This document shows, one piece after another, positions 1-64,000 of a stretch of 64,000 nt of DNA. The DNA comes from an uncultured Gammaproteobacteria bacterium (GTDB lineage: Bacteria; Pseudomonadota; Gammaproteobacteria; Steroidobacterales; Woeseiaceae), in the NCBI GenBank assembly GCA_963698895.1, contig CAVOSO010000005.1:6381-70380 (forward strand). Reading direction: 5' to 3'. The notes under the pieces are model-generated. The model was not told the origin of the DNA and ran no database searches. It saw only the letters and a list, made by a program, of their open reading frames with translations. How positions within the stretch are numbered: the first letter of the stretch is position 1; each line of letters opens with the position of its first letter. Position numbers and translations under genes: made by a program.

Positions 1-331
1 GAGGCCGTTCTAGCTAGTGTCTGGACTAGTCCTTATCCAGGGCGTCTGAGTTGAAACTAGGCCTATGGTGGATCTGCTGAGGCTGCAGTGCGGCTATCAG
101 TGGTGATTTCGAGGGGAAATGATTCCAGAGGTGTCGGAAAGACGGATATCAATCAGAAACTAGGTTATGTAGGGCTCACACAACTTCGAGAGTCCGCTTG
201 AGGCGCTCATTGGGCGAGAGAGCTAGGTCTGCCCGAATAACCCACATATGCGCATAATGTATATTATGTTAAATTACAGATATACCTGGATAGCACCAGC
301 CACCCTGCCGTGGCTAAATCCTGGACCGACT

Positions 332-378
332 GGCGAAATTCTTGCGCAGAATCCGGCGAAATCATCTGCGCAGAATCG
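332..378. repeat. two tandem ~23-nt direct repeats (GGCGAAATTCTTGCGCAGAATCC / GGCGAAATCATCTGCGCAGAATCG)
   Basis: Read directly at 332-354 and 355-378. Each unit holds an imperfect palindrome around TGCGCA. It lies in a ~1.2-kb stretch without a convincing ORF. Confidence 0.6.
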
Positions 379-1294
379 CCGTTATTCCGACGGAATTGGC
401 CCTTCATCCGGATGCAAATGTTTTGCTCAGGCACACGCTGACAGAGCAAACTCCTTGATCAAAAATGAGTCGTTGTTGAGCTTTGAGTCGCGCGGTTCCG
501 TGTCGTAGAACTATGGCGTTGGAAACGCAATCGAGGCCCTCAATGCACGTTACTTCTGAGTCGTTGCTTGTCCTGCTGCGTTCTGCAGTCGTTCTCGCTG
601 TGGTCGTGCCGTGCCCACATGGCTCCTTTGGAACTGGATTGCTGTCACGGTTTTCGAATTGCCGGCACTGTCGGTCCTGCAACCTTTGGCCTTCTTCTTC
701 TGTTGAGCTTCCTATTTGGCAGGAAACTGACGGTCAAGCGTCAATGAATGGACACTGAAACCGACGCTACTCGCGAGAACGATGCCAATTGGGCTTTTCC
801 AATGCTACGACTCGTCTTATGCGGAACCACTCTTGAGATCGCCGGGCAGTTGGACTGGCGCTTGCGCTTCGTACCGGCTTAATTCCACGAGAATTTGACC
901 CTATCGTTGACTTCTTTATCTATGGAGCAATTGTGGCCGGGGCTGGCCGTGTTGATGTCGCTTTTGTATTTGTGGATTAGGCCGAGTCTGACAACGACGC
1001 GCGATTTATAAACTACGATTCTCAAACTACGTTTCACATGTTGTGAATTCGAGTTATAGCGATCTTACAAAGATCTAAAAATATTGCGACTCCCCAACTA
1101 ATATACAAAAGTTAAGATTACTTGGGGAGTTGTAACTATTGTTATTATTGACTTTTTCGCTGTTTTAGGGGTACTGTCGGTACCCCTATCGTAATGTTTT
1201 TCCTTAAGTTTTATAGGAAATCGCACAAAAGTTAATGAAATGCTGAATTCTGAGATTCTCGCCGCCGATCCCCAATCCGAATCACCCGAAACTC

Positions 1295-1896
1295 GGTGAC
1301 ACGATCAAGGTCGAGCCGATTCGGACCGTCAATGCCATCAACAAGATCAAGAAGAACCTGGCGCCCTCCCCTCGAAATCTCGCGCTATTCGTTGTCGGCA
1401 TCAACACGGCATACCGTGCATCCGAACTTGCTGTCGATTCGTCTCGGCCAGGTCCGTCATCTCAGCACCCGGCGACCGGCTTGAGGTCAAACAGAAGAAA
1501 ACCAAGAAGTATCGAGCCGTGACGCTCAACAACGGCTCTGTAGTGGCAATTCAGGCGCTCCTGGAGCATCTGGATCGCAAGGCGCTGCAGATGAAGGACC
1601 TGACCTGGGTCGATGATGATTCGTTTCTGTTTGCCGGCAAGGACCCGAGCAAGTCGCTGACGGTACCGTATCTGAACAACCTGGTGAAGGATTGGTGCCG
1701 GAAGGCGAATCTGAAGGGCAACTACGGTAGCCACTCGCTTCGAAAGACCTGGGGATACATGCAGCGTACCAAACAGGACACCCCTATTCCGCTTCTGATG
1801 CAGGCATTCGGGCATGCGAGCCAGCAGCAGACGCTCGCGTACTTGTGCATTCAGGATGAGGAAATCGATTCGATCTATACGGCCTTGGAGCTTTGA
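1295..1896 (+). pseudogene. small tyrosine recombinase/integrase disrupted by two frame changes
   Basis: One protein is spread over three frames. GDTIKVEPIRTVNAINKIKKNLAPSPRNLALFVVGINTAYRASEL is in the frame of 1295. LLSIRLGQVRHLS is in ORF 1296..1484. PGDRLEVKQKKTKKYRAVTLNNG... runs to the stop in ORF 1519..1896. Catalytic signature pieces are present: AYRASEL (Arg), HSLRKTWGY (H-x-x-R), GH and TLAYL (Tyr). The shifts lie near 1425 and 1468. Confidence 0.75.
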
Positions 1897-2131
1897 GAGC
1901 CGATCGTCGCCCTAAGCAAGTGCTTTGCGCTATTGATTGCCTAGTCGGCAGTGCCCCAGAACGAACGGAATAGACCACATTTCGGACGGGGTACCACAAT
2001 ACGCCCTTGCAGTGAGCGCAATCCGTTCTGCGGCTCAAGACAAGGAGTGCATACATATGGCGTGGTCGGATGGTTTAGAGGAAGGTACACCCGCATATGC
2101 ATTGCGGCCTCTCCCAACGAAAACGTGAAGG

Positions 2132-3994
2132 GTGGTTGCCGGACCTGGGACCGGCAAGTCCTTTGCCATGAAACGACGAGTCGCGCGCTTACTTGAGAGC
2201 GGTGTCGATGCCCAGACAATTTTGCCGGTGACATTTACTCGCGTAGCCGCGGAAGACCTCCATCGCGAGCTGGTCGGAATGCAAGTCCCAGGCTGCGAGG
2301 ATCTTCAGGGAAGAACGTTGCACAGCCTCGCGCTACGTATCCTAATGCGACACCACGTACTTGCAGCCACCGGCCGTGTCCCGCGCCCACTCAATCTCTT
2401 TGAAATAAAACCATTAGAGGCAGACTTGGCGCAGCAACACGGCGGACTAAAAGTCGTTCGCAAGAGAATGAGGGCTTACGAATCCGCGTGGGCACGGCTC
2501 CAACACGACGATCCCGGGTACGTTCAGTCTCCCGAAGACGCGGCATTTCAGCAAGATCTGCGTTCGTGGCTCCGGTTCCACAGCGCGATGCTTATTGGCG
2601 AAGTCATACCACAGCTTCATGCCTACCTTTCGACGAATCCCGCTGCTCCAGAACGAACTGAATACGCTCACATTCTGGTCGACGAATACCAAGACTTAAA
2701 TCGAGCTGAACAGGGGGTAATCGACCTCTTATCGGACGAAGCCGAGGTGTGCATTGTCGGCGACGACGACCAATCGATTTACAGTTTCAAGCACGCGCAT
2801 CCAGACGGGATAAGAGAATGGACAGAGGCACACGAAGATGCCGATGACTTAAGCCTAGACTATTGTCGAAGGTGTCCGACTCAAGTAGTTGAGATGGCAA
2901 ACGCGCTTATAGCCAATAACGTGAATCGGCCGGCAGAGCGCGTGCTGGAACCGATGGAAGAAAACGGACAAGGGATTGTTCAGATTATCCAGTATCAAGA
3001 CTTGCAGGATGAGATTCTGGGCGTTGTCGAAATGATCTCTGAAATGGTTGAGCAGGGAGTTCCACCTGGCGACATAGTTGTACTTGCGCAACGCGGGGCA
3101 ATTGGCACTCCAATTTACGAGGAACTAGTACGACGTGAGATTCCAGCTGAGTCTTACTACGCACAATCGGAACTAGATGTGGAAGAAGCACAACGTCGCT
3201 TTGCGGTGTTGAAGATGTTTGTAGATAGAGAGGATCGTGTTGCGTTACGTTGGCTACTTGGGCTCGGAAGCAATAATTGGCGGACGAGAAGCTATCGACG
3301 ACTGCGAGACCATTGCGCTCAAAATGGCTCAACACCCTGGCAAACATTGACTCAAATCGAGAACGGAGACCTCTCACTACCGTATGTCAGCGCGCTGGTC
3401 GGTCGGTTCTCGGAAGTGAGAAACGAAATCGACCAAATTGAGGATCTCGCCGCAGACGGAGGCCTTATTTCAGTGATCGATCACCTTTTCCCGGATGACG
3501 ACCTACTCGTACGCGATCTACGATCGCTATCTCTGGACGTGTTGGAGTCAGTCGGGGGCGAAGATCGACAGAGGTTTCTTCGCGTACTAACGACCGCTAT
3601 TGCAAGACCTGAAGTTCCTACGGAGATTGCGGAAGTTCGAATCATGAGCCTGCACAAGAGCAAGGGGCTGAGTGCGCCTGTGACGTTTGTGGCTGGTTGT
3701 GTCGAAGGATTGCTGCCACAGCAGCCAGATGGAGACCTGCCTCAAGCACTTCAGGACGCGTCGCTTGAAGAACAACGTCGTTTGTTCTACGTGGGGATCT
3801 CGCGCGTTAAAGCTGATCCCAAGAACGGCAAACCGGGAACTCTAGTTCTAACTTATTCCCAGGCAATGCCATTAGCCACTGCAATGAGTGCAGGAGTTTC
3901 TCCAGCGTCGATAAATTATGGTACCGCCTACCTTCATGCCAGCAGGTTTATTCAGGAGATCGGGCAAGCAGGACCTGCGCCCGTAGTGGGCTGA
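2132..3994 (+). CDS. UvrD/Rep/PcrA-family SF1 DNA helicase; upstream part of the frame is cut off by an in-frame TGA at 2126-2128
   Basis: SF1 motifs appear in order: VAGPGTGKS (Walker A, residues 2-10), TFTRVAAEDL, ILVDEYQDLN (motif II), IVGDDDQSIYSF (III), LHKSKGLSAPVTFV (V), RRLFYVGISRVK (VI). ORF 1937..2128 is in the same frame and is separated only by TGA plus one codon. Confidence 0.85.
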   Translation: MVAGPGTGKSFAMKRRVARLLESGVDAQTILPVTFTRVAAEDLHRELVGMQVPGCEDLQGRTLHSLALRILMRHHVLAATGRVPRPLNLFEIKPLEADLAQQHGGLKVVRKRMRAYESAWARLQHDDPGYVQSPEDAAFQQDLRSWLRFHSAMLIGEVIPQLHAYLSTNPAAPERTEYAHILVDEYQDLNRAEQGVIDLLSDEAEVCIVGDDDQSIYSFKHAHPDGIREWTEAHEDADDLSLDYCRRCPTQVVEMANALIANNVNRPAERVLEPMEENGQGIVQIIQYQDLQDEILGVVEMISEMVEQGVPPGDIVVLAQRGAIGTPIYEELVRREIPAESYYAQSELDVEEAQRRFAVLKMFVDREDRVALRWLLGLGSNNWRTRSYRRLRDHCAQNGSTPWQTLTQIENGDLSLPYVSALVGRFSEVRNEIDQIEDLAADGGLISVIDHLFPDDDLLVRDLRSLSLDVLESVGGEDRQRFLRVLTTAIARPEVPTEIAEVRIMSLHKSKGLSAPVTFVAGCVEGLLPQQPDGDLPQALQDASLEEQRRLFYVGISRVKADPKNGKPGTLVLTYSQAMPLATAMSAGVSPASINYGTAYLHASRFIQEIGQAGPAPVVG

Positions 3995-4034
3995 CTGTTT
4001 CGCTACATATCAAAGAGCTGTCTATGTGCGAGAC

Positions 4035-4077
4035 TGCCGGCTCCAGTTGTTAGGACATTAGTCCTAAGGGGCCGGCA
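4035..4077 (+). terminator. two-tier stem-loop downstream of the helicase gene (possible terminator or protein-binding hairpin)
   Basis: TGCCGGC-tccagt-TGTTAGGAC-atta-GTCCTAA-gg-GGCCGGCA. The outer stem is 7 bp and the inner stem 7-8 bp. No U-tract follows, so intrinsic-terminator function is uncertain. Confidence 0.35.
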
Positions 4078-4355
4078 CAAAATGTCATTGGGGCAGAGAA
4101 AGAATGCTGACTAGTCCAGCCAGATGGGATTGGAGAGGTTTTTGATTAGAATCAATCCTCTAACCGCAAAGCAACTGAGTGACCTTGCGCGACTTGAATT
4201 CAACAAGTCTCACGTTCTCGCAACGTCAGAAATAAAGAAGAAAGGTTGGAAAAAGGCGCGATGGGAATGGACAGTCGTTGCTTCTTTGTCGACAAATGTC
4301 TTCCGTAGCAAGGGTCTGGTATCCAGAGCTTGCGAAGTCGAATCCCTGAATCCGC

Positions 4356-5255
4356 TTGGATTTGACCACAGTATTCACACATCAGAGCCCCTATGTTAGT
4401 TGGCCACGGTCCTCGAGCAGCTCGGTGAAGTGTGAGCTTGCTGATTTACTGATCGTCGTAATTGATCGGACCTCAAAGAAGTGTTCAGCAAGCGCGCTCC
4501 TCTTGCAGGCGAAGCTAGCATATGGCCCTACCATCGCGATTTCTAATGCGTCTGAGCGAAAGCAATTGGAACTGTATGCTAGCCGGCGAGTATTTGATGT
4601 TTGCCAGTCAAACGCCCCGAAAAGCATTGACTTGAAATCTATGTCGCCCGATAGCTCTCTGGTCTACATGGCTTGCCCGGATGTCAGCTCGACAACACTT
4701 GTACGCCGGTATTCTAGACATACGTGGCTAACTGCGAACGGTATTGCTGCTTGCGCAGGCTCAACGCGCCTGCCCCTCAACAATTGTCTGTCGTATTCAA
4801 CCGTTGGCATGCTTCTCAATACGTGGGGATGGGGCTTCAACTTACCACCTGCGGGAAAGGACTGGAGGTGGCTCGCAACAAATTACCCAAGCGATCACTG
4901 GTCAATACTAATCAACTTCTTGCTTGAACGAACATTACTCCAGAGAGCTGCCCCGTCGCACTCGGATGTACTTGGGAGGAGGACACGGGGATTTGTCGAT
5001 TATGTGCGCCTTGAACCAAGCGGCGAACTACCGCCAGGTGCTAGTGCTGGCCGCGCAGACCCACATATATCCGGACACGAATCACCGCCTGACCATCCGC
5101 TAGATTCGTCCATTGATACACGATTTGGGAGTTCCCGACTTTTCTCTCAAGGGAATGGACATGGTGGCTCGATTGTGGGTGATGGAGATTTTCAAGCTCC
5201 TGAAGACGGCCCGATAAGTGTTGTACGGTTTGATCTCACCTCAATCGACAACTGA
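4356..5255 (+). CDS. hypothetical protein; N-terminal segment resembles a PD-(D/E)xK nuclease core
   Basis: 299-aa ORF. KCELADLLIVVIDRT...ASALLLQAKL has the hydrophobic-strand D ... Q-x-K arrangement typical of restriction-endonuclease-like folds. No other recognisable domain. It overlaps ORF 4124..4399 in another frame, so the 5' end is uncertain. Confidence 0.4.
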   Translation: MDLTTVFTHQSPYVSWPRSSSSSVKCELADLLIVVIDRTSKKCSASALLLQAKLAYGPTIAISNASERKQLELYASRRVFDVCQSNAPKSIDLKSMSPDSSLVYMACPDVSSTTLVRRYSRHTWLTANGIAACAGSTRLPLNNCLSYSTVGMLLNTWGWGFNLPPAGKDWRWLATNYPSDHWSILINFLLERTLLQRAAPSHSDVLGRRTRGFVDYVRLEPSGELPPGASAGRADPHISGHESPPDHPLDSSIDTRFGSSRLFSQGNGHGGSIVGDGDFQAPEDGPISVVRFDLTSIDN

Positions 5256-5382
5256 CCAGTTAAAGCACGCTTCTCCGGAGTCCATTTCTTGGTAAACCCA
5301 AAAGGCACAGGTGGAAGAGCGCAACAGCTATGATCAATCTGAGCTCTCTCTTGACCGGAATGAGTATCCTGGACCAAATTCG

Positions 5383-5412
5383 TGCGAATTTCTTGGCGCC
5401 CTGCTCTGAAGC
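5383..5412 (+). repeat. intergenic repeat family copy 1 (core TTCTTGGCGCCCTGCTC)
   Basis: The 17-nt core is identical to copy 2 and lies about 60 nt upstream of the NERD gene start. Confidence 0.6.
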
Positions 5413-5465
5413 CCATTGATTTGTGTGGTAATGATGCCCACGCGGCCAATAATGAGTGAACAAAA

Positions 5466-6188
5466 TTGGAAGTACTCGCTCTAGTAGTTTTTGTTCTGTT
5501 CCTTCTGATCGGAGCATACCTTCGGTCACCAACTGTTAAGGGTGCACGAGGTGAGCGGCGCGTCAATTCGGTTCTCGACCGTAAACTGCCCAGCAACGAG
5601 TACAAGATATTTGACGACATCACCCTACCAACTTCTTTTGGTCCGACGCAGATCGACCATATTGTCGTTTCCAGGTACGGCATATTTGTCATTGAAACCA
5701 AGAACTACACCGGTTGGATTTTCGGTGACGCCAGGTCGAGGCAGTGGACCCAAGTAATTTTTAAGGAGAAGAATCGCTTCATGAATCCGCTACGGCAGAA
5801 CTACAAACATACAAAGGCCGTTGAATCTTTCTTTTCACTCGGACCGCAGTACGTACATTCTGTTGTCGTATTTGCCGGCGACGCCAAGTTCAAGACTGAT
5901 CTCCCCGCCAACGTGATTCATCGCCGTGACCTCTATCCTTATATCCGATCTAAACGAGAGCTGCTTCTGGGAACGGCTCGTGTGAGGGACATTGCACAGA
6001 AGTTGAGTCAATATAAGGCGGGGACTCTGAAAGAACCTCCTACTCTGTCGGTAGCTCGCGATGACCCTCAATGTCCAAAATGCGGGGAGCAAATGGTCAA
6101 GCGGACGGCGCGAAAAGGGAGTAACGCTGGCGGAGAATTCTGGGGCTGCCCGCAGTTCCCAAAATGCCGAGGAGTTAGACAAATTTAG
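5466..6188 (+). CDS. NERD domain protein with C-terminal topoisomerase-type C4 zinc finger
   Basis: N-terminal TM segment. NERD-like core: GERRVNSVL...IDHIVVSRYGIFVIETKNYTGWI. C-terminal CPKCGEQMVKRTARKGSNAGGEFWGCPQFPKCRG. Confidence 0.85.
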   Translation: MEVLALVVFVLFLLIGAYLRSPTVKGARGERRVNSVLDRKLPSNEYKIFDDITLPTSFGPTQIDHIVVSRYGIFVIETKNYTGWIFGDARSRQWTQVIFKEKNRFMNPLRQNYKHTKAVESFFSLGPQYVHSVVVFAGDAKFKTDLPANVIHRRDLYPYIRSKRELLLGTARVRDIAQKLSQYKAGTLKEPPTLSVARDDPQCPKCGEQMVKRTARKGSNAGGEFWGCPQFPKCRGVRQI

Positions 6189-6276
6189 TCAATTCGGCGA
6201 TATTCGGTCAAAGCTCGATTCTTCGCGCAGTTTCACCCGCCGTTCCCAAATGGCCAACAAATTCTAAGACCAATTT

Positions 6277-6353
6277 GGTTCTTAACTTTTCCGTAGTTCT
6301 TGGCGCCCTGCTCCATCGCCAGGGGCAAAAAAGCGGGTCACGACTTGCCCCTT
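6277..6353 (+). repeat. intergenic repeat family copy 2 (GGTTCTTAACTTTTCCGTAGTTCTTGGCGCCCTGCTCC...GGGGCAA-N16-TTGCCCC)
   Basis: Matches copy 3 at 26 of 29 nt over GGTTCTTAAC...TCTTGGCG. Shares the TCTTGGCGCCCTGC core with copies 1 and 4. Contains the 7-bp stem GGGGCAA/TTGCCCC. Confidence 0.65.
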
Positions 6354-6401
6354 AGATGACTCTATTTTGTCTTGTAAACTAGGAGCTAATCAGAACTAAA
6401 T

Positions 6402-7346
6402 GTGACAGCGCTTCAACTAACCTTGAGTTCGCGAACAGAAAACAGAATCCCATTTGCACTACGCGATGGAAACCCGGTAGAGGTCTCTGAGGTTGAGAGA
6501 GGTCGGGCGTGCGGCTGCGTCTGTCCCGCGTGCGGGCATCCCCTGCGGGCTCGAAAGGGTAAGAAGAACGTTCACCATTTTGCACACGACCATGCAGCCG
6601 GGCCGTGGGACTGCAAGACTGCCTTCGAGACATCAATTCATCTGATGGCAAAGGAGATCCTGAGGGAAGATGGTTTCTTAGTTTTTCCCGAGTTAGTCAT
6701 CAAACGATCTGCCGAGGACCAGATTGGAGTGCTGCATACAGAGGAAACGCCTGTTTCGTTGACTGCCGAGAAGTCGTTTCAGCGCGTAGAGCTCGAAAAA
6801 CGCCTCGAGGGCATACGGCCGGACATAGTTGCGTATGTTGACGGTAATCCAGTTATTGTCGAGGTTGCAGTTACCAGCTTCGCTCAACAGGAAAAGAAAC
6901 AAAGAATAAGAAGACTGCGATTGCCTGCGATAGAAATTGACCTGAGTTCGGTGGACTACTCCACGACCAAGGAAGACCTCAGGAACAAAATACACTTAGA
7001 CAGCACGAAGAAGGAATGGCTTTCTAATCCGAAAGCGATTGAAGTGATCAGGCGAGTCGAAGCGAGCTTGGCGGCCGAGGTTCAGCGGGCCAACGACGCA
7101 TATCGTCGAAATGCGCGCAAGGAACCGTCAAATAGATCTAATGAACTCCCGGTGCGAAGCGCCGCCACTTTCAGACCAACCAGCATTTACACATCGGAGG
7201 GCACCGAGAAAACCCGTTGGTTTCGATGTGAGGCCTGCTGCTGTGTGTTCGAAATGCCTGTTTCCGCAGCCCCTTCCACTTCACGCAGTGTCACTTGTCC
7301 CGATTGCGGCCACATCGTTTCGACCGATCAGCGGCGGACCCGGTAA
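6402..7346 (+). CDS. CoiA-like competence/nuclease family protein with N- and C-terminal zinc ribbons
   Basis: CGCVCPACGHPLRARKGKKNVHHFAHDH...CKTAFETSIHLMAKEIL matches the CoiA N-terminal pattern. RPDIVAYVDGNPVIVEVAVTS resembles the PD-(D/E)xK-like core. A second CxxC pair is present (CEACC...CPDCGH). GTG start. Confidence 0.55.
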   Translation: MTALQLTLSSRTENRIPFALRDGNPVEVSEVERGRACGCVCPACGHPLRARKGKKNVHHFAHDHAAGPWDCKTAFETSIHLMAKEILREDGFLVFPELVIKRSAEDQIGVLHTEETPVSLTAEKSFQRVELEKRLEGIRPDIVAYVDGNPVIVEVAVTSFAQQEKKQRIRRLRLPAIEIDLSSVDYSTTKEDLRNKIHLDSTKKEWLSNPKAIEVIRRVEASLAAEVQRANDAYRRNARKEPSNRSNELPVRSAATFRPTSIYTSEGTEKTRWFRCEACCCVFEMPVSAAPSTSRSVTCPDCGHIVSTDQRRTR

Positions 7347-7405
7347 AGTAACCACTTGCGCAAGCGACAGTCCCTGGCCCGCAGTTGCTCCCTACTCCGT
7401 CAGCT

Positions 7406-7501
7406 GGTTCTTAACTTTTGCGTAAGTCTTGGCGTTATATTCCGAGCTCAAGGGCAAGGACGAGCCGGGACTGGACGTCTCGCCGCCTGCTACCTTGCCG
7501 G
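7406..7501 (+). repeat. intergenic repeat family copy 3 (GGTTCTTAACTTTTGCGTAAGTCTTGGCG...GGCAAGG-N33-CCTTGCC)
   Basis: Direct repeat of copy 2, flanking the CoiA-like gene. The stem position is kept but with a different sequence (GGCAAGG/CCTTGCC). Confidence 0.6.
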
Positions 7502-7586
7502 TACCCGCCGCTCAAGCGGCTGCTTTCAGGTTATCGTGAAACGTTGCTAATCGGCCAGTGGAGGATGTTCCTCGCGGATAGTTAAA

Positions 7587-8069
7587 CTAGTAGGTGGTGT
7601 TATTGCGCTGCGAAATCGCAAGCGTAAGAGAAGCCAAAACGCCAGCTGCGAAGAGCGCTACAGTCAGCAGTAGTGGCGGGTTGCCCGGTGTTCTCACGTA
7701 CACCGTAAACGTTGCGTAACATAGAAGCGCAGTGTAGCCGACCGCCGTAATTGGCAATAGCACAATGAATGGTCTTGGCATTTTTCGAAGCGAACTGCCG
7801 ATCATGAATAGAATCGCGAATCCGGATATGCAGGCACCACTTCCAAAGCCCTTCAAAAGGCCCAAGATCAAGCCCTGAGAATTCGCGTCCAGAGCGCCCC
7901 ACTCTTTTTGCAGGGCTTCGGCGTGGTAAGGCATAAACTCGTCCAGCGACAAGTAGAGGCAGCCCAACAAGAACAAACCGAGGCCAACGATAGCGAATAG
8001 GAACAGAGAAAATCTGAACAATGTGATCGTGAGTTGCGAGACTTTCCGCTTTGAGCCGTGAACAGACAT
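7587..8069 (-). CDS. hypothetical integral membrane protein (about 4 TM segments)
   Basis: 160-aa ORF with four long hydrophobic stretches (LFLFAIVGLGLFLLGCLYL, ILGLLKGFGSGACISGFAILFMIG, etc.). No recognisable family. Confidence 0.5.
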   Translation of the reverse strand: MSVHGSKRKVSQLTITLFRFSLFLFAIVGLGLFLLGCLYLSLDEFMPYHAEALQKEWGALDANSQGLILGLLKGFGSGACISGFAILFMIGSSLRKMPRPFIVLLPITAVGYTALLCYATFTVYVRTPGNPPLLLTVALFAAGVLASLTLAISQRNNTTY

Positions 8070-8106
8070 TCTAAGAATTCGATACCTATACGCTAATTAC
8101 CAGTGC

Positions 8107-9667
8107 TTACTTGAATTTCTGAAAGACACGGGGATCTATCGCGGCAGCGCCAAGCATGCCACCCAACAGGGCTCCGGCGATGCCTGGCGTCGCAACGTCC
8201 TGACCCGAGAGAAACAGGCCCGGCACCGGCGTCCGCGCGCTGAGGGCATCGGAAAGTAGACGGCGCGGTGTGGTTTCGATCCCGTAGAATCCGCCTTTCT
8301 CATGACCGGTGAAAGATGCCGTGGCGAGCGGCGTGCCGAGCTCACAATGGACGATGAATTGTTCGAGCGCCGGGAACTTCGCTGAAAAGAACGCCATGAG
8401 TTTCGCTTCGACGTGCTGCTTGAGCGAACGCCACTCGTCTGCGCGGTGTTTCGGCCCCGCCGGCGGAAAACGGAGCCACATCTGACCAGTCCGCCCAGAC
8501 GAATGCCTCGCCGGTATGCCGCTTCGACGGTCCCGGCGTCGTGCATAGGATCCTTTAGCGACGGGAATGAGATGAACATCCAGGGAATCGGCTCGTCGCC
8601 GGCAGGTGACCAGATAACGTCGTTCGTATTCCAGCTCTCGTAGAACCAGTGGTTGGCACGCGTTGCGCCGATGTCGGGCAATATCGCCCTCGAAGCCGAG
8701 AAAGATTTCGAAGTGACACATCGACGGTTTAAACGTGCCTATCTCTGGGCCCACTCCTGCTGACAAATCTCCTTCGGCAGCAGATGCCTGATAGTTCCGT
8801 CGGCTCCGACAGCCGAGACGATAACCGGCGCACGAAACTCCTCACCGGAGACTCGTGCGCACACCGACGGCTTTGCCATCTTCGATCATGATCGCGCTAA
8901 CCGGCGTGCTGGCGCGGGCGCTGCCGCCGGCTTCCTCGATCACCGGGACGAGGCCCGCCGCAATCGCAGAGGCCCCGCCCACGGGATAGCCGGCTCCTTC
9001 GAGGTAGTGGCCCATGATGAGTCGCGTGCATAGCAAAGCTTGCCTCCGTCGGTTTGCCGCCATAGGTGCCCCATTGCGCCGACAACACAGCGGCCAGCCG
9101 CGGATCGGACACGATGTCGCCGATTACTTCGTGGGTCGTGCGGCCACACCATCGCTGAATCTTGTTTCTGTTCCACCAGCTGTGCGCGGACCGGAACGGT
9201 TCCGGCATTGCCCGCTCGGTGCTGACGATGCGCATCGCTTCCTCTGCCGAATGCAATGCTTCGAAATACGTGTCGATATCTGCAGCATGATCGGGGAATC
9301 GCTCCTTGAGCTCCGTCTTGTAGGCGTCGGCCGGACGTCCGACAGAGATGTCCAGTCCATCGGGGAAGTGAAGCACGTCATAGACGGTGCCGACCGAGTG
9401 AAACTCGATGGTGCTGCCGCTGAGCCAGTCGAGGAATGCGCCCGGCGAACTGATCATGACCGAACAAGCCGCAGTAATGGAGGCCAACATCCCAGGTGAA
9501 ACCGTCTCTGGAGAATGTGTGCGTGAGTCCGCCGATCGTCTGCGCCTGCTCCAGCAGCAACACCTTGTGGTCCAGTCGCGACAAGCGCGGCAGCCGTCGT
9601 CATACCACCCATGCCGGAGCCTATGACAATGACATCAAATGCATTGTCTTCTGTCCGTATTCTTCAT
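8107..9667 (-). pseudogene. FAD-dependent oxidoreductase of the phytoene desaturase (CrtI)-like family, multiply frameshifted
   Basis: Collinear pieces are scattered over at least five minus-strand ORFs or frames. They include FDVIVIGSGMGGMTTAAAL (dinucleotide fold), SRLDHKVLLLEQAQTIGGLTHTF and FLDWLSGSTIEFH...AAVLSAQWGTYGG. They continue with HYLEGAGYPVGGASAIAAGLVPVIEEAGG, IPWMFISFPSLKDP and FTGHEKGGFYGIE...GLFLSGQDVATPGIAGAL. Confidence 0.8.
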
Positions 9668-9683
9668 ACCAATGCCTCCAGAT

Positions 9684-10490
9684 TTACACGGTGACAACGT
9701 CACCAGCCCCGAGAATTCTGCATTTCTTCCCGAGCGCCTCTACGTCGCGTTTAAATCTTGCGTCATCCGCAACCGCAAACTTCTTCTTCCAGAGAAACGG
9801 AACACTGTAGTGACAGGGAATGACCAGTTCCGGATCGATCAGCTCGACCGCCTTGCAATTGCGTCGTCGACATCCATCGTCCAGGTGTTCCGGCCAATAC
9901 CCCCGATCGGGAGCATTAGCACAGTCGGCCTGAGGCCCTCCCAATCGGCCAGGAGCAGTGAGTCACCCAGATTCAGTATCGATTTGTTCCCGATTGTGAT
10001 CTTGAAAGCCATCGAACCGAGGCCAACGCGTTCGTCCGGACCGGGCTCCTGTCTGAACGTGAATCCAAGCAGTGGCACAGCGATGGGCCCGTGCACTGAT
10101 TTGACTGCCTCGATAGTGACGCCATCGAGCTCAATGGACTCGCCAACGTCGAGCGGGTGAAGGTTGTCAAACGGGACCCAGGACGAAAGCCCCCGACCAC
10201 GCGGATCGACAACGAGCGTTTGCTCCATTCTGAACCCTCGTCAGACCGATACCGCACACGACGTGGGCGCCCGACGCGGCGGCAACACGGTCCGACTGCC
10301 AGTGATGATCAGGATCACCGTGCGTGATGACGATATGAGTAACGGTCGGCCACTCTTCTTGCGGGACCAGACTCCTGAGGTCAAAGATCCAGAGATTCTG
10401 GCCGGGATCGATGACGACTCTTGCCTCACCCTCTTCGACCAGAAATGCGTTGTACAGGTAATGAGTGATTTTCACTGCCATTACCCCCAT
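9684..10490 (-). pseudogene. MBL-fold metallo-hydrolase split into three frames
   Basis: ORF 10167..10490 carries VTHIVITHGDPDHH (HxHxDH). ORFs 9839..10228 and 9684..9944 continue the protein (LMLPIGG..., VIPCHY...). It ends 17 nt before the oxidoreductase pseudogene start, which suggests a former operon. Confidence 0.75.
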
Positions 10491-10740
10491 CGCTATTCTC
10501 GGCTATCGCCGGAATCCGTCAATTATGGGTTCTACTGACGGCGGCGAGTCAAACGACAAAGCGGAGCCAGCTGCTAGGGATTTCGCCCGCTAATCCGTCG
10601 CCCCTGATCAAACTTCTGTTTTGTGGTTTGGGCAAGTTTCGGTTGCAACAATCAAGACACTCAGGCGGCTCTATTAGAAAAGCTTTCAGTCACTCGCAAC
10701 GTCGAGGTCTAACCCAATCTTGCCCCCTGCCCCATCTGGC

Positions 10741-10812
10741 AGACTTTAACTATTGCCGAAATCTTGGCGCCCTGCCCCACCTAAGGGAAAAGAACCGGCC
10801 AATACTTGCCGC
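10741..10812 (+). repeat. intergenic repeat family copy 4 (TTTAACTATTGCCGAAATCTTGGCGCCCTGCCCC...)
   Basis: Same TTAAC-N11-TCTTGGCGCCCTGC spacing as copy 2. Lies about 140 nt left of the IS left inverted repeat. Confidence 0.55.
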
Positions 10813-10950
10813 TCGAGCTCCCTGATTGCTTCCCAGAGCTTGCCGCTCACGAATGGCTGCTTTCGGCGAATGGCGAGGTCCGCTTTACCCTCAATACCAG
10901 CCGCTCAAACGGCCGCTTTCGGGGTATCATGGATGTCTGCAAATGACCCT

Positions 10951-12277
10951 ATGTATGGACTCCTCCAACCTAATTTCTTAGGTTGGAAGGTCGACCAAAA
11001 CCCAAGGGAGTCCATACATGTCATATTCAACTACAGTTGGCGTCGACCTTGCAAAGAACGTGATCCAGATCTCGGTCGTTTCGAGCCGAGGCAAAGAGCT
11101 TTGCAACCGTTCACTCACGCGCAAGAAGTTCGCGGAGTTCCTGGGTAAACAGAAGCGATCGCTTGTTGCTTTTGAGTCGTGTGCGACATCGCACTACTGG
11201 GCCCGTGCCGCAGAGCGACACGGGCACGAAGCGCGCATCATCCCGGCCAAGGCCGTGGCACCGTTCCGGCAAGGCCACAAGACCGACAGCAACGACGCCC
11301 TGGCCGTAGCCGAGGCCGCTCGCCGGCCGAACATCAAGGAAGCACCGATGAAGACGGTGGAGCAGCAAGGTCTTCAAGCCATCCACCGATCGCGTGAGTT
11401 ACTGATCCAGGAGAGCACCGCATTGTCTAACCACGTGCGCAGCCTGCTGATGGAGTTCGGTATCGTTATCAAGAGGGGCTTTGCGTCGCTTCTGCGGGCA
11501 GTGCCCGAGATCCTCGAGGATGGGGAGAACGAACTGCCCGACCTGTACCGTCCGACGCTGCATCGCATGTACACCCGGTTGTTGGAGCTGCGTGAAGACA
11601 TCGAGGCGATGACCGGGGAAGTCGAGCGCCTGGCCAAGGCTCACCCGATCTGCAGCAAGCTGATGGCACTGGAGGGTATCGGCCCGAGTCGGTGCGTTGC
11701 TGCTGTACGCCACCATGGGTTCCGGGACCGCGTTCAGCAGCGGTCGCGAGTTCGCCGCCTACCTGGGTCTGGCACCGAAGCAGTACAGCAGTGGCGGCAA
11801 GACCACCATCGTGGGCTTGAGCAAGAAGATCGGCAACAGCCGACTGCGATCGGTGCTGATCCTGGGTGCTCGTGCCTACGTGTACAAACTCAAGGAGCCC
11901 AAGAGCTCGAAGGACCGCTGGCTGAAGGCGATTATCGAACGCAACGGCGAGAGTCGCGCGGCGATTGCCCTGGCCAACAAGAACGTCAGAACCGCCTGGG
12001 CTATGGTGACCCAGGGAACAGAATATCAACGTCGAGAGCAACTGGCGATGGCTGCCTAGAACGTCCTGCAAACAGAGACCACGTATCAGATAGAGATATC
12101 TGCTCCGGTGAAACCTATACCGCTTTGAGGCCGTAGAGCCCATTGACCCTTAGAGGAGCCGGAGTGCGCATACATAGTGGGCCAGGAGATAGCGTCTCCA
12201 CCAAAAGGCCAGATATACATACGCGTCCTAATTCTGATCGAGGAAACTGTTTGCTAGACTGGAGGAGTCCATATACA
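10951..12277 (+). mobile_element. IS110-family insertion sequence (IS1111-like layout: short left end, ~220-nt right non-coding end); boundaries approximate
   Basis: Inverted repeats ATGTATGGACTCCTCCA (10951-10967) and TGGAGGAGTCCATATACA (12260-12277). A third copy of GGAGTCCATACAT abuts the start codon. The element encloses the DEDD-type transposase reading frames. Confidence 0.65.
11018..12059 (+). pseudogene. IS110-family transposase with one frameshift near 11685-11695
   Basis: The N-terminal RuvC-like part is VGVDLAKNVIQISVV...FESCATSHYWAR...KTDSNDALAVAEA in ORF 11018... The C-terminal part is GALLLYATMGSG...REFAAYLGLAPKQYSSGGK...ALANKNVRTAWAM in ORF 11697..12059, in another frame. The junction lies at ALEGIGP. 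Confidence 0.85.
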
Positions 12278-12291
12278 AAGCGGACTCCAGT

Positions 12292-12708
12292 TCACTGCTT
12301 CACAGCACTCCAGAACGACAAGAAGTTCCTTCCGGTTGAGTTCGATAGACCTTCTAGTTTGTTGTCTTCGAGCACCGCGGAGTGATTATAGGCACCGGAG
12401 CCGTCGGCAGTGACGAAAGCAATACGTAGCTTTCCCCAGTCTGTGTTGATACGTGCCTGGGAAATCGTAGTGTCATAGAAAGTGCCCTCAAAAGAACGCT
12501 CTCGCACTGATGTCACAACAAACTCTTTGTAGTAAGGCTCGGAATCCGGCGTAGGCCGCAGGTCAACTCTCCACGTTCCGAGCAAGATGTCCGGAGCTAC
12601 AGGCTGTCGCGGTGATTCGTTCAATGCACACGCGCTGAGGCAAGAACATATCAGAAATGCCAAGAGTGATTTTGCGTGCCATGCCGAGAGAAACTTGAGA
12701 TTTTTCAT
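12292..12708 (-). CDS. small lipoprotein, unknown function
   Basis: The internal ATG at 12708 gives MKNLKFLSAWHAKSLLAFLICSCLSACA, a signal peptide plus lipobox Cys. Confidence 0.6.
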   Translation of the reverse strand: MKNLKFLSAWHAKSLLAFLICSCLSACALNESPRQPVAPDILLGTWRVDLRPTPDSEPYYKEFVVTSVRERSFEGTFYDTTISQARINTDWGKLRIAFVTADGSGAYNHSAVLEDNKLEGLSNSTGRNFLSFWSAVKQ

Positions 12709-12821
12709 GCGATTTCTTCTTTGATGCTGGATGCCGAAGGCAACAATACTGTGGGCCACTAACAATGAAAAGAATCACCTTTCACGATAGCCCTTCTAGG
12801 TGGTTCGCGGAGTCCCCTCTT

Positions 12822-12930
12822 GGCCGACCGCGGTAGTTCGCCAGGAGCATGAATGAGCGGCTGGTTTACCTCGCACTCCAGCCGGTCAAGTTTTCTGCGG
12901 TATGATGGGTGCTGATGACCCAAAGCAGCC
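12822..12930 (-). repeat. conserved ~110-nt module, copy A (part of micro-ORF 12759..12941)
   Basis: Aligns with 16267-16376 and 22711-22820. Central hairpin CGGCTGG/CCAGCCG. On the minus strand it reads HQHPSYRRKLDRLECEVNQPLIHAPGE. Confidence 0.6.
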
Positions 12931-12935
12931 ATTAA

Positions 12936-12976
12936 GTACATCCCAGAATTGACGGGTAATTCCTACCTGCCAAGAT
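12936..12976 (+). promoter_or_regulatory. promoter box A: GTACATCCCAGAATTGAC(G)-16 nt-CAAGAT
   Basis: The 18-nt box is identical to copies C and D. It holds a TTGACG -35-like hexamer and a -10-like xAxxAT at 16-nt spacing. The riboswitch-like leader begins about 10 nt later. Confidence 0.5.
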
Positions 12977-12983
12977 CATCAAT

Positions 12984-13095
12984 CGATAAAGGCAAACCTG
13001 AAAAAGTCAGGGACGCAATACCACGGGCCCTCGGTTTCTTTGAAAAGCCATCGATCACTTCTCGAAGGATCCAAGACCGCGGCGCCTCGGGATGG
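12984..13095 (+). promoter_or_regulatory. GEMM-I (c-di-GMP-I) riboswitch-like leader, copy A (divergent, possibly degenerate)
   Basis: AAAGGCAAACCTGAaaaagTCAGGGACGCAATACCACGGGCCC matches the 5' half of the GEMM-I signature. The ACGCAAAGC box reads ACGCAATAC, and the 3' GCCGGGCTGCC strand is replaced by CCGCGGCGCCTCGG. Confidence 0.45.
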
Positions 13096-13444
13096 TCTAG
13101 AAATCGATTCGGGAGTCCGAAATTGAAGGGCCCCAGCGCAGATATTGCCTGGCTTCCTACGGAACCCAGCGACCGTTGTCAATCTATCCGACGGGAATTT
13201 TGCATGTGACGAGCACTGGTCACGAATGGTATCCCTGGAGCGTCAGGGAAATAGAACGAAACTCAAACGTGATACATAAGGCGGCTTGTCGTTTTGACAC
13301 GACCCATGACAATGACATGACTCGAGTGGACTGCAATCAAATAGACTTCAACCCGGATGTCGCCGTTTTCTTGAACTGACTGGAGGCGTGAAGATATTTG
13401 TTGAGGGATTACTTTCGAGGATTGTAGTGTAGGAGTTTTTGCCA

Positions 13445-13939
13445 ATGAGGAAAAAAATACTACATAGCCTAACTCTCCTAGGTATGTTGTCTTTATATGG
13501 ATGCAGTGCAGCTCAATTAGCAAGTATAAGCGAGGCATTTGATTGTGCTGACCCCCTTTCCATCGATTGCTCTGTCTCAAGACAAAGAGCAAATGAGGAA
13601 AGGCGAAAGGCAGATGAATATAGGCGCGAACAAGAACGGTATGAACGCGAATACGCAGAGTATCTGGATTGCCTTAACAGACGAGAGGAAGCTAAGGTTT
13701 GGGAAGCGGAAGCTGAAGAAGCTGAACATGATTATGAAAGATGGCGGTTAGAGCAAAAATATCTTGAGGACGGTGTTCTGGATGAGTTAGAGCAAGCGGC
13801 TCTTAAGGAAGAAATTCGAGTTCTAACCGAGCTTAGAGAATTTCAAGCTAAGCGCTCGAAGGTATGGCAAGAAAAATATTTGGAAGATACTAGTTGTTAT
13901 AAGCCCTACAGACCCATTGAGCCCTACTACTCATACTAG
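13445..13939 (+). CDS. lipoprotein with highly charged coiled-coil-like region
   Basis: AGGAG lies 9 nt before the ATG at 13445. MRKKILHSLTLLGMLSLYGCS is a lipobox. A long E/R/K-rich segment follows (RRKADEYRREQERYEREYAEY...). The local DNA is AT-rich. Confidence 0.6.
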   Translation: MRKKILHSLTLLGMLSLYGCSAAQLASISEAFDCADPLSIDCSVSRQRANEERRKADEYRREQERYEREYAEYLDCLNRREEAKVWEAEAEEAEHDYERWRLEQKYLEDGVLDELEQAALKEEIRVLTELREFQAKRSKVWQEKYLEDTSCYKPYRPIEPYYSY

Positions 13940-14126
13940 TAGATGTTTGTAAGAACTCTGCCATTCATGAGCCGCCGAGTTTCCAGTCATCGTATCGCAG
14001 TTGTTTGCGCATCGGCCGCTTATGAATTGTTGGGAAATTGACATGCGATAAGTCCGGATCGAACATGCGCGACGCGTAGCAATCAGAATCGGGGCACGAT
14101 CGGATGGCTACTACTCGCATATATAC

Positions 14127-14522
14127 TCACTCACTGCATAGGTACTTCTCTCCTGCCCGCGTATTACCTTTCCGCCACATTGTAACGAATTTATGTTTGG
14201 GGTTCGATGAAACCGCCACCGCGGCGTCTTCATCCGATTCTTGCGCATCATCATGAACTGTCGGACTGCTCGAATAGCTTCCATTTTCCAGCCCTGATTT
14301 TGATTTCCAATGGGTACAGTACTTCTGTTGATAAGCTTCCTGTTTCCAACTTGAACAATGGCCATTGGAGCCACTGCTCGCGCACACTTGTCGATACGCC
14401 GTCCGATATGACCATCCGGTGCAGTTTTCGTCGTAAGCGATCAGAGCTCCACACCCCGACACGAATAAGACGGGGCCCGTAGCGAGCGTAAGCACCGCAC
14501 CTACAGTGGCTGTCCTGCACAT
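14127..14522 (-). CDS. small Cys-rich lipoprotein, unknown function
   Basis: ATG at 14522 preceded by AAGGGGTGA. MCRTATVGAVLTLATGPVLFVSGCG is a lipobox. Confidence 0.6.
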   Translation of the reverse strand: MCRTATVGAVLTLATGPVLFVSGCGALIAYDENCTGWSYRTAYRQVCASSGSNGHCSSWKQEAYQQKYCTHWKSKSGLENGSYSSSPTVHDDAQESDEDAAVAVSSNPKHKFVTMWRKGNTRAGEKYLCSE

Positions 14523-14684
14523 GTTCTTCACCCCTTGAGAAACAACAAATTGTGCTCTATCCAACGGTGATTGCCACAGTCGATTTTGGGATTTACTTAT
14601 CGTCCGATCTTGGTGGTTGGCTGAACGTCACCATTTCCCAAACAAGAAGTTCAGCTGGCTGATATTCGAAAAAGCGGACGTTAC

Positions 14685-14725
14685 GTAGATCCCAGAATTG
14701 ACTGACTCTTTCGCAGGCGCACAAT
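14685..14725 (+). promoter_or_regulatory. promoter box B: GTAGATCCCAGAATTGAC(T)-17 nt-CACAAT
   Basis: One mismatch to the 18-nt box. The mismatch destroys the minus-strand ATG present in copies A, C and D. Same geometry relative to riboswitch B. Confidence 0.5.
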
Positions 14726-14727
14726 AG

Positions 14728-14830
14728 CTCTAATAAAGGCAAGTCTGACCAGAGTCAGTTACGCAAAGCTACGGGGCCTCGTCTCCTTCGGGCCGTCTCC
14801 AAAGGATTCAAGATCGCCGGGCTGCCACCC
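14728..14830 (+). promoter_or_regulatory. GEMM-I (c-di-GMP-I) riboswitch-like leader, copy B
   Basis: AAAGGCAAGTCTGACcagaGTCAGTTACGCAAAGCTACGGGGCC...CAAGATCGCCGGGCTGCC. It ends about 15 nt before the SD (GGAG at 14846) of ORF 14857. UCUCC motifs inside the second arm are complementary to that SD. Confidence 0.75.
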
Positions 14831-14856
14831 AATTACCTGAAGTGCGGAGAAGGAGA

Positions 14857-15231
14857 ATGACAAATCTGCGAATTGAAGATTGGCAGCTTGGCCAGGCCGC
14901 TTTTTTATTACGACCCCTGGTCATACTGTGTGTTGTCGTCGCATTGCTCTGTATTCCGACCGGAAATACTTGGGCGGATGCTAAAGAAAAGTGGAATGTC
15001 GATATTGGACGCGTTGGCTCAGAATCAGCCTCAATGTGTTTTGTTAGCCTGCCAAGTGCGAACACTGGCTGCGCTAGCGATATCGTCTTCTGCAGAGATG
15101 GCGACAATTGTAAGTCAATGTGCACGACACTCCTATCAGTAAAGCTAGCCGGCAGGCGCCTAACGCGCATCAGATATGATCTCAACACGACGAACCAGTT
15201 GTGCCTATTGACAGGGATAATGTTTGAGTAA
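14857..15231 (+). CDS. small secreted Cys-rich protein, unknown function
   Basis: GGAG lies 7 nt upstream of the ATG at 14857. MTNLRIEDWQLGQAAFLLRPLVILCVVVALLCIPTGNTWA has signal-peptide character. The predicted mature part contains six cysteines. Confidence 0.5.
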   Translation: MTNLRIEDWQLGQAAFLLRPLVILCVVVALLCIPTGNTWADAKEKWNVDIGRVGSESASMCFVSLPSANTGCASDIVFCRDGDNCKSMCTTLLSVKLAGRRLTRIRYDLNTTNQLCLLTGIMFE

Positions 15232-15280
15232 ATTGTGCTCAAAGGGCATTAGTTGCAAGTCGAGTTTTCCGAGAAATATC

Positions 15281-16132
15281 ATGCGCCAACGTAATGCTGT
15301 TGCCATACGATCCGTGTTCATAACACTATCCGCAATAGTTGTCATTTGCGGTTTCGTAACGGCCGCGGCAGCGCAAGACGAGGGATCTGTAAGAAGAACG
15401 GCATTCATAGTCAATGTTCATGGTTGGCAGTTTGAGAATGCTGGTTTTCGTTTATGTGAAACAGCGGAATGCGTTGTCGAACATGGAGGGGCACTTATAC
15501 CGGCCCAATTCCTGTCAACTACGTATCCCTGGGCCCTATGCGGTGGGATGTCTCTTAGCGCACTAAGAAGGTTCCGTGAGGCTCGACCAGTCGAACAGCT
15601 TTCTTATGAAGTGAAGGATGAACTTAGAAATGCCCAGGTAGAGACTGTGAATGTTAGTACGAATACTTTTTGGAGATACACCAGTCGACTAGCGCGTGTC
15701 AGACCCACTCTTGGACAGAGTACGAATCAGTACTGGCAGATCGTGAAACAGTCCATTGACAAGGGCGAGCCAATTATTCTTGGTTTGATCTATGCACGAT
15801 CAAGATTGCCCCACGATGTCTTCAAGAATCATCAGGTTCTGGCGATTGGATACGAAACAAGAGGAACGGAACGTCCAATCTCGATTATTGTGTACGATCC
15901 GAATTTCCCAGCAGAGGAATCGCGCATAGAGCTCCTCTTAGAGGAACAGCCGGGGAATTTCGCACATATTGCCAAGGTGCGGAAGTATAAGAGCCATGGG
16001 GTTTCAACAGAACATAGACGATGTGTTGGCTGTACCGACGAAATCTTTGGGTTCTTCCCAATTCCTATTGGAACTGGGCCAACAATCGTATTGCCTGTAT
16101 GGCACGTCCCAGCCTTGTCACTGATGATGTGA
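15281..16132 (+). CDS. secreted protein with possible papain-like Cys/His/Asp arrangement
   Basis: The ATG at 15281 gives the signal peptide MRQRNAVAIRSVFITLSAIVVICGFVTAAAAQ. Ordered candidates for a Cys-His-Asp/Asn triad are WALCGGMSLSAL, NHQVLAIGYE and IIVYDPNFP. The fold call is inference only. Confidence 0.55.
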   Translation: MRQRNAVAIRSVFITLSAIVVICGFVTAAAAQDEGSVRRTAFIVNVHGWQFENAGFRLCETAECVVEHGGALIPAQFLSTTYPWALCGGMSLSALRRFREARPVEQLSYEVKDELRNAQVETVNVSTNTFWRYTSRLARVRPTLGQSTNQYWQIVKQSIDKGEPIILGLIYARSRLPHDVFKNHQVLAIGYETRGTERPISIIVYDPNFPAEESRIELLLEEQPGNFAHIAKVRKYKSHGVSTEHRRCVGCTDEIFGFFPIPIGTGPTIVLPVWHVPALSLMM

Positions 16133-16266
16133 AGTAAGATACGACAAATTTACGTCCTGCGAGCAAGTGAATCCCCATTGTAGCCGTAGAGTTTTCTGTT
16201 GTGGTCATCGACCGTCCAGGTGGGGTAGTCCTAACTCATTATTGCCACTCTCGAACGACAGCTAAT

Positions 16267-16376
16267 GGCCCGTTCTGAGACGTTCACCAGGAAGCTGACC
16301 GAGCGGCTGCTTCACGCTGTATAGCAGCCGGTCAAGTAATTTACGGTAATATGACGGCTTGTGAACCACAGCAGCG
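16267..16376 (-). repeat. conserved ~110-nt module, copy C (part of micro-ORF ending at 16262)
   Basis: Central hairpin GGCTGCT/AGCAGCC. On the minus strand it reads HKPSYYRKLLDRLLYSVKQPLGQLPGERLRTGH then a stop. Confidence 0.6.
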
Positions 16377-16411
16377 ATTCGCCAATCGAGCTTCGACGGC
16401 TTCGAATTTAA

Positions 16412-16452
16412 GTACATCCCAGAATTGACAATCTCCTGGGGATTGCTAGAAC
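16412..16452 (+). promoter_or_regulatory. promoter box C: GTACATCCCAGAATTGAC(A)-16 nt-TAGAAC
   Basis: Exact 18-nt box. TTGACA -35 and TAGAAC -10-like hexamer. Riboswitch C starts just downstream. Confidence 0.55.
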
Positions 16453-16457
16453 CTGCT

Positions 16458-16570
16458 GTTGACAAAGGCAAATCTAGCCAAAGCTAGAGACGCAAAGCCA
16501 CGGGTCCTCGCGTACTCCGCTACGCCTCCTGCGACGCGGCGAAGAACCCCAAGATCGCCGGGCTTCCGAG
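16458..16570 (+). promoter_or_regulatory. GEMM-I (c-di-GMP-I) riboswitch-like leader, copy C
   Basis: AAAGGCAAATCTAGCcaaaGCTAGAGACGCAAAGCCACGGGTCC...CAAGATCGCCGGGCTTCC. It ends about 27 nt before GAGGAG (16598-16603) and the GTG start at 16610. Confidence 0.75.
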
Positions 16571-16609
16571 TTTTCCAATCAGACCATCGGACTAGATGAG
16601 GAGCGGGTC

Positions 16610-17650
16610 GTGAACAGCATCAAGCTATTTTGGCTGTTGATAAGTGTGGGGCTACTGGGTGGCTGCGGCGGTGGTAGCGATGACGATACAATCAATAATA
16701 CTGCGGATGTGCCACCAACGATCTTGCCGGTCTACAACTTCCAGCTCGCAGGAGTTCAGCCCGGTACAGATATGACGGTCGATGTCGGTAACCTGTTTCA
16801 GGTCCGTGTCGACTTAGGCGACACTTTGCGTGGCAGCGTCAATCTTCAGGTCAACAGCCCGAGCAACGTTAGCTTCCTCGACTTCGTCACCAACGCCGGT
16901 TCGACGATGACAGTGGCGGTCGTGGGCAGCAAGACAGGACTGGACGGTGAATTTACAATCAATGTCACCACGGACGTCGTTGCCGGTCGTGACGACGAAC
17001 CGTCGAGCGGTGCTTTTGAGGTCGTGACGGAAGCCGATGTTTCAACAGTCGCCTTCGTAGCAAACGGTGTCGAACTGAGTCTAAACGGTGGAGCGCCGAT
17101 CTCATTCAGCTGGAATGACTACGATAATCTGCTGGACGATGTCCAGGCCCAGACGTGGCAACGCCGTGCATCGTTGGCCGGCGGGACATTTGCGTTCATC
17201 TTTGAACGTATGTTCGAAATCGCCGAACTTCTGGATAGCCTCGAGCTAACCGAGTCAACTGTTCCGGTAGTGACCGCATGTGATGAGTTCCCGGGCACGC
17301 CGCCTGTCGGTGTATTGCTGCAGGGTGAACACGTGTTGACTCGCCTGGGATCGTTTGAGGACCTGTCGCCGGGTGACGTGTTCGACTGGACATTTACCAA
17401 CTGCTGGTTTGCCTCTTCGAACACACTGATCGATAACTTTTTGCAGATGCAAAATTACATCGAAGTCATCGATTCCAGCAATACGCTGACGCGTATTGGC
17501 TTCGGGCCATACAACAATATGACTGGCGGAGTTCTCTATTTCGATTGGACTGTCGCTGAACCCGAAGAGAATCAGGGCGTGTACACGATTGATCCTGAGG
17601 ACCGAATCGTGGTCAACGGTGGATTCTCTATGCTGTTCACACAGCCCTAA
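16610..17650 (+). CDS. lipoprotein, unknown function
   Basis: GAGGAG lies 6 nt before the GTG. MNSIKLFWLLISVGLLGGCGGGSDDD is a lipobox. No recognisable catalytic motif. Confidence 0.7.
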   Translation: MNSIKLFWLLISVGLLGGCGGGSDDDTINNTADVPPTILPVYNFQLAGVQPGTDMTVDVGNLFQVRVDLGDTLRGSVNLQVNSPSNVSFLDFVTNAGSTMTVAVVGSKTGLDGEFTINVTTDVVAGRDDEPSSGAFEVVTEADVSTVAFVANGVELSLNGGAPISFSWNDYDNLLDDVQAQTWQRRASLAGGTFAFIFERMFEIAELLDSLELTESTVPVVTACDEFPGTPPVGVLLQGEHVLTRLGSFEDLSPGDVFDWTFTNCWFASSNTLIDNFLQMQNYIEVIDSSNTLTRIGFGPYNNMTGGVLYFDWTVAEPEENQGVYTIDPEDRIVVNGGFSMLFTQP

Positions 17651-17811
17651 CAACATCAGCCAAGCGCCCGGTCGGCCTGCAAGGCGCCCGGGCGCTATTC
17701 GCTCAGTGAACGTCTGCTCCTGGCTGGTTTCAGCCGATCTCCTTTTACGAGGTAGAATGGCGGCTGCTGGTCCATTGCTGCCATTCGGCAGGACAAGATG
17801 CGGAAGTCTCA

Positions 17812-18192
17812 ATGTCTGAACGTATACAGGAAAAAATTGGTTGGATTGGCGGGTGGTCTGGAGGATTCATCTGGGTTGTTATTCTCTCAGTAGTACTGCT
17901 ATTCAAAGGCCAGACGCTTGGTGCGGTTGCTGGATTCATTATTGCCGGGGTGGCCGGATTGGCAATTTTGCTCACCTCGCCCTGGCGGCACCCTCGCACG
18001 CCTTATCGGATACTGATGATACCGATTTACCTTCTTCTGTTTGTCGCCGTTGGCTGGGGTGTGTGTACCTTGGATGGACCGGAGAACATAGGATTCTCAA
18101 GTTGGTGGTCATTGGCAATCCTGTTCCCGGCGCTGCTGCCGCTGTGGACAGTGGGCAATCGACGCTGGGACGACGGAATGAGAGGTCATTAG
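17812..18192 (+). CDS. small integral membrane protein (about 4 TM segments)
   Basis: 126-aa ORF with four hydrophobic segments (GGFIWVVILSVVLLF, AVAGFIIAGVAGLAILL, ILMIPIYLLLFVAVGWGV, WWSLAILFPALLPLW). Confidence 0.6.
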   Translation: MSERIQEKIGWIGGWSGGFIWVVILSVVLLFKGQTLGAVAGFIIAGVAGLAILLTSPWRHPRTPYRILMIPIYLLLFVAVGWGVCTLDGPENIGFSSWWSLAILFPALLPLWTVGNRRWDDGMRGH

Positions 18193-18290
18193 GAAAGCGC
18201 AGCTTGGGGCGCGACGACCGTTTCTGGCCGTGAGCCGCCACTCGGGTGTTTTGAGGTGGGATGACTCCTACTGACCTTTAGCAGACGTCG

Positions 18291-18331
18291 GTACATCCCA
18301 GAATTGACTCGGGCAATTAACGGCGCATCAT
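18291..18331 (+). promoter_or_regulatory. promoter box D: GTACATCCCAGAATTGAC(T)-16 nt-CATCAT, no riboswitch downstream
   Basis: Exact 18-nt box about 45 nt upstream of the GGGGAGG SD and the ATG at 18376 of the GFA gene. Confidence 0.5.
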
Positions 18332-18375
18332 CCTTATCGGTGAGTTCGGCAAACCGAAACCTGGGGAGGCAACAA

Positions 18376-18729
18376 ATGGAACAACACTACGAAGGTGGGT
18401 GCCAGTGCGGCGCCGTCGCTTATGAGGTCGAAGTGGATGTTGATGGGTGTATAACGTGCAACTGCTCGCGCTGTCAGCCCCTCGGCGCCATTTTGGCGTT
18501 CGCGCCGCGTTCGCAATTCAAGCTCCTGAAGGGTGAAGACAACCTCACGGAGTATCGATTCAACAAGAAATTGATCGCACATCTATTCTGCAAGACGTGT
18601 GGGATACAGAGTTTCGCATACGGAGCCATGCCGGATGGTTCGGAGATCGCGGCGATCAATCTCAATACGCTGCACGGCCTGGATCCCAAATCTCTGAATC
18701 CGAAGCATGTCGACGGGCGGTCGATGTAG
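18376..18729 (+). CDS. GFA (glutathione-dependent formaldehyde-activating / CENP-V-like) family zinc protein
   Basis: MEQHYEGGCQCGAVAYEV...CNCSRCQ...FCKTCG shows the typical GFA cysteine pattern. GGGGAGG SD. Confidence 0.8.
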   Translation: MEQHYEGGCQCGAVAYEVEVDVDGCITCNCSRCQPLGAILAFAPRSQFKLLKGEDNLTEYRFNKKLIAHLFCKTCGIQSFAYGAMPDGSEIAAINLNTLHGLDPKSLNPKHVDGRSM

Positions 18730-18789
18730 ACGTAAGGTCGTTGGTCTGGAATCTGCCTAATAGGCGGCTTTTGGCCGAAGTGAGCCGGT

Positions 18790-19417
18790 CAACAAAAGTT
18801 GGCGTCGACCCTGCAAAGAAGGTCATCCAGGTCTCAGTAGTTTCCCCTCGCGGCAAAGAGCTGCTTAACCGATCGTTTACGCGGACCAAGTTCGCAGAGT
18901 TCCTGGGTAGAAAAAGCCGGCACTGTCGAACCACCTGCGCGGTATCCTGCTCGAGTTCGGCGTGGCGATACCGCAGGGCTTTGCCTCGTTACTCAAGACG
19001 TTGCCGGAGATCCTCGAAGACATCGAGTCGATGACCAAGGAAGTCGACGGCCTGGTAAAGCAGCACCCGGTCTGCAAGCGTCTCACGGCGATCGAGGGCA
19101 TCGGTCCGATCGGTGCACTGTCGCTGTATGCCGTGATGGGCTCCGGCAAGGCCTTCACCAAGAGCCGCGATCGTTGAAAGATCGCTGGCTGAAGGATCTC
19201 ATTGAACGGGCGGGACCGAACCGCGCCGCGGTTGCGCTGGCCAACAAGAATGTACGAACGGCCTGGGTGATGGTGACCCAGGGAACTGAATACCAACGTC
19301 GGCTGCAACTGTCGATGGCTGCCTAGAACGTTCTGCAAACAGAGACCACGTATCAGATAGAGATATCTGCTCCGGTGAAACCTAGACCGCTTTGAGGCCC
19401 TAGAGCCCGCTGACCCT
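18790..19417 (+). mobile_element. relic of the same IS110-family element (5'-truncated, three internal deletions, 3'-truncated)
   Basis: VGVDPAKKVIQVSVVSPRGKELLNRSFTRTKFAEFLG jumps to ALSNHLRGILLEFGVAIPQGFASLL. It then runs LPEILEDIESMTKEVDGLVKQHP...GIGPIGALSLYAVMGSGKAFTKSRD and RWLKDLIERAG...ALANKNVRTAWVMVTQGTEYQRR. The 94 nt from the stop codon (19324-19417) match 12057-12150 with 5 mismatches. Confidence 0.8.
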
Positions 19418-19503
19418 AATCCAGGTTCGAGTAACCGATCGTCCGTTTTTTTCGGAAAAGCGGACGACACGCCCGGCTTCTACTGTGGGAGTCGGAACTA
19501 AGA

Positions 19504-19523
19504 GGGCCGCTGAGAAGCGGCCC
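19504..19523 (-). terminator. GC-rich hairpin downstream of the GDSL gene
   Basis: GGGCCGCT-gaga-AGCGGCCC lies 64 nt beyond the stop at 19587. The flanking U-tract is weak (TCTTAGTT on the minus strand). Confidence 0.4.
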
Positions 19524-19586
19524 CTATTCTAGTGGCTCTATGCGGGCCTAATCTTCCGCAACCAGAGTGTCGCGCTTCCCGCCAGG

Positions 19587-20516
19587 TTACGGCAGCTGCT
19601 CAAGCGCGGCCTCGGCCATCAGAGCATGCATTTTTCTCGTCGGGTGCAGCGGATCCCAGAATAAATACTCATCGCGATTCTTGCAGAACGCCCCTTCGGT
19701 GACGCCAAACGCCACGCAGGAATCTGTGACATTCGTGAGGCCGAATGCTTCCGGCGCGGCAAGCATCCCGCTGAAGAAAGCAAAGAAATCGACGACCGAG
19801 ACATTCATGTTGAACGGCTCGCCGGCGAAGGACTGGATCATGGGCGCTAGTAACATGTAATTGTAGAGCGCGCTGCCGCTCGGTGCCGGCGGATCCTGAG
19901 GTGGTGGGGCTATGGGTGAGGCCTCCAACGGCGGAATATAGGCGAACAGCAGATTACGCGCACCGCAACCATGGAGAGTGACGATATTCTCAGCGATGCT
20001 GGCGGTCATGCCGCCGAGGACGGCAAATGCGTCCTCTCCGTTGAGCAGGTCGAGCAGGTCAAAGTAGGCGGAATCCACGATGAACAGAGTGTCGTCCATG
20101 GGGGCGCCGGTGCAGTATCCATTGTCTTTCCAGGCCTGCACCTGGTCGTACAGGCTGGGGAGCACGTCGGCTGAGAATTCCCGAGCGCGCCCGTAACCGA
20201 CGGCATAGTTGCCAAAGACCGGGTTTCGATAGGCGGGCATTGCGCCTTTGGTCAGTTTCATCTCTGCCGCGAGGACTTCAACCCAGGTGCGGCCGTTGCT
20301 GAAATTGTAGCCTCCAATAGGATAACTGGGGCCAAATAGCTCAAACGGCGGGTGCGCAGTCTCGCCGGTCAACGCGAAGTGGTTGCCGGAATCCATGAAG
20401 CTGGCACCGAAGATGAAGATACGGTCATAGTCGTGGTCGGTATCCGCGACGGCCATCCCGGTCGCAAGTGGCAGAAGGGCCAGCAAGGCGACCATCATGC
20501 GTTTCAGAGTCTTCAT
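19587..20516 (-). CDS. SGNH/GDSL-family lipase/esterase, secreted
   Basis: ATG at 20516 preceded by GGAGAG. Signal peptide MKTLKRMMVALLALLPLATGMAVA. Block I is IFIFGASFMDSGN and block V is LFWDPLHPT (DxxH). Confidence 0.8.
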   Translation of the reverse strand: MKTLKRMMVALLALLPLATGMAVADTDHDYDRIFIFGASFMDSGNHFALTGETAHPPFELFGPSYPIGGYNFSNGRTWVEVLAAEMKLTKGAMPAYRNPVFGNYAVGYGRAREFSADVLPSLYDQVQAWKDNGYCTGAPMDDTLFIVDSAYFDLLDLLNGEDAFAVLGGMTASIAENIVTLHGCGARNLLFAYIPPLEASPIAPPPQDPPAPSGSALYNYMLLAPMIQSFAGEPFNMNVSVVDFFAFFSGMLAAPEAFGLTNVTDSCVAFGVTEGAFCKNRDEYLFWDPLHPTRKMHALMAEAALEQLP

Positions 20517-20733
20517 TTTATCTCTCCATTCAGTGACTCCGGGGCCGCAATCCCCAGGGACTGCCACCCCGTACAGGTAGCCTACGAAGGTCGTTTTATC
20601 GGTGCATGACGGCTGGGTGACGGGCAGCTGACGGTATCGGGACGAACCCGCTTTCAGTGCGTCGATAGTTCGGTTTACCACATGGTATTCACCTCCCGAA
20701 GCCTTAGAATGGGAGTCAAGAGGACAACATCCT

Positions 20734-22620
20734 ATGTACCGCTTCGATGATTTCTTGGCCGACCCAGAGACGTGGAGACTTTCCCGGGATGGTCAGGAGA
20801 TTCATCTTGAACCGGTGGTACTGAAGCTCCTCATCTACCTGATCGAGAACCGTGAACGACTCGTGACGCGTCACGAGCTGATGGACACGGTCTGGGGCGA
20901 CACGGTAATCAGCGAATCTGCGCTCACCAAGGCTGTGGCCAGGCTGCGGAAGGCGCTGGGCGACAACTCTGCCACCCATCGCTACCTGGAAACGGTACGT
21001 TCACTCGGCTATCGCTTCGTCGCCGATGTCGAGGAAATCGAGAGCCCGAATCAGCCTGCCCTGCGTCCCAGGAAGACTCGTGCAACAACCGCGCGCCGCG
21101 CCATGATGGCGGGCGCCGCCGTGAGCGTCGTGCTGATTATCCTGGCCGTCTCATGGTTCCGTGCGCCTCCGCACGAGACACCGCAAGAGCAAGTCATCCG
21201 CTCGCTCGCAGTGCTGCCGTTGAGCAACCTGACCGGCAACCCTGAACAGGACTATTACGTCGACGGCCTCCAGGACCTGCTGATAACAGAGCTTTCGCAG
21301 CTCCCCGGGATACGGGTCACGTCGCGGCAGTCGACGAAACGTTACCGCAACAGCGAGCTGCCCACGGCCGACATTGCCGGTGAACTGGGTGTGGAAGCAC
21401 TGGTCGAGGGCAGCCTGTTACGGGAAGGTAACAAGATCGAGGTCACTATCCAGCTGATAGACGGCCGGAGCGACGCGCACCTCTGGGCCGAGCGCTACAC
21501 GCGCGAGACGCCCTACGTGTTCAACCTGATCGCGGACATGGCAGACGCAATCGGCACCGAGATCGGTACACCAAGACCGTCGCCGGGGATCGGTGGTCTT
21601 GGCCGTGTGCTGACCGGCCCGGTCGATCCGCGCGCGATCGATGCCTATGCGCTGGGAACGATGCATCTCGATACGTTTACGAGGGATGGAATCCGGTCGG
21701 CCATCGAGCAGCTCGAGACGGCGGTCGCGATCGAGCCGAAGTTCGCGCTTGCGTGGGGCCAGCTGTCGGCCGCCTATGCGATGCAGGGCATGTTCGGTTT
21801 CACCTTGCCCCGGGAATCCAAGGAAAAATTCCTTACCGCTGCAATGCAGGCGATCGCGGCAGATGACCAAGTCGCTATGGGCCACGCCGGGCTCGGATTT
21901 GCGCGCATGTATATGGGCGACTTTGACGGGGGCTGCGAATCCATTGCCGAAGCACTGCGGCTCAACCCGTCCGAACCGTACGCGATTCATGGTGACGCAG
22001 ACTGCCTGCTGTTCGACGGGCGCATGGACGAAAGCGTCAACCGGTTGCGCGAACTCCTGACGATCAGCCCGTTCACCGCCATGCACAATATGCCGTTGCC
22101 GTCCCACCTGTACATGGCCCGCCGCTTTGACGAGGCCATCAGCGCGGCCACGGCAATGCAGGCGCGGACCCCCCAGTTCTCGATGCACTGGTTGATTGCG
22201 AAGTTTTACTGGGAGCAGGGCCGCTTCGACAAGGCGCTGGAGGAGGAGCGACTGGAGTTCGAGCGACGTGGCGACACCATCCTCCTGGCAGCCTTGGAAG
22301 AGGGTCTTGAAGCTGGCGGGCCGACCGGTGCCATGCTTGCCATAGCCGAGGCAATGGTTGACCGGGCGAGTGAAATCTACGTGGATCCGTTTGATATCGC
22401 GGAGATGTTTGCCCGGGCCGGAATGATTGACGAAGGAATTCACTGGTTGGAAAAGGCCGCTGACCATGGCTCGTACGAACTAACCTATGTCGCCTATTGG
22501 CCCCATCTGGATGTTTTGCGTGACGATCCACGGTTCCAGGATCTGCTGGTGAGCGTATATGGTCAGAGGGCTCGGGAGATCCAGCGGATCACTAGTGCGC
22601 ATCACGCTCCAGATCAATGA
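20734..22620 (+). CDS. membrane-anchored winged-helix (OmpR/PhoB-type, CadC/ToxR-like) transcriptional regulator with periplasmic TPR-like domain
   Basis: The N-terminus reads LVTRHELMDTVWGD...ALTKAVARLRKALGD...LETVRSLGYRFV. One TM segment (AMMAGAAVSVVLIILAVSWF). Then LAVLPLSNLTGNPEQDYYVDG and helical repeats. Confidence 0.8.
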   Translation: MYRFDDFLADPETWRLSRDGQEIHLEPVVLKLLIYLIENRERLVTRHELMDTVWGDTVISESALTKAVARLRKALGDNSATHRYLETVRSLGYRFVADVEEIESPNQPALRPRKTRATTARRAMMAGAAVSVVLIILAVSWFRAPPHETPQEQVIRSLAVLPLSNLTGNPEQDYYVDGLQDLLITELSQLPGIRVTSRQSTKRYRNSELPTADIAGELGVEALVEGSLLREGNKIEVTIQLIDGRSDAHLWAERYTRETPYVFNLIADMADAIGTEIGTPRPSPGIGGLGRVLTGPVDPRAIDAYALGTMHLDTFTRDGIRSAIEQLETAVAIEPKFALAWGQLSAAYAMQGMFGFTLPRESKEKFLTAAMQAIAADDQVAMGHAGLGFARMYMGDFDGGCESIAEALRLNPSEPYAIHGDADCLLFDGRMDESVNRLRELLTISPFTAMHNMPLPSHLYMARRFDEAISAATAMQARTPQFSMHWLIAKFYWEQGRFDKALEEERLEFERRGDTILLAALEEGLEAGGPTGAMLAIAEAMVDRASEIYVDPFDIAEMFARAGMIDEGIHWLEKAADHGSYELTYVAYWPHLDVLRDDPRFQDLLVSVYGQRAREIQRITSAHHAPDQ

Positions 22621-22710
22621 GTCGATGAAGAGCATCCGCTTTGTGGATTCCTGCCATTCCAAGAATTTGCGGATCTGCTGGTTCTCTTGTTGAGACGAAG
22701 GGCCGGAATA

Positions 22711-22820
22711 GGCCGTTCTGAGACGGTCGCCAGGAACATTACTGTGGGGCTGCTCTACTTCGCAAAGCAGCCGCTCGAGAAATCTGCGGCAATATGACGG
22801 CTTGTGAGCCGAGGCAGTCG
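22711..22820 (-). repeat. conserved ~110-nt module, copy E (no promoter box, no riboswitch)
   Basis: GGCCGTTCTGAGACGGTCGCCAGG...GGGGCTGCT-N11-AGCAGCCGC...AATATGACGGCTTGTGAGCC aligns with copy C. On the minus strand it reads HKPSYCRRFLERLLCEVEQPHSNVPGDRLRTA. Confidence 0.55.
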
Positions 22821-22848
22821 ATTGAAAAATTTGGAAAGGTGACGACTA

Positions 22849-23331
22849 ATGGACAAATATATCGTTTCGCGCGAGGAAATTGATAACTTCGAGGGAATTG
22901 AGAAGCGACATTTCCTTAACGACAACGCGTGTCGGCGCAACAAGTCGCTAGGCGATCTCACTGGATTGAGCGGTATCGGATTTCACATCATTGAAGTAGA
23001 GCCAGGTCGTGAAACTACCGAGCTTCATTCGCATTTCCACGAGGAAGAATGCGTTTACGTTCTCGAGGGCGAGGCGCAAGCTACGATAGGAGAAAACACG
23101 TATCCGGTTCGCGCGGGTGACTTCATCGGATACCGTGCCAGCGGTGAGCCGCACAAACTCGAAAATACCGGTGACCAGATACTAAAATGCATCGTTGTTG
23201 GGCAACGATTGGACCATGACGTCGCTGACTATCCTCGCCTCAAGAAACGCATATTCCGGAACAGCGGGCTAAAGTGGAACCTCGTGAATCTGCACGACAT
23301 CGAGGAGCCGGTCGCAGGCCGAAAGGTCTAG
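22849..23331 (+). CDS. cupin domain protein
   Basis: GFHIIEVEPGRETTELHSHFHEEECVYVLEGEA...GEPHKLENTG gives cupin motifs 1 and 2. Confidence 0.8.
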   Translation: MDKYIVSREEIDNFEGIEKRHFLNDNACRRNKSLGDLTGLSGIGFHIIEVEPGRETTELHSHFHEEECVYVLEGEAQATIGENTYPVRAGDFIGYRASGEPHKLENTGDQILKCIVVGQRLDHDVADYPRLKKRIFRNSGLKWNLVNLHDIEEPVAGRKV

Positions 23332-23560
23332 CGACCGTCCGCTCTTGACTGTGACTTCAATCGGTCGACGCAATACCTCGACTCTAGCACTGGAGCAGGA
23401 GGTGATGCAGAGGAGGAAGAGAAGGTACTTTACTCTTTCCTCATGACTGAGCGCCTGTCACGCAATGTGACGGACTTAGTCTGTTGATCTGTTGTTTTGT
23501 GTGGAACACAAATCAATACGTTACGGACTCGAAAGTGACAGGGTTAATTTGTTCGGTTCA

Positions 23561-23750
23561 TCAGCTGACTTGATAGCTCTGGATCACGTTGCCACATGTG
23601 TCGTCGAAAACAGCAAACTTGTATCCATCGCTTTCCACAGGATCCCGCGTAAATCGAACGCCTAGATCGCGAAGGCGGGCATATGTCGTTCTTCTTAACA
23701 AAACCGAGTTTGGATGACTCGAAAGATGTGAACTCATCGACGAAGTGCCA
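23561..23750 (-). pseudogene. C-terminal remnant of a VOC (glyoxalase/bleomycin-resistance-like) protein, frameshifted
   Basis: My minus-strand translation gives RWHFVDEFTSFESSKLGFVKKNDI. After a frame change it gives YARLRDLGVRFTRDPVESDGYKFAVFDDTCGNVIQSYQVS then a stop. No start or N-terminal half is present. Confidence 0.35.
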
Positions 23751-23754
23751 GCGC

Positions 23755-24171
23755 TTACAGCCCTATGTCTCGCCTGACTTTCTCTTCGGCCTTCTTCAAA
23801 TCCGACTGGAGCCGGTCCAGTTCCTCCTGCAGCGGACCCGTCAGCATCGCCGCTTCAACATTCAGGTCGATGCTCGGAATGGCAGCAGCCATGCTGGCCG
23901 GCGGCGGATCCAGCGGGTCCGGCGCACGCCAGTTGACGATAGCAATGACGGCGATGGCAGCAGCCACGCCCGTAATCGTGCTGGCCCACCAGAACAGCGG
24001 CGGCCTTGCCGCCGGCGCCAACCGGGGGCTCTCGAGCTCGGGCGTCACCGCGCGCAATGATGCATCGATCCGACGATCGAGTTCGTCCGATATCGATACC
24101 TCGATCCGTTGTGCGTCTTCCTGCAGTTGTCTGGCTAGCTTATCCATAGGCTTCACTTTGTCGGGCGTCAC
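23755..24171 (-). CDS. putative anti-sigma factor (single-pass membrane protein)
   Basis: Lies immediately downstream of, and overlapping, the ECF sigma gene. One TM segment (LFWWASTITGVAAAIAVIAIVNW). Confidence 0.55.
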   Translation of the reverse strand: MTPDKVKPMDKLARQLQEDAQRIEVSISDELDRRIDASLRAVTPELESPRLAPAARPPLFWWASTITGVAAAIAVIAIVNWRAPDPLDPPPASMAAAIPSIDLNVEAAMLTGPLQEELDRLQSDLKKAEEKVRRDIGL

Positions 24172-24682
24172 CGTTCATGTGCGTTTCGAGCACGCGGCGG
24201 CCCCTCATCAGGTTTACTTTGGTCCAGGACGCGGAACGGTCCAGGGCCTGGGAAATATCGTTGACGGACATGTCTTCGGCATAACGCAGCCACATGGCCG
24301 CGTAGACCTCATCGTTGAGTACCTCGCGGGCACTGACCCAGAGATTGTCCGTCTCGGAGTCGGCGATGCACTGCTGCAACGGGTCGTTCTCCTCGTCGCG
24401 CAGGTCGCCGATCTCGATCATCTCGGGACTGCGCAATCGCGCCGCGTTGCGAATCGCAATACGGTAGAGCCAGGTACTGAACCGCCAACGCGGGTCGTAC
24501 GAATGCAGGTAGCGAAAAGCCGCGATCAACGTGTCCTGCAACACGTCCTCTGCATCCGCATAACTCGGGCTACGCGTCAGCAGGAAACGCAACAGGCGCG
24601 GCCTGTACGCGCGCACGAGGTCCGTGAACGCATCCACGGACCCCGCTTTGGCGGCAGCGATCAGTTTAAGTTCGTCACTCAC
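24140..24682 (-). CDS. ECF-type RNA polymerase sigma-70 family factor
   Basis: Region 2 reads DVLQDTLIAAFRYLHSYDPRWRFSTWLYRIAIRNA. Region 4 reads MWLRYAEDMSVNDISQALDRSASWTKVNLMRGRRVL. Confidence 0.85.
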   Translation of the reverse strand: MSDELKLIAAAKAGSVDAFTDLVRAYRPRLLRFLLTRSPSYADAEDVLQDTLIAAFRYLHSYDPRWRFSTWLYRIAIRNAARLRSPEMIEIGDLRDEENDPLQQCIADSETDNLWVSAREVLNDEVYAAMWLRYAEDMSVNDISQALDRSASWTKVNLMRGRRVLETHMNGDARQSEAYG

Positions 24683-25619
24683 CGAGTGTCCGGACGACGA
24701 GTGCCGGGTCGAGCGCCAGCGAGATGCTCAAGCTGTTACCGCTCGCCACGACCTTGGTGCCTTGCAACACCGCAACCATTTCCGCATCCATGTCGTCATT
24801 GAACGCCATGAGGCTGACAAGACCGCGAACCACGCTGGCGAGAGACTCCGCCATCTCGGGTTCGGTGGTAATGAGCCTGGCCTCCAGCGCCAGCTTGTCG
24901 GCAGCCGCGGCCATCAGGAACGCGACCTGCTCCGTATTGCGCAGGATATTCGAGTTCCAGTCCGAATCGCCGTCGTCCCCCATGGCGGCCGAGTTCATCC
25001 CCGCCTGCAGCATCGTCTTCTCGGCGCTGAGGACCAGCAATGCGCCTTTGTGACTGTTCGCGCCCGCGATCCTGCCGTTGTTGGCCAGCAGCGCCTGCAT
25101 CTGCTCTTCGCTGCCTGTGATCACGATCTTGTTCTTCAGCGCCAGGCTCACCCAGGCCTCGTCCTCGAGCGATTCGATGTCTATTTCGATATCGCCACCG
25201 GAGAGACTCAGGCTCTCGTCATCGTCGTTGCCGGAGAAATGATAGTAGGTCTTGCCGGACGACTTGAGCGGTGTGATGTCGCCGTCCGCGGCAACAAAGG
25301 TCATGACCTTGTCCTTCGTCTCCTGGCTGAACTTGCCCTCGAACACGATGATGGGGCCCGCATCTTCCAGCGAGAACGCGGTCAGGCTATCGAGTTCCTT
25401 GTCGAGATCGACGCCAGCGTCGTTCTTGATATCGGTGAATGCTTCGTCCCTGAGCCAGTCGTAGACGCCCTGCCCGGGTCCGTTCTTGCGCATCTCGTCG
25501 AGGTCAATGTGGAAATACCAGACGGCCGACCCCGGGAGATCCTTCGAATCTGCGGTGGCCAGTACCGGCAGGGCCAGCAGCAAGCCGGCCATCAAGAGTT
25601 TCAAATAACGCATCGACAT
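24675..25619 (-). CDS. secreted acidic protein of unknown function, first gene overlapping the ECF sigma start
   Basis: GAGGA lies before the ATG at 25619. Signal peptide MSMRYLKLLMAGLLLALPVLATA. Its stop overlaps the sigma start by 8 nt. The 671-aa ORF in the track is an artefactual 5' extension. Confidence 0.65.
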   Translation of the reverse strand: MSMRYLKLLMAGLLLALPVLATADSKDLPGSAVWYFHIDLDEMRKNGPGQGVYDWLRDEAFTDIKNDAGVDLDKELDSLTAFSLEDAGPIIVFEGKFSQETKDKVMTFVAADGDITPLKSSGKTYYHFSGNDDDESLSLSGGDIEIDIESLEDEAWVSLALKNKIVITGSEEQMQALLANNGRIAGANSHKGALLVLSAEKTMLQAGMNSAAMGDDGDSDWNSNILRNTEQVAFLMAAAADKLALEARLITTEPEMAESLASVVRGLVSLMAFNDDMDAEMVAVLQGTKVVASGNSLSISLALDPALVVRTLGE

Positions 25620-25687
25620 ATCCTCAAATGAAGTTCCTGTAGCGTTATAGGGCCGGCCGGCGGATTTGGTTACACCCCGGGTGAAAT

Positions 25688-28099
25688 CTAGCCGATCGGT
25701 GAGCCGGGCGGCACGGTTGTCGGCATCAGCGATTTGACAGCATCCGGATTGTCCAAGAGGCGCTGGATCTCGTACGCCGCGAACTGGTAATGCGCGCGCA
25801 AGGCCCGATCGCGCGAACTTCGGCCGGACAGCCAGTCGCGCAACTCGGTGATCGCCGCGTACGCACGCGCCCGCACATCCCCGTCGACGCTTTCGTTGAC
25901 GGCGAGCGCCAGGAGTCCGTACATCACCTGCAGATTCGTCTGGCGCTGAATCGCGGCCTCGACGCCGCTTGCGGGCTCCGCGTACCAGCTTGCAGCGAGC
26001 AGGCCCATTGCAATTGACTCGAAGCCGATCGATCCCGCACGTTCGAGACGCGCCGCCCGGTCGGGGTCCAACAGAACCTGCAGCGTCAGGGTGACGGAGC
26101 TGCGGGCCGGCGCCAGCGCATCGAAGTTCATGCCGGTTGCGCCGCTGAACGTCTCCCGGGATTTCGGGTTGTTGGGTACACGCGGTGTAATCGTCTCCGC
26201 CAGGCCGGGCGGCAGGCTCAGCAGCGCCGCATCCAGCGTGCCGAGCAGCACATCGACAGCCTGTTGCTGTCGGGCGACCGGGACAGGCCGGGCATCTGCC
26301 TGTGTGTCGCCGCGCATGCGGTAGGTGAAGTACTGCCCACCGATCAGCTTGCCCACCGCCTTGATCTGGAAGCGGTGCAACAGGTAGATCGGCACCAGCG
26401 CTTCCTCCAGCGTCGCCAGCGGCCGGCCCATCCGTATGTTGCGCTCGGAGAAACGCTGCAGTGCGATTTCGCGAACCTTCAGGATGTGGTCGAGTTCGGC
26501 GATGGCATCGGCGCCGTTGTCCCACAGGTTGCCGTCCGGGTGCGAGGTACCCACCGCGCGCGAGTCCGTGTCGGCGACGTACTTGAAGCCCTGCGCGATC
26601 GTCTCTTTTATGATCGCTTGCCGCGCCGCCGTGCGATCCGTGCCGTCGGGAAAATCCTGGTAGGCATACAGCACTGTGCGCTTGTCCCACTCGCCGATAC
26701 CGACGTCATAGGCCGCGGACAGATCGAGATCGCCACCGTCCGTGATACGAACCAGGGGCGCCGGATAGTCCATGACCGAGGCGCGATCCTGCGTGCTGGC
26801 CGCGAAGTTGTGCTCGAAGCCAAGCGTGTGCCCGACCTCGTGCGCCGATAGCTGGCGAATCCGCGCGAGCGACATCTCGAGCATCTCCCCGGGTACCGAT
26901 TCGTCCGCGTACGGCGCCAGCAAACCTTCGGCAATCAGGTAGTCCTGCCTGACCCGCAGCGAGCCCAGCGACACGTGCCCTTTCAGGATCTCGCCCGTGC
27001 GTGGATCCAGCACGGACGATCCGTAGGACCAGCCGCGCGTGGAACGATGCACCCACTGGATGACGTTGTAGCGCACGTCCATCGGATCGATACCTTCGGG
27101 CAGGAGCTCAACCCGGTAGGCGTCCTTGTAGCCGGCCGCCTCGAAGGCCTGCGCCCACCAGCGCGCCCCCTCAAGCAGTGCGGACCGCACGGGCTCGGGC
27201 GCACCCCTGTCGAGGTAATAGACAATCGGCTCGACAGCCTCGCTAACCGCGGCGGACGGGTCTTTCTTCTCGAGCCGATGGCGCCGCCCGAAATCCACGA
27301 CCAACGAGTCACCAATCGCTGTCGCGTAGTCGGCGAAGCCGCCGTCGTCGTAACGCAGCCCGATCACACCGGAACGCGGATCGTAGGGCAGCGGCTCGTA
27401 GTTGTCGTCCGGGAGGCGAATAAACGAGTGATGGACATGCACGGTCAGCGCCGTGGTGTCGGGCACGACGGTTGGCAGATACGGCCCCGTCGCGCTACCG
27501 ACCAGCGTGACGATCGCTTCCACTTCGGTATTGTCCGGGAACGCCTTCGTGCGTGGCAGGAATATCGCGGAGCGTGACTCGTCCACGCTGTAGTTGCCTT
27601 CGCCGGCCGCGGCAAGCCGCGCGCCCAGGCCGTGCGCATCGCGCACGAAAAAGGCCGTGGCATCGATAATCGTGGAGGACGCGTCGTCATCGATATCCGT
27701 GAAGCCCCAGATCACCGACCGGGCGAACGACTCGGCGATCGCCTGGCGCTCGTCGCTGTTGTCGCTTTGCGCCCGGTACTGCAGATTGTCCTCGACCAGC
27801 AGCACCTTAGGACCACTGCGCTGGAAGCGTACGATTTTGGTCGACCCGAGCTGGCCGCGATCGAGGCCAAGGTCGTTCGAGCCCACGCCTCTTGGCAACG
27901 ATGACTGGTAGATGAACGGGGTGTCGAACGCCTCCACGCGGACGAGCATGCGACCCGTATCCTCGTCCCACCATGTGTCGATGAACCCGTCGAACGCCTG
28001 GTAGGCCGACAGGTCCAGCGATGCCTGCTGGGCCGAGCCCGGCGCCGACGCCAGCAACAGGTACAGGGCGATGGTCCAAAACAGGGAACGGATTGGCAT
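25688..28099 (-). CDS. secreted zinc-dependent metalloprotease (large DUF4953/DUF5117-type)
   Basis: Signal peptide MPIRSLFWTIALYLLLASAPGSAQ. Zinc site LSAHEVGHTLGFEHNF. Confidence 0.8.
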   Translation of the reverse strand: MPIRSLFWTIALYLLLASAPGSAQQASLDLSAYQAFDGFIDTWWDEDTGRMLVRVEAFDTPFIYQSSLPRGVGSNDLGLDRGQLGSTKIVRFQRSGPKVLLVEDNLQYRAQSDNSDERQAIAESFARSVIWGFTDIDDDASSTIIDATAFFVRDAHGLGARLAAAGEGNYSVDESRSAIFLPRTKAFPDNTEVEAIVTLVGSATGPYLPTVVPDTTALTVHVHHSFIRLPDDNYEPLPYDPRSGVIGLRYDDGGFADYATAIGDSLVVDFGRRHRLEKKDPSAAVSEAVEPIVYYLDRGAPEPVRSALLEGARWWAQAFEAAGYKDAYRVELLPEGIDPMDVRYNVIQWVHRSTRGWSYGSSVLDPRTGEILKGHVSLGSLRVRQDYLIAEGLLAPYADESVPGEMLEMSLARIRQLSAHEVGHTLGFEHNFAASTQDRASVMDYPAPLVRITDGGDLDLSAAYDVGIGEWDKRTVLYAYQDFPDGTDRTAARQAIIKETIAQGFKYVADTDSRAVGTSHPDGNLWDNGADAIAELDHILKVREIALQRFSERNIRMGRPLATLEEALVPIYLLHRFQIKAVGKLIGGQYFTYRMRGDTQADARPVPVARQQQAVDVLLGTLDAALLSLPPGLAETITPRVPNNPKSRETFSGATGMNFDALAPARSSVTLTLQVLLDPDRAARLERAGSIGFESIAMGLLAASWYAEPASGVEAAIQRQTNLQVMYGLLALAVNESVDGDVRARAYAAITELRDWLSGRSSRDRALRAHYQFAAYEIQRLLDNPDAVKSLMPTTVPPGSPIG

Positions 28100-28117
28100 G
28101 ACTACTCCTTAAAAGGT

Positions 28118-28136
28118 TCCGGACGGCAGTCCGGGA
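28118..28136 (-). terminator. intrinsic terminator-like hairpin after pssA
   Basis: The minus strand reads CCGGAC-tgcc-GTCCGG followed by AACCTTTTAAGG. Confidence 0.5.
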
Positions 28137-28147
28137 TTAACAATCGA

Positions 28148-28879
28148 TCAGGATGGACGCGTGATACGGCCGGCAATGATTCCTGAAATCAACACGAAGA
28201 TCCCTATCGCCAGCAGGTACTCCGGGTACGAGCGCGTGATACCGCAATAGTAGACGCCCGTAATGACGACGGCCTGGAACACATTGATGAACAGGCTGTC
28301 CCGCTTCTGGGCCTTCGGAAAACGAATTCTCGAGATCATCAACAGGGCCAGCACGAACATCAGCACCGGGAAGTAAAGGTGCAAGGGCAGCACGCTCGCG
28401 ACATCCGGGTGATGGATCAGGACCAGTATGATGGCCGGGACCAGGCCGCCACCGGCTGCCGTGATCGGCACGCCGGCAAACCAGCCGCTCGTCGGCTGGT
28501 CCGACGTCAGGTTGAAGCGCGCCAGGCGCATCGCACCCGTGAGCGCGAAGACGGCGATCGCCACCAGCAATACCCAGAACTGTCCAGACTCGAATTCGAT
28601 CCCGCCGATTTCGAGACCCGCATTCAGCACGAGCACGGCCGGCGCAACGCCGAAGGAAACCAGGTCGGCCATGGAATCGAACTCGGCGCCGAACTCCGAT
28701 GTGGCCTTGAGCAGGCGCGCGGACAAACCATCCATCACGTCCAGCAGGCCGCACCAGACAATGAGCCAGGCGGCCAGTTCGAGGTCGCCAAGCTGTGTGG
28801 TTACGATCGACGCAATGCCGAGCAACAGGCTCAGTGCTGTGAACCCGTTGGGTATTGTGTAACGAAGGCGGCTGCTCAA
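28148..28879 (-). CDS. pssA: CDP-diacylglycerol--serine O-phosphatidyltransferase
   Basis: CDP-alcohol phosphatidyltransferase motif DVMDGLSARLLKATSEFGAEFDSMADLV. Multi-pass membrane protein of 243 aa. Confidence 0.85.
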   Translation of the reverse strand: MSSRLRYTIPNGFTALSLLLGIASIVTTQLGDLELAAWLIVWCGLLDVMDGLSARLLKATSEFGAEFDSMADLVSFGVAPAVLVLNAGLEIGGIEFESGQFWVLLVAIAVFALTGAMRLARFNLTSDQPTSGWFAGVPITAAGGGLVPAIILVLIHHPDVASVLPLHLYFPVLMFVLALLMISRIRFPKAQKRDSLFINVFQAVVITGVYYCGITRSYPEYLLAIGIFVLISGIIAGRITRPS

Positions 28880-28958
28880 GGGTTTTCAACCTCTTGTTAT
28901 TAGTGGCCCCATTTTGCATCCGGCGGCCCGTTTAATCCACCGGCATGCGTCCTGGCCC

Positions 28959-29822
28959 CTAGCCGCCCCACCAACGCGAGCCGCGAATGCTTGCACCGCT
29001 CCCGGTGATCCCGATGGGCCCCCTGGGCACGGTTAGCTGCATGCGCGTGCCGTTCCGGTCGATCTCGATGACGACCTCTTCACCCGGCTCACCCTGCAGC
29101 GTCTGCGTGCGCAGGTCAGACACGCTGAACACGCGCTGCCCGTCGTAACTGACGAGCTGGTCGCCCGCCTGGAGCCCGGCAGTGACCGCCGGTGAGCCAC
29201 TCAGGACCTGGGTAACGCTGATCGACGTGGGCTGGCCCTGCACCTCGAGGTAGCGGGCGTAGGCGTCGTCCCCTATCTCGGCGCGCAGAATCGACTGGGG
29301 CGAGTTCATTGCGCCGAACGCGTCGAGGTCTTCGCCGTTGCGTTCGGCCTCCCAGGTAGCCTGCATGGCCTTGAACTGGGCCTCGGACTCCTGGTCGATG
29401 ATCCGGCGGGCTTCGTCTTCGGAGAAACCGCCCTCGACCATCCTGTCTATGCGCCGCTCCTGGTAGCGAACCAGCCAGTCGCTGCTCCCGAACGACGGCT
29501 GGTCGTCACGCGGCCTCGCCTCGCGCGCCCGTTCCGCATCGACGGGGCGCTGCGCCGGGCCCCTGCCTCCCGCGGCTTCGAGGCGATCGATGTCTTCGAA
29601 CAACATGGCCAGCGTGTCTTCGAGCGCGATGCGCGCATTGCGCTCCTCGCCCACCATCTGCTCGAGGCGCGCGAGTCGCTCCGCGACCGTGGCGTTTCCC
29701 GGCTGGCCGCTCGAGCCAGGCTCAACGGAGTCGCTGCGCCCCGCTTCCTCGCCGGCGAACCATGCACCGGCCGCGAACCCGGCCAGCAGGCCGCAGGCAA
29801 CGGCGAGTGCGATCTTGTTCAT
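28959..29822 (-). CDS. PDZ domain-containing membrane-anchored protein
   Basis: N-terminal TM segment (IALAVACGLLAGFAAGAWF). C-terminal PDZ-like segment VLSGSPAVTAGLQAGDQLVSYDGQRV...EVVIEIDRNG. Confidence 0.7.
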   Translation of the reverse strand: MNKIALAVACGLLAGFAAGAWFAGEEAGRSDSVEPGSSGQPGNATVAERLARLEQMVGEERNARIALEDTLAMLFEDIDRLEAAGGRGPAQRPVDAERAREARPRDDQPSFGSSDWLVRYQERRIDRMVEGGFSEDEARRIIDQESEAQFKAMQATWEAERNGEDLDAFGAMNSPQSILRAEIGDDAYARYLEVQGQPTSISVTQVLSGSPAVTAGLQAGDQLVSYDGQRVFSVSDLRTQTLQGEPGEEVVIEIDRNGTRMQLTVPRGPIGITGSGASIRGSRWWGG

Positions 29823-29840
29823 GCGGTATCTCTCACGAGG

Positions 29841-31376
29841 CTAATCCGCGATCTGTGCGGCGACGACCTGCGCCTCGCAGGCCGTGTAGTTGGTCGTTGC
29901 GCCAAGGCCGGTATCCACGCTGACGATCTGCCCTGCCGGGATCTGGCCCCTGTAGTTCAACCGGCGCTGCTGCTGGCGCCCGCTCGCGTCCTGCGCGATG
30001 ACCCCGACCTGCAAGGACCCAATCGCGGCAGGCGTGTCGTTCCTGACCAGGACCACCAGGTTGCCGTCCTGGTCTGCCCGGCATTGGCAGGTGGTGTAGT
30101 CACCGGGATTGGACGGCAGGTCCAGCCGGATCAACTCGGCGCCCGCAGCCTTGCCGTACTCACCGCCCGCCTGGGCGACGACCTTGAAGTGCTCGATCGC
30201 CCTCGGCATGTCGCCCCGCGCCTTCGCAATATTGCCCAGCGCATAGTGGGCCGGCGCCGTCGGTAACAGCTCGTTGCTGCGTTCGAGGTCTACAACCGCC
30301 GCATCGACCTGGCCGAGCTCCTTCCTGGCCAGCCCGCGCTGCAGGTGGTAGTAGAAGAAATTGCTGCGCCGATCGATGGCGCGTGTGTAATTCGTCACGG
30401 CCCAGTCGAGATTCTCTTCCACGAGACGAATATCGCCGCGCAGCGCGTGGAAATGCGCCTCGTCGGGAAACAGCTTCAGCGCCTCGTCGACCTTGGCGAG
30501 CGCCAGGCTGGTGTTCTTCTCGGCCAGCGCCTTGCGGCCTTCATCGTAGGCCGTGTAGGCCGGTTTGAGCGCATTGGTCCTGCGCATGGCCGCCTGGTAT
30601 TCCCGTTCCCCGCGAATACCCCCGGCCGGCAGCGAAGCCGCCGTGGCCATGTTGGCGCGCACGCGTTCCTGCGACGGCGGGTGACTGGCGAACAGCCCGC
30701 TCAGCCAGTCCGAGCGGCGGCCTTCGCTGAGGCGCACGAACGTCTCCTGCAGCTCCACGGCGCCCTGCGGGTCGTAGCCGGCCTTCCGCATGTACTGCAT
30801 GCCGTACTGGTCGGACTGGCGCTCGGCATCGCGCCCGTACTTGGCGAGACCGGCCTGCGCGAGAATGTTCGCGCTCCCGACAATCAGGCCGCCATAGTCA
30901 CTGTCACTGGCGGCGATGGCCGTGCCGATGACGCCAACCTGCATGAGCATGGCTCGCGACTGTTGCTTGGCCGAATGGCGCGCCGCGGCATGCACGGCCT
31001 CGTGGCCGAGCACGGCGGCGAGCTCGGCTTCGGACTCGAGTTCGGTCAGGAGGCCCCGATTGATGGCGATCTTGCCGCCGGGCAACGCCCACGCGTTCGG
31101 CACCGAGTTGTTCAATACGACGAATTCGTAGGGCAGGTTCACGCCACTCTGGGCCGCGACGTTCTGGCCGACCCGCTGCACGTAGGCCGTGAGTTCCGGA
31201 TCGATATCGTAAATTCCGCCCTGGGACTGCTGCATGGGTGCATAATTCTGCTTGCCCATCTCGATTTCCTGCGCCGTGCTCATCATCACGAACTCGCGCT
31301 GACCGGTGACCGGGTTAATGGAGCAGCCGGTGATGGCCAGGAAACTGAGCAGCAGGAAAATAGTTGCCTTACGCAT
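29841..31376 (-). CDS. M48-family metalloprotease lipoprotein with TPR repeats
   Basis: Lipobox LAITGCS. Zinc motif LGHEAVHAAARH. C-terminal TPR-like repeats. Confidence 0.85.
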   Translation of the reverse strand: MRKATIFLLLSFLAITGCSINPVTGQREFVMMSTAQEIEMGKQNYAPMQQSQGGIYDIDPELTAYVQRVGQNVAAQSGVNLPYEFVVLNNSVPNAWALPGGKIAINRGLLTELESEAELAAVLGHEAVHAAARHSAKQQSRAMLMQVGVIGTAIAASDSDYGGLIVGSANILAQAGLAKYGRDAERQSDQYGMQYMRKAGYDPQGAVELQETFVRLSEGRRSDWLSGLFASHPPSQERVRANMATAASLPAGGIRGEREYQAAMRRTNALKPAYTAYDEGRKALAEKNTSLALAKVDEALKLFPDEAHFHALRGDIRLVEENLDWAVTNYTRAIDRRSNFFYYHLQRGLARKELGQVDAAVVDLERSNELLPTAPAHYALGNIAKARGDMPRAIEHFKVVAQAGGEYGKAAGAELIRLDLPSNPGDYTTCQCRADQDGNLVVLVRNDTPAAIGSLQVGVIAQDASGRQQQRRLNYRGQIPAGQIVSVDTGLGATTNYTACEAQVVAAQIAD

Positions 31377-31448
31377 TACGTCACCCTCATCATGATCCGC
31401 TTAAGTATAACGCCAGAAGACATGCCAATATCAGGAGAGACGCTGCTT

Positions 31449-31464
31449 GTGACCAAAAGGTCAC
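31449..31464. promoter_or_regulatory. perfect palindrome GTGACC-AAAA-GGTCAC in the divergent M48 / BON-LysM intergenic region
   Basis: Read directly. Candidate operator; no cognate regulator was identified. Confidence 0.3.
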
Positions 31465-31542
31465 GATGAGCGTCCATACTGTCACGACACCGGCGCAGGC
31501 CGGTTACGAAAACGCTATTCAGAATATAAAGGGAGATAGCAA

Positions 31543-31992
31543 ATGGGACTGTTCGACTTTGTTAAGGACGTTGGCCGCCAGGTATTCAATACCGATTCGG
31601 AAGCCGCCGACAACATCAAGCAGCATCTGGAAATCAAGACTCACGGTCTCAGCAACCTCGAGGTGGAGTTCGATGACGGTGTTGCAACGATTTGCGGCGA
31701 CTGCACAAACCAGGCTGTGCGTGAGCAGGCCATCCTGATTGCCGGCAACATCAAGGGTGTGGAGAAAGTCGTTGCCGACGACCTGCGCGCCCCCAAGCCG
31801 AAACCGGAAGAGCCGAAAGAGAAGGTCGAGTTCTACGAGATTGTCAGCGGCGACACGCTCGGCGCCATCGCCAAGCGCTACTACGGCAGCGCCGGCAAGT
31901 ACATGAAGATCTTCGAAGCGAACAAAGACATCATTTCCGACCCGAACAAGATCTACCCGGGCCAAAAAATCCGCATTCCGCTCGACGACTGA
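31543..31992 (+). CDS. kbp: BON plus LysM domain protein (Kbp/YgaU-like)
   Basis: 149 aa. MGLFDFVKDVG... then a BON segment (VATICGDC...AILIAGNIKGVEKV). C-terminal LysM: YEIVSGDTLGAIAKRYYG...IYPGQKIRIP. Confidence 0.8.
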   Translation: MGLFDFVKDVGRQVFNTDSEAADNIKQHLEIKTHGLSNLEVEFDDGVATICGDCTNQAVREQAILIAGNIKGVEKVVADDLRAPKPKPEEPKEKVEFYEIVSGDTLGAIAKRYYGSAGKYMKIFEANKDIISDPNKIYPGQKIRIPLDD

Positions 31993-32010
31993 GCTACTTA
32001 GGGGACAAAA

Positions 32011-32550
32011 ATGGACTTACTGGACCTGTTAAAGGCAACGGGCGGCAACGACAGCGTCGATCAACTCGCCAAGGCCATCGGCCTCGGCTCTTCGGACGCA
32101 TCGAAGCTCGTGGAAAAAGTGGCGCCTGCGCTGATGCGCGGCTTGCAGAAAAACACGGCAAGCGATGACGGACTTGCGGGCCTGCGCCGGGCGCTGGAAA
32201 CCGGCGGCCACGACCGCTATATCGACAATCCTGCCCTGCTCGAAGCTGCTGAAACGCGCGCGGACGGCAACAACATCCTCGGCCACATTTTCGGCTCGAA
32301 GGATGTCAGCCGTAACGTGGCGGCAGCCGCGGCAAAAGACACGGGCATTGACGCCAGTCTTATCAAGAAGGCACTGCCGCTGCTGGCTACGCTCGCGATG
32401 GGCGCGATGAGCAAGAAGACCTCTCATGGTCGAGACCTCGGAGCGTCGGCAAAAAGCGGCGGCCTCGGTCCACTGGGCGACCTGCTCGGCAAGGTGAGCG
32501 GCTCGGGCGGGCTCGACGACATCCTGGGAATGGCGCGCAAATTCTTCTGA
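32011..32550 (+). CDS. DUF937-like protein
   Basis: MDLLDLLKATGGNDSVDQLAKAIGLGSSDASKLVEKVAPALMRGL and the C-terminal GGLDDILGMARKFF are typical of DUF937. Confidence 0.65.
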   Translation: MDLLDLLKATGGNDSVDQLAKAIGLGSSDASKLVEKVAPALMRGLQKNTASDDGLAGLRRALETGGHDRYIDNPALLEAAETRADGNNILGHIFGSKDVSRNVAAAAAKDTGIDASLIKKALPLLATLAMGAMSKKTSHGRDLGASAKSGGLGPLGDLLGKVSGSGGLDDILGMARKFF

Positions 32551-32594
32551 GCGCCTGTACCGTGCCGGCGATGCCGCCGGCAATAGAAGGAACG

Positions 32595-32627
32595 GGTCGG
32601 CGTCTTCGGGCGCCGGCCTTTCTTGTT
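32595..32627 (+). terminator. intrinsic terminator after the DUF937 gene
   Basis: GGTCGGCG-tcttcggg-CGCCGGCC followed by TTTCTTGTT. It overlaps the TTG at 32623, which argues for the GTG at 32647 as the start of the next gene. Confidence 0.6.
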
Positions 32628-32646
32628 GCGGATATATAATGCGCCA

Positions 32647-34332
32647 GTGACTGAAGAACTCGATCTCTGGAGACTGGCGGCTGGACTCGGGCTGTTCCTG
32701 TTCGGTATGCACCAGCTCGAGCAGGCACTGACCCAGCTCACGGGCCGCTCTTTCAAGAAGTTTCTCAGCCAGTACACCGAGAAACCGCTGCGGGGCGTCA
32801 TCGCCGGCGCGGTGTCCACGGCCGCCCTGCAGAGCAGCTCCGTCGTCAGCCTGATTGTCCTCGCGTTTGTCGGCGCGGGCATCATCTCACTGGCCAGTGC
32901 CCTCGGGATCCTCTTCGGCTCGAATCTCGGCACCACGATGACGGGCTGGATCGTGGCGACCATCGGCTTCAAGCTGGATATCGAAGCACTGGCGCTGCCC
33001 CTGGTTGCGCTGGGTGGTTTCGGCGTCGTCTGGTCGGCAGCCGGGACCCGGCGCGCGGGCCTGAGTCACTTCGTTGCCGGACTCGGCCTCATGCTCATGG
33101 GGCTCGAGTTCATGAAATCGGGTGCTCTCGTTGCCACCGAGTTGTTCGACCCGGCCGCCCTCGCCGGCCTGCCGCTTTTCGCCTTCCTTGCCGCCGGCCT
33201 GCTGCTGACCGCGGTCATCCAGTCGAGTTCAGCGACGATCATGATCACGCTGAGCGCACTGTACGCCGGCGCGATAACGCTGGAGTCCGCTGCCGCCATC
33301 GCGATCGGCGCGGACCTCGGCACCACGATCACCGCGATCCTCGGGTCACTGGCAGGGTCGGCCGCCAAGAAGCGCGTCGCGGCGGCCGTGGTGATGTTCA
33401 ATGTCGTGGCCGACACCATCGCGTTTGTCAGCCTGAAACCGCTGATCTACTTCATCACGAATACGCTCGGCCTGACCGACCCGCTGTTTGCGCTGGTCGG
33501 ATTCCACAGCCTGTTCAACCTGATCGGCATCCTGATCTTTCTCCCCGCCATCCCCATGCTCAGCCGCTGGCTCGACAAGCGCTTCCGCGAAGAGGAAGAA
33601 CCCTTGCTGCGGCACATCAAGCGCGGCGACACCACCGTGCCCGAGGCCGCACTCGAGGACATGACGCGGGAAACATGGCGCCTGATCGACCAGGCCGCCG
33701 CCCTCAACCAGGCGACGTTCGGCCTGCCCGCCGACCATTCGTTCTACGACAGTCGCGAGGACCGCAAGGGCGTGGATGTGTTTACGCGCACGCTGAATTA
33801 CGAACAGTGCTACGCGGACATCAAGCAGCTCGAAGGCGAGATTCTCAGGCAGGCACTGCTGCTGCAAACCTCGGCGCTGGAGCCGAAGGAATCGGAACGC
33901 CTTACCCAGGTCATCCCCTCGATTCGTAACGCGGTGAATGCCGCCAAGAGCATGAAAGACGTGTACGAGGACCTGCAGCTGTTCCAGTCCTCTGTCAACG
34001 ATCGCTTCAACGCGTACTACGGCCAGTTCCGGGAGGCCGCACGGGAGTTCTACGAATCGCTGGACGCGTTACAGACATCGGACCTGCCGTCACTGCGTTT
34101 CGCGGCGCTCATCGAGATAAAGGGGAAGTCCGAATCGGTGCAGCAACGCATGCACCGGCGAATCTACGATGAAGTCGCACGCGGCGAGTTGAGCGAGGTC
34201 GAGATATCGACCCTGCTGAACGTCAATCGCGAGCTGTTTGTCGCAAACCACAGCCTCGTGACGGCGCTCGCCGACGCCCTGCTCGACCTCGACGCCGCCA
34301 GCGATTTCGCCAGCATCCCGGCGTCTCGCTAG
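32647..34332 (+). CDS. Na/Pi cotransporter family protein with PhoU-like C-terminal domain
   Basis: Duplicated motifs GSNLGTTMTGW and GADLGTTITA in a polytopic N-terminal half, with a helical C-terminal half. Start chosen at the GTG at 32647. Confidence 0.85.
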   Translation: MTEELDLWRLAAGLGLFLFGMHQLEQALTQLTGRSFKKFLSQYTEKPLRGVIAGAVSTAALQSSSVVSLIVLAFVGAGIISLASALGILFGSNLGTTMTGWIVATIGFKLDIEALALPLVALGGFGVVWSAAGTRRAGLSHFVAGLGLMLMGLEFMKSGALVATELFDPAALAGLPLFAFLAAGLLLTAVIQSSSATIMITLSALYAGAITLESAAAIAIGADLGTTITAILGSLAGSAAKKRVAAAVVMFNVVADTIAFVSLKPLIYFITNTLGLTDPLFALVGFHSLFNLIGILIFLPAIPMLSRWLDKRFREEEEPLLRHIKRGDTTVPEAALEDMTRETWRLIDQAAALNQATFGLPADHSFYDSREDRKGVDVFTRTLNYEQCYADIKQLEGEILRQALLLQTSALEPKESERLTQVIPSIRNAVNAAKSMKDVYEDLQLFQSSVNDRFNAYYGQFREAAREFYESLDALQTSDLPSLRFAALIEIKGKSESVQQRMHRRIYDEVARGELSEVEISTLLNVNRELFVANHSLVTALADALLDLDAASDFASIPASR

Positions 34333-34357
34333 CAGGTCCGAGTAGGGAGTTTTCCCG

Positions 34358-34942
34358 ATGGTCGCGCCACCCGGATGGCCCCACACTGAGGTCATGGATA
34401 TGGACGCAAGAGAACTCATGAAGGAGTTGCGGGAGGACCACCGCAACATGGCCGTGGTGCTCGAGCTCCTCGACACACTCGTCGAGCAGATGGACGTCGG
34501 CAAGGACCCCGATTTCGAGCTGTTCGACGAAATCATGCGCTACATGACGGTCTATCCCGACGCCGTGCACCATCCCAAGGAAGACGTTGTTTACGAGCAG
34601 CTCCGCCAGGCGCGGCCCGACCTCGCCGAAGATCTCGACCACGTCCCGGACGATCACAGTGACATTGCGCACCTCGGCTCACTCCTGCGTGACGAGGTGG
34701 AAGCCGTCAACGCCGGGGCGGCGGTGCGTCGCGAAAAAATGATCGAGGACACGACCGCGTACGTGAGGCGCCTGCGCAATCACATCCAGTGGGAAGAAGA
34801 AGATCTGTTCAAGCGCATTGACAGGATGCTCGACGCGGATGCCCAGACTGTCGACGTATCGCAGTACGAGCACATCAAGGACCCGGTCTTCGAACTCGAG
34901 ATCGAGGCGGGCTTCCGCCGCATGATCGAAAGCCTTCGCTAA
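34358..34942 (+). CDS. hemerythrin-like domain protein
   Basis: LREDHRNM...HHPKEDVVYEQL...HIQWEEEDLF supplies His/Glu ligand-type motifs. The start could instead be 34394. Confidence 0.7.
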   Translation: MVAPPGWPHTEVMDMDARELMKELREDHRNMAVVLELLDTLVEQMDVGKDPDFELFDEIMRYMTVYPDAVHHPKEDVVYEQLRQARPDLAEDLDHVPDDHSDIAHLGSLLRDEVEAVNAGAAVRREKMIEDTTAYVRRLRNHIQWEEEDLFKRIDRMLDADAQTVDVSQYEHIKDPVFELEIEAGFRRMIESLR

Positions 34943-34948
34943 GCCCTC

Positions 34949-36127
34949 TCAGAAATACCAGGCTATCTGGGCAAACACGGCCGCATCGAGCGACAGGTAG
35001 CGATCGGGTAACACTGACTCGATGCCTCCCAGCTCACTGCCATTCGGGCCAAGCGGTACATTCAGGCTGCCAAGCAAGGTCAGGTTATCGGACAGGCTGT
35101 AGTTCGTCACGAGCTGGAACAGCGCACTCGGGTCGGCGGCATTCACGAGCAGCGTCGGCGTCATGGTCCACAGCGGCGTCATCTCGATCATCACGTTCGC
35201 CGCCAGGTAGTGGCGCCCCATCGTAAAGAGCTCGCCCGGGTTGTAAGGGCCGCTCCCCTGGCCGAAGCCGTTGTAGTAGTACTCGATGGCGCCGCTCATG
35301 TTTTTACCACCCGCGACCCAGGAGTACATCAGGTTGGTGACGAACTGGGTGCGCGTGCCGGAACTCGTGTCGGTCGCAACGAGATCGGCACTCCACACCG
35401 CACCACCGATGGGGTGTGCCGCGCCCACGCCGACAACCGTATCGCCATAACTGCGCGCGACGAGCACATCGAACTCTGCAGTGCCTGCAAAGCCATGGTA
35501 CTTCGCTGCCGCGGTAGCCTGGTCCGACGCCACGTCACCCGTCGCCGGGTCGCGGCGCGCAACATAGGCGCCCTGCACGTCGTTGCCGTTGTCCTGCAGG
35601 TATTGCAGGTACAGCATGTCGTCGCCGGCCTTGTATTCCGTATCGATGGTCGCCGGATTGAAGGGGTTCACGAGGTCCATCGGTGCAAAGACCAGGCCAT
35701 TGCCCCAGGAGAGCGCCTGCCGCCCGATGCGAACGACGGTCTTCTCGCTCGTGTAGCCGAACCAGAAGCGGTCCAGCCGATGCAGGATCGCGCTGTCGCC
35801 ACCCTCGGTAATGACATCCGAGAAATTGAACAGCCGGCGGTCGTCGTTCGGTACTTCTCCATCCGCCCCGAGCGTGTCGCCCTGCAGACCGACGAGCTGG
35901 TAGGCGGAGTCGAATGTCCAGTGCCCGGCACTCACAGACAGGTTCAGCCGCAGGTCAGCGGTAAGGTCGAGCGCGCTCGAGCCGACCAGCTCGCGATAGA
36001 AACTGTCATCGGGAAAGCCCTGGCCGACAAGTCGTAGCTTGGTGTGGCCGCCGAACCCGGTCTCTATCTCGTCGGCCACGGCGACCGACGCCAGCAACAG
36101 GAACAGCAGTACGAGGCTACGCGGCAT
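34949..36127 (-). CDS. outer-membrane beta-barrel protein, unknown family
   Basis: The ATG at 36127 gives the signal peptide MPRSLVLLFLLLASVAVA. Alternating beta-strand-like sequence with a C-terminal ...QIAWYF. Its start overlaps the ABC ATPase stop. Confidence 0.6.
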   Translation of the reverse strand: MPRSLVLLFLLLASVAVADEIETGFGGHTKLRLVGQGFPDDSFYRELVGSSALDLTADLRLNLSVSAGHWTFDSAYQLVGLQGDTLGADGEVPNDDRRLFNFSDVITEGGDSAILHRLDRFWFGYTSEKTVVRIGRQALSWGNGLVFAPMDLVNPFNPATIDTEYKAGDDMLYLQYLQDNGNDVQGAYVARRDPATGDVASDQATAAAKYHGFAGTAEFDVLVARSYGDTVVGVGAAHPIGGAVWSADLVATDTSSGTRTQFVTNLMYSWVAGGKNMSGAIEYYYNGFGQGSGPYNPGELFTMGRHYLAANVMIEMTPLWTMTPTLLVNAADPSALFQLVTNYSLSDNLTLLGSLNVPLGPNGSELGGIESVLPDRYLSLDAAVFAQIAWYF

Positions 36128-36812
36128 GCTGCTCGACATCGTCGACGATGCGCCCGTCGAGCATGCGCACCAGGCGTTTCGCATAGGACTGCACGCGCTG
36201 GTCATGCGTCGCGATGATGAAGGTCGTGTTGTGGTGCTCATTGAGCTCGGTAAACAACTCCATGAGCTCGGCCGAGGTTTTCGAGTCGAGGTTGGCCGTC
36301 GGCTCGTCGGCGAGCACGAGCTCGGGCCGCGATACGATCGCGCGCGCCACGGCCACGCGCTGCTGCTGGCCGCCGGACATCTCGGCGGGCCGGCGAGTCT
36401 CCAGTCCCTTGAGGCCGACTTCCTCGAGAATCGCGAACGATTTCGCGCGCCGTTCGGACGCGGCGACGCCCTGCACCTGCATGACGAACTCCACGTTTTC
36501 CTGCGCTGTCAGCACGGGTATCAGGTTGTAAGCCTGGAACACGAAACCGATATTGGCCAGGCGCAGGTCGGCGAGCTCCCCCTTGCTCATCTGGTCGATG
36601 CGCTCATCGGCAATCCAGATTTCGCCGCTGTCGGGAATATCGAGACCGCCGATGGCGTTCAGCAGTGTCGTCTTGCCGCCGCCGGACGGCGACATCAGGC
36701 AGACGAATTCGCCTTTGTCGATGTCGACACTCAGGTGATCGAGGGCCTTGATGTCCTGGTCACCCTGGCGGTAGGTCTTGCATAAGTCGATACAACGTAC
36801 TGCTGTCATCAC
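36117..36812 (-). CDS. ABC transporter ATP-binding protein (LolD/MacB type)
   Basis: Walker A SPSGGGKTT, signature MSGGQQQRVAVARA, Walker B LVLADEPT. Confidence 0.9.
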   Translation of the reverse strand: MMTAVRCIDLCKTYRQGDQDIKALDHLSVDIDKGEFVCLMSPSGGGKTTLLNAIGGLDIPDSGEIWIADERIDQMSKGELADLRLANIGFVFQAYNLIPVLTAQENVEFVMQVQGVAASERRAKSFAILEEVGLKGLETRRPAEMSGGQQQRVAVARAIVSRPELVLADEPTANLDSKTSAELMELFTELNEHHNTTFIIATHDQRVQSYAKRLVRMLDGRIVDDVEQHAA

Positions 36813-38044
36813 TGCACCTTTGTAATTGCTTCAACGGGCTCGTAACGCGACGCTCGCCACGCCGGTGACAGGCTCGCGAGAAAACCGAGCACCAGGACGA
36901 CGACATTCGCGAGAATGACGTCGTCGATATCGAGATTCGGGTACAACATGCTGGACGCGCCGAACATCTCCATGCCCTTCGCAACGACGGAGATGTCGAT
37001 GCCGCCTTCGAGCGGCTTGATCGTCGCCCAGGCCAGCAGGTCGCCGATCAGCAGGCCGACGGCCAGCAGCATCATGGATTCGATGATGATCTGTCCGAGG
37101 ATCATCGCCGGCTTCATGCCGAGCGCCAGCATCAGGCCGATTTCGCGAATGCGCTCGAACACGGCCATCACGAGCGTGTTCACAAGGCCGAAGGACAGTG
37201 CCAGGAAGATCACGATCACCCAGATCAGCATGAAACCGTCCATCATGCCCATCATCGTGCCGAGATAGGTGTCGACCTCCGTCCAGCGGCTCACCAGGAC
37301 CGAGTCGTCGACCTGCGCGGCAACCTTGTCGAACACGGGCTCGACATCGCGATAGTCATCGCCCACGAACACCACCTCGGAAACCGTGTCACCGATGCGC
37401 AGCATGTCCTGCGCAGTGTGTTTGCCGATGAATGCGTAGGATTCCTCCGTCGCCTCCATCTCGGCATGAAACAGGCCGACCACGCGGAAGCCGCGATCGG
37501 CAATTTCATTGTCGGGATCCTGGCTCATGATGACGATGCGCTTGCCGACACGCGTTTCGAGCGTGTCTGCCAGCTTCGCGCCGATCACCACGCCCTTGTC
37601 GTCGGGGCCTTCGAGGAAACGGCCGTCGACGGCATCGTAGTCGACGAACGAGAAGCTGCGCTCCGCCTCTGGATCGATGCCGAGCAGCGTAACGCCGCGC
37701 GACTCGCGTTCGCTCGTAACCACCGCGGGTACGCGGACCCTGCTGGCCCAGGAGGAAAACCCGGCGTCGCCGAACCGCGCCGTGAGTTCGGTGTCGGTGT
37801 ACGCGATACGATTGTTGACGCTCGGATCGTCCAGGTAGTCCGGGTTGTGAATCTGCACATGCCCGGGAATGACGCTGATGCCATCGGCGATCATCTGGTC
37901 CACCATGCCGCGCGTCAGTGCCGTCATGAAGATCATCGCCCAGGTACCCACGGCGATGGCGCTCAGCATGACGATCGTGCGCCGATGGTTGCGCCACAGG
38001 TAGCGCCAGGCGAGCCGGCTCAGCACGAAGAACATATGCATCAA
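36809..38044 (-). CDS. ABC transporter permease, FtsX/MacB-like
   Basis: 411 aa. N-terminal TM segment, a large periplasmic loop and three C-terminal TM segments. Overlaps its neighbours by 4 nt. Confidence 0.85.
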   Translation of the reverse strand: MMHMFFVLSRLAWRYLWRNHRRTIVMLSAIAVGTWAMIFMTALTRGMVDQMIADGISVIPGHVQIHNPDYLDDPSVNNRIAYTDTELTARFGDAGFSSWASRVRVPAVVTSERESRGVTLLGIDPEAERSFSFVDYDAVDGRFLEGPDDKGVVIGAKLADTLETRVGKRIVIMSQDPDNEIADRGFRVVGLFHAEMEATEESYAFIGKHTAQDMLRIGDTVSEVVFVGDDYRDVEPVFDKVAAQVDDSVLVSRWTEVDTYLGTMMGMMDGFMLIWVIVIFLALSFGLVNTLVMAVFERIREIGLMLALGMKPAMILGQIIIESMMLLAVGLLIGDLLAWATIKPLEGGIDISVVAKGMEMFGASSMLYPNLDIDDVILANVVVLVLGFLASLSPAWRASRYEPVEAITKVQ

Positions 38045-39270
38045 TTGGTCCTCATCGCTTCGACCGGGTGCAGGCGCTGCAGGCGCAGCGCCGGATACGC
38101 CGCGGCGGCCAGCGTGAATACAAACACGACCAGCGGGCCCGCGAACATCGTGAGCAGCGTGGCCCGCGGGTAAACACGCCCCGGCAGGTTGAAGTTGGCC
38201 ACCATCTCCTCCATGCCCGGGTACGAGAAGCCGTTGACCGTAAACCAGGTCGTGAACAGCGCGCCGGCCAGCGCACCCAGGAACATGCCGATCAGCCCCA
38301 TCATGGCCGTTTCCAGCATGACCAGGCGACCGAGCCGCCCCGGCTTCAGGCCGAGCGCCATGACGATGCCGAACTCGTGCGTTCTCTCGAGCACCGACAT
38401 GAGCTGCGTATTCAGGACGCTGAATGCCACGAGAATGACGAGAATGCCGTACATGAAGAACGCACTGCTTATATCCGCCTGGATGGCTTGCTTGAGGCCG
38501 GGCTGCAGCGCATCCCAGCCCTCCACAACCAGTCCGTCATCGCCGGCCAGCAGCCCCTCTACGCGTGACTGCAGCAGTGCGGCCTGGTTTAGCTCGGGCG
38601 CGAGCAGCACGACCTGGTGCCCGGCGCCATCCATGTAGAACACGTCCTGGAAGGTTCCGAGCGGCATCTCGGCGATGTTCCGGTCGATCTCCTTGACGCC
38701 ACTGTCGAAGATACCGACAACGTCAACGACCGCCGCCGCAAACGATCCGTCGAGCCCGCTGCCGAGCAGGGTCAGTTCGTCGCCGACACCGATGCGCAGG
38801 TTGCGCGCGAGCGTGGCGCCGATCACGATCTCGGCCGCATCGTTGCCCTCGAGATAGCGGCCCTGCTTGATCAGTCCCGGGATGTTCGACACCTTTGGCT
38901 CGTAAGCCGGCTCCACGCCGTAGATCCCGATCCCGTAACTCCGTTCGGCGCTCGATGCCAGGCCGAATGCCCAGCCGCGCGCGGCAATCGTGTCGCTCCC
39001 GAGTTCGCCGCGCAGGCGCGCGGCCAGCGGCCGCACGTCGTGAACGACCTGGCGCATTTTCTGGTCGTCCTTGTAGCCCGGCGCCTGGATCTGCATGTGG
39101 CCGCTGAAGACCTGCAGCGTGTTGTTGATCATGAGGCCGTACATGCCGAACTGCAGCGAGATCATGAAGACGAGCAAGGTGTTCGAGAACACCATGGCCC
39201 CGATCGTGAGCCAGGTCCGGCGTGAATGCCGCCACAGGTTTCGCCATGCCAGGCGCAGGACGATGTTCAT
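38041..39270 (-). CDS. ABC transporter permease, FtsX/MacB-like (paralogue)
   Basis: 409 aa with the same architecture as 36809..38044. Confidence 0.85.
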   Translation of the reverse strand: MNIVLRLAWRNLWRHSRRTWLTIGAMVFSNTLLVFMISLQFGMYGLMINNTLQVFSGHMQIQAPGYKDDQKMRQVVHDVRPLAARLRGELGSDTIAARGWAFGLASSAERSYGIGIYGVEPAYEPKVSNIPGLIKQGRYLEGNDAAEIVIGATLARNLRIGVGDELTLLGSGLDGSFAAAVVDVVGIFDSGVKEIDRNIAEMPLGTFQDVFYMDGAGHQVVLLAPELNQAALLQSRVEGLLAGDDGLVVEGWDALQPGLKQAIQADISSAFFMYGILVILVAFSVLNTQLMSVLERTHEFGIVMALGLKPGRLGRLVMLETAMMGLIGMFLGALAGALFTTWFTVNGFSYPGMEEMVANFNLPGRVYPRATLLTMFAGPLVVFVFTLAAAAYPALRLQRLHPVEAMRTN

Positions 39271-39285
39271 TATTGTCCTCTCCCG

Positions 39286-40038
39286 CTAGTCCCGCGGGTT
39301 TCTGAGGTTCGACAGCGTGAAGAGACTGTCTTTCAAATCGAGTTCGTACTCGACTTCCTCGACGGCAATTTCGGTCCATTCATCGGGACTGTCCGTCTTG
39401 CTCATGCGTTGTCGTTTCGCGATCGTTCTCCCGCCCATCTCGGTGATTTCCAGCGACAGCAGCGTCTTCACGAGTTCGCCGTCCTGGTCGTAGAACGCGT
39501 GCTCGAGCACGACATGGTCCTCGCGAATGGTCAGCACTTCCCTGCCCCAGACCACCGCCGCGTCCTCGAGCGGGATCGACTCGATCTCGTAGACCGTGAT
39601 GCCGTCGACGTCACTCGTGGACAGGATCGTATGCGTATAGAAATCGACGATGTCATCCGCGCGGGAGACATCCTTGTTCGAAAAGTCGGAGCCCATCCAG
39701 CTTTGCCCCATCATCGATGACGGGACCTTGATGACGCGATTGATCTTGGGCGAAAACGTCCACATGCTGTTGTCGTCGGTGAGCGTGCCGTTGCCGCGGT
39801 CTTTTTTCGGCTCCATGACCCGCACGAGAGACCGGTCGTCACCCTTGGTCCACGCCTCCATGGTCATCGAGCGCTCCCAGTCCGGACGATGAATGACCAT
39901 GGTCATCACCGTGTACGAGGTCAGTCCTCGCCAGTGGTCTACGGCGTCCCGGACGATCTGTGTCGCATCGCGCTCGTCGTCCGCCGCGAAGGCCGGTAGT
40001 GCCAGGAACAGGAGGGGTAGCAGGAGTCGCTTGTTCAT
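39286..40038 (-). CDS. LolA-like outer membrane lipoprotein-sorting protein family
   Basis: The ATG at 40038 gives the signal peptide MNKRLLLPLLFLALPAFAAD. Sequence of the type DHWRGLTSYTVMTMVIHRPDWER...WMGSDFSNKD. First gene of the ABC cluster. Confidence 0.7.
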   Translation of the reverse strand: MNKRLLLPLLFLALPAFAADDERDATQIVRDAVDHWRGLTSYTVMTMVIHRPDWERSMTMEAWTKGDDRSLVRVMEPKKDRGNGTLTDDNSMWTFSPKINRVIKVPSSMMGQSWMGSDFSNKDVSRADDIVDFYTHTILSTSDVDGITVYEIESIPLEDAAVVWGREVLTIREDHVVLEHAFYDQDGELVKTLLSLEITEMGGRTIAKRQRMSKTDSPDEWTEIAVEEVEYELDLKDSLFTLSNLRNPRD

Positions 40039-40145
40039 GAGGGCTTGGACCATAAGCTTAGGCCAACGCTCAGTATTTCACATCTGTAGTTACCGAGCAT
40101 CCGGTCCGTCTGCTAAGCTTGCGCGACAGTTTCGGGGGACCCTGT

Positions 40146-41909
40146 ATGGGCAGCTTTCTTGAAGAGTTAAAACGACGCAACGTCGCGAAGGTCGCACTGG
40201 TCTATATCATTGCCGGCTGGCTGACGATGCAGGTCGTCGATGTCATGTTCCCCGCCCTGAAACTGCCCGAGTGGCTCATCTCGGCCGTGGCCGCCTTCGT
40301 CATCATCGGCTTTCCGTTTGCGCTTATATTTGCCTGGGCCTTCGAAATGACGCCCGAGGGGATCAAGCGTGAGAAGGATGTCGTGCGCGATGAGTCGATC
40401 GCGCCCCAGACCGGGCAGAAGCTCAATCATGTCGCACTGGTCATTCTTGCGATTGCCGTCGCCTTCCTGCTCGTCGACAAGTTCATGCTGCAGCCGGAGC
40501 CCGTTGCGACCGACGACGAGATCGTGGCGACCGCGCCCGAAGAGAAACCATCGATCGCCGTATTGCCCTTCGTCAACATGAGCGATGAGCGGGAGAACGA
40601 GTATTTCTCGGACGGCCTGTCGGAAGAGCTCCTGAACCTGCTCGCCAAGATCCCGCAGTTGCACGTCGCGGGACGCACGTCGTCGTTCAAGTTCAAGGGC
40701 ACGAACGAGGACCTGCGCATCATCGGCGAGGCGCTTAACGTCAAGCACCTGCTCGAGGGCAGTGTTCGCAGGTCAGGCCCGAGATTACGAATCACGGCGC
40801 AGCTCATCGACACCGAAAACGGTTACCACCTGTGGTCGGAAACCTACGATCGCGACCTGACCGACATCTTCGCCATCCAGGACGAAATCGCAGGCCATGT
40901 CGTGGAGGCACTAAAGGCGCACTTGCTGGGTGCGGAAGTCGCCGTGGCGGACCAGGGCACGACCAACGTCGAGGCCTACAACCAGTTCCTGCGGGGCAAT
41001 TACTTCCTGGATGACACGAGCGCCGAGAACCTCGAGAAAGCACGCACCGCCTACGAAACGGCAATAGCGCTGGATCCGGGTTTTGCGCGCGCCTACGCCG
41101 GACTTGCCGTCGCCCTGCAGCAGACCTACAGCGGCTGGGCAACGAGCAGCGGCGGTGAATTTATCGAGAATTTCGAGAAGATTCGCCAGGTAGCCGACAA
41201 GGCAGCCGAGCTCGCGCCCGCTCATTCCGAGTCTCTCATCGCCCAGACCGTCGTTGCCCTGCTCGTGGACTGGGACTTGCCGGCCGCCCGCGCGAGTACG
41301 GCCAAAGCGCTCGAGAATTCGCCAAACGACCTGGCGGCACTGGGCTGGCACGGCTCGGTCCTGCTCTTCCTCGGTGAATTCGATAAGGCGGAGAAAGTGA
41401 TTCGTGCGGCGCTCGATGTGGACCCCTTGTCGCTGGCGACGCTACGCACGCTCGGTGACTATTACATGGCGACCGACCGCTGCGATCTCGCGGTGGAGAC
41501 CTACGAACGTGCCCTGAGTCTCTCGCCCGATACCGGACGATTCTACGGCCGCATCGCGCGCTGCAAACTTTTCCAGGGAGACCTCGAAGCGGCGAAGATT
41601 TTCAATGCGAAAGAGCCCGTCACCTGGGTGCGCGAGACCAATGACCTGATCATCGAGGGGCGTGGCGGGGTGACAGAGGCATGGCTCGCGGCGGTCGCCG
41701 ACTATGAGAGCCGGTACGGCTTCGGCAACTCCTACCAGATGGCCGAGATTTACGCGGACCTCGGCGATCTCGACAAGACCTTCGAGTGGCTCGACCACAC
41801 GGCACGCGTCAAGGATCCCGGCGGGCCATGGGCGCTGATCATGCCGTTCTTCGATGAGGCCAAGAAAGATCCGCGCTTCAGCGAGTACCGGGCCAAACTC
41901 GGCCTGTAG
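40146..41909 (+). CDS. membrane-anchored TPR repeat protein with TolB-N-like module
   Basis: MGSFLEELKRRNVAKVALVYIIAGWLTMQV..., then IAVLPFVNMSDERENEYFSDGLSEELL and C-terminal TPR repeats. Its periplasmic part is paralogous to that of 20734..22620. Confidence 0.7.
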   Translation: MGSFLEELKRRNVAKVALVYIIAGWLTMQVVDVMFPALKLPEWLISAVAAFVIIGFPFALIFAWAFEMTPEGIKREKDVVRDESIAPQTGQKLNHVALVILAIAVAFLLVDKFMLQPEPVATDDEIVATAPEEKPSIAVLPFVNMSDERENEYFSDGLSEELLNLLAKIPQLHVAGRTSSFKFKGTNEDLRIIGEALNVKHLLEGSVRRSGPRLRITAQLIDTENGYHLWSETYDRDLTDIFAIQDEIAGHVVEALKAHLLGAEVAVADQGTTNVEAYNQFLRGNYFLDDTSAENLEKARTAYETAIALDPGFARAYAGLAVALQQTYSGWATSSGGEFIENFEKIRQVADKAAELAPAHSESLIAQTVVALLVDWDLPAARASTAKALENSPNDLAALGWHGSVLLFLGEFDKAEKVIRAALDVDPLSLATLRTLGDYYMATDRCDLAVETYERALSLSPDTGRFYGRIARCKLFQGDLEAAKIFNAKEPVTWVRETNDLIIEGRGGVTEAWLAAVADYESRYGFGNSYQMAEIYADLGDLDKTFEWLDHTARVKDPGGPWALIMPFFDEAKKDPRFSEYRAKLGL

Positions 41910-42038
41910 CCCGTAACTTCAACGGTTAATCAACTACTTGCGGAAATACTGTAGGTGTTTCTCGCAATGGCGCACGCCCCCCTCGGGGATAGACTCAAAT
42001 ACGGGAGGAACAACAAGAGAAAGAAGAAAGGACGGACA

Positions 42039-42500
42039 ATGTTCAGCATCGAAGCAATCATGAGTACCAACCTGATCACGGTGCCGCCGTCCGCGACTCT
42101 GGCCGAGGCTCGGACTCTGATGCACGACAACCGGATCCATCATCTTCCGGTCATGGATGGCGAAAAGCTGACAGGCCTTATCTCGTTAACCAACGTCCTG
42201 GCCGCTACCGACAGTTTCCTGCGTGACGACGGTTCTCGAATTCATGCCAATGAGATCAGTATCAAAGACGTCATGGTGCACGATGTTGCAACCGTCGACG
42301 TGAATGCCAGCCTGCGTCACGCTGCGTTGTTTCTCGAGAAACACAAGATCGGTTGCCTGCCGGTTCTCGACGGTGGCGACCTCGTCGGCATCATTACCGA
42401 CACGGACTTCGTCGCGGTCGCGATCAACCTCCTCGAACAGATCGAAGAGACGGAACCGGATATCGACGACGATGACTACGACGACCTGGACGTCGCCTGA
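42039..42500 (+). CDS. CBS domain pair protein with acidic tail
   Basis: Two CBS units (IMSTNLITV...HHLPVMDGEKLTGLIS and VMVHDVATV...GCLPVLDGGDLVGIIT). The tail reads EPDIDDDDYDDLDVA. Confidence 0.8.
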   Translation: MFSIEAIMSTNLITVPPSATLAEARTLMHDNRIHHLPVMDGEKLTGLISLTNVLAATDSFLRDDGSRIHANEISIKDVMVHDVATVDVNASLRHAALFLEKHKIGCLPVLDGGDLVGIITDTDFVAVAINLLEQIEETEPDIDDDDYDDLDVA

Positions 42501-43570
42501 TTCGCAAGCCTCTTTCGTTCCCTGACGCGGAGCGCATGCTGCGCATCGCGCTCTGAGCCCAGCAAGATAGCCACCCAACGCGTTCGCTCGTCGTTTTCGA
42601 GCGCCATCTTCAGCGTCATTGTCAGCGGCACAGACAACAGCATCCCCACCGGCCCGAAGATCCAGCCCCATGCGATCAGGCCCACGAACACGACCAGCGG
42701 TGATATGCCGACACCATAGCCCATGAGGCGTGGTTCCAGCAGGTTGCCAAAAATAACGTTGATGAAAATAAAGCCCAATGCCGTCGCGCCGGCCGCACCC
42801 GGCCCAAACTGGATCAGTGCCAGCAGCACCGCGGGCACGGCTGCGATGATCGAACCGATGGTCGGGATGTAGTTCAACAGGAACGCAACCATCGCCCACA
42901 GCAAGGGGAAGTCGACGTGCAGCGCCCAGGTCAGCAAGCCTGCACACAGGCCCGTCATCAGGCTGACCAGGGTCTTGATGCCGAGATAACGACCGAGGTT
43001 CTGCATGAAGTCCCGCGCGCCCTCAAACGAGTCGGCGCTCCTGCCGAACGCTGCCTGGAACTTGGTCTTCGCGGTACCGGCTTCCAACAGGATGAAGATC
43101 ATCGTGAAGATAATAAGGAACGTATTCGTCAGCACGTCGCGCAAGGCATTCAGGATGGCGGCGACAAGACCCATGGCAAAGCCCGGGTCGATCATGTCGC
43201 TCATGCTTTCGGTCGATTCGTCGACGTTGAGGTTCTCGACGATAAACTTGAACACCTGTTCGTTCAGGGCGTCCAGTCGAGCCTGGTAGGTCGGTAGTGC
43301 CGCGGTAAACTCCGCGATCGAGGTACCGAGAATTGCGCCGACGATGACGAGCACCAACATGAGCATCGTGACGATGAGCAATGCCGCGAGCACCGAGGGA
43401 ACGCGATGGGCTTGCAGCCAGAGCATCGGCCGGACCGTGATAAGCGCGAGAAATGCGGCAATGAGGAACGGTACGAGCAGGACCGACATCATCTGCATGC
43501 CGTAGATCACGACAACCACGGCAGCGAGTATGATGATAGTGCTGGTTCTCTTTTCCTTTACGTACTCCAC
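42476..43570 (-). CDS. AI-2E family transporter (PerM/YhhT-like)
   Basis: 364-aa polytopic protein. ...LNYIPTIGSIIAAVPAVLLALIQ...ISPLVVFVGLIAWGWIFGPVGMLLSVPLT. Confidence 0.85.
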   Translation of the reverse strand: MEYVKEKRTSTIIILAAVVVVIYGMQMMSVLLVPFLIAAFLALITVRPMLWLQAHRVPSVLAALLIVTMLMLVLVIVGAILGTSIAEFTAALPTYQARLDALNEQVFKFIVENLNVDESTESMSDMIDPGFAMGLVAAILNALRDVLTNTFLIIFTMIFILLEAGTAKTKFQAAFGRSADSFEGARDFMQNLGRYLGIKTLVSLMTGLCAGLLTWALHVDFPLLWAMVAFLLNYIPTIGSIIAAVPAVLLALIQFGPGAAGATALGFIFINVIFGNLLEPRLMGYGVGISPLVVFVGLIAWGWIFGPVGMLLSVPLTMTLKMALENDERTRWVAILLGSERDAQHALRVRERKRLANQATSRSS

Positions 43571-43587
43571 GTCCGGATTGTCTCGCT

Positions 43588-43977
43588 CTATTTCTTTTCT
43601 TTGACCGTATACAGCTCGGCCTCTTCGCGCGTGAGCTGTTCGATTTTCACATTCCAGCGCGCCAGCGTTGAGCTGATCCGCAACTGGTACAGACCGGCGG
43701 TGTGAAACAGCTTAACGCCGTTGCCCCGGTACTTGGTGTAGAGAACCCGGCCGACGTGGCGGCTCGTCTTCGCCTCGATCAGGGTTATCTCGAGACCCAT
43801 CAGTTGCTCGTAGTCGCCGTCAAGGCGCCAATCGAGGACCCAGGGAGACTCGACGCGGAAGATTGCCGTCGTCATGTTGCCCGTCCCCTTGAACTCGGCG
43901 ACCCGGGTTTTGGCATCCGCGGGCAGACTGGCAAGGGCGAGCATGGCGGCAATGAAGAATACGCTTGGTTTTTGCAT
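43588..43977 (-). CDS. secreted hypothetical protein
   Basis: Signal peptide MQKPSVFFIAAMLALASLPADA. 129 aa. No recognisable family. Confidence 0.55.
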   Translation of the reverse strand: MQKPSVFFIAAMLALASLPADAKTRVAEFKGTGNMTTAIFRVESPWVLDWRLDGDYEQLMGLEITLIEAKTSRHVGRVLYTKYRGNGVKLFHTAGLYQLRISSTLARWNVKIEQLTREEAELYTVKEKK

Positions 43978-43996
43978 GTTGTCCTCTGGGCGGATT

Positions 43997-44893
43997 CTAG
44001 CACTTCAGGTAGTGCAGTGAGCTCGAAGAAAGCGCCTGCGCGTCGCGGCCGATGAGTGCTTCGAGCGCCTCGGCCGTGCCTGTGTTGCCCTCCTCGAGCA
44101 TCGTTAACTGGTCACGCGTGACCGGGTAGAACGGGAGCCAGTCGAACAGGGTTGCGCCCACGCGCATGACCCAGAGCGGCATCGGCAGTATCCACTTGTT
44201 CCTGCCGACAGCCGCGGCGATGCGCTCAATAATTTCCTTCCATTCCAGCGTCTCGGGACCGGCGAGCTCTATAGTCTGGCCCACGGTAGCGGGCGTAACG
44301 AGTGCGGCGCAGAACGCGTCGGCGACATCGATGACGCTGACGGGCGACAGGCGGACGCCGGGGAACGCAACCGCCGGCACCGGCACGTCGACCATGTCGT
44401 TGTGTAACTGCGTCACGAACTCCATCGTGCCACACGGATCGCCGAAAATGACGGACGGTCGCAGCACGGTCACATCGAGTCCACTGGCCAGGGCATGCTG
44501 TTCGGCCCGGTACTTGGTCGACTGGTACTTTGTACCCGGGTCTTTTGCCCCGATCGCACTCATCAGCAGCAGTCGCCCGACACCGGCCTCCTTTGCGGCG
44601 GCCACCGTATCCACGACGCCCTGGTACTGCGCCTTCTCGAACGTGATGCCGCGACGCGGAAACTCGCGCAACAGGCCGACGTTGTAGATGACCGCATCGC
44701 AACCCGCAAGCACGGCCGCCAGTGAGTCCGGGGAGTCGATGTCTCCGGCCACCACCTGCACCTTATCCGGCTGCCGCACCTTCTGCTCGCTGCCCGGACG
44801 GACGAGTACGCTGACACCGTGCCCGTGCCTCAGCAGGGCGTCGACCAGGTAACCGCCGACAAAACCTGTACCGCCAATAATTCCAACTCGCAC
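43997..44893 (-). CDS. NAD(P)H-binding SDR-family protein (NDUFA9/NmrA-like)
   Basis: MRVGIIGGTGFVGGYLVDALL is a Rossmann motif. 298 aa. Confidence 0.8.
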   Translation of the reverse strand: MRVGIIGGTGFVGGYLVDALLRHGHGVSVLVRPGSEQKVRQPDKVQVVAGDIDSPDSLAAVLAGCDAVIYNVGLLREFPRRGITFEKAQYQGVVDTVAAAKEAGVGRLLLMSAIGAKDPGTKYQSTKYRAEQHALASGLDVTVLRPSVIFGDPCGTMEFVTQLHNDMVDVPVPAVAFPGVRLSPVSVIDVADAFCAALVTPATVGQTIELAGPETLEWKEIIERIAAAVGRNKWILPMPLWVMRVGATLFDWLPFYPVTRDQLTMLEEGNTGTAEALEALIGRDAQALSSSSLHYLKC

Positions 44894-44989
44894 CGGACGC
44901 GTACTCCTAATCGTTAATTGTGTAGCTTGTCAGACAGGGTGTGGCATAAAAATATCCCTGTAAACCGGTTTGCCGCTCTGCTGCGCCGG

Positions 44990-45925
44990 TCAGGTTTGCC
45001 TGGCGCTGAGTTCTTCGCAGTCGCGATCCCACTGGGGCGTGCCCGAAAATCGCTCGACGAGGTAGTCGATGAAGGCGCGCACGCGATACGACAGGTGCCG
45101 TGTCGGCGGATACACCGCGTAGGCCGGCGTTCTTGGCCAGTTATAACCGGTCAGGATCGGCACCAGGTTGCCGCGCCGAATGGCCTCGGATGCGAGGAAC
45201 GTCGGCTGGATGACGATACCCAGTCCATGCGCGGCGGCATTGGCCAGGAAGTCGCCGCTCGACGCGCGCAGCGCGGGCTTCACTTCGACCACGTGTTTCT
45301 TTCCCTTTGCGTCTTCCCAGGTCCAGCGATCCGGTTCCGCGAGGTTCGAGTAGACCAGGCAGTCATGGTTATGCAGCTCGTCCGGCGTCTCCGGCGTGCC
45401 ATGTGCTTTCAGGTAGTGCGGTGACGCGGCCAGCACGGTCTTCGCGTCGAACAGCTTGCGGGCGATGAGCGAGGAGTCCTTGAGATGGGCGATACGTATC
45501 GCGACGTCCATGCCTTCCTCGACGAGATCGATGTGCCGGTCGTTGAGATCGAGATCGAACTTCAGGTTCGGGTGGAGCTTGCCGAACGCCGCGATCGGCG
45601 TGCACATGTGGCGCACACCAAACGACAGCGGCAAGGCAACGCGCAACGTGCCGCGCAACTCACCGTGCTCCTGCTGCACGGCGGCCTCGGCTTCGTCGAG
45701 GTCCGCGAGGATGCGGGCGCTGTGCTCGTAGAAGTTCTGCCCGGTGCCGGTGAGGTTCAGGACGCGCGTCGTACGGCGCAATAGCTGCACCCCCAGGCGC
45801 TCTTCGAGGGCCGATATGCGGCGGCTGACGGCCGACTTCGCGGTGCCCAGGCGATCGGCGGCGGCTGTGAAGCTGCCCGCCTCGACCACGGCCACAAAGG
45901 CCTGTAAATCCTCAAATTTGTCCAT
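44990..45925 (-). CDS. LysR-family transcriptional regulator
   Basis: The N-terminal HTH reads FVAVVEAGSFTAAADRLGTAKSAVSRRISALEERLG. Typical 311-aa length. Divergent from azoR. Confidence 0.9.
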   Translation of the reverse strand: MDKFEDLQAFVAVVEAGSFTAAADRLGTAKSAVSRRISALEERLGVQLLRRTTRVLNLTGTGQNFYEHSARILADLDEAEAAVQQEHGELRGTLRVALPLSFGVRHMCTPIAAFGKLHPNLKFDLDLNDRHIDLVEEGMDVAIRIAHLKDSSLIARKLFDAKTVLAASPHYLKAHGTPETPDELHNHDCLVYSNLAEPDRWTWEDAKGKKHVVEVKPALRASSGDFLANAAAHGLGIVIQPTFLASEAIRRGNLVPILTGYNWPRTPAYAVYPPTRHLSYRVRAFIDYLVERFSGTPQWDRDCEELSARQT

Positions 45926-45962
45926 ATTGTTGCGTATTTTAGAACAATCTTGTCCTTTAAGC

Positions 45963-46001
45963 AGTATTTATCTTTAAATACTCAACAGACAGACTGTCTG
46001 C
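45963..46001. promoter_or_regulatory. LysR-type operator candidates: AGTATTTA-tctt-TAAATACT and CAGACAG-a-CTGTCTG
   Basis: Two perfect inverted repeats sit in the 110-nt divergent LysR/azoR intergenic region. Confidence 0.5.
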
Positions 46002-46035
46002 AACGTCAGGTAACAACGGCATCGGAGACATCGAC

Positions 46036-46659
46036 ATGACCGCATCAACAACACTCAACGTCCTGGAAGTACAGGCCAGCGCCCGCAGCGAAGGCTCGAT
46101 CAGCCGGGACCTCACCGCCGACCTCATCGCTGCGCTCGAAGCGCGCCATGGTGAGCTGAACATCACGCGCCGCGACCTCGCGAAGGGACTGCCCTTTATC
46201 GACGAGGCATGGGTTGCGGCCAACTTCACGCCGGACAAGGATCGCACCAGCACCCACCGGCAGATCCTGTCCCGCTCGGACGACCTCGTGGCCGAGTTGC
46301 AGGCGGCCGACGTCATCGTGATCGGCGCGCCGATGTACAATTTCTCGGTACCGGCTGTGCTGAAAGCCTGGATCGACATGATTGCCCGCGCCAGGCTGAC
46401 CTTCGAATACACCGAGAACGGCCCCCGGGGACTGCTCGAAGGCAAGAAGGCCTACGTCGTCGTGCCCTCCGGTGGCGTGCCCGTGGGCAGCCCGGCCGAT
46501 TTCGCAACGCCCTACCTGCGTCATGCCCTCAAGTTCGTCGGCATCACCGACGTCGAGTTCATCGGCGCCCAGGGCGCGGACCGCGGTAACGACGAAGCGC
46601 TGGACAGCGCACGTGCGCGCATCGCGGAGCTTGTGCACCTTGCGTCGCGTGCGGCGTGA
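46036..46659 (+). CDS. azoR: FMN-dependent NADH-azoreductase
   Basis: LEVQASARSEGSISR...DVIVIGAPMYNFSVPAVLKAWIDMIARA...GLLEGKKAYVVVPSGG. Confidence 0.85.
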   Translation: MTASTTLNVLEVQASARSEGSISRDLTADLIAALEARHGELNITRRDLAKGLPFIDEAWVAANFTPDKDRTSTHRQILSRSDDLVAELQAADVIVIGAPMYNFSVPAVLKAWIDMIARARLTFEYTENGPRGLLEGKKAYVVVPSGGVPVGSPADFATPYLRHALKFVGITDVEFIGAQGADRGNDEALDSARARIAELVHLASRAA

Positions 46660-47375
46660 ATACTATGGAGACAGCCATGTTCGACATCATTCGTTCCGAG
46701 GATCGCGGCGGCGCTGACCACGGCTGGCTGAAAGCGAAGCATACGTTCTCGTTTGCGGACTACCGGAACCCCGAGCGCGTGCGCTTCGGCAAGCTGCGCG
46801 TGATCAACGAGGACCGCATTGCGCCGGGAAAAGGCTTCGCGACGCACCCGCACCGGGACATGGAGATCGTGACCTACATCATCAGCGGGGCCATCGAGCA
46901 CAAGGACAGCATGGGCAACGGTACCGTGATCACGGCGGGCGAAGTGCAGCGCATGACGGCCGGCACCGGTGTCCTGCACAGCGAGTACAACCACTCATCC
47001 GACGAGGAACTCCATCTCCTGCAGATCTGGATCTTTCCGGAAGAGAACAACCTCGAACCGGGCTATGAGCAGACGCTGTTCAGCCGGGAGCAAAAGCTGA
47101 ACAAGCTTCGCCTGATCGGATCGCGCGACGGCCGGGACGGGTCGATCACCATCCACCAGGATGTCGACCTTTACGCAAGCGTTCTCGAGCAAGGGCACCA
47201 CGTTGTTCTCGACGACGTCGAGGACAGGCGCATCTTCGTGCAGGTCGTGTCCGGTGATGTGATCGTCAACGACGCGGAGCTTGCGGCAGGCGATGGCGCC
47301 CAGATCCGGGGCGCGCCGGCCATCCGTATCACGGCAAGCACCGACGCCGAAATCCTGTTGTTCAATATGAGCTAG
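46656..47375 (+). CDS. pirin family protein
   Basis: GWLKAKHTFSFADY...HPHRDMEIVTYIISGAIEHKDSMGN...LHSEYN. Overlaps the azoR stop by 4 nt. Confidence 0.85.
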   Translation: MNTMETAMFDIIRSEDRGGADHGWLKAKHTFSFADYRNPERVRFGKLRVINEDRIAPGKGFATHPHRDMEIVTYIISGAIEHKDSMGNGTVITAGEVQRMTAGTGVLHSEYNHSSDEELHLLQIWIFPEENNLEPGYEQTLFSREQKLNKLRLIGSRDGRDGSITIHQDVDLYASVLEQGHHVVLDDVEDRRIFVQVVSGDVIVNDAELAAGDGAQIRGAPAIRITASTDAEILLFNMS

Positions 47376-47398
47376 GCGCGATGGGTTAGAATGCCGCG

Positions 47399-49267
47399 AT
47401 GCGAAATCTGACCCTGCTAACAAGCCTTTGCCTGGCCGCCGCCTGTGGCGGCGGCGGAGGCACGACGACACCGCCCACCCCACTGCCTCCCCCGGCCGGT
47501 ACGACCATGATCTCGGCCGTACAGGGCAGTGGCGCCACGAGCCCGCTGGAGGGACAGACCGTCACCGTGCGCGGCATCGTGACGGGCGACTTCCAGGAGA
47601 ACGATGCCGACGATCGTCGCAACCTCGGCGGCTTCTATATCCAGGACGGACCGCCCGACCTGGACCTCGCGACTTCGGATGGCGTGTTCGTGTTCGATGG
47701 CGACAATCCCGCGACCGACATCGACGCGGGAGACCTCGTTGAGGTGACCGGTACGGTGGTCGAGCACTTCGGCGAAACACAGATCAGCGCAAGTTCCGTA
47801 CGCGTCGTGGGCCGCGGCGGCGTGGTCGCACGCCCACTGAGCCTGCCGTTCATTGCCGCAACGACCAACAGCGACGGCGACCCGGTCGCCGACCTCGAAC
47901 GCTACGAGGGGATGGTCGTCGAGCTGCTCGGCACGCTGACCGTGAGCGGTCATCACAACCTCGAGCGATTCGGTACGGTGGTCCTGTCGGAGGGCGGCCG
48001 CCTTGTGCAGTTCACGAACGGCAACGCGCCGGATATTGCGGGCTACACGGCACACAAAGAGATGAACGCGCGCCGCAGCATCGTCCTCGATGACGGCCTG
48101 CGCGTGCAGAACCCTGCCGAGATTCATTACCTCGATGCGGGCGCGGCAGCGAATTACTCCATTCGATCCGGCGACACGGTCGACGGGGTTACGGGTGTGC
48201 TGCGCTATTCCCGCGGCAGTGGTGGCAGTGGCGACGAGACGTGGCGCCTGATGCCGACCGTGGACCCGGTATTCACGGCAGCCAATCCCCGACCGAGCGC
48301 ACCCGCGGTCGGCGGCTCGGTTCGGGTCGCGAGCTTCAACGTGCTTAACTTTTTCACAACGATCGATGGCGGACAATCGAACTGCGGACCCCAGGCGGAT
48401 CAATCCTGCCGCGGTGCGGACAGCAGCACCGAGTACGCGCGGCAGCTCGAGAAAACCGTGACGGCGTTGACGATGCTCGACGCAGACATCATCGGGTTGA
48501 TCGAACTGGAGAACAATGCGAGCGAGTCCCTGGGTGCGCTGGCCGATGCCATGAACACACGCCTGGGTTCCGCGGACTATGCCTGGGTCGATACCGGGAC
48601 GATTCACGACGATGCCATCAAGACGGGCTTCCTGTATCGCAGCACGAGGGTGTCGACGCTGGGTAACTTTGCGTTGCTTAACCGCGGTGTCGACTCGCGC
48701 TTCAACGATGCCCGCAACCGCCCCGCGCTCGCGCAGTCATTTGTGCTCGATGCGGACGGCGCGGTTCTCACGGTTGCCGTGAATCACCTGAAGTCCAAGG
48801 GGTCGTCCTGCGACGCGGACGGTGACCCGAACCTCGGCGACGGCCAGGGAAACTGCAATATCACGAGAACCAACGCCGCCGCCGCGCTCGCGGACTGGCT
48901 GGCCACCGACCCGACTGGCAGCGGTGACAGTGACGTCTTGATTATCGGCGACCTGAATGCGTACCTCGAAGAGGACCCGCTGGCGACACTTGCCAACGCC
49001 GGCTTCACGAACCTGCTCCGCGCGCAGGCAGCGCCATATTCATTCGTATTCGACGCACAGGCCGGCGCGCTGGATCACGCCATCGTCTCCGCGAGCCTCG
49101 CGCCGCAGGTCGTGGCAACGATGGAGTGGCATATCAACGCCGACGAACCGCAACTGCTCGACTACAACCTCGAGAACGGTCGCGACCCGGGCCTGTTTGA
49201 CGGCACGACGCCGTACCGGGCATCGGACCACGACCCGGTCGTGATCGGCATCAACCTCAGCAACTAG
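47399..49267 (+). CDS. ExeM/NucH-family extracellular endonuclease lipoprotein
   Basis: Lipobox LCLAAACGG. ISAVQGSGATSPLEGQTVTVRGIVTGDF...GGFYIQD. C-terminal endonuclease/exonuclease/phosphatase-type region ending ...YRASDHDPVV. Confidence 0.8.
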   Translation: MRNLTLLTSLCLAAACGGGGGTTTPPTPLPPPAGTTMISAVQGSGATSPLEGQTVTVRGIVTGDFQENDADDRRNLGGFYIQDGPPDLDLATSDGVFVFDGDNPATDIDAGDLVEVTGTVVEHFGETQISASSVRVVGRGGVVARPLSLPFIAATTNSDGDPVADLERYEGMVVELLGTLTVSGHHNLERFGTVVLSEGGRLVQFTNGNAPDIAGYTAHKEMNARRSIVLDDGLRVQNPAEIHYLDAGAAANYSIRSGDTVDGVTGVLRYSRGSGGSGDETWRLMPTVDPVFTAANPRPSAPAVGGSVRVASFNVLNFFTTIDGGQSNCGPQADQSCRGADSSTEYARQLEKTVTALTMLDADIIGLIELENNASESLGALADAMNTRLGSADYAWVDTGTIHDDAIKTGFLYRSTRVSTLGNFALLNRGVDSRFNDARNRPALAQSFVLDADGAVLTVAVNHLKSKGSSCDADGDPNLGDGQGNCNITRTNAAAALADWLATDPTGSGDSDVLIIGDLNAYLEEDPLATLANAGFTNLLRAQAAPYSFVFDAQAGALDHAIVSASLAPQVVATMEWHINADEPQLLDYNLENGRDPGLFDGTTPYRASDHDPVVIGINLSN

Positions 49268-49270
49268 TGC

Positions 49271-50158
49271 CTATTCCGGTTTCCGGAACTTGAGCGTCAT
49301 GCGATTGGACTCGCCAACCGCTTCGAGCTCGGCCCTGAGCTCCGGATTGTCCGCGCTCGTTGCCAGCGTGGGCGGCAGGCGCCAGACGATATCGTCCTCG
49401 CCCGGCTGATCCTTCGGGTTTGCGTTGATATCGCTCTCCCCGACGTACTCAAAGCCGGCGGCCTCCGCTGCGGCGATGACGAAGCCCTTCTTCAGGTAAC
49501 CGTGGCTGCCGTCGGCGAAGGCATCCGGCATTTCGTCGCGCGCATGATGCTGCACGACGCCGAAGACGCCACCCGGTTTCAGAACGGCATAGGCATCGGC
49601 CAGTGCGGTTGTAAGAAAGCCACCCTGCGATTCGAATCTCGCAAGATTGTGCAGGACGCGTGCGAAGAACACGACGTCGGCCGTGCCTTTCATTTCCTCG
49701 GGCAGGGACCCCATGACGAACGCATCCACGCTCGCCCCTGACTCGCCGCGCCAGGCTTGCGCATCGGCGGGAAAGTCGGTCGTCCACGTACTTTGCTTCT
49801 CCATGAACTCTGCTGTACCGAACGCGAAGTTGGGCCAGATTTCCATCGCATAGTTGGCGCCGATGAGATGACCTTCGCTGCCGAGGTACGGCAGCAGGAC
49901 CTTCGTGTACCAGCCACCTCCTGGCAGGCCTTCAACCACGGTCATGCCTGGCTCGATACCGATGAACTCGAGCGTCTCTTTGGGATGGCGGTACTCGTAG
50001 CGGGCCTTCATTTCATCGGGCTGGGCATCGAGAACAGCCGCCAACGGATCCATCTCCGCTACGGGTTCCACCGGGGCCGGCGTCTCGGCAACGGGTTCAG
50101 CGGCCTGCTGGCAACCGAAAAGTATGAGGGCAGACAATAGGGCTAGACTGTATTTCAT
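49271..50158 (-). CDS. class I SAM-dependent methyltransferase-like lipoprotein
   Basis: Lipobox ALILFGCQ. VVEGLPGGGWYT is a motif I-like glycine loop. LKPGGVFGVVQHH. Confidence 0.7.
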   Translation of the reverse strand: MKYSLALLSALILFGCQQAAEPVAETPAPVEPVAEMDPLAAVLDAQPDEMKARYEYRHPKETLEFIGIEPGMTVVEGLPGGGWYTKVLLPYLGSEGHLIGANYAMEIWPNFAFGTAEFMEKQSTWTTDFPADAQAWRGESGASVDAFVMGSLPEEMKGTADVVFFARVLHNLARFESQGGFLTTALADAYAVLKPGGVFGVVQHHARDEMPDAFADGSHGYLKKGFVIAAAEAAGFEYVGESDINANPKDQPGEDDIVWRLPPTLATSADNPELRAELEAVGESNRMTLKFRKPE

Positions 50159-50262
50159 GATGAACCTCGGAGCGCGTGTGTTGGTTCGGATGAGTATGCG
50201 TCACTCGGGATCGCTCAACAACGTGTGCAGTTCCATGGCAGGACACCGGTGATGGCGCGGAC

Positions 50263-51024
50263 TTATCTCGCCGCCGTATCGAGGAAGTCGATCGCTTCGT
50301 CGAGATCGTCGTATTCGGGCGTGCTGTGGCCCATACCGCGAATAACCATGAGCCTCGTGTTTTCGACGCCTGCCTTGCGGAAAGCACGGTTTGCCCGCCG
50401 GGACTCGCCGAGCGCCGAGTCCCGCTCGCCCGTGAGAAACACGTAGCGATTCGATCGCATTTTCTCGAGGTCCCCGGGACTTTCGAGCTGCGACGTCTCG
50501 GCCCCACAGAAGAAGATACCGCCCGTAAACAGGTTCGGATTGCTGGTCGCGAGCATGGTTGCGGCCTTGCCGCCCCCGGAAAAGCCGCTGATATAAAAGC
50601 GTTCGCGGTCTACGACGTAGTCTATTTCGATTGCCAGGACGGCGAGTGTCGCCATCAAGATGCGGCGCCGGACCAGGACCCAGTTGCCGGACTGGTTGGC
50701 GCCGATCCAGATGAGGTTGCGGTCGTCCATGACCCGGTTCCACCGGTAGGGAAGTCGACCGGATCTCGTGGGGCTTATGTAGACGAGCACTCCAGGCGGC
50801 GAGTCGGCCCGATAGCCTTCCGGCACGTAGACTTCCCAGGTGATCGCTTCGTCGGGCGCGATGACGGCTTCGACTTCGCTCGCAGCCTCGCCCAGCAGTT
50901 CCTCTGCGGTGAACGTGAGCGTGAGCCGGCCGGTGGCTGCCGAGAGCTCATCGGTGTTTGCGCCGTGCGTCGAGGCCGTCGCGATGAACGCGACGAGGGT
51001 GCATAGTCTTGCGACGCCCTTCAT
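50263..51024 (-). CDS. secreted alpha/beta-hydrolase (esterase) family protein
   Basis: Signal peptide. Nucleophile elbow ISGFSGGGKAA. C-terminal RGMGHSTP. Confidence 0.6.
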   Translation of the reverse strand: MKGVARLCTLVAFIATASTHGANTDELSAATGRLTLTFTAEELLGEAASEVEAVIAPDEAITWEVYVPEGYRADSPPGVLVYISPTRSGRLPYRWNRVMDDRNLIWIGANQSGNWVLVRRRILMATLAVLAIEIDYVVDRERFYISGFSGGGKAATMLATSNPNLFTGGIFFCGAETSQLESPGDLEKMRSNRYVFLTGERDSALGESRRANRAFRKAGVENTRLMVIRGMGHSTPEYDDLDEAIDFLDTAAR

Positions 51025-51032
51025 GCCTTCAT

Positions 51033-51359
51033 CTATAGGTCTGTGCTGGTTTCCGGTTTCGGCGGTTCAACCTGCAGTTCTTTTTGTTCAAGCATGATTG
51101 AGCGGCTGTTGTCTTCTTGCGCCTTGTCAGCCGCTTCTTTGTCTTTCAGGAACGCTTCGTACTCACTCGACAGTGCTTCCGCGCGCTCCTGGTGTTGCTC
51201 TTCCTTGTACTCGGCCGAGGTTTCGCGAACGCCTGAAATCACGTGGCTCGCCGGAAAACCAGCCGCTTGATCGATGACCGAATCGCGCAAACCGGCGCAG
51301 CCACCCAGCAATACAAGAACGAGGCCGGCGAACAGCCAATAGGCTCTATTTCCAAGCAA
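51033..51359 (-). CDS. small lipoprotein, unknown function
   Basis: WLFAGLVLVLLGGCAG is a lipobox. 108 aa with a charged C-terminal part. Confidence 0.5.
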   Translation of the reverse strand: MLGNRAYWLFAGLVLVLLGGCAGLRDSVIDQAAGFPASHVISGVRETSAEYKEEQHQERAEALSSEYEAFLKDKEAADKAQEDNSRSIMLEQKELQVEPPKPETSTDL

Positions 51360-51469
51360 TGCTGTATCTCCTTTGAAGAATGACCGGGGCGACCACTACC
51401 GATCAGACGCACTAGCGGACCAGTTTATCACCTCGCTTGCCGGCCAGGAGCAGACCGACGCCTGCGAAC

Positions 51470-51889
51470 TCACTTGCCAATGATCTCTTTCCTTGCGTCC
51501 GCCAGCCCCGAGGTTAGCAGCACCCAGCCGCCGACGAGCGTCCCGCCGATGGGCCAGGGAAGGCCGACCACGATACCGGCCAGCAGCGCCTTCAGGGTTG
51601 CACTCCACAATGCATCGTTTGCTGCCTTCCGCTGCGCCAGGAAGGCGCCCCCGCTGCCCAGCACAAAGCCAAGGACCATCACGACCGGTGTCGCCAGCCA
51701 GGCCGAGAGGACGTTCGATGAGAACAGCAGCCAGTCCAGTACCAGGATCCACAGGCCTGTGGCGGGGAGGATTAGTCGCCGCTGCTTTGGATGAAAGAGC
51801 CAACGCACGAGGCCTCCGGACTTGCGCGACGGCGCTTGCTCATCCGTTTCCGGATTTTCGACTTTGGATTCAGTCACGTCGTTCATCAA
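51470..51889 (-). CDS. small integral membrane protein
   Basis: 139 aa with an acidic N-terminus followed by three or four TM segments. Confidence 0.5.
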   Translation of the reverse strand: MMNDVTESKVENPETDEQAPSRKSGGLVRWLFHPKQRRLILPATGLWILVLDWLLFSSNVLSAWLATPVVMVLGFVLGSGGAFLAQRKAANDALWSATLKALLAGIVVGLPWPIGGTLVGGWVLLTSGLADARKEIIGK

Positions 51890-51930
51890 CTATTTGCGTG
51901 CCATGGCGCGTCTTCTCCTCGCGGTCAATA

Positions 51931-53217
51931 TTAGCTGGTTGTATCGACACCGGGCCAGCGTGCCGCTGATTGATTGCGCTGCAGCCAGAGCAACCAGCCG
52001 ACGACGACCATGCCCACCGTCGCAACAACCGCGAGGAACAGGAAGTAGTTCTGGTGGCCGACAGGCCCCGGGTTTGCATCGAGTATGCGGCCGGTGATCG
52101 GCCCGAAGAATATTTCCGGCGTGTAGCCGATGAAGGACACCGTTCCCGCGACCGCACCTGTCAGGTACGGCGGCACCCGGTTCTCTTCAAGCAACGCGAA
52201 ATAGACACCGCGCAGCATGAATACGGCGAACACGCTGACCAGCAGGTTGCCGTAGATGATGTACAGCCCGGCGCCGACCGGCATGTAGATGGCCAGCGCT
52301 GCGTAGGAAACGACGAGCATCATGAAACAGGCACCGACGGTCTTCCCGGCCGCCCAGCGATCGGCAATCAAACCCGCGACGACAGCCGCAACAGGTCGCA
52401 CGTAGGTGGCATAGGCCGTGATCCTGGCGCCATCGACCTCATTCATGCCGAGCACCTGCACGGCATACAGCGAATAGTTGTCGAAGCCCTTGTAGCCGCA
52501 GTACGCGCAGATGATCACGCCCGCCTGTGCCCAGACGAGAGGACGACCGAGCACCGCGACGGCATTGCGAAACAGGGCGATCGTCGAGTCACCGATGTGT
52601 TTGATAGCTGGGATGAACAGCCAGGTCAGTGCGGCCGTCGCGAGCGTCACACCCGAGTAAAAGAAGATGACCCAGCGAAAGGCGTCGCGACGCTCGTCGT
52701 TGTTGAGCTGGTCCAGGTTGTCGGGCATGAATGAGGCGAGCAGGACCACGCCGAGTGAGGCAAGCAATGCAGCCACCAGCCCGCGGCCGCCCTCGAGAAT
52801 CCCGAATGCCATGCCCTGCTCGTCATGACCGCCCCATTCACGCGTCGCCCGTATCAGCGCTGCCCAGAACAACAGGATCGTCGTGATGCCCCAGTAGCCG
52901 AACAGTAGCGCGAGGCCAACGGAGCCGGGGAATGTCGCCATGTACAGGCCACCCGCACTGGTGGTGATCAGCGATGCCGTCAGCAGGCCTCTTGCGGAAA
53001 ACCGATCTGCCAATGCGCCGCCAGGGAAGTAAGCTATCATGGCCATGATGCCGTACACGGCGAAAAAATCACCCAGCTGCGTGTTCGTCAGCTCGAAGGC
53101 TTCGAGCATGGTGGGCCGAAAGAAGCGCGTCGTGTGAAACGGGAGCAGGAATACGATTTCCCCCGCAAAGATGAGCGTCAGCATGAGCATGAAGCGTGAC
53201 AACATCCAAACAACCAT
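51931..53217 (-). CDS. MFS transporter
   Basis: About 12 hydrophobic segments and the typical loop GALADRFSARG. Start set at the ATG at 53217 (53205 is also possible). The longer ORF to 53322 would overlap the divergent M64 gene. Confidence 0.8.
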   Translation of the reverse strand: MVVWMLSRFMLMLTLIFAGEIVFLLPFHTTRFFRPTMLEAFELTNTQLGDFFAVYGIMAMIAYFPGGALADRFSARGLLTASLITTSAGGLYMATFPGSVGLALLFGYWGITTILLFWAALIRATREWGGHDEQGMAFGILEGGRGLVAALLASLGVVLLASFMPDNLDQLNNDERRDAFRWVIFFYSGVTLATAALTWLFIPAIKHIGDSTIALFRNAVAVLGRPLVWAQAGVIICAYCGYKGFDNYSLYAVQVLGMNEVDGARITAYATYVRPVAAVVAGLIADRWAAGKTVGACFMMLVVSYAALAIYMPVGAGLYIIYGNLLVSVFAVFMLRGVYFALLEENRVPPYLTGAVAGTVSFIGYTPEIFFGPITGRILDANPGPVGHQNYFLFLAVVATVGMVVVGWLLWLQRNQSAARWPGVDTTS

Positions 53218-53242
53218 ACAGGATCGCCCGAGGAGATGGCTG

Positions 53243-54650
53243 ATGAAACGAATTTCACTGGTCGCGTTACTGTTTACGCTGGGTTTCGCGTCGGCAGCGG
53301 TCGCAGGCGCCCCCGGAACCATGCGTGTCGACTATTTTCACGGCGGTAACAACACGACGGAGATGTTTTCGCTCGACCAGGTGGTCGTCGAGCCGTTGCC
53401 CTGGACGGGCAATATGGCACAGCCGCTCGACAAGACGTCGCGCGGCAAATACCTGTTCGAGATCGTCGATCCGGAGAGCGGCAATGTCGCCTGGTCGCGC
53501 AGCTTCAGCAGCATCTACGGCGAGTGGGAGACGACGGGCGAGTCGCGGCAGATCAACCGCTCGTTTCACGAGTCGGTGCGATTCCCGGCGCAGGAAGCAA
53601 CGTTCGAGCTGGTCATCAAGAAGCGCGGGCCCGGCAACGAATTCGTCGAGGTCTGGCGCATCAAGCTCGATCCGACGGACGTACTCGTGCATCACGAGTC
53701 GGCCATGTATGCCGAACACGTCGTTGCGATTCACACGAGCGGCGACCCGGCGACCAAGGTCGACCTGCTGCTCATGGGTGACGGCTACACGGCCGACAGA
53801 GCACGACAAGTTCATTGCGAGGGCCAAGGAACTGACCGAAGTCCTGTTCGCCACGTCGCCCTTCAAGGAGCGCATGGACGACTTCAACGTCTGGGCCATC
53901 GCGCCGCCGGCCGCCGAGTCCGGCGTATCCCGGCCGTCAACGGGCACCTTCCGGGATTCACCCATCGGCGCGACCTACGACGCGTTTCGTTCCGAGCGCT
54001 ACGTGCTGACGTTCGATAACAAGTCGATGCGCCGCATCGCGTCGTCAACGCCCTACGATTTCATCGAGATACTGACCAACACCGAGGTGTACGGTGGCGG
54101 CGGTATTTACGGCCTGTACAGCACGGCGGCGGCGAACAGCGAATGGGCGCCCTACCTGTTCGTGCACGAGTTCGGTCATCACTTTGCCGGGCTGGCGGAC
54201 GAGTACTACACGAGCTCCGTCATGTACGAGGCGCCGACCGAGATCACGGAACCCTACGAGCCCAACGTCACGGCCCTGCTCGATCCGGACAACCTCAAGT
54301 GGAAGCACCTCATGACGCCGAACACGCCGCTGCCGACGTCGTGGCCCAAGGAAAAGTTTGAGAAGCACTCTATCGCCTACCAGGAAATCCGTCGCCAGAT
54401 GCGGGCCGACAACGTGCCCGAAGCCGAGATGAACAAGCTGTTCCGCGACAACCAGGTGTTCGTGGAGAACCTGTTCGACGAGTCGGGCCGCAAGGGTGTG
54501 GTCGGTGCGTTCGAGGGCGGCAACTACCAGGCAACAGGCTATTACCGGTCGGAGCAGAACTGCATCATGTTCACGAGAACCGAGGCGTTCTGCGCGGTAT
54601 GCGCAGAAGCGATAGAGAAAGTTATTGATGAGTACACGTTGGAGAAATAG
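53243..54650 (+). pseudogene. M64 (IgA-peptidase-like) zinc metallopeptidase with one frameshift near 53790-53800
   Basis: ORF 53171..54019 reads MKRISLVALLFTLGFASAAVA...LLLMGDGYTAD. It continues in ORF 53325..54650 from ...EHDKFIARAKEL to the stop. The zinc site FVHEFGHHFAGLADEY is in the second frame. Confidence 0.75.
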
Positions 54651-54665
54651 ACGCTGGAGAGGACC

Positions 54666-57383
54666 ATGAGAACCGTATTTGCCGTATTCGTTCTGTTGTT
54701 CGCGTGCGCGGTCAACGCCACGGACGTCGATATCAACTACAAGAAGTACGTACTGGACAACGGCCTGACGCTGATCGTCCACGAGGACCACAAGGCCCCG
54801 ATTGTGGCCGTGAACGTCTGGTACCACGTGGGCTCCAAGAACGAGAAAGAGGGCAAGACGGGATTCGCGCACCTGTTCGAACACCTGATGTTCAACGGTA
54901 GCGAAAACTTCAACGACGACTGGTTCAAACCCTTCGATCGCGTCGGCGCCACGGGATTGAACGGCACCACGAACTTCGATCGCACCAACTATTTCGAAGT
55001 GGTGCCGAAGAACGCGCTCGATTTCGCGCTATGGATGGAATCCGACCGCATGGGTCACCTGCTCGGGGCGATCGACCAGGACAAGCTCGACGAACAGCGC
55101 GGCGTTGTGCAGAACGAAAAACGCCAGGGTGAAAACCAGCCCTACGGCAAGGTCTTCATCACGGCTTTCCAGAACATCTTCCCCAAAGGCCACCCGTACT
55201 CGTGGTCCGTGATCGGCTACATGGAGGACCTGGAAGCCGCGAGCCTCGAGGATGTCCACGAGTGGTTCAAGCAGTACTACGGCGCCGCCAATGCCGTGAT
55301 CGTCGTGGCGGGCGATGTCGATCCCGAGGACGTCAAGGCACGCGTTGAGCATTTCTTTGGCGCCATTCCGCCCGGCCCGCCGCTCATCAAGCAGGATATC
55401 TGGATCCCCGATCTCGTCGGCACGCACCGCCAGGTCATGCAGGACCGCGTACCACAGGCACGTCTCTACAAGATCTGGATGATGCCGGAACTCGGCAACG
55501 TGGAAGCCGATCATCTCGACCTGGTTGCCGGCATCCTGTCGGAGGGCAAGACCTCCAGGCTCTACAAGCGGCTGGTCCATGACGACCGCATCGCGAGCGA
55601 TGTAACCGCCTTCGCGTTCCCCATGGAAATCGCAGGTCTGTTCGGCGTCATAGCAACGGCCATGCCGGACCAGGACCTGGCCGCTGTCGAAGCGGCGATC
55701 GACGAGGAAGTCGCCCGGTTTCTCGCCGGCGGGCCGACGCGCGATGAGCTGACGCGGATTACGACCCGCCGCAAAGCGGCGTTCGTGCGCGGTGTCGAGC
55801 GGGTCGGCGGTTTCGGCGGCAAGTCCGACGTGCTCGCGACCAATGAAGTCTACCTCGGCGATCCGGGCGCTTATAAAGACACGCTGCGCATCTGGGACAC
55901 GGCTCGCGCGGCCGAACTCACGGCAGCCGCCAACAAGTGGATGGCGCGCGGCCAGTACGTGCTCGAAGTGCAGCCCTACGAGGAGCGCACGGTCGCCGAA
56001 AGCAAAGTGGATCGCTCGCGGCTTCCCGAGGTCGGCGACCCACCGGCGGTTCGCTTCGACACGTTCGAACGCGCGCAGCTCGCCAACGGGCTCAAGATCA
56101 TTCTCGCCCAGCGCGACGCGGTACCCGTCGTCAATATGCGCCTGATCGTCGATGCCGGCTTCGCGGCCGACCAGTTCGGGCTGCCCGGCACCGCATCGCT
56201 TGCGATGAACATGCTGGATGAAGGCACCAAGAACCGCACCGCACTCGAGATCAGCGACGAGCTGGCGAACCTCGGCGCAACACTGGCGACCGGCTCCAAT
56301 CTCGACGTGTCCGTCGTGAGCATGTCCGCGCTCACCGAAAATCTCACCGGCTCGCTGGACCTGTTCGCCGACGTCATCCTGAACCCGATCTTTCCGCAGG
56401 ACGATTTCACGCGTTTACGCGACCAGCAGCTCGCGAGAATTCAGCAGGAGAAGGTGCAGCCTGTAAGCATGGCGATCCGCGTCATTCCCAAGCTGCTTTA
56501 CGGTGAAGGTCACGCGTACAGCCTGCCGATGTCAGGGACCGGTTCGGAGGACTCGGTGAAGTCCCTGGATACGAACGCACTCAAGCGTTTCCATGCGGAC
56601 TGGTTCAAGCCGAACAACGCGACGCTCGTGGTGGTCGGCGACACGAGCCTCGATGTGCTGGTGCCGCAACTCGAGAAGCAGTTCGGCAAATGGAAAGCCG
56701 GCGACACGCCGCAGAAGAATATCGGCCAGGTGGCGCACCGGTCGGCATCCACCGTGTACCTCGTTGACCGCCCGGACTCCGAGCAGTCGCTGATCCTGGC
56801 AGGCCACGTCGCCCCGCCCAAAGGCGCCGAGAACGACATCGCGATCGAGGCGATGAACGAAGTGCTCGGCGGCAGTTTTGCGGCGCGCATGAACATGAAC
56901 CTGCGCGAAGACAAGCATTGGGCGTACGGTGCAAACAGCGGGCTCATGGACGCCAAGGGACAGCGGCCGTTCTACGTGTATGCGCCCGTGCAGACCGACA
57001 AGACGGCGCCGGCCATGGCCGAGATCCTGAAGGAAGTCACGCAGATTCGCGGTGACCGTCCGCCAACCGCCGACGAAGTCGCGAGAGCCAAGGACAAGAA
57101 CACGCTGACGCTCGCAGGGCGCTGGGAGACGGCGAATGCCGTCGCCAACTCCCTGGCCGAGATGGTGCGCTACGACCTGCCCGAGAACTACTGGGACGAG
57201 TACCCGGACATGGTGCGGTCGCTGTCGGACAAGCAGATCCTGGACGCCGCCGTCGAGGTCGTGCGGCCTGACAACATGGTCTGGGTCGTGGTCGGCGATC
57301 GCGCGAAGATCGAGGAGGAAATCCAGGGCCTCGAGATCGGCGATATCGTGCACATGGACGCGGATGGCAACGTGCTGGACTGA
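54666..57383 (+). CDS. M16-family (pitrilysin/insulinase-like) zinc peptidase, double-length
   Basis: Signal peptide. Inverted zinc motif GFAHLFEHLMFNGSEN (HxxEH). 905 aa, consistent with fused active and inactive halves. Confidence 0.9.
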   Translation: MRTVFAVFVLLFACAVNATDVDINYKKYVLDNGLTLIVHEDHKAPIVAVNVWYHVGSKNEKEGKTGFAHLFEHLMFNGSENFNDDWFKPFDRVGATGLNGTTNFDRTNYFEVVPKNALDFALWMESDRMGHLLGAIDQDKLDEQRGVVQNEKRQGENQPYGKVFITAFQNIFPKGHPYSWSVIGYMEDLEAASLEDVHEWFKQYYGAANAVIVVAGDVDPEDVKARVEHFFGAIPPGPPLIKQDIWIPDLVGTHRQVMQDRVPQARLYKIWMMPELGNVEADHLDLVAGILSEGKTSRLYKRLVHDDRIASDVTAFAFPMEIAGLFGVIATAMPDQDLAAVEAAIDEEVARFLAGGPTRDELTRITTRRKAAFVRGVERVGGFGGKSDVLATNEVYLGDPGAYKDTLRIWDTARAAELTAAANKWMARGQYVLEVQPYEERTVAESKVDRSRLPEVGDPPAVRFDTFERAQLANGLKIILAQRDAVPVVNMRLIVDAGFAADQFGLPGTASLAMNMLDEGTKNRTALEISDELANLGATLATGSNLDVSVVSMSALTENLTGSLDLFADVILNPIFPQDDFTRLRDQQLARIQQEKVQPVSMAIRVIPKLLYGEGHAYSLPMSGTGSEDSVKSLDTNALKRFHADWFKPNNATLVVVGDTSLDVLVPQLEKQFGKWKAGDTPQKNIGQVAHRSASTVYLVDRPDSEQSLILAGHVAPPKGAENDIAIEAMNEVLGGSFAARMNMNLREDKHWAYGANSGLMDAKGQRPFYVYAPVQTDKTAPAMAEILKEVTQIRGDRPPTADEVARAKDKNTLTLAGRWETANAVANSLAEMVRYDLPENYWDEYPDMVRSLSDKQILDAAVEVVRPDNMVWVVVGDRAKIEEEIQGLEIGDIVHMDADGNVLD

Positions 57384-57436
57384 TTTTTGGGGGCAGGACG
57401 GCCACGATATAGGCCTTTTCGACGACTTTCGTTAAT

Positions 57437-57485
57437 TATCGATGAAAACACCGATTTGTTTACATTATCGGTGTTTTCATCTATA
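57437..57485. promoter_or_regulatory. 19-bp near-perfect inverted repeat (TATCGATGAAAACACCGAT-N11-ATCGGTGTTTTCATCTATA)
   Basis: 18 of 19 positions are complementary. It sits between the M16 stop (57383) and the satD-like start (57523). It could be an operator or a bidirectional terminator. Confidence 0.5.
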
Positions 57486-57522
57486 GTTAGGACTGCGACA
57501 CCGCGCTCCAGGAGGAGGCCGT

Positions 57523-58164
57523 ATGGGTACGTATGCCGTGCTGACCGGGGATATCGTGAAGTCGCGTGACATCTCGCCGAGGTCACGCCTGCTCGCGGTA
57601 TTGAAGGAGGCGCTCGACACCGCGAAGGAGCACTACGCGGCCGACTACGACCTCTATCGCGGTGACAGCTTCCAGGTCGTCGTCCCCTCCGCGCCTGCGG
57701 CCGCGCTCGTGGCCATCGTCATCCGGTCGAAGCTGAAATCGCAGGCCCGCAGGGCCAGTGAGACCTGGGACGCGAGAATCTCGGTCGGCATCGGCGAGAT
57801 CACTTACCATGGGGAGGATATTTCACAGTCCGACGGCCCGGCGTTCCTGTTGTCGGGCCAGGGCATGGACGAGTTGAACAAGACGCACAGGCGACTGATC
57901 ATCAAGACGCCGTGGGACGAAGCAGACCGGTCGCTGGCGTTGCTTACGCGCTTCGCGGACGACATTGTCAGTAACTGGACCGGGTACTCCGCGGAGACGG
58001 CTTTCTACAGCCTGCTCTACAATGAGTCGCAGAGTGCCATGGCGAGGCGGCTGGGCAAGAGCCAGTCGACGATCAACAACCGCATGGCGACGGCCAAGCT
58101 GGATCTCGTAAGAGCGTACATCCAGCACGTGACGGAGCATATCGAATGGCGGACACGGGCATGA
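57523..58164 (+). CDS. SatD-family protein
   Basis: The N-terminus MGTYAVLTGDIVKSRDIS...YRGDSFQVVV matches the SatD pattern. It sits in the usual position upstream of a DUF3307 membrane protein. Confidence 0.65.
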   Translation: MGTYAVLTGDIVKSRDISPRSRLLAVLKEALDTAKEHYAADYDLYRGDSFQVVVPSAPAAALVAIVIRSKLKSQARRASETWDARISVGIGEITYHGEDISQSDGPAFLLSGQGMDELNKTHRRLIIKTPWDEADRSLALLTRFADDIVSNWTGYSAETAFYSLLYNESQSAMARRLGKSQSTINNRMATAKLDLVRAYIQHVTEHIEWRTRA

Positions 58165-58898
58165 GCGGAATACCCTTACTGTTGCTGCTGTTCCTGGCGC
58201 ACGTCCTGGGCGATTTTATTTTGCAGCGCGCGGCCTGGGTAGACGAGCGCTACGAAAAGCACTACCGGTCGAAACGGCTGTACGCCCACGCGGTAATTCA
58301 TGCCGTCCTGCCGCTCGCGGTTCTGTGGTGGCTTTTCGGGCCGTCGTGGAAAGTGCTGGGTATCGCCGCCCTCATCGGCACGACCCATTTCGTCATCGAC
58401 CTGCTCAAGTCCTACACGCCACCGGGACGCATGAGCTGGTTCGTTATCGATCAACTGCTGCACCTGCTGGTTCTCGGCCTGGCCTGGCTGTGGGCGACAG
58501 ACCAGTGGAGCCTGTTGGCCGACCTGCGCACGCTGGCAACGAACGAAGATGTGCTGCTGGTTCTCATCGGCTACGTCGTCGTCATCTGGCCGTTCTCCAT
58601 CGTCATCGAGCTGATCTGCAGGACCTGGGCGAAAGACACCCTGGACATCGGCTCGCTCGCGAACGCGGGCAAACGGATCGGCCAGCTCGAACGCTTCCTC
58701 GTGTTGACGTTTATTCTCGTCGACCAGTTTGCCGCCATCGGCTTTTTGCTCGCGGCCAAGTCCATCCTGCGTTTCGGTGACACGAAAGAGGCGAACCACA
58801 GGAAGATAAACGAGTACATCCTGGTGGGGACGATGACGAGTTTCGCGATCACGATCGCGTTCGGGCTGGTGATCAGGGCGCTGATCCTCGCGACTTGA
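58146..58898 (+). CDS. DUF3307-like integral membrane protein
   Basis: LLLLFLAHVLGDFILQ and later HFVIDLLK. Polytopic. Overlaps the satD-like stop. Confidence 0.65.
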   Translation: MADTGMSGIPLLLLLFLAHVLGDFILQRAAWVDERYEKHYRSKRLYAHAVIHAVLPLAVLWWLFGPSWKVLGIAALIGTTHFVIDLLKSYTPPGRMSWFVIDQLLHLLVLGLAWLWATDQWSLLADLRTLATNEDVLLVLIGYVVVIWPFSIVIELICRTWAKDTLDIGSLANAGKRIGQLERFLVLTFILVDQFAAIGFLLAAKSILRFGDTKEANHRKINEYILVGTMTSFAITIAFGLVIRALILAT

Positions 58899-58911
58899 TC
58901 CCGTCTTTTGC

Positions 58912-59476
58912 ATGCCAAGGCTGGATGACTTAAGCGATGCGGAACTGGTCGACCTGTGCAACACAGGCGATCGCAGCGATGCCATTGCGGCCTTCGAGAC
59001 GCTCTACGCACGTCACAAGGACTATGTGGTACGCGTTGCGTTTCGTTACGTGGGCGATGCCGACCTCGCGCTCGACGTCTTGCAGGACACGTTCAGCTAT
59101 CTCCTCGGGAAGTTCCCACCGCCCGGTGAGGGGCTAAGACTCGATGCCCAACTGCGGACGCTTCTCTATGTCGTTGCGAAGAACAACGCGATCTCGTTAC
59201 TCCGCAAGGGGAGCAAGGCCGACTCCGGTGGCGACATTGACCCGGACGACGTTGCCGGCGCCCGGCTACCGGGACTCGAGCGACCTGACGGCATTGCTAC
59301 GCGGCCTTACCCCGGGTCAGCGCGAGATCATCACGCTGCGGTTTATCGACGACCATTCCCTGCAGGCCATCGGCGAGATCCTCGACATCCCGCTCGGCAC
59401 CGTGAAATCCCGGCTCCACAAGGCTGTCGAGGCGATGCGTAAGCTGCCGAGCGTCAAAGACTTTTTCGAAAAATGA
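58912..59476 (+). pseudogene. ECF-type sigma factor split by a frameshift between regions 2 and 4 (about 59240-59290)
   Basis: ORF 58912... carries FETLYARHKDYVVRVAFRYVGDADLALDVLQDTF...LLYVVAKNNAISLLR. ORF ...59476, in another frame, carries LTPGQREIITLRFIDDHSLQAIGEILDIPLGTVKSRLHKA. Confidence 0.7.
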
Positions 59477-59522
59477 ACCTTTCGGGCGGCTGCTGCGCTT
59501 AATACTCAAGGAGCGCAGCACT

Positions 59523-59924
59523 ATGCACGAAGAAGACAACCTCGAAGGACTGCCCGACGAGCTCGTCGCCGAACTCAAAACGGCGGACAAGCCCGGCCCG
59601 CTGATCACAGCCAAGGTCGACCGGTCGATAGCAAACCTCGCACGCGAGCAATTTGCGGCCCGGCCCGAACGGCGGCGCCGCGTTGCACCCGCATGGTATG
59701 CCGTCGCCGCCACGGTGGTGCTTGCCGTGCTCGTACTGCCGTTCAGCAACCGGCTGGGAACGGATGACGGCGCGCTTTATGCCGACGTCGACCACTCGGG
59801 CCAGATCGATATCGCCGATGTCCTGACCCTGGCACGCCGCAGCGACGGCAAGGTGTCCCAGGCTGAACTCGACGCCTTCGCCATGAAAGTTGTATCACTG
59901 ACCGACACGGGAGACGCGTCGTGA
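59523..59924 (+). CDS. putative anti-sigma factor with C-terminal dockerin/EF-hand-like motif
   Basis: Lies downstream of the sigma gene. One TM segment (WYAVAATVVLAVLVLPF). DVDHSGQIDIADVLTLAR resembles a single dockerin-type calcium-binding repeat. Confidence 0.5.
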   Translation: MHEEDNLEGLPDELVAELKTADKPGPLITAKVDRSIANLAREQFAARPERRRRVAPAWYAVAATVVLAVLVLPFSNRLGTDDGALYADVDHSGQIDIADVLTLARRSDGKVSQAELDAFAMKVVSLTDTGDAS

Positions 59925-60373
59925 ACCGCTGGCTACGCGTCATCGCGCTACTGATGCTGTTCACCGCATCGTCGGCACTGGCCGACGCGCCGATCCGGTT
60001 TGCAACCGTCGATGTGTACATCGACGCCGCCGAACCGATGGCCGCATGGCAGCTCGAGTTCTTTGCGGTAAGCGGCAGGATGCAGGTGGTCGGCGTCGAG
60101 AACGGTGACAGCACGGCATTTGACGGCGCGCCCTACTACGACCGCGAAGCCGTGGAGAACGGCAGAGCGGATCGCATCGTCGTCGCCGACTATACGCTCG
60201 CCGACCAGGACGAGCTGCCCAGCGGCCGGGTGCGCGTCACGACGCTGCACCTGATGCTGTCCGGCGACGCAGCACCGGAGTTCAATACGCGGCTGATCGT
60301 CGCATCGACTTACCAGGGAAAGAGAATGAACGCAGGGATCAGTTTCGAGATCGCTGAAGGGAGCAAGCAATGA
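59921..60373 (+). CDS. secreted hypothetical protein
   Basis: Signal peptide MNRWLRVIALLMLFTASSALA. Start and stop overlap both neighbours by 4 nt. Confidence 0.5.
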   Translation: MNRWLRVIALLMLFTASSALADAPIRFATVDVYIDAAEPMAAWQLEFFAVSGRMQVVGVENGDSTAFDGAPYYDREAVENGRADRIVVADYTLADQDELPSGRVRVTTLHLMLSGDAAPEFNTRLIVASTYQGKRMNAGISFEIAEGSKQ

Positions 60374-62556
60374 TCAAGATGAACCGTACATGGATCAGTC
60401 GACTGGCCGTACTCGTGGCTACCGCGGGATTGGTTGTGGGCTGCGCAATGGAAACGATGCCCGATTCCCCGCCGGAGCCCCAGCCGGAGCGTGATGGCGA
60501 CCGGAGTGCGGACGCCGCAGTCGAAGAAATCGTGGTTACCGGGACGAAACGAGCCGAGCGCGGGCGCCTGGGCCGCGAGAGCAGAGCCAGGACGGAGAGT
60601 GCCGCAGGTCACGCCTGGGTTGGCTTTAGGTCCGACTCGCAAGTTGACGAAGCCCTCCCCTACGCGGGCGACGAGGAAATCTGGGTCATCCAGAAACCGG
60701 CCGCCACCGACGAGCCGGGATCCGACGAGCCGGGCACCGGCTCGATGGTTGCCACCGTTAATGCGAAAGAGGTGCCACTGCCGCTGCAGCACACCGCTGT
60801 CAAAGCACAGATCGACGGCTACATCAGCACGGTCAACGTCCGGCAGGCATTCACCAATCCTTTCGACAGCAAGATCGAAGCGGTCTACCTGTTCCCGCTG
60901 CCCGAGAAAGCCGCCGTCAGCGAGTTCCTGATGATCATTGGTGAAAGAAAGATTCGCGGCATCCTGCGGGAGAAGGAAGAAGCGAAGGAGATCTACGAGG
61001 CCGCGCGTTCGCAAGGCTACCGGGCGAGCCTCATGGTCCAGCATCGCCCGAACATCTTCGAGCAGAAGGTCGCGAACATCGAGCCCGGCAAGTCGATCGA
61101 CGTCGACATCAAGTATTTCCATACGCTCAGCTACAACGACGGCTGGTATTCGTTCGTGTTCCCGACCGTGGTCGGCCCGCGTTACAACCCGCCCGGGCAC
61201 AGCGACCCGATCAAGGCGCTGCCGCGCCAGGACACCACGACGCAGGATACGGGCGTGCGCTACCTGCGGCCCGACGAACGTTCGGGGCATGACATCAGCA
61301 TCGACGTCACGATCAACGCGGGCGTGGACATCGAGGAGCTGCGCTCGACGCACAAGATCGTGGCGACACAAGACGACGAGCAATCCGCCTCGGTACAGCT
61401 CGCGGCCGGCTCGACAATTCCGAACAAGGATTTCATCCTCGACTTCCGCGTCGCGGGCGACACGATGAAGTCCGACCTCCTGACCTACGTGGACCCGGCG
61501 ACGCAGCAGGGCTACTTCACGTTGATGCTGTACCCGCCGGACGCCACGGACGACCTGGAACGCCGCAACATGGAACTCGTGTTTGTCATCGACGCGTCCG
61601 GATCGATGCACGGCACGCCACTCGCACAGGCGAAGGACGCCGTGCTCGCGGCACTCGATCACCTGCAGGAAGGCGATACGTTCCAGATCATCCGCTTCTC
61701 GGACAACGCCAGCCAGTTCGGTCGCAAGCCGGTACCGGCGAACAGGGCAAACATCGAGCACGCGCGGCGTTACCTCGCGAACCTCAACGGCGGTGGCGGC
61801 ACGCAAATGATCGAGGGCGTGAAGGCGGCGCTCGACTTTCCGCACGACCCGGCGCGGCTGCGTTTCGTCTCGTTCCTGACTGACGGCTACATCGGCAACG
61901 AGATCGAGATCCTGGGCGAAGTGCACAAGCGCATCGGCGCGAGCCGCATCTTCAGCTTTGGCGTGGGCTCGTCGGTTAACCGCTATCTCATGGAACGCAT
62001 GGCCAGGATCGGCAAGGGCGCCGTGGCCTATCTCGGTCCGCAGGACTCCGGGTACGAGATCATGGACGGCTTCTTCAAGCGCATCAGCCACCCGGCGCTG
62101 ACCGATGTACGCATCGACTGGCAGGGCATGGCGGTCAGCGACGTCTACCCGTCCGTGTTGCCCGATGTCTTCGTTGGGCGACCGATCGTTGTGACCGGCA
62201 AGTACTTAGGACCCGCCAATGACGTGAGAGTGCTCGGACGCCAGGGCAACGCCGACCACAGCGTTGTCATCGAAAACAGCAATGACACGAGCAGCGCACC
62301 CCAGCTCGCCAAGACCTGGGCACGCATGCGCATTGCCGAGCTCGCGGACCGCAAGACCTGGAGTGCCGATCCCTACGATGAGATCGGCGAAGAGATCAAG
62401 GCCACGGCGTTGCAGCATCAATTGATGTCGGACTACACGTCGTTTGTTGCCGTGGACACCTCGGAACGCACCGAGGGCGACTACGGCACCACCGTGCACC
62501 AGGCCGTGCCGGTGCCGGATGGCGTGCGCTACGAAACCACCGTCGAAGAAGACTAG
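60370..62556 (+). CDS. VIT plus von Willebrand factor A domain protein, lipoprotein-like
   Basis: LVVGCA lipobox. VIT region: LQHTAVKAQIDGYISTVNVRQAFTNP...VYLFPLPEKAAV. vWA MIDAS: VFVIDASGSMHG. Confidence 0.85.
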   Translation: MIKMNRTWISRLAVLVATAGLVVGCAMETMPDSPPEPQPERDGDRSADAAVEEIVVTGTKRAERGRLGRESRARTESAAGHAWVGFRSDSQVDEALPYAGDEEIWVIQKPAATDEPGSDEPGTGSMVATVNAKEVPLPLQHTAVKAQIDGYISTVNVRQAFTNPFDSKIEAVYLFPLPEKAAVSEFLMIIGERKIRGILREKEEAKEIYEAARSQGYRASLMVQHRPNIFEQKVANIEPGKSIDVDIKYFHTLSYNDGWYSFVFPTVVGPRYNPPGHSDPIKALPRQDTTTQDTGVRYLRPDERSGHDISIDVTINAGVDIEELRSTHKIVATQDDEQSASVQLAAGSTIPNKDFILDFRVAGDTMKSDLLTYVDPATQQGYFTLMLYPPDATDDLERRNMELVFVIDASGSMHGTPLAQAKDAVLAALDHLQEGDTFQIIRFSDNASQFGRKPVPANRANIEHARRYLANLNGGGGTQMIEGVKAALDFPHDPARLRFVSFLTDGYIGNEIEILGEVHKRIGASRIFSFGVGSSVNRYLMERMARIGKGAVAYLGPQDSGYEIMDGFFKRISHPALTDVRIDWQGMAVSDVYPSVLPDVFVGRPIVVTGKYLGPANDVRVLGRQGNADHSVVIENSNDTSSAPQLAKTWARMRIAELADRKTWSADPYDEIGEEIKATALQHQLMSDYTSFVAVDTSERTEGDYGTTVHQAVPVPDGVRYETTVEED

Positions 62557-62565
62557 GGAGCTGTA

Positions 62566-63393
62566 ATGAACAAAAGGATGACATGGGTAACGTTTCTATT
62601 CGCATTGGTGCTGGTCACAGGCTGCGGCACGCACTACGTGACGCCGGGCGGCGGCTTCTCGATGGGCGCAATCGCGGGAATTGACGAACAGATCGACGGC
62701 GACATCAGCAAGCACTTTGAGACCAGGCCTGCGGCAGCGTTTCCCGCCCACATCGCGGTGGTGCGCATCCAGGATTCGGGCTATCGGACCAAAACGCAGC
62801 ATGGCTACGGGCATGGCCGCTACTCCGTGGTCACAACGCGGGACATCGAAACGGACGAAGCGTTCGAGCGGCTGCAGAAGCTGCCCGACGTCAATGGCGT
62901 GGCACCGATCGGACGCATGCTCGTACCCGTGAACGCCAACTCCATCAAGGACCTGCGCATGCCCGCCGCCAGGCTGCATGCGGACATGGTGCTCGTTTAC
63001 TCGGTCGATACGTCCCTGTATGTCGACGGCAAGCAGCTCGGACCGTTGTCCATGATCTCCCTGGGGTTGATTCCCAACAAGAAGGCACACGTCACGGCCA
63101 CCGTCGCCGGCATGCTGGTCGATGTGCGTACGGGATATATCTACGGCACAACGGAGGCCTCGGATACGCAGGAGCAACGCACGACGGTCTGGGCGACCGA
63201 GATGGCGATCGAGAAAGCGCGCGCCAGGGCAGAAACGAATGCGTTTGCGGGGTTTGTCGGGGAGTTTGAGGAGATGTGGGGTGATGTTGTGGGTGTCTAC
63301 AAGGACGGGCCGGTGGCGCAGCTTGGCGATGACCTTCCTCGGAACCGGTACTACACCATTCAGCTGGAAAGCAGGCCGACCAAGAACCAGTAA
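62566..63393 (+). CDS. lipoprotein, unknown function
   Basis: FLFALVLVTGCG is a lipobox. 275 aa. Follows the VIT-vWA gene by 9 nt. Confidence 0.6.
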   Translation: MNKRMTWVTFLFALVLVTGCGTHYVTPGGGFSMGAIAGIDEQIDGDISKHFETRPAAAFPAHIAVVRIQDSGYRTKTQHGYGHGRYSVVTTRDIETDEAFERLQKLPDVNGVAPIGRMLVPVNANSIKDLRMPAARLHADMVLVYSVDTSLYVDGKQLGPLSMISLGLIPNKKAHVTATVAGMLVDVRTGYIYGTTEASDTQEQRTTVWATEMAIEKARARAETNAFAGFVGEFEEMWGDVVGVYKDGPVAQLGDDLPRNRYYTIQLESRPTKNQ

Positions 63394-63498
63394 TGGAAAA
63401 GCGAACCCTCTACATATGGGAATCTTGTGCTAATGTTGCGACCTGTTTGGGGGCCGCAGGGAGCGGCGGTAAATACTCGATTGCTTGGGAGAGATAGC

Positions 63499-64000
63499 AT
63501 GAGGATAAGAAAGAGCACTCTATTCACCTGTCTTGGCGCGGTAGCCATTGCCGCCACGGGACTCACCAGTACGGCAGCGTACGCGCAGAACGAAAACGCC
63601 GCGCGGCGCCAGGCTGTCATCGACTACTGGACCGCCGAGCGCCGTGCCGCCGCGGAACCGCGCGATCTTCGCATCGACCATCGGGGCCTGGGCTACCTGC
63701 GCCGCGCCGACGGCTCGCTGACGCCGTACGGGCACCAGGTAGCGGCGGCCAACAACGGCAGGCCGACGACCAACGCCAAGCCGGTCGACGATACCGAGCC
63801 GCCGCAGATCTCGAATCTGGATCCGGCCGCCAACGACACGATCGGCGATTCCCATACGTTTTCTGCGACCGTTACCGACAACGTGGGCTTGCGCTCGGTG
63901 ACCTTCATCATCACGTTTCCCTCCGGTACGACAGACAGCTTCGCGGCATCGAATACGGGCGGAGATACCTGGTCAGCGACGCTGTCCGGCTTTACCGACG
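63499..64000 (+). CDS. secreted protein, 3'-partial (runs off the window)
   Basis: Not in the ORF track because no stop is reached. GGGAGAG lies before the ATG at 63499. My translation is MRIRKSTLFTCLGAVAIAATGLTSTAAYAQ...TEPPQISNLDPAANDTIGDSHTFSATVTDNVGLRSVTF, with Ig-like-domain flavour. Confidence 0.5.
   Translation, partial: MRIRKSTLFTCLGAVAIAATGLTSTAAYAQNENAARRQAVIDYWTAERRAAAEPRDLRIDHRGLGYLRRADGSLTPYGHQVAAANNGRPTTNAKPVDDTEPPQISNLDPAANDTIGDSHTFSATVTDNVGLRSVTFIITFPSGTTDSFAASNTGGDTWSATLSGFTD

Follow-up and report, generated by a model that had tools for sequence, protein, structure and literature searches.

An 18-nt sequence that recurs in the genome of an uncultured gammaproteobacterium probably belongs, as its conserved core, to a 22-bp promoter box, yTAr-GTACATCCCAGAA-TTGAC, which would combine a putative protein-binding site with the start of a riboswitch leader. 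This reading draws on the conservation and geometry of the box, its association with c-di-GMP-I aptamers and the diversity of the genes behind it, and was weighed against four other explanations.

Box copies and their surroundings

In the window, the whole 64,000-nt stretch of DNA that was analysed, exact copies of the 18-mer lie at 12936-12953, 16412-16429 and 18291-18308 and a copy with one mismatch lies at 14685-14702, all on the plus strand. The coordinates and common strand given in the preliminary description were reproduced, and its spacing of about 1.7-1.9 kb corresponds to computed distances of 1749, 1727 and 1879 nt. Two more copies, with three mismatches each, occupy the minus strand (10535-10518 and 14596-14579) and both face genes, giving a window total of six matches against 0.01 expected from 100 shuffles. 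The copies form an island of identity within diverged flanking sequence, as had been stated earlier.

Box A (12932..12953, plus strand) consists of TTAA and the 18-mer, with a −35 element TTGACG at 12949-12954 and, after a 16-nt spacer, the −10-like hexamer CAAGAT (12971..12976, plus strand), which would place the start site at ~12981-12983. An attC-like hairpin module (12830..12938, plus strand) ends at the start of this box, and a degenerate c-di-GMP-I aptamer (12981..13042, plus strand) follows it, with a further ~400 nt of leader before a lipoprotein-like gene that has the lipobox LYGC and no Pfam family (13445..13939, plus strand). Box B (14681..14702, plus strand; one mismatch), with TTGACT at 14698-14703 and CACAAT at 14720-14725, was called promoter-like. 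It precedes a c-di-GMP-I aptamer (14728..14829, plus strand) and a two-gene unit (14857..16132, plus strand) encoding a small membrane or secreted protein rich in Cys (14857-15231) and a secreted protein with a weak Peptidase_C39-like match (15281-16132). Divergent from box B, a degenerate box with three mismatches (14579..14600, minus strand) faces a lipoprotein-like gene (14522-14127, minus strand).

Box C (16408..16429, plus strand; TTGACA at 16425-16430, TAGAAC at 16447-16452) lies ~30 nt downstream of a hairpin module (16274..16385, plus strand) and is followed by a long-type c-di-GMP-I aptamer (16457..16570, plus strand) and a gene for a 346-aa lipoprotein-like product without Pfam family (16610..17650, plus strand). 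The next module (17696..17790, plus strand) has no box after it and is followed by a membrane-protein unit (17812-18192). A further module (18210..18294, plus strand) ends at the start of box D (18287..18308, plus strand; TTGACT at 18304-18309, CATCAT at 18326-18331), which has no aptamer and only a short, remnant-like leader. Behind it lies a GFA-family gene (18376..18729, plus strand; PF04828, 53 bits), in agreement with the preliminary description, and the box would drive this gene. The aptamer-less box precedes members of the same gene family in five other contexts. The last degenerate box (10518..10539, minus strand; three mismatches), with GAGAAT at 10500-10495 as its −10 element, faces a decayed MBL-type gene.

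Promoter-like geometry, spread and the riboswitch link

All four −10-like hexamers reported earlier (CAAGAT, CACAAT, TAGAAC and CATCAT) are present, and the spacing, given there as 16-17 nt, is 16 nt when the −35 element is counted as TTGACn. A2 and T6 are found in CAAGAT, CACAAT and CATCAT, and TAGAAC lacks T6. TTGAC is invariant in the four plus-strand copies of the window and in 76-77 of 77 aptamer-anchored copies. In the −10 region of 96 non-redundant Woeseiaceae contexts, 71% have A at +36 and ~66% have AAT at +38 to +40, and the hexamer begins at +35 in 36 of 58 contexts. This layout of TTGAC, 16-nt spacer and nAnAAT is sigma-70-like; the tRNA promoters of the host read TTGACA-N17-TAnAAT and lack the upstream GAA, and a sigma-70 scan flags three of the six window boxes as promoters. 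From this geometry we infer promoter activity, in which TTGAC would serve as the sigma-70 −35 element and nAnAAT as the −10 element, with initiation ~47 nt past the box start, 2-6 nt before the conserved c-di-GMP-I aptamer core. The core of the earlier reading, in which promoter-like modules have in common a conserved stretch preceding a TTGAC −35, is supported by a −10 element phased to the box in the 96 independent contexts, by a box-to-aptamer distance of 43-52 nt, by the host tRNA promoters and by the occurrence of the box only before genes.

The 18-mer is part of a longer motif, as bases outside the search pattern are conserved too (T at −3 in 96 of 96 contexts, A at −2 in 91 of 96). Beyond −4 on the upstream side the information is ~0, and the spacer retains 0.1-0.4 bits. 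Inside the box, GTA (positions 0-2), C8 and GAATTGAC (10-17) are near-invariant, and positions 3-7 and 9 vary. With up to two mismatches, this genome holds seven copies versus none for a reversed-pattern control, and all seven are intergenic and aimed at a same-strand downstream ORF.

The box was found in 23 of 61 genomes of the genus (reversed control, 0) and in 28 of 301 genomes of the order (control in three, with a single match each). A scan for exact matches in 185,579 species genomes gave at least 117 contigs with the box; among the matches listed, nearly all are Woeseiaceae or unclassified Gammaproteobacteria of sediment origin. Because the 148 ORFs behind the boxes form 102 unrelated clusters, mostly of secreted proteins or lipoproteins, we regard the box as part of a reused promoter-riboswitch leader, and its conservation appears to reflect selection rather than recent copying. 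Box, spacer, −10 element and aptamer would form a portable leader that Woeseiaceae have placed before more than 100 unrelated genes, and some copies, such as that of the GFA gene, would have lost the aptamer, leaving the promoter alone.

Scored with the RF01051 covariance model (gathering score, 35), the aptamers behind boxes C and B reach 59.1 and 41.3 bits, that behind box A only 27.1 bits, and none is found behind box D. Of the three copies said earlier to feed riboswitch-like leaders, B and C precede aptamers above the gathering score and A precedes one below it. The aptamers lie 43-47 or 51-52 nt from the box. Among the aptamers of five congeners, a box lies 43-52 nt upstream of 27 of the 38 long-type ones; all three partial aptamers also carry it, and none of the 27 short-type aptamers does. 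The window leaders resemble other RF01051 c-di-GMP-I (GEMM-I) leaders in that three of four boxes feed such aptamers (that of box A being sub-threshold) and in the surface or secreted proteins encoded downstream, which are typical of the class. We are aware of no earlier account in which a conserved promoter box is tied to one aptamer length variant, and an open-literature search combining integron, cassette and c-di-GMP riboswitch found no paper.

Cassette-like units and integrons

The preliminary description had overlooked the 22-bp length, the Woeseiaceae-wide spread before more than 100 unrelated genes, the tie to one aptamer length class and the position at the 5' edge of units. These units are compact, each with box, leader, ORF and a hairpin module of ~100 nt, and they stand in co-oriented arrays. 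In the window, modules lie at 10875, 12830, 16274, 17696, 18210 and 22712, and on contig C2, between 144.1 and 155.2 kb, small ORFs of one orientation alternate with 16 modules. As in an integron array, the ORFs are single and co-oriented, each with an imperfect-palindrome site after it. An attC site has conserved AAC...GTT triplets, R and L boxes, an unpaired spacer and extrahelical bases. The module is a long hairpin with compensatory changes; its triplets read ARY/RTT, only about one copy in two having GTT, and the adjoining stem is paired, not unpaired as in attC. No IntI gene was found beside the arrays: the sole IntI of this genome (TIGR02249, 447 bits) lies on another contig (C7:91704-92639), and the attC sites adjoining it belong to another, canonical sequence type. 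IntI was found in none of five box-rich congeners, and within the genus, where nine of 61 genomes have IntI and 23 the box, the two occur together only in this genome. Despite their likeness to integron cassette arrays, these arrays show no co-occurrence with IntI.

In sedentary chromosomal integrons, promoter cassettes in co-oriented arrays free units from the distant platform promoter (Blanco et al. 2024, PMC11014356); these cassettes are gene-less, reside in IntI-linked Vibrio arrays and have no common motif. The Woeseiaceae arrays likewise have internal promoter-like elements amid co-oriented units. They differ in that the box lies inside gene-bearing units (only one of 167 boxes is gene-less), in that one common box is used, mostly with a riboswitch, and in the lack of co-occurrence with IntI.

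An explanation that we consider unlikely, though the strongest competitor, is that the box owes its conservation mainly to a role as recombination signal, either an attC-like crossover extension or a secondary site of another recombinase, and only secondarily looks like a promoter. It would account for the discrete offsets between the RTT triplet of the module and the box start (5 nt, n=18; 4 nt, n=4; 7-8 nt, n=7; 35-36 nt, n=12; 41-42 nt, n=7), for the compact, module-bounded units and for the two different upstream junction types with which the GFA unit is found. At offset 5, the junction reads G followed by TTARGT, which fits the integron core GTTRRRY. It also counts against the promoter reading of the whole box that the first six nucleotides, TTARGT, coincide with the 3' core of the upstream module in many copies, so that they may be constrained by recombination and not by transcription. 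However, most module-bounded units have no box, as in the 16-module array on contig C2, and for 112 of 167 boxes no module could be detected upstream. Of the genomes with the box that were tested, nearly all lack IntI, and a recombination signal does not predict the conserved −10 element and fixed aptamer distance downstream of the box.

The stretch upstream of the −35 element and its significance

The 13-17 bp upstream of the −35 element are as invariant as the riboswitch core. The complementarity of the box to the 200 nt upstream or 260 nt downstream shows no excess over reversed and complemented controls, and RNA pairing was rejected as the cause of its conservation. Because this stretch is invariant, has no pairing partner and is absent from housekeeping promoters, a DNA-binding protein of the host most likely docks there, at a site overlapping the −35 element and centred near −41. 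A shared regulator site is our best guess among the three explanations offered in the preliminary description, the others being an alternative-sigma determinant and constraint from a divergent micro-ORF. The strongest contacts of such a protein would be with the triplets GTA and GAA, which are spaced by one helical turn, and expression would be gated twice, at initiation by the protein and at the RNA level by c-di-GMP. The putative factor could equally be an activator, in a class II position, or a repressor.

Slightly less probable than the recombination signal is a plain strong sigma-70 promoter whose upstream half was kept by descent or gene conversion, without a dedicated factor. Common descent from one leader is plausible, given the aptamer remnants in aptamer-less copies, and no factor was found. 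Against this, the adjoining 16-nt spacer is fully randomised and the aptamer stems carry compensatory changes, so the box copies are old. Gene conversion would homogenise contiguous tracts and not a sharply bounded 22-mer, and the upstream element is absent from the housekeeping promoters of the host. Near-identical promoters before many non-homologous genes, within and between genomes, have been described as promoter reuse by putative mobile promoters (Nijveen, Matus-Garcia and van Passel 2012, PMC3575422). The box is similar in lying upstream of non-homologous genes in several genomes (148 ORFs, 102 clusters), but the Woeseiaceae unit comprises promoter and riboswitch, retains a sharply bounded 22-mer and a −10 element around a randomised spacer, and sits at the edges of cassette-like units.

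It seems very improbable that an alternative sigma factor, ECF-type or other, has the extended motif as its −35 determinant, since both hexamers are sigma-70-like. The long invariant stretch around −35 and the patchy distribution of the motif among genomes would fit such a determinant, but TTGAC and nAnAAT separated by 16-17 nt form the housekeeping pattern of the host tRNA genes. ECF-type promoters have a short −35 element of the AAC type and a CGT-like −10 element, both absent here, and the conserved stretch, with 17 nt upstream of TTGAC, far exceeds any sigma region 4 contact. A divergent micro-ORF from the ATG in the box, or a pairing role in RNA or DNA, can practically be set aside: minus-strand ORFs of 60 and 69 codons begin in or near boxes A and C, but over the 96 contexts the median is 18 codons without a conserved peptide, only the box-encoded MYL being common, and complementarity matches the controls.

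For a docking protein, class II activator-dependent promoters offer a comparison: CRP and FNR sit at −41.5, MarA/SoxS-type boxes are asymmetric and PhoB boxes replace the −35 element. The analogy is one of geometry only, the putative site of ~20 bp overlapping −35 with its centre near −41 and its best-conserved triplets lying 10 bp apart on one DNA face. Unlike such sites, the box shows on direct inspection no dyad beyond 4-bp palindromes and retains a near-consensus −35 element. The missing dyad symmetry counts against a CRP/FNR-type class II site, which is a symmetric 22-bp sequence, whereas the position (~−41) fits; a good TTGAC −35, being unusual in strictly activator-dependent promoters, counts against such dependence.

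FleQ, a c-di-GMP-responsive regulator of sigma-70 promoters, was considered as the reader of the box and rejected. The FleQ box of Pseudomonas, GTCaNTAAAtTGAC as quoted in PMC8125075, is a 14-bp palindrome. Its right half, AATTGAC, is identical to the box and is the only half-site that matches, as the Woeseiaceae box has ATCC instead of GTCA in the left half and its invariant GTAC is not part of the 14-mer. A search of this genome revealed no convincing FleQ gene, and PF06490 gave only 28- and 23-bit matches in ORFs of 214 and 291 aa. A neighbouring regulator as reader of the box also failed.

Woeseiaceae are among the most abundant bacteria of marine sediments, and to our knowledge almost nothing is known of their gene regulation. 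The 22-bp box marks a regulon-like set of more than 100 accessory secreted-protein and lipoprotein genes and provides a handle for pull-downs and reporter assays. Together with one c-di-GMP-I variant, it suggests stacked control of the surface proteome, and its position at module edges is relevant to the expression of cassettes distant from a platform promoter and to the nature of IntI-less attC-like arrays. If the box were merely a strong promoter kept by descent, it would be a case of ordinary promoter reuse. More speculatively, Woeseiaceae might hold an IntI-independent pool of cassette-like units, each with a 22-bp operator-promoter for a lineage-specific master regulator and a c-di-GMP riboswitch. 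In that case two stacked signals would switch a large and shuffled repertoire of genes for secreted proteins, and the box would also serve as the 5' junction of the mobile unit.

An 18-nt box within a 22-bp motif

The 18-nt box GTACATCCCAGAATTGAC occurs on the plus strand of the window as exact copies at 12936, 16412 and 18291 (boxes A, C and D) and with one mismatch at 14685 (box B), as the preliminary description had reported; two more copies lie on the minus strand at three mismatches (10535–10518 and 14596–14579), and shuffles of the window predicted 0.01 matches. When the four plus-strand regions were aligned, the box stood out as an island of identity between diverged flanks. The earlier reading of these copies as co-oriented, promoter-like units is supported by their surroundings: the -10-like hexamers were found, with a spacer of 16 nt if the -35 element is read as TTGACn, three boxes feed c-di-GMP-I riboswitch aptamers directly downstream (Rfam scores of 59.1 and 41.3 bits, and a third of 27.1 bits that falls below threshold), and a GFA-family gene lies downstream of the fourth. 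The genome-wide search that had been proposed returned seven copies at up to two mismatches in 3.52 Mb versus none for the reversed control, with a few further copies at three mismatches. All copies in the genome are intergenic and face a gene.

Conservation was assessed in 96 non-redundant contexts chosen on the 18-mer alone. The base at -3 is T in 96/96 and that at -2 is A in 91/96, while -4 is mostly a pyrimidine and -1 mostly a purine; because bases -4 to -1 are also conserved, the motif is 22 bp long, yTAr-GTACATCCCAGAA-TTGAC, and further upstream the information drops to about zero. Within the box, GTA (positions 0–2), C8 and GAATTGAC (10–17) are nearly invariant, and positions 3–7 and 9 are variable. 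The 16-nt spacer carries 0.1–0.4 bits; beyond it, conservation returns at +36 (A, 71%) and across +38 to +40 (AAT, ~66%). For 36 of the 58 contexts, the best -10 hexamer begins at +35.

A second conserved block, approximately CTTAGACCGaCTCcAAtTTAr, occupies the 21 nt that immediately precede the box in some of the copies, for example in the relatives L082, L084, L098, L126, L153 and L167.

Riboswitch leaders and cargo genes

To relate the box to the riboswitch, aptamers were surveyed, without selection on the box, in five congeners (G054, G139, G101, G289 and G285), counting a box when it lay 43–52 nt upstream with no more than three mismatches. The aptamers of the genus fall into two length classes, a short one of 80–90 nt scoring 60–86 bits and a long one of 100–114 nt with an insertion of about 30 nt (for example, window 16457–16570), and the link with the box is confined to the long class. 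None of the 27 short aptamers had a box, compared with 27 of the 38 long ones (100 nt or more) and all three partial ones. Several of the remaining long aptamers follow a recognisable, more diverged box in which yTAr, G and AATTGAC are kept.

Conversely, about half of the boxes have an aptamer (27/53 at up to two mismatches), and many aptamer-less boxes precede a shortened leader with aptamer remnants. This pattern fits a single ancestral promoter-aptamer leader from which the aptamer has sometimes been lost, as before the GFA gene. A source of such leaders in gene-less promoter-riboswitch cassettes was rejected, as a module, the hairpin element that bounds cassette-like units, directly follows only one of 167 boxes. 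The 148 ORFs downstream of boxes form 102 clusters, and most of these cargo ORFs encode a signal peptide or lipobox and have no Pfam family.

In the leader of box A (window 12981–13445) the aptamer is degenerate (27 bits), followed by about 400 nt without an ORF or detectable module before a lipoprotein gene. A search of the long leader at 12950–13450 for a module remnant found none, even at E=100; this leader may be in decay. The secreted protein of the box B unit (15281–16132) showed a weak, sub-threshold similarity (21.5 bits) of the Peptidase_C39 type.

Hairpin modules and integron integrases

An imperfect-hairpin module of 100–130 nt lies upstream of about half of the boxes; its consensus structure was derived from an alignment to the HMM. 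Both stems show compensatory changes, and the module is therefore a structured element rather than a gene remnant. A profile of the module matched this genome 33 times, the copies forming five or six clusters; those in the window lie at 10875–10952, 12830–12938, 16274–16385, 17696–17790, 18210–18294 and 22712–22825, and on contig C2 (144105–155184) 16 modules are interspersed one by one with small ORFs of the same orientation over 11 kb. Measured from the terminal RTT of the module, the start of the box falls at one of several discrete distances (5, 4, 7–8, 35–36 or 41–42 nt), and the units are compact, made up of box, leader, ORF and module. Copies with the second conserved block, which sits between module and box, belong to the 35–36 nt class.

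The layout is like that of integron cassette arrays. At window 10951–12277, an IS110-family element (PF01548) lies inside a module, cut at model position 121, and the module behind the GFA gene holds a decayed second copy (18789–19417); the relative L094 has that module intact, with the next box behind it. IS1111-attC elements insert in attC sites, and the IS110-family insertion in a module resembles them.

A role of the box in recombination could explain its first six bases, where it overlaps the module core. However, such a role leaves the conserved -10 element, the fixed distance to the aptamer and the many module-less boxes unexplained.

Membership of the arrays in integrons is disfavoured, as the box does not co-occur with the integron integrase, IntI. 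The only IntI of the genome is on contig C7, not on the contig of the window, and adjoins canonical attC sites of another sequence type. This gene (447 bits, within C7:90900–92645) is a bona fide integron integrase with an attI-like region, and the attC sites on its cassette side are of the CCTAAC...GTTAGG form, unrelated in sequence to the window modules. No IntI was found in the five box-rich congeners; across 61 congeners, IntI is present in nine genomes and the box in 23, overlapping only in this genome, and no module lies within 1.5 kb of the IntI genes of six genomes. Since these results count against membership, we describe the arrays as attC-like without assigning them to integrons.

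Taxonomic spread and a promoter reading of the motif

When prokaryotic genomes were scanned at one per species (596 Gb), the exact 18-mer was found in at least 117 contigs. Among the matches listed, nearly all are annotated as Woeseiaceae or as unclassified sediment Gammaproteobacteria; about ten belong to unrelated taxa, which is close to the chance expectation for an 18-mer in 596 Gb. The reversed control was found in none of the 61 genomes of the genus, and in the order the box occurs in 28 of 301 genomes from several families, with up to 21 copies per genome. The exact box was not found in the viral contigs searched, nor a similar leader in the plasmids searched. Parts of the region were matched in sediment-metagenome DNA runs and in no RNA run among the matches listed. 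Some boxes adjoin tRNA genes (relatives L156 and L161, and contig C3:352211–352700 of this genome), which suggests that box-bearing units also reside in tRNA-linked islands.

Conservation of the box by descent alone is contradicted by the aptamer stems, whose complementary sequences differ from copy to copy in the same set of contexts; the copies must hence be old, and selection, not recent copying, has kept the box. The host's tRNA promoters (TTGACA-N17-TAnAAT) lack the upstream element, and the box thus combines housekeeping hexamers with something specific. For the 12 nt upstream of the -35 element, the preliminary description had offered a regulator site, an alternative-sigma determinant or a divergent micro-ORF. 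The match of the hexamers to host tRNA promoters contradicts an alternative sigma factor, the micro-ORF has a median of 18 codons with MYL as its only conserved peptide, and the box is no more able to pair with its flanks, as RNA or DNA, than reversed and complemented controls are.

The -35 element with its phased -10, the constant distance to the aptamer and the orientation toward genes point to a sigma-70 promoter, which would start the transcript just ahead of the aptamer. This reading is supported by comparative evidence, the start sites and activity being predicted from sequence. As coding, pairing and a general host-promoter feature fail to account for the upstream 13–17 bp, their most economical reading would be a protein site overlapping the -35 element and centred near -41. 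The two invariant triplets are separated by one helical turn, and the asymmetric site would be suited to a tandem dimer or to a protein that has two recognition helices.

Two candidates for this factor were examined. FleQ was not supported, with only a half-site match and no convincing FleQ gene found in the genome. The neighbouring regulator at 20734–22620 (winged-helix Trans_reg_C, membrane and TPR) is absent from most box-bearing genomes: no more than 7 of the 61 congeners carry an orthologue, and the 17 box-bearing genomes without one include a 100%-complete genome that has 11 boxes. Two other genomes have a box unit beginning 22–57 nt past the stop codon of the orthologue; the regulator is linked cargo rather than the general factor. 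In the window, this 628-aa regulator (plus strand) forms a divergent pair with a GDSL-type lipase (minus strand) at 19587–22620, syntenic in the relative L078, and is followed by a module and a cupin gene in place of a box unit. In a systematic search, the only genes recurring beside the box were those of a TPR-protein family and ORFans; no family of DNA-binding proteins or recombinases was among them.

The box-bearing units resemble known kinds of element: reused promoters, promoters internal to cassettes, and c-di-GMP-I leaders.

What the first reader, a model, noticed from the sequence alone, without database searches (positions are those of the whole stretch)
12984..16570. Three GEMM-I (c-di-GMP-I) riboswitch-like leaders within 3.6 kb, in front of unknown lipoprotein and secreted-protein genes
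Three plus-strand segments share the GEMM-I signature: AAAGGCAA(A/G), then a hairpin, then ACGCAA(A/T)(G/A)C(C/T)ACGGG(G/T/C)CC. Copies B and C also share the 3' strand CAAGATCGCCGGGCT(G/T)CC.

The first hairpin differs in sequence in every copy but stays base-paired. Copy A has CCTGA/TCAGG, B has CTGAC/GTCAG and C has TCTAGC/GCTAGA. That is the compensatory pattern expected for a functional RNA helix.

Each element begins about 33-35 nt after a conserved TTGAC box, which places it at the predicted transcript 5' end. B and C stop just before the Shine-Dalgarno of the downstream gene (14857 and 16610). CUCC-type tracts in the second arm are complementary to those SDs, which would fit translational control.

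Copy A deviates at conserved positions (ACGCAATAC, altered 3' strand). It may be decayed or have altered specificity.

The regulated genes are all small exported proteins of unknown function. No GGDEF, EAL or PilZ gene lies in the window, so the RNA would be their only visible link to cyclic-dinucleotide signalling.
Basis: partly seen in the sequence, partly recalled or inferred. Interest (0 to 1): 0.8.

Follow-up and report, generated by a model that had tools for sequence, protein, structure and literature searches.

The report
Two c-di-GMP riboswitches, one decayed copy
Two of the three leaders are genuine c-di-GMP-sensing riboswitches of a well-known class and the third is a broken copy; they belong to a promoter-plus-riboswitch module found in front of many secreted-protein genes in the marine-sediment family Woeseiaceae, so this is ordinary in kind but a neat lineage-specific expansion.

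Summary
Copy C (16457-16571) and copy B (14728-14830) pass Rfam's c-di-GMP-I model RF01051 (59.1 and 41.3 bits; cut-off 35). Copy A scores only 27.1.

A model built from 51 relatives shows that A (12984-13090) is a full-length homologue. About half the pairs of its ligand-binding helix are broken and family-invariant bases are changed, so it is most likely a decayed copy.

The first hairpin covaries strongly across relatives. The ligand-contact positions equivalent to G20, A47 and C92 are the canonical G, A and C, so the predicted ligand is c-di-GMP, not cGAMP.

The "TTGAC box" is part of a 21-nt motif, TTAnGTACATCCCAGAATTGAC, with a cAnAAT -10 hexamer most often 16 nt downstream. The exact 18-mer occurs in more than 118 genome loci. 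Nearly all are Woeseiaceae or related gammaproteobacterial MAGs, and most are followed about 33 nt later by this aptamer.

No intrinsic terminator lies between aptamer and start codon. A conserved CUUCCUCC-type tract in the long second arm can pair with the ribosome-binding site: 11 bp in B and 16 bp in C. Translational control is therefore the likeliest mechanism. Its direction, probably ON with c-di-GMP, is only inferred.

These are new members of a known class. Interest is modest.

The parts
12936..12953 (+). Promoter box of copy A (GTACATCCCAGAATTGAC, holds the -35 TTGAC)
   Evidence: Exact 18-mer. The same box is conserved in more than 118 Woeseiaceae-type loci.
12984..13090 (+). Copy A: full-length but decayed homologue of the aptamer (pseudo-riboswitch)
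   Evidence: 63.6 bits on clade model R1, with about 9 non-standard pairs, mostly in the P2 base helix. Only 27.1 bits on RF01051, below the cut-off of 35. Family-invariant GCAAAGCC is GCAATACC here, and GCCGGGCTGCC is GCGGCGCCTCG.
13125..13158 (+). Possible second, also imperfect, 3' strand of copy A (GAAGGGCCCCA...ATATTGCCTGGCTTCC)
   Evidence: Weak nhmmer match to model positions 82-109 (E 0.077). By my own hand pairing it would form only about 6 of 10 pairs with the 5' strand.
13445..13939 (+). Gene A: 164-aa lipoprotein (LYGC lipobox), about 355 nt downstream of copy A
   Evidence: ORF list. No Pfam match. In L095 its homologue is the second gene behind an intact aptamer.
14685..14702 (+). 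Promoter box of copy B (GTAGATCCCAGAATTGAC, one mismatch)
   Evidence: The promoter scan gives TTGACT, a 16-nt spacer, then CACAAT ending at 14725.
14728..14830 (+). Copy B: c-di-GMP-I aptamer, an atypical member with a short second arm
   Evidence: RF01051 41.3 bits, above the cut-off of 35. R1 85.2 bits. RF03167 38.6 bits, below its cut-off of 59.
14779..14789 (+). Anti-SD / anti-start tract of B (UCGUCUCCUUC) in the 5' strand of the distal second arm
   Evidence: Pairs with 14849-14860 (GAAGGAG.AUGA) in the unconstrained minimum-energy fold.
14846..14859 (+). Shine-Dalgarno (GGAGAAGGAGA) and ATG of gene B
   Evidence: Sequence. SD bases are at most 0.09 unpaired in the ligand-free ensemble.
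14857..16132 (+). Operon behind B: 124-aa signal-peptide protein (14857-15231) and 283-aa protein (15281-16132)
   Evidence: ORF list. The 283-aa protein has a weak Peptidase_C39_2 match (E 3e-4, below cut-off). The same three genes sit together on a Logan contig.
16412..16429 (+). Promoter box of copy C
   Evidence: Exact 18-mer.
16457..16571 (+). Copy C: canonical member of the Woeseiaceae c-di-GMP-I aptamer family
   Evidence: RF01051 59.1 bits. RF03167 59.0 bits, at its cut-off of 59. R1 118.2 bits with no non-standard pair. Aptamer sequence (16464-16567) identical to that in L035.
16508..16528 (+). Anti-SD / anti-start tract of C
   Evidence: 16 pairs with 16598-16613 (GAGGAGCGGGUCGUGA) in the unconstrained fold; duplex -21.5 kcal/mol.
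16598..16612 (+). Shine-Dalgarno (GAGGAG) and GTG start of gene C
16610..17650 (+). Gene C: 346-aa lipoprotein (LLGGC lipobox), no known domain
   Evidence: Homologues in L035 (the surrounding DNA is 94% identical), L053 (52%) and L075 (35%) all sit behind the same aptamer.
18291..18308 (+). Fourth exact promoter box, before a GFA-domain gene (18376-18729), with no aptamer
   Evidence: The same box-plus-gene unit is in L022, L038 and L084 at about 92-94% identity.
14579..14596 (-). Diverged box (3 mismatches) on the minus strand, before the lipoprotein gene 14127-14522 (-), with no aptamer

Best explanation
**What they are.** Copies B and C are functional class I c-di-GMP riboswitches (GEMM-I). 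Each sits at the very 5' end of an mRNA for exported proteins. Each mRNA is made from a sigma-70-type promoter whose -35 region lies inside a conserved 21-nt box. Copy A is a homologous copy that has lost the base pairing of its ligand-binding helix and probably no longer senses anything.

**Family.** All three belong to a Woeseiaceae-wide family in which the same box-plus-aptamer module precedes many genes for lipoproteins and secreted proteins.

**Mechanism (inferred).** Without ligand, a pyrimidine-rich tract in the 5' strand of the long second arm pairs with the Shine-Dalgarno sequence and start codon and blocks initiation. The tract is CUUCCUCC in most relatives, UCUCCUUC in B and CUCCGCU...CCUC in C. 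When c-di-GMP binds, the aptamer folds, the tract is held inside the arm, the ribosome-binding site is freed and translation goes up.

**Shown here:** class membership, covariation, conservation of the ligand-contact bases, promoter conservation, absence of a terminator, and the complementarity.

**Inferred:** ligand binding, the transcription start, the translational level of control, and above all its direction.

**Confidence by part.** The overall figure of 0.8 applies to class membership of B and C and to the decay of A. Translational control is about 0.6. The ON direction is about 0.55-0.6 given translational control.
For: - **Rfam.** RF01051 gives 59.1 bits for C and 41.3 for B, against a cut-off of 35.
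- **Clade model R1.** 118.2, 85.2 and 63.6 bits for C, B and A.
- **Covariation.** 97.4% of cells are paired, and 5 of 6 pairs of hairpin 1 change on both sides. The score is 0.242 against 0.119 +/- 0.008 in shuffles and at most 0.059 for slid partners. Pair 45-97 occurs as GU, GC and AU.
- **Ligand-contact bases.** The G20 and C92 equivalents (A3 columns 8 and 108) and the A47 equivalent are invariant in 51 relatives. All 79 aptamer-like sequences have A at the A47 position. Their roles are described in PMC6140456.
- **Promoter.** The box is followed by cAnAAT, most often after 16 nt (61 of 108). The spacers themselves are unconserved.
- **No terminator.** No plus-strand terminator-like site lies between either aptamer and its start codon.
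- **SD sequestration.** The SD and start codon pair with the arm tract in the free fold. Forcing the aptamer costs 11.0 kcal/mol in B and 3.3 in C, with a median of 6.6 in 42 relatives.
- **Matching of tract and RBS.** The 5' 22 nt of the arm binds its own ribosome-binding site better than those of other family members (-14.6 against -13.7 kcal/mol; permutation p = 0.005). Control segments do not.
- **Decayed copies in relatives.** Scores of 22-76 bits occur, below the 80-129 bits of intact copies.
Against: - No experiment is available: ligand binding, the transcription start and regulation are all untested.
- B departs from several near-invariant family positions (GGCAAG, loop CAGA, UACGC, one mismatch in each helix). 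It clears the Rfam cut-off by only 6 bits.
- In C, the aptamer-enforced fold still pairs the SD with another segment.
- Across 42 relatives the SD pairs with the arm in only 40% of free folds. Predicted SD pairing falls only from 0.67 to 0.58. Nested-fold programs also exclude arm-to-SD pairing by construction once the aptamer is forced.
- An anti-SD tract is complementary to any SD, so part of the complementarity is trivial. The family test includes orthologous, non-independent members.
- The hairpin-1 loop is mostly CAAA, not GNRA, and the canonical tetraloop receptor is absent. The conserved CUUCCUCC tract could instead be a tertiary docking element.
Confidence: 0.8

Rival explanations
1. 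The aptamers are real, but control acts on transcription or mRNA fate rather than on translation initiation. Candidate routes are Rho-dependent termination, transcript stability, or the weak hairpin-plus-T-run at 14880-14905.
For: Many characterised c-di-GMP-I riboswitches act through terminators (my own knowledge; see also PMC11218506). A terminator-like site lies 23 nt inside gene B. Thermodynamic support for SD release is modest. A blocked ribosome-binding site would itself expose the mRNA to Rho.
Against: No terminator-like site lies between aptamer and start codon in B or C. The number of such sites in the region (8) is close to the shuffled expectation (5.4 +/- 2.3). Aptamer-to-start distances are short, 26-90 nt in most relatives. 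The arm tract pairs directly with the SD and start codon.
Confidence: 0.2
2. It is a translational OFF switch: c-di-GMP binding lowers expression and the ligand-free state is the expressed one.
For: In C's aptamer-enforced fold the SD is still paired, with 16563-16575. The direction cannot be read from sequence alone. Both ON and OFF members of the class are known (title of PMC9262584).
Against: In B, and in 40% of relatives, the ligand-free fold hides the SD in the aptamer arm, which the folded aptamer would withdraw. The regulated genes encode surface, adhesin-like and extracellular proteins (beta-helix, collagen repeat, BNR, CBM20). By general knowledge such proteins usually rise with c-di-GMP.
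Confidence: 0.3
3. The RNAs sense a different ligand. They could be a variant class such as c-di-GMP-I-GGC or cGAMP-type GEMM-Ib.
For: Rfam's variant model RF03167 matches C at its cut-off (59.0 against 59). It matches relatives at up to 73.4 bits, above their RF01051 scores. The tetraloop and receptor are non-canonical.
Against: The only core difference between the two Rfam consensus sequences is GCGAA against GCAAA, at the A47 position. That position is A in B, in C and in all 79 aptamer-like relatives. The G20 equivalent is G, not the A of cGAMP riboswitches, and the C92 equivalent is C.
Confidence: 0.07
4. Copy A is not dead. It is a working variant that uses the distal 3' strand at 13125-13158, or it has a new function such as a constitutive leader structure.
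For: A second 3'-strand-like stretch exists. Hairpin 1, the G20 and A47 equivalents and the promoter box are intact.
Against: With either 3' strand, only about 5-6 of the 10 pairs of the binding-site helix form (and hand pairing). Two family-invariant bases in GCAAAGCC are changed. The match at 13125-13158 is not significant (E 0.077). The gene lies 355 nt further on. Comparable decayed copies exist in relatives.
Confidence: 0.12

Closest known systems
c-di-GMP-I (GEMM-I) riboswitch, Rfam RF01051; type example Vc2 of Vibrio cholerae
   Same: Two-hairpin aptamer with the conserved AAAGGCAAA...GACGCAAAGC...GCCGGGCUGCC core. The ligand-contact bases are G, A and C at the G20, A47 and C92 equivalents. 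It lies in the 5' UTR of genes for surface and extracellular functions. B and C pass the curated score.
   Different: The second arm is 19-43 nt longer than the Rfam consensus and carries a conserved CUUCCUCC-type tract in place of the CUAAG/UAUG tetraloop receptor. The hairpin-1 loop is mostly CAAA rather than GNRA. The closing P1 helix is at most about 3 bp, because the transcript seems to start a few nt before the aptamer.
c-di-GMP-I-GGC variant, Rfam RF03167 (same clan CL00126; a bioinformatic variant with no ligand known to me)
   Same: The scaffold is the same: a minimal P1 and a receptor-less second arm. C scores 59.0 bits, at the cut-off. Relatives score 59-73 bits and are reported by Rfam under this name.
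   Different: The position that distinguishes the two consensus sequences (G in GACGCGAA) is A in every window copy and every relative examined. B scores only 38.6 bits. By my recollection the name GGC denotes the bases at the three ligand-contact positions. I could not check this in a paper I could access.
Multi-copy GEMM-I regulons, for example Geobacter and Clostridioides difficile (from general knowledge; C. difficile review PMC11477304 listed)
   Same: Many separate genes per genome each carry their own c-di-GMP-family aptamer. Targets are typically pili, flagella, adhesins and secreted proteins.
   Different: Here the aptamer travels with a 21-nt near-invariant promoter box and REP-like hairpins. 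The likely platform is SD sequestration rather than a terminator. The lineage, Woeseiaceae, is not mentioned together with riboswitches in any paper of the searched library.
GEMM-Ib 3'3'-cGAMP riboswitches (Geobacter)
   Same: Same fold and clan.
   Different: They carry A at the G20 position (PMC6140456). All copies here carry G.

Membership tests
c-di-GMP-I riboswitch (RF01051) | Covariance-model score at or above the curated gathering score of 35 bits | tested here: met
   C 59.1 bits and B 41.3 bits. Copy A scores 27.1 bits and fails, so A is not filed as a member on this test.
c-di-GMP-I riboswitch (RF01051) | Two hairpins joined by the conserved junction (GGC-AAA-hairpin-GAC-GC-AA-second arm), with base pairing supported by covariation | tested here: met
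   97.4% of cells are paired. 5 of 6 pairs of hairpin 1 change on both sides. 0 of 500 shuffles reach the observed covariation score, and slid controls reach at most 0.059 against 0.242. The base of the second arm is invariant, so it says nothing either way.
c-di-GMP-I riboswitch (RF01051) | Ligand-contact bases G20, A47 and C92 (Vc2 numbering) | tested here: met
   By alignment to the Rfam consensus, G, A and C are present in B, in C and in all 51 aligned relatives. Roles of G20 and C92 are taken from PMC6140456. The role of A47 is from my own knowledge.
c-di-GMP-I riboswitch (RF01051) | GNRA tetraloop on hairpin 1 docking into a receptor in the second arm (type 1 architecture) | tested here: not met
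   The loops are CAAA (C), CAGA (B) and AAAA (A). Only a minority of relatives have GAAA. The CUAAG/UAUG receptor positions of the consensus are replaced. By my recollection this feature is not universal in the class, so failing it does not exclude membership.
c-di-GMP-I riboswitch (RF01051) | Selective high-affinity binding of c-di-GMP and ligand-dependent gene control | not testable with these tools
   Needs in-line probing or ITC, and reporter assays.
c-di-GMP-I riboswitch (RF01051) | Location in a 5' UTR with an expression platform | tested here: met
   A conserved -35/-10 promoter puts the start a few nt before the aptamer. The start codon lies 27-42 nt after the aptamer. The arm tract is complementary to the SD and start codon. 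The start site and the platform are inferred, not measured.
c-di-GMP-I-GGC variant (RF03167) | Score at or above the gathering score of 59 bits | tested here: inconclusive
   C scores 59.0 bits, exactly at the cut-off. It was not listed in the gathering-mode run but was listed in E-value mode. B scores 38.6 bits and fails.
c-di-GMP-I-GGC variant (RF03167) | G instead of A at the A47 position (GACGCGAA in the family consensus) | tested here: not met
   The position is A in B, in C and in all 79 aptamer-like sequences in the fetched loci.
GEMM-Ib cGAMP riboswitch | A at the G20 position | tested here: not met
   G is invariant at A3 column 8. The determinant is from PMC6140456.
c-di-GMP-II riboswitch (RF01786) | Match to the family model | tested here: not met
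   No such match in the window at the gathering score, nor at E up to 1 in 12900-16700.

The most novel reading that the evidence does not exclude
The 21-nt box, the REP-like hairpins upstream of it and the aptamer with its built-in anti-SD arm form a lineage-specific promoter-riboswitch cassette. Duplication and recombination have placed this cassette in front of dozens of fast-turning-over secretome genes per Woeseiaceae genome.

The near-invariant GTACATCCCAGAA part of the box, upstream of the -35, would be the operator of a dedicated transcription factor, possibly itself responsive to c-di-GMP. These genes would then be gated at two levels: transcription through the box and translation through the RNA.

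For: the box also precedes genes without an aptamer. Synteny between genomes breaks at the box or hairpin region. Intact, truncated and decayed aptamers coexist for the same gene families.

No factor has been identified, and the box may be no more than a strong promoter inherited with the module.
Probability: 0.3. Interest if true: 0.55.

Novelty: new member of a known kind. Interest (0 to 1): 0.33.

Why it matters
The riboswitch class is textbook knowledge, so the window copies add members rather than a new principle. Their value is in the context.

Woeseiaceae are widespread marine-sediment bacteria known mostly from MAGs. These leaders show that a large set of their lipoprotein and secreted-protein genes is wired directly to c-di-GMP. 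The products include beta-helix, collagen-repeat, BNR, starch-binding, TonB-receptor and GDSL-lipase proteins, and many orphans such as genes B and C here.

The leaders also give a compact, testable module: a defined promoter box, an aptamer and an anti-SD arm. Natural intact, atypical and decayed copies sit side by side, which is useful for studying how riboswitch regulons grow and decay.

There is a practical point for annotation. Rfam's clan competition labels many of these RNAs c-di-GMP-I-GGC, although they carry the canonical base at the position that distinguishes that variant.

Tried and rejected
- **Source contig.** Exact-protein look-ups to find it gave nothing for gene C or a 622-aa gene. 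The 283-aa protein gave one Logan contig, without DNA.
- **First aptamer pattern.** My first pattern search had the wrong spacing and found nothing.
- **Integron-like cassette idea.** Conserved junctions, small orphan genes, low G+C and an IS110 insertion suggested it. I rejected it as a formal model. Homology breakpoints against relatives fall at different places (16301; 18252, 18280 and 18291). The junction repeats are simple REP-like hairpins, not R''/R' inverted core sites. The conserved sequence after the junction is a promoter with a -10 box.
- **GFA-gene leader.** By eye, 18341-18375 looks like a relic of hairpin 1 (GGCAAACCGAAACCUGGGGAGGCAA). The clade model gives only 3.4 bits (E 3.7), so this stays an impression.
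- **Deleted gene between copy A and gene A.** In L095 a 340-aa lipoprotein gene lies there. No trace of it was found in the window by tblastn or blastn.
- **Alternative register for the second arm.** GGGUCCU pairing with AGGACCC was considered. The Rfam register is favoured, because pair 45-97 varies as GU, GC and AU while the alternative would then mismatch.
- **FleQ-type site.** I recalled a resemblance of the box to such a site, but only from memory and could not test it. It is not used as evidence.
- **Literature.** No paper in the searched library holds both 'Woeseia' and 'riboswitch'. The paper that I believe defined c-di-GMP-I-GGC is not held.

Full report

Yes. Reading 12800-16800 shows the three plus-strand segments with AAAGGCAA(A/G), a short hairpin and ACGCAA(A/T)(G/A)C(C/T)ACGGG.

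Copies B and C also share CAAGATCGCCGGGCT(G/T)CC. Aligning the three regions shows they share a whole module: an upstream box, the aptamer and a 3' strand.

The 14-mer ATCCCAGAATTGAC is exact before each copy. It has 7 matches at up to 2 mismatches against 0.39 expected. The 18-mer GTACATCCCAGAATTGAC has six copies at up to 3 mismatches against 0.01 expected. All six lie between 10.5 and 18.3 kb of the window.

**2.

A scan of the whole window against Rfam 15 at gathering thresholds gives exactly two hits, both to RF01051 c-di-GMP-I:
- 16457-16570, 59.1 bits;
- 14728-14829, 41.3 bits (cut-off 35).

Copy A reaches only 27.1 bits, and the alignment truncates its second arm.

**3. Relatives.**

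About ten are obvious chance hits (Collinsella, cyanobacteria and others). The rest are Woeseiaceae or unclassified gammaproteobacterial MAGs, often with several loci per genome.

In most of them the box is followed about 32-40 nt later by the same aptamer. I aligned 51 distinct aptamers including B and C, wrote the Rfam-type structure onto the alignment, and built a clade model, R1.

R1 finds 71 full-length copies at 80-129 bits in the 118 loci (838 kb). It also finds a tail of 14 weaker copies at 22-76 bits.

Aptamers that were not the reason a locus was fetched still carry the box with 1-3 mismatches in most cases. The box-aptamer link is therefore not an artefact of how the loci were found.

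L035 carries the orthologue of copy C and its gene at 94% identity. Homology ends about 110 nt upstream of the box and about 110 nt after the gene.

**4. Structure and ligand.**

On the 51-sequence alignment, 97.4% of cells form standard pairs. Five of the six pairs of hairpin 1 change on both sides: 90 cells against 30.7 +/- 9.1 in shuffles. No shuffle or slid control comes close.

The base of the second arm is almost invariant, so it is uninformative. The exception is pair 45-97, which occurs as GU, GC and AU.

The bases aligned to G20, A47 and C92 of Vc2 are G, A and C in B, in C and in every relative. G20 and C92 recognise the two guanines of c-di-GMP, and cGAMP riboswitches have A at position 20 (PMC6140456). 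The expected ligand is therefore c-di-GMP.

A late check showed that Rfam also holds RF03167, c-di-GMP-I-GGC, in the same clan. C scores 59.0 bits, at its cut-off of 59. B scores 38.6. Several relatives score 60-73 bits and are reported under that name.

The two consensus sequences differ in the core only at GACGC**G**AA against GACGC**A**AA. All sequences here have A. They share the scaffold of the variant (tiny P1, no tetraloop receptor, long second arm) but not its distinguishing base. I file them under c-di-GMP-I.

**5. Copy A.**

With the clade model, A is clearly a full-length homologue (12984-13090; 63.6 bits, E about 1e-15). About nine pairs are non-standard, concentrated in the helix that forms the binding pocket.

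Family-invariant GCAAAGCC reads GCAATACC, and GCCGGGCUGCC reads GCGGCGCCUCG. A second 3'-strand-like stretch at 13125-13158 is detectable only weakly (E 0.077) and pairs no better.

A's score falls in the tail of decayed copies seen in relatives. The gene it precedes starts 355 nt further on.

In L095 the homologue of that gene is the second gene behind an intact aptamer and a 340-aa lipoprotein gene. The window keeps no trace of that gene.

Decay, not new specificity, is the best reading. Confidence is about 0.85.

**6. Promoter.**

Across 108 non-redundant boxes the conserved block is TTAnGTACATCCCAGAATTGAC. It is followed by an unconserved spacer and a cAnAAT hexamer, most often 16 nt after TTGACn (61 of 108).

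For B the consensus scan gives TTGACT-16-CACAAT. A start about 7 nt later falls 2-6 nt before the conserved (c/u)GAUAAAGGC.

The box also precedes genes without an aptamer:
- a GFA-domain gene at 18376;
- a minus-strand lipoprotein gene at 14522;
- an MBL-fold ORF at 10490.

**7. Expression platform.**

No terminator-like site lies between either aptamer and its start codon. The only nearby one, 14880-14905, is inside gene B, and the count of such sites is at the chance level.

In the unconstrained folds, the SD and start codon pair with the pyrimidine tract in the 5' strand of the distal second arm:
- B: 14779-14789 with 14849-14860, 11 pairs;
- C: 16508-16528 with 16598-16613, 16 pairs.

Forcing the aptamer costs 11.0 kcal/mol in B and largely frees its SD. 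In C it costs 3.3 kcal/mol and the outcome is unclear.

Across 42 relatives with a confident start codon:
- the free fold almost never contains the aptamer (1 of 42), and the median cost of forcing it is 6.6 kcal/mol;
- the SD pairs with the arm in 40% of cases.

The 5' 22 nt of the arm binds ribosome-binding sites at about -14 kcal/mol, against about -10 for control segments. It binds its own site better than those of other members (residual -0.84 kcal/mol, p = 0.005).

This supports translational control through an anti-SD built into the aptamer arm. The direction (ON with ligand) is my inference. I give it roughly 0.55-0.6, conditional on translational control.

**8. What is regulated.**

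Genes A, B and C and the 283-aa gene have signal peptides or lipoboxes and no significant Pfam domain.

In relatives the aptamer-led genes nearly all start with signal peptides. Their Pfam matches include right-handed beta-helix, collagen repeats, BNR/Asp-box, pullulanase X25/CBM20, TonB-dependent receptor and GDSL lipase.

Gene C has homologues behind the same aptamer in L035, L053 (52%) and L075 (35%).

The window holds no GGDEF, EAL or PilZ gene by motif scan or by the Pfam families listed for 43 larger ORFs.

**9. Context.**

The six boxes lie in a stretch of lower G+C, 46-55% against 59% for the window as a whole. It contains two IS110-family copies. One is a fragment that interrupts a REP-like hairpin just after the GFA gene.

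Upstream of the boxes are one to four imperfect hairpin repeats of the form GCnGCU...UGACCCAAAGC...nGnC, whose stems change in a compensatory way.

Clusters of two to four aptamer-led genes within a few kb also occur in relatives, for example L058, L106, L110 and L113.

**10. Verdict.**

B and C are new members of a known riboswitch class, and A is a pseudo-copy. The lineage-wide promoter-riboswitch module is a worthwhile side result that I did not find described in the searched library. It is an expansion of a known kind of regulon rather than a new kind of system.

Interest is 0.33.

Noticed in passing
window 10518-10535(-), 12936-12953, 14579-14596(-), 14685-14702, 16412-16429, 18291-18308; L001-L118: A 21-nt box, TTAnGTACATCCCAGAATTGAC, with a cAnAAT hexamer most often 16 nt downstream. 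It occurs six times within 8 kb of the window and nowhere else in it. The exact 18-mer is found in more than 118 loci of Woeseiaceae-type genomes. It also precedes genes that have no aptamer.
   Followed up: yes
window 12836-12933 and 16282-16379; 18740-18778; L038 1430-1490 and 1950-2040: REP-like imperfect hairpin repeats (GCnGCU - loop such as UGACCCAAAG - AGCnGnC), in one to four copies upstream of the boxes. Their stems change in a compensatory way (GGCTGCT/AGCAGCC against GGCTGG/CCAGCC). A second palindrome, TTAGAC...GTCTAA, often lies next to the box. Their function is unknown.
   Followed up: partly
window 11018-12136 and about 18778-19326: Two IS110-family transposase copies (Pfam DEDD_Tnp_IS110). 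Each is split over more than one reading frame, so both look disrupted or partial. The second begins where homology to L038 stops, inside a REP-like hairpin after the GFA gene. This suggests insertion into that hairpin.
   Followed up: partly
window 18309-18375; L022, L038, L055, L084; also L039, L040, L074, L093, L062, L080: Leaders behind boxes that lack an aptamer look by eye like relics of hairpin 1 fused to an SD (for example GGCAAACCGAAACCUGGGGAGGCAACAAAUG). The clade model does not score the window example significantly (3.4 bits).
   Followed up: partly
L054 compared with L009, L016, L023, L032: The same gene family (product starting MPLHLEPLD...) has an intact aptamer in four genomes. 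In a fifth the leader after the same box is truncated. Aptamer loss appears to be recurrent.
   Followed up: no
L075, L027, L106, L058, L010, L110, L015, L035, L038: Rfam's clan competition reports these aptamers as RF03167 c-di-GMP-I-GGC (59-73 bits). They nevertheless carry A, not G, at the position that distinguishes that variant's consensus.
   Followed up: yes
window 14880-14905 (+): A weak terminator-like hairpin with a T-run lies 23 nt inside gene B. The number of such sites in the region is at the chance level.
   Followed up: no
window 12000-18000: A stretch of lower G+C (46-55% against 59% for the window and up to 68% further on) coincides with the box-led small exported-protein genes and the IS copies. 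It looks like a variable island.
   Followed up: partly
window 19587-20681(-) and L069: A GDSL-lipase gene; its likely start is at 20516. Its homologue in L069 is led by an intact aptamer. In the window, homology stops at the start codon, and no box or aptamer is found upstream.
   Followed up: partly
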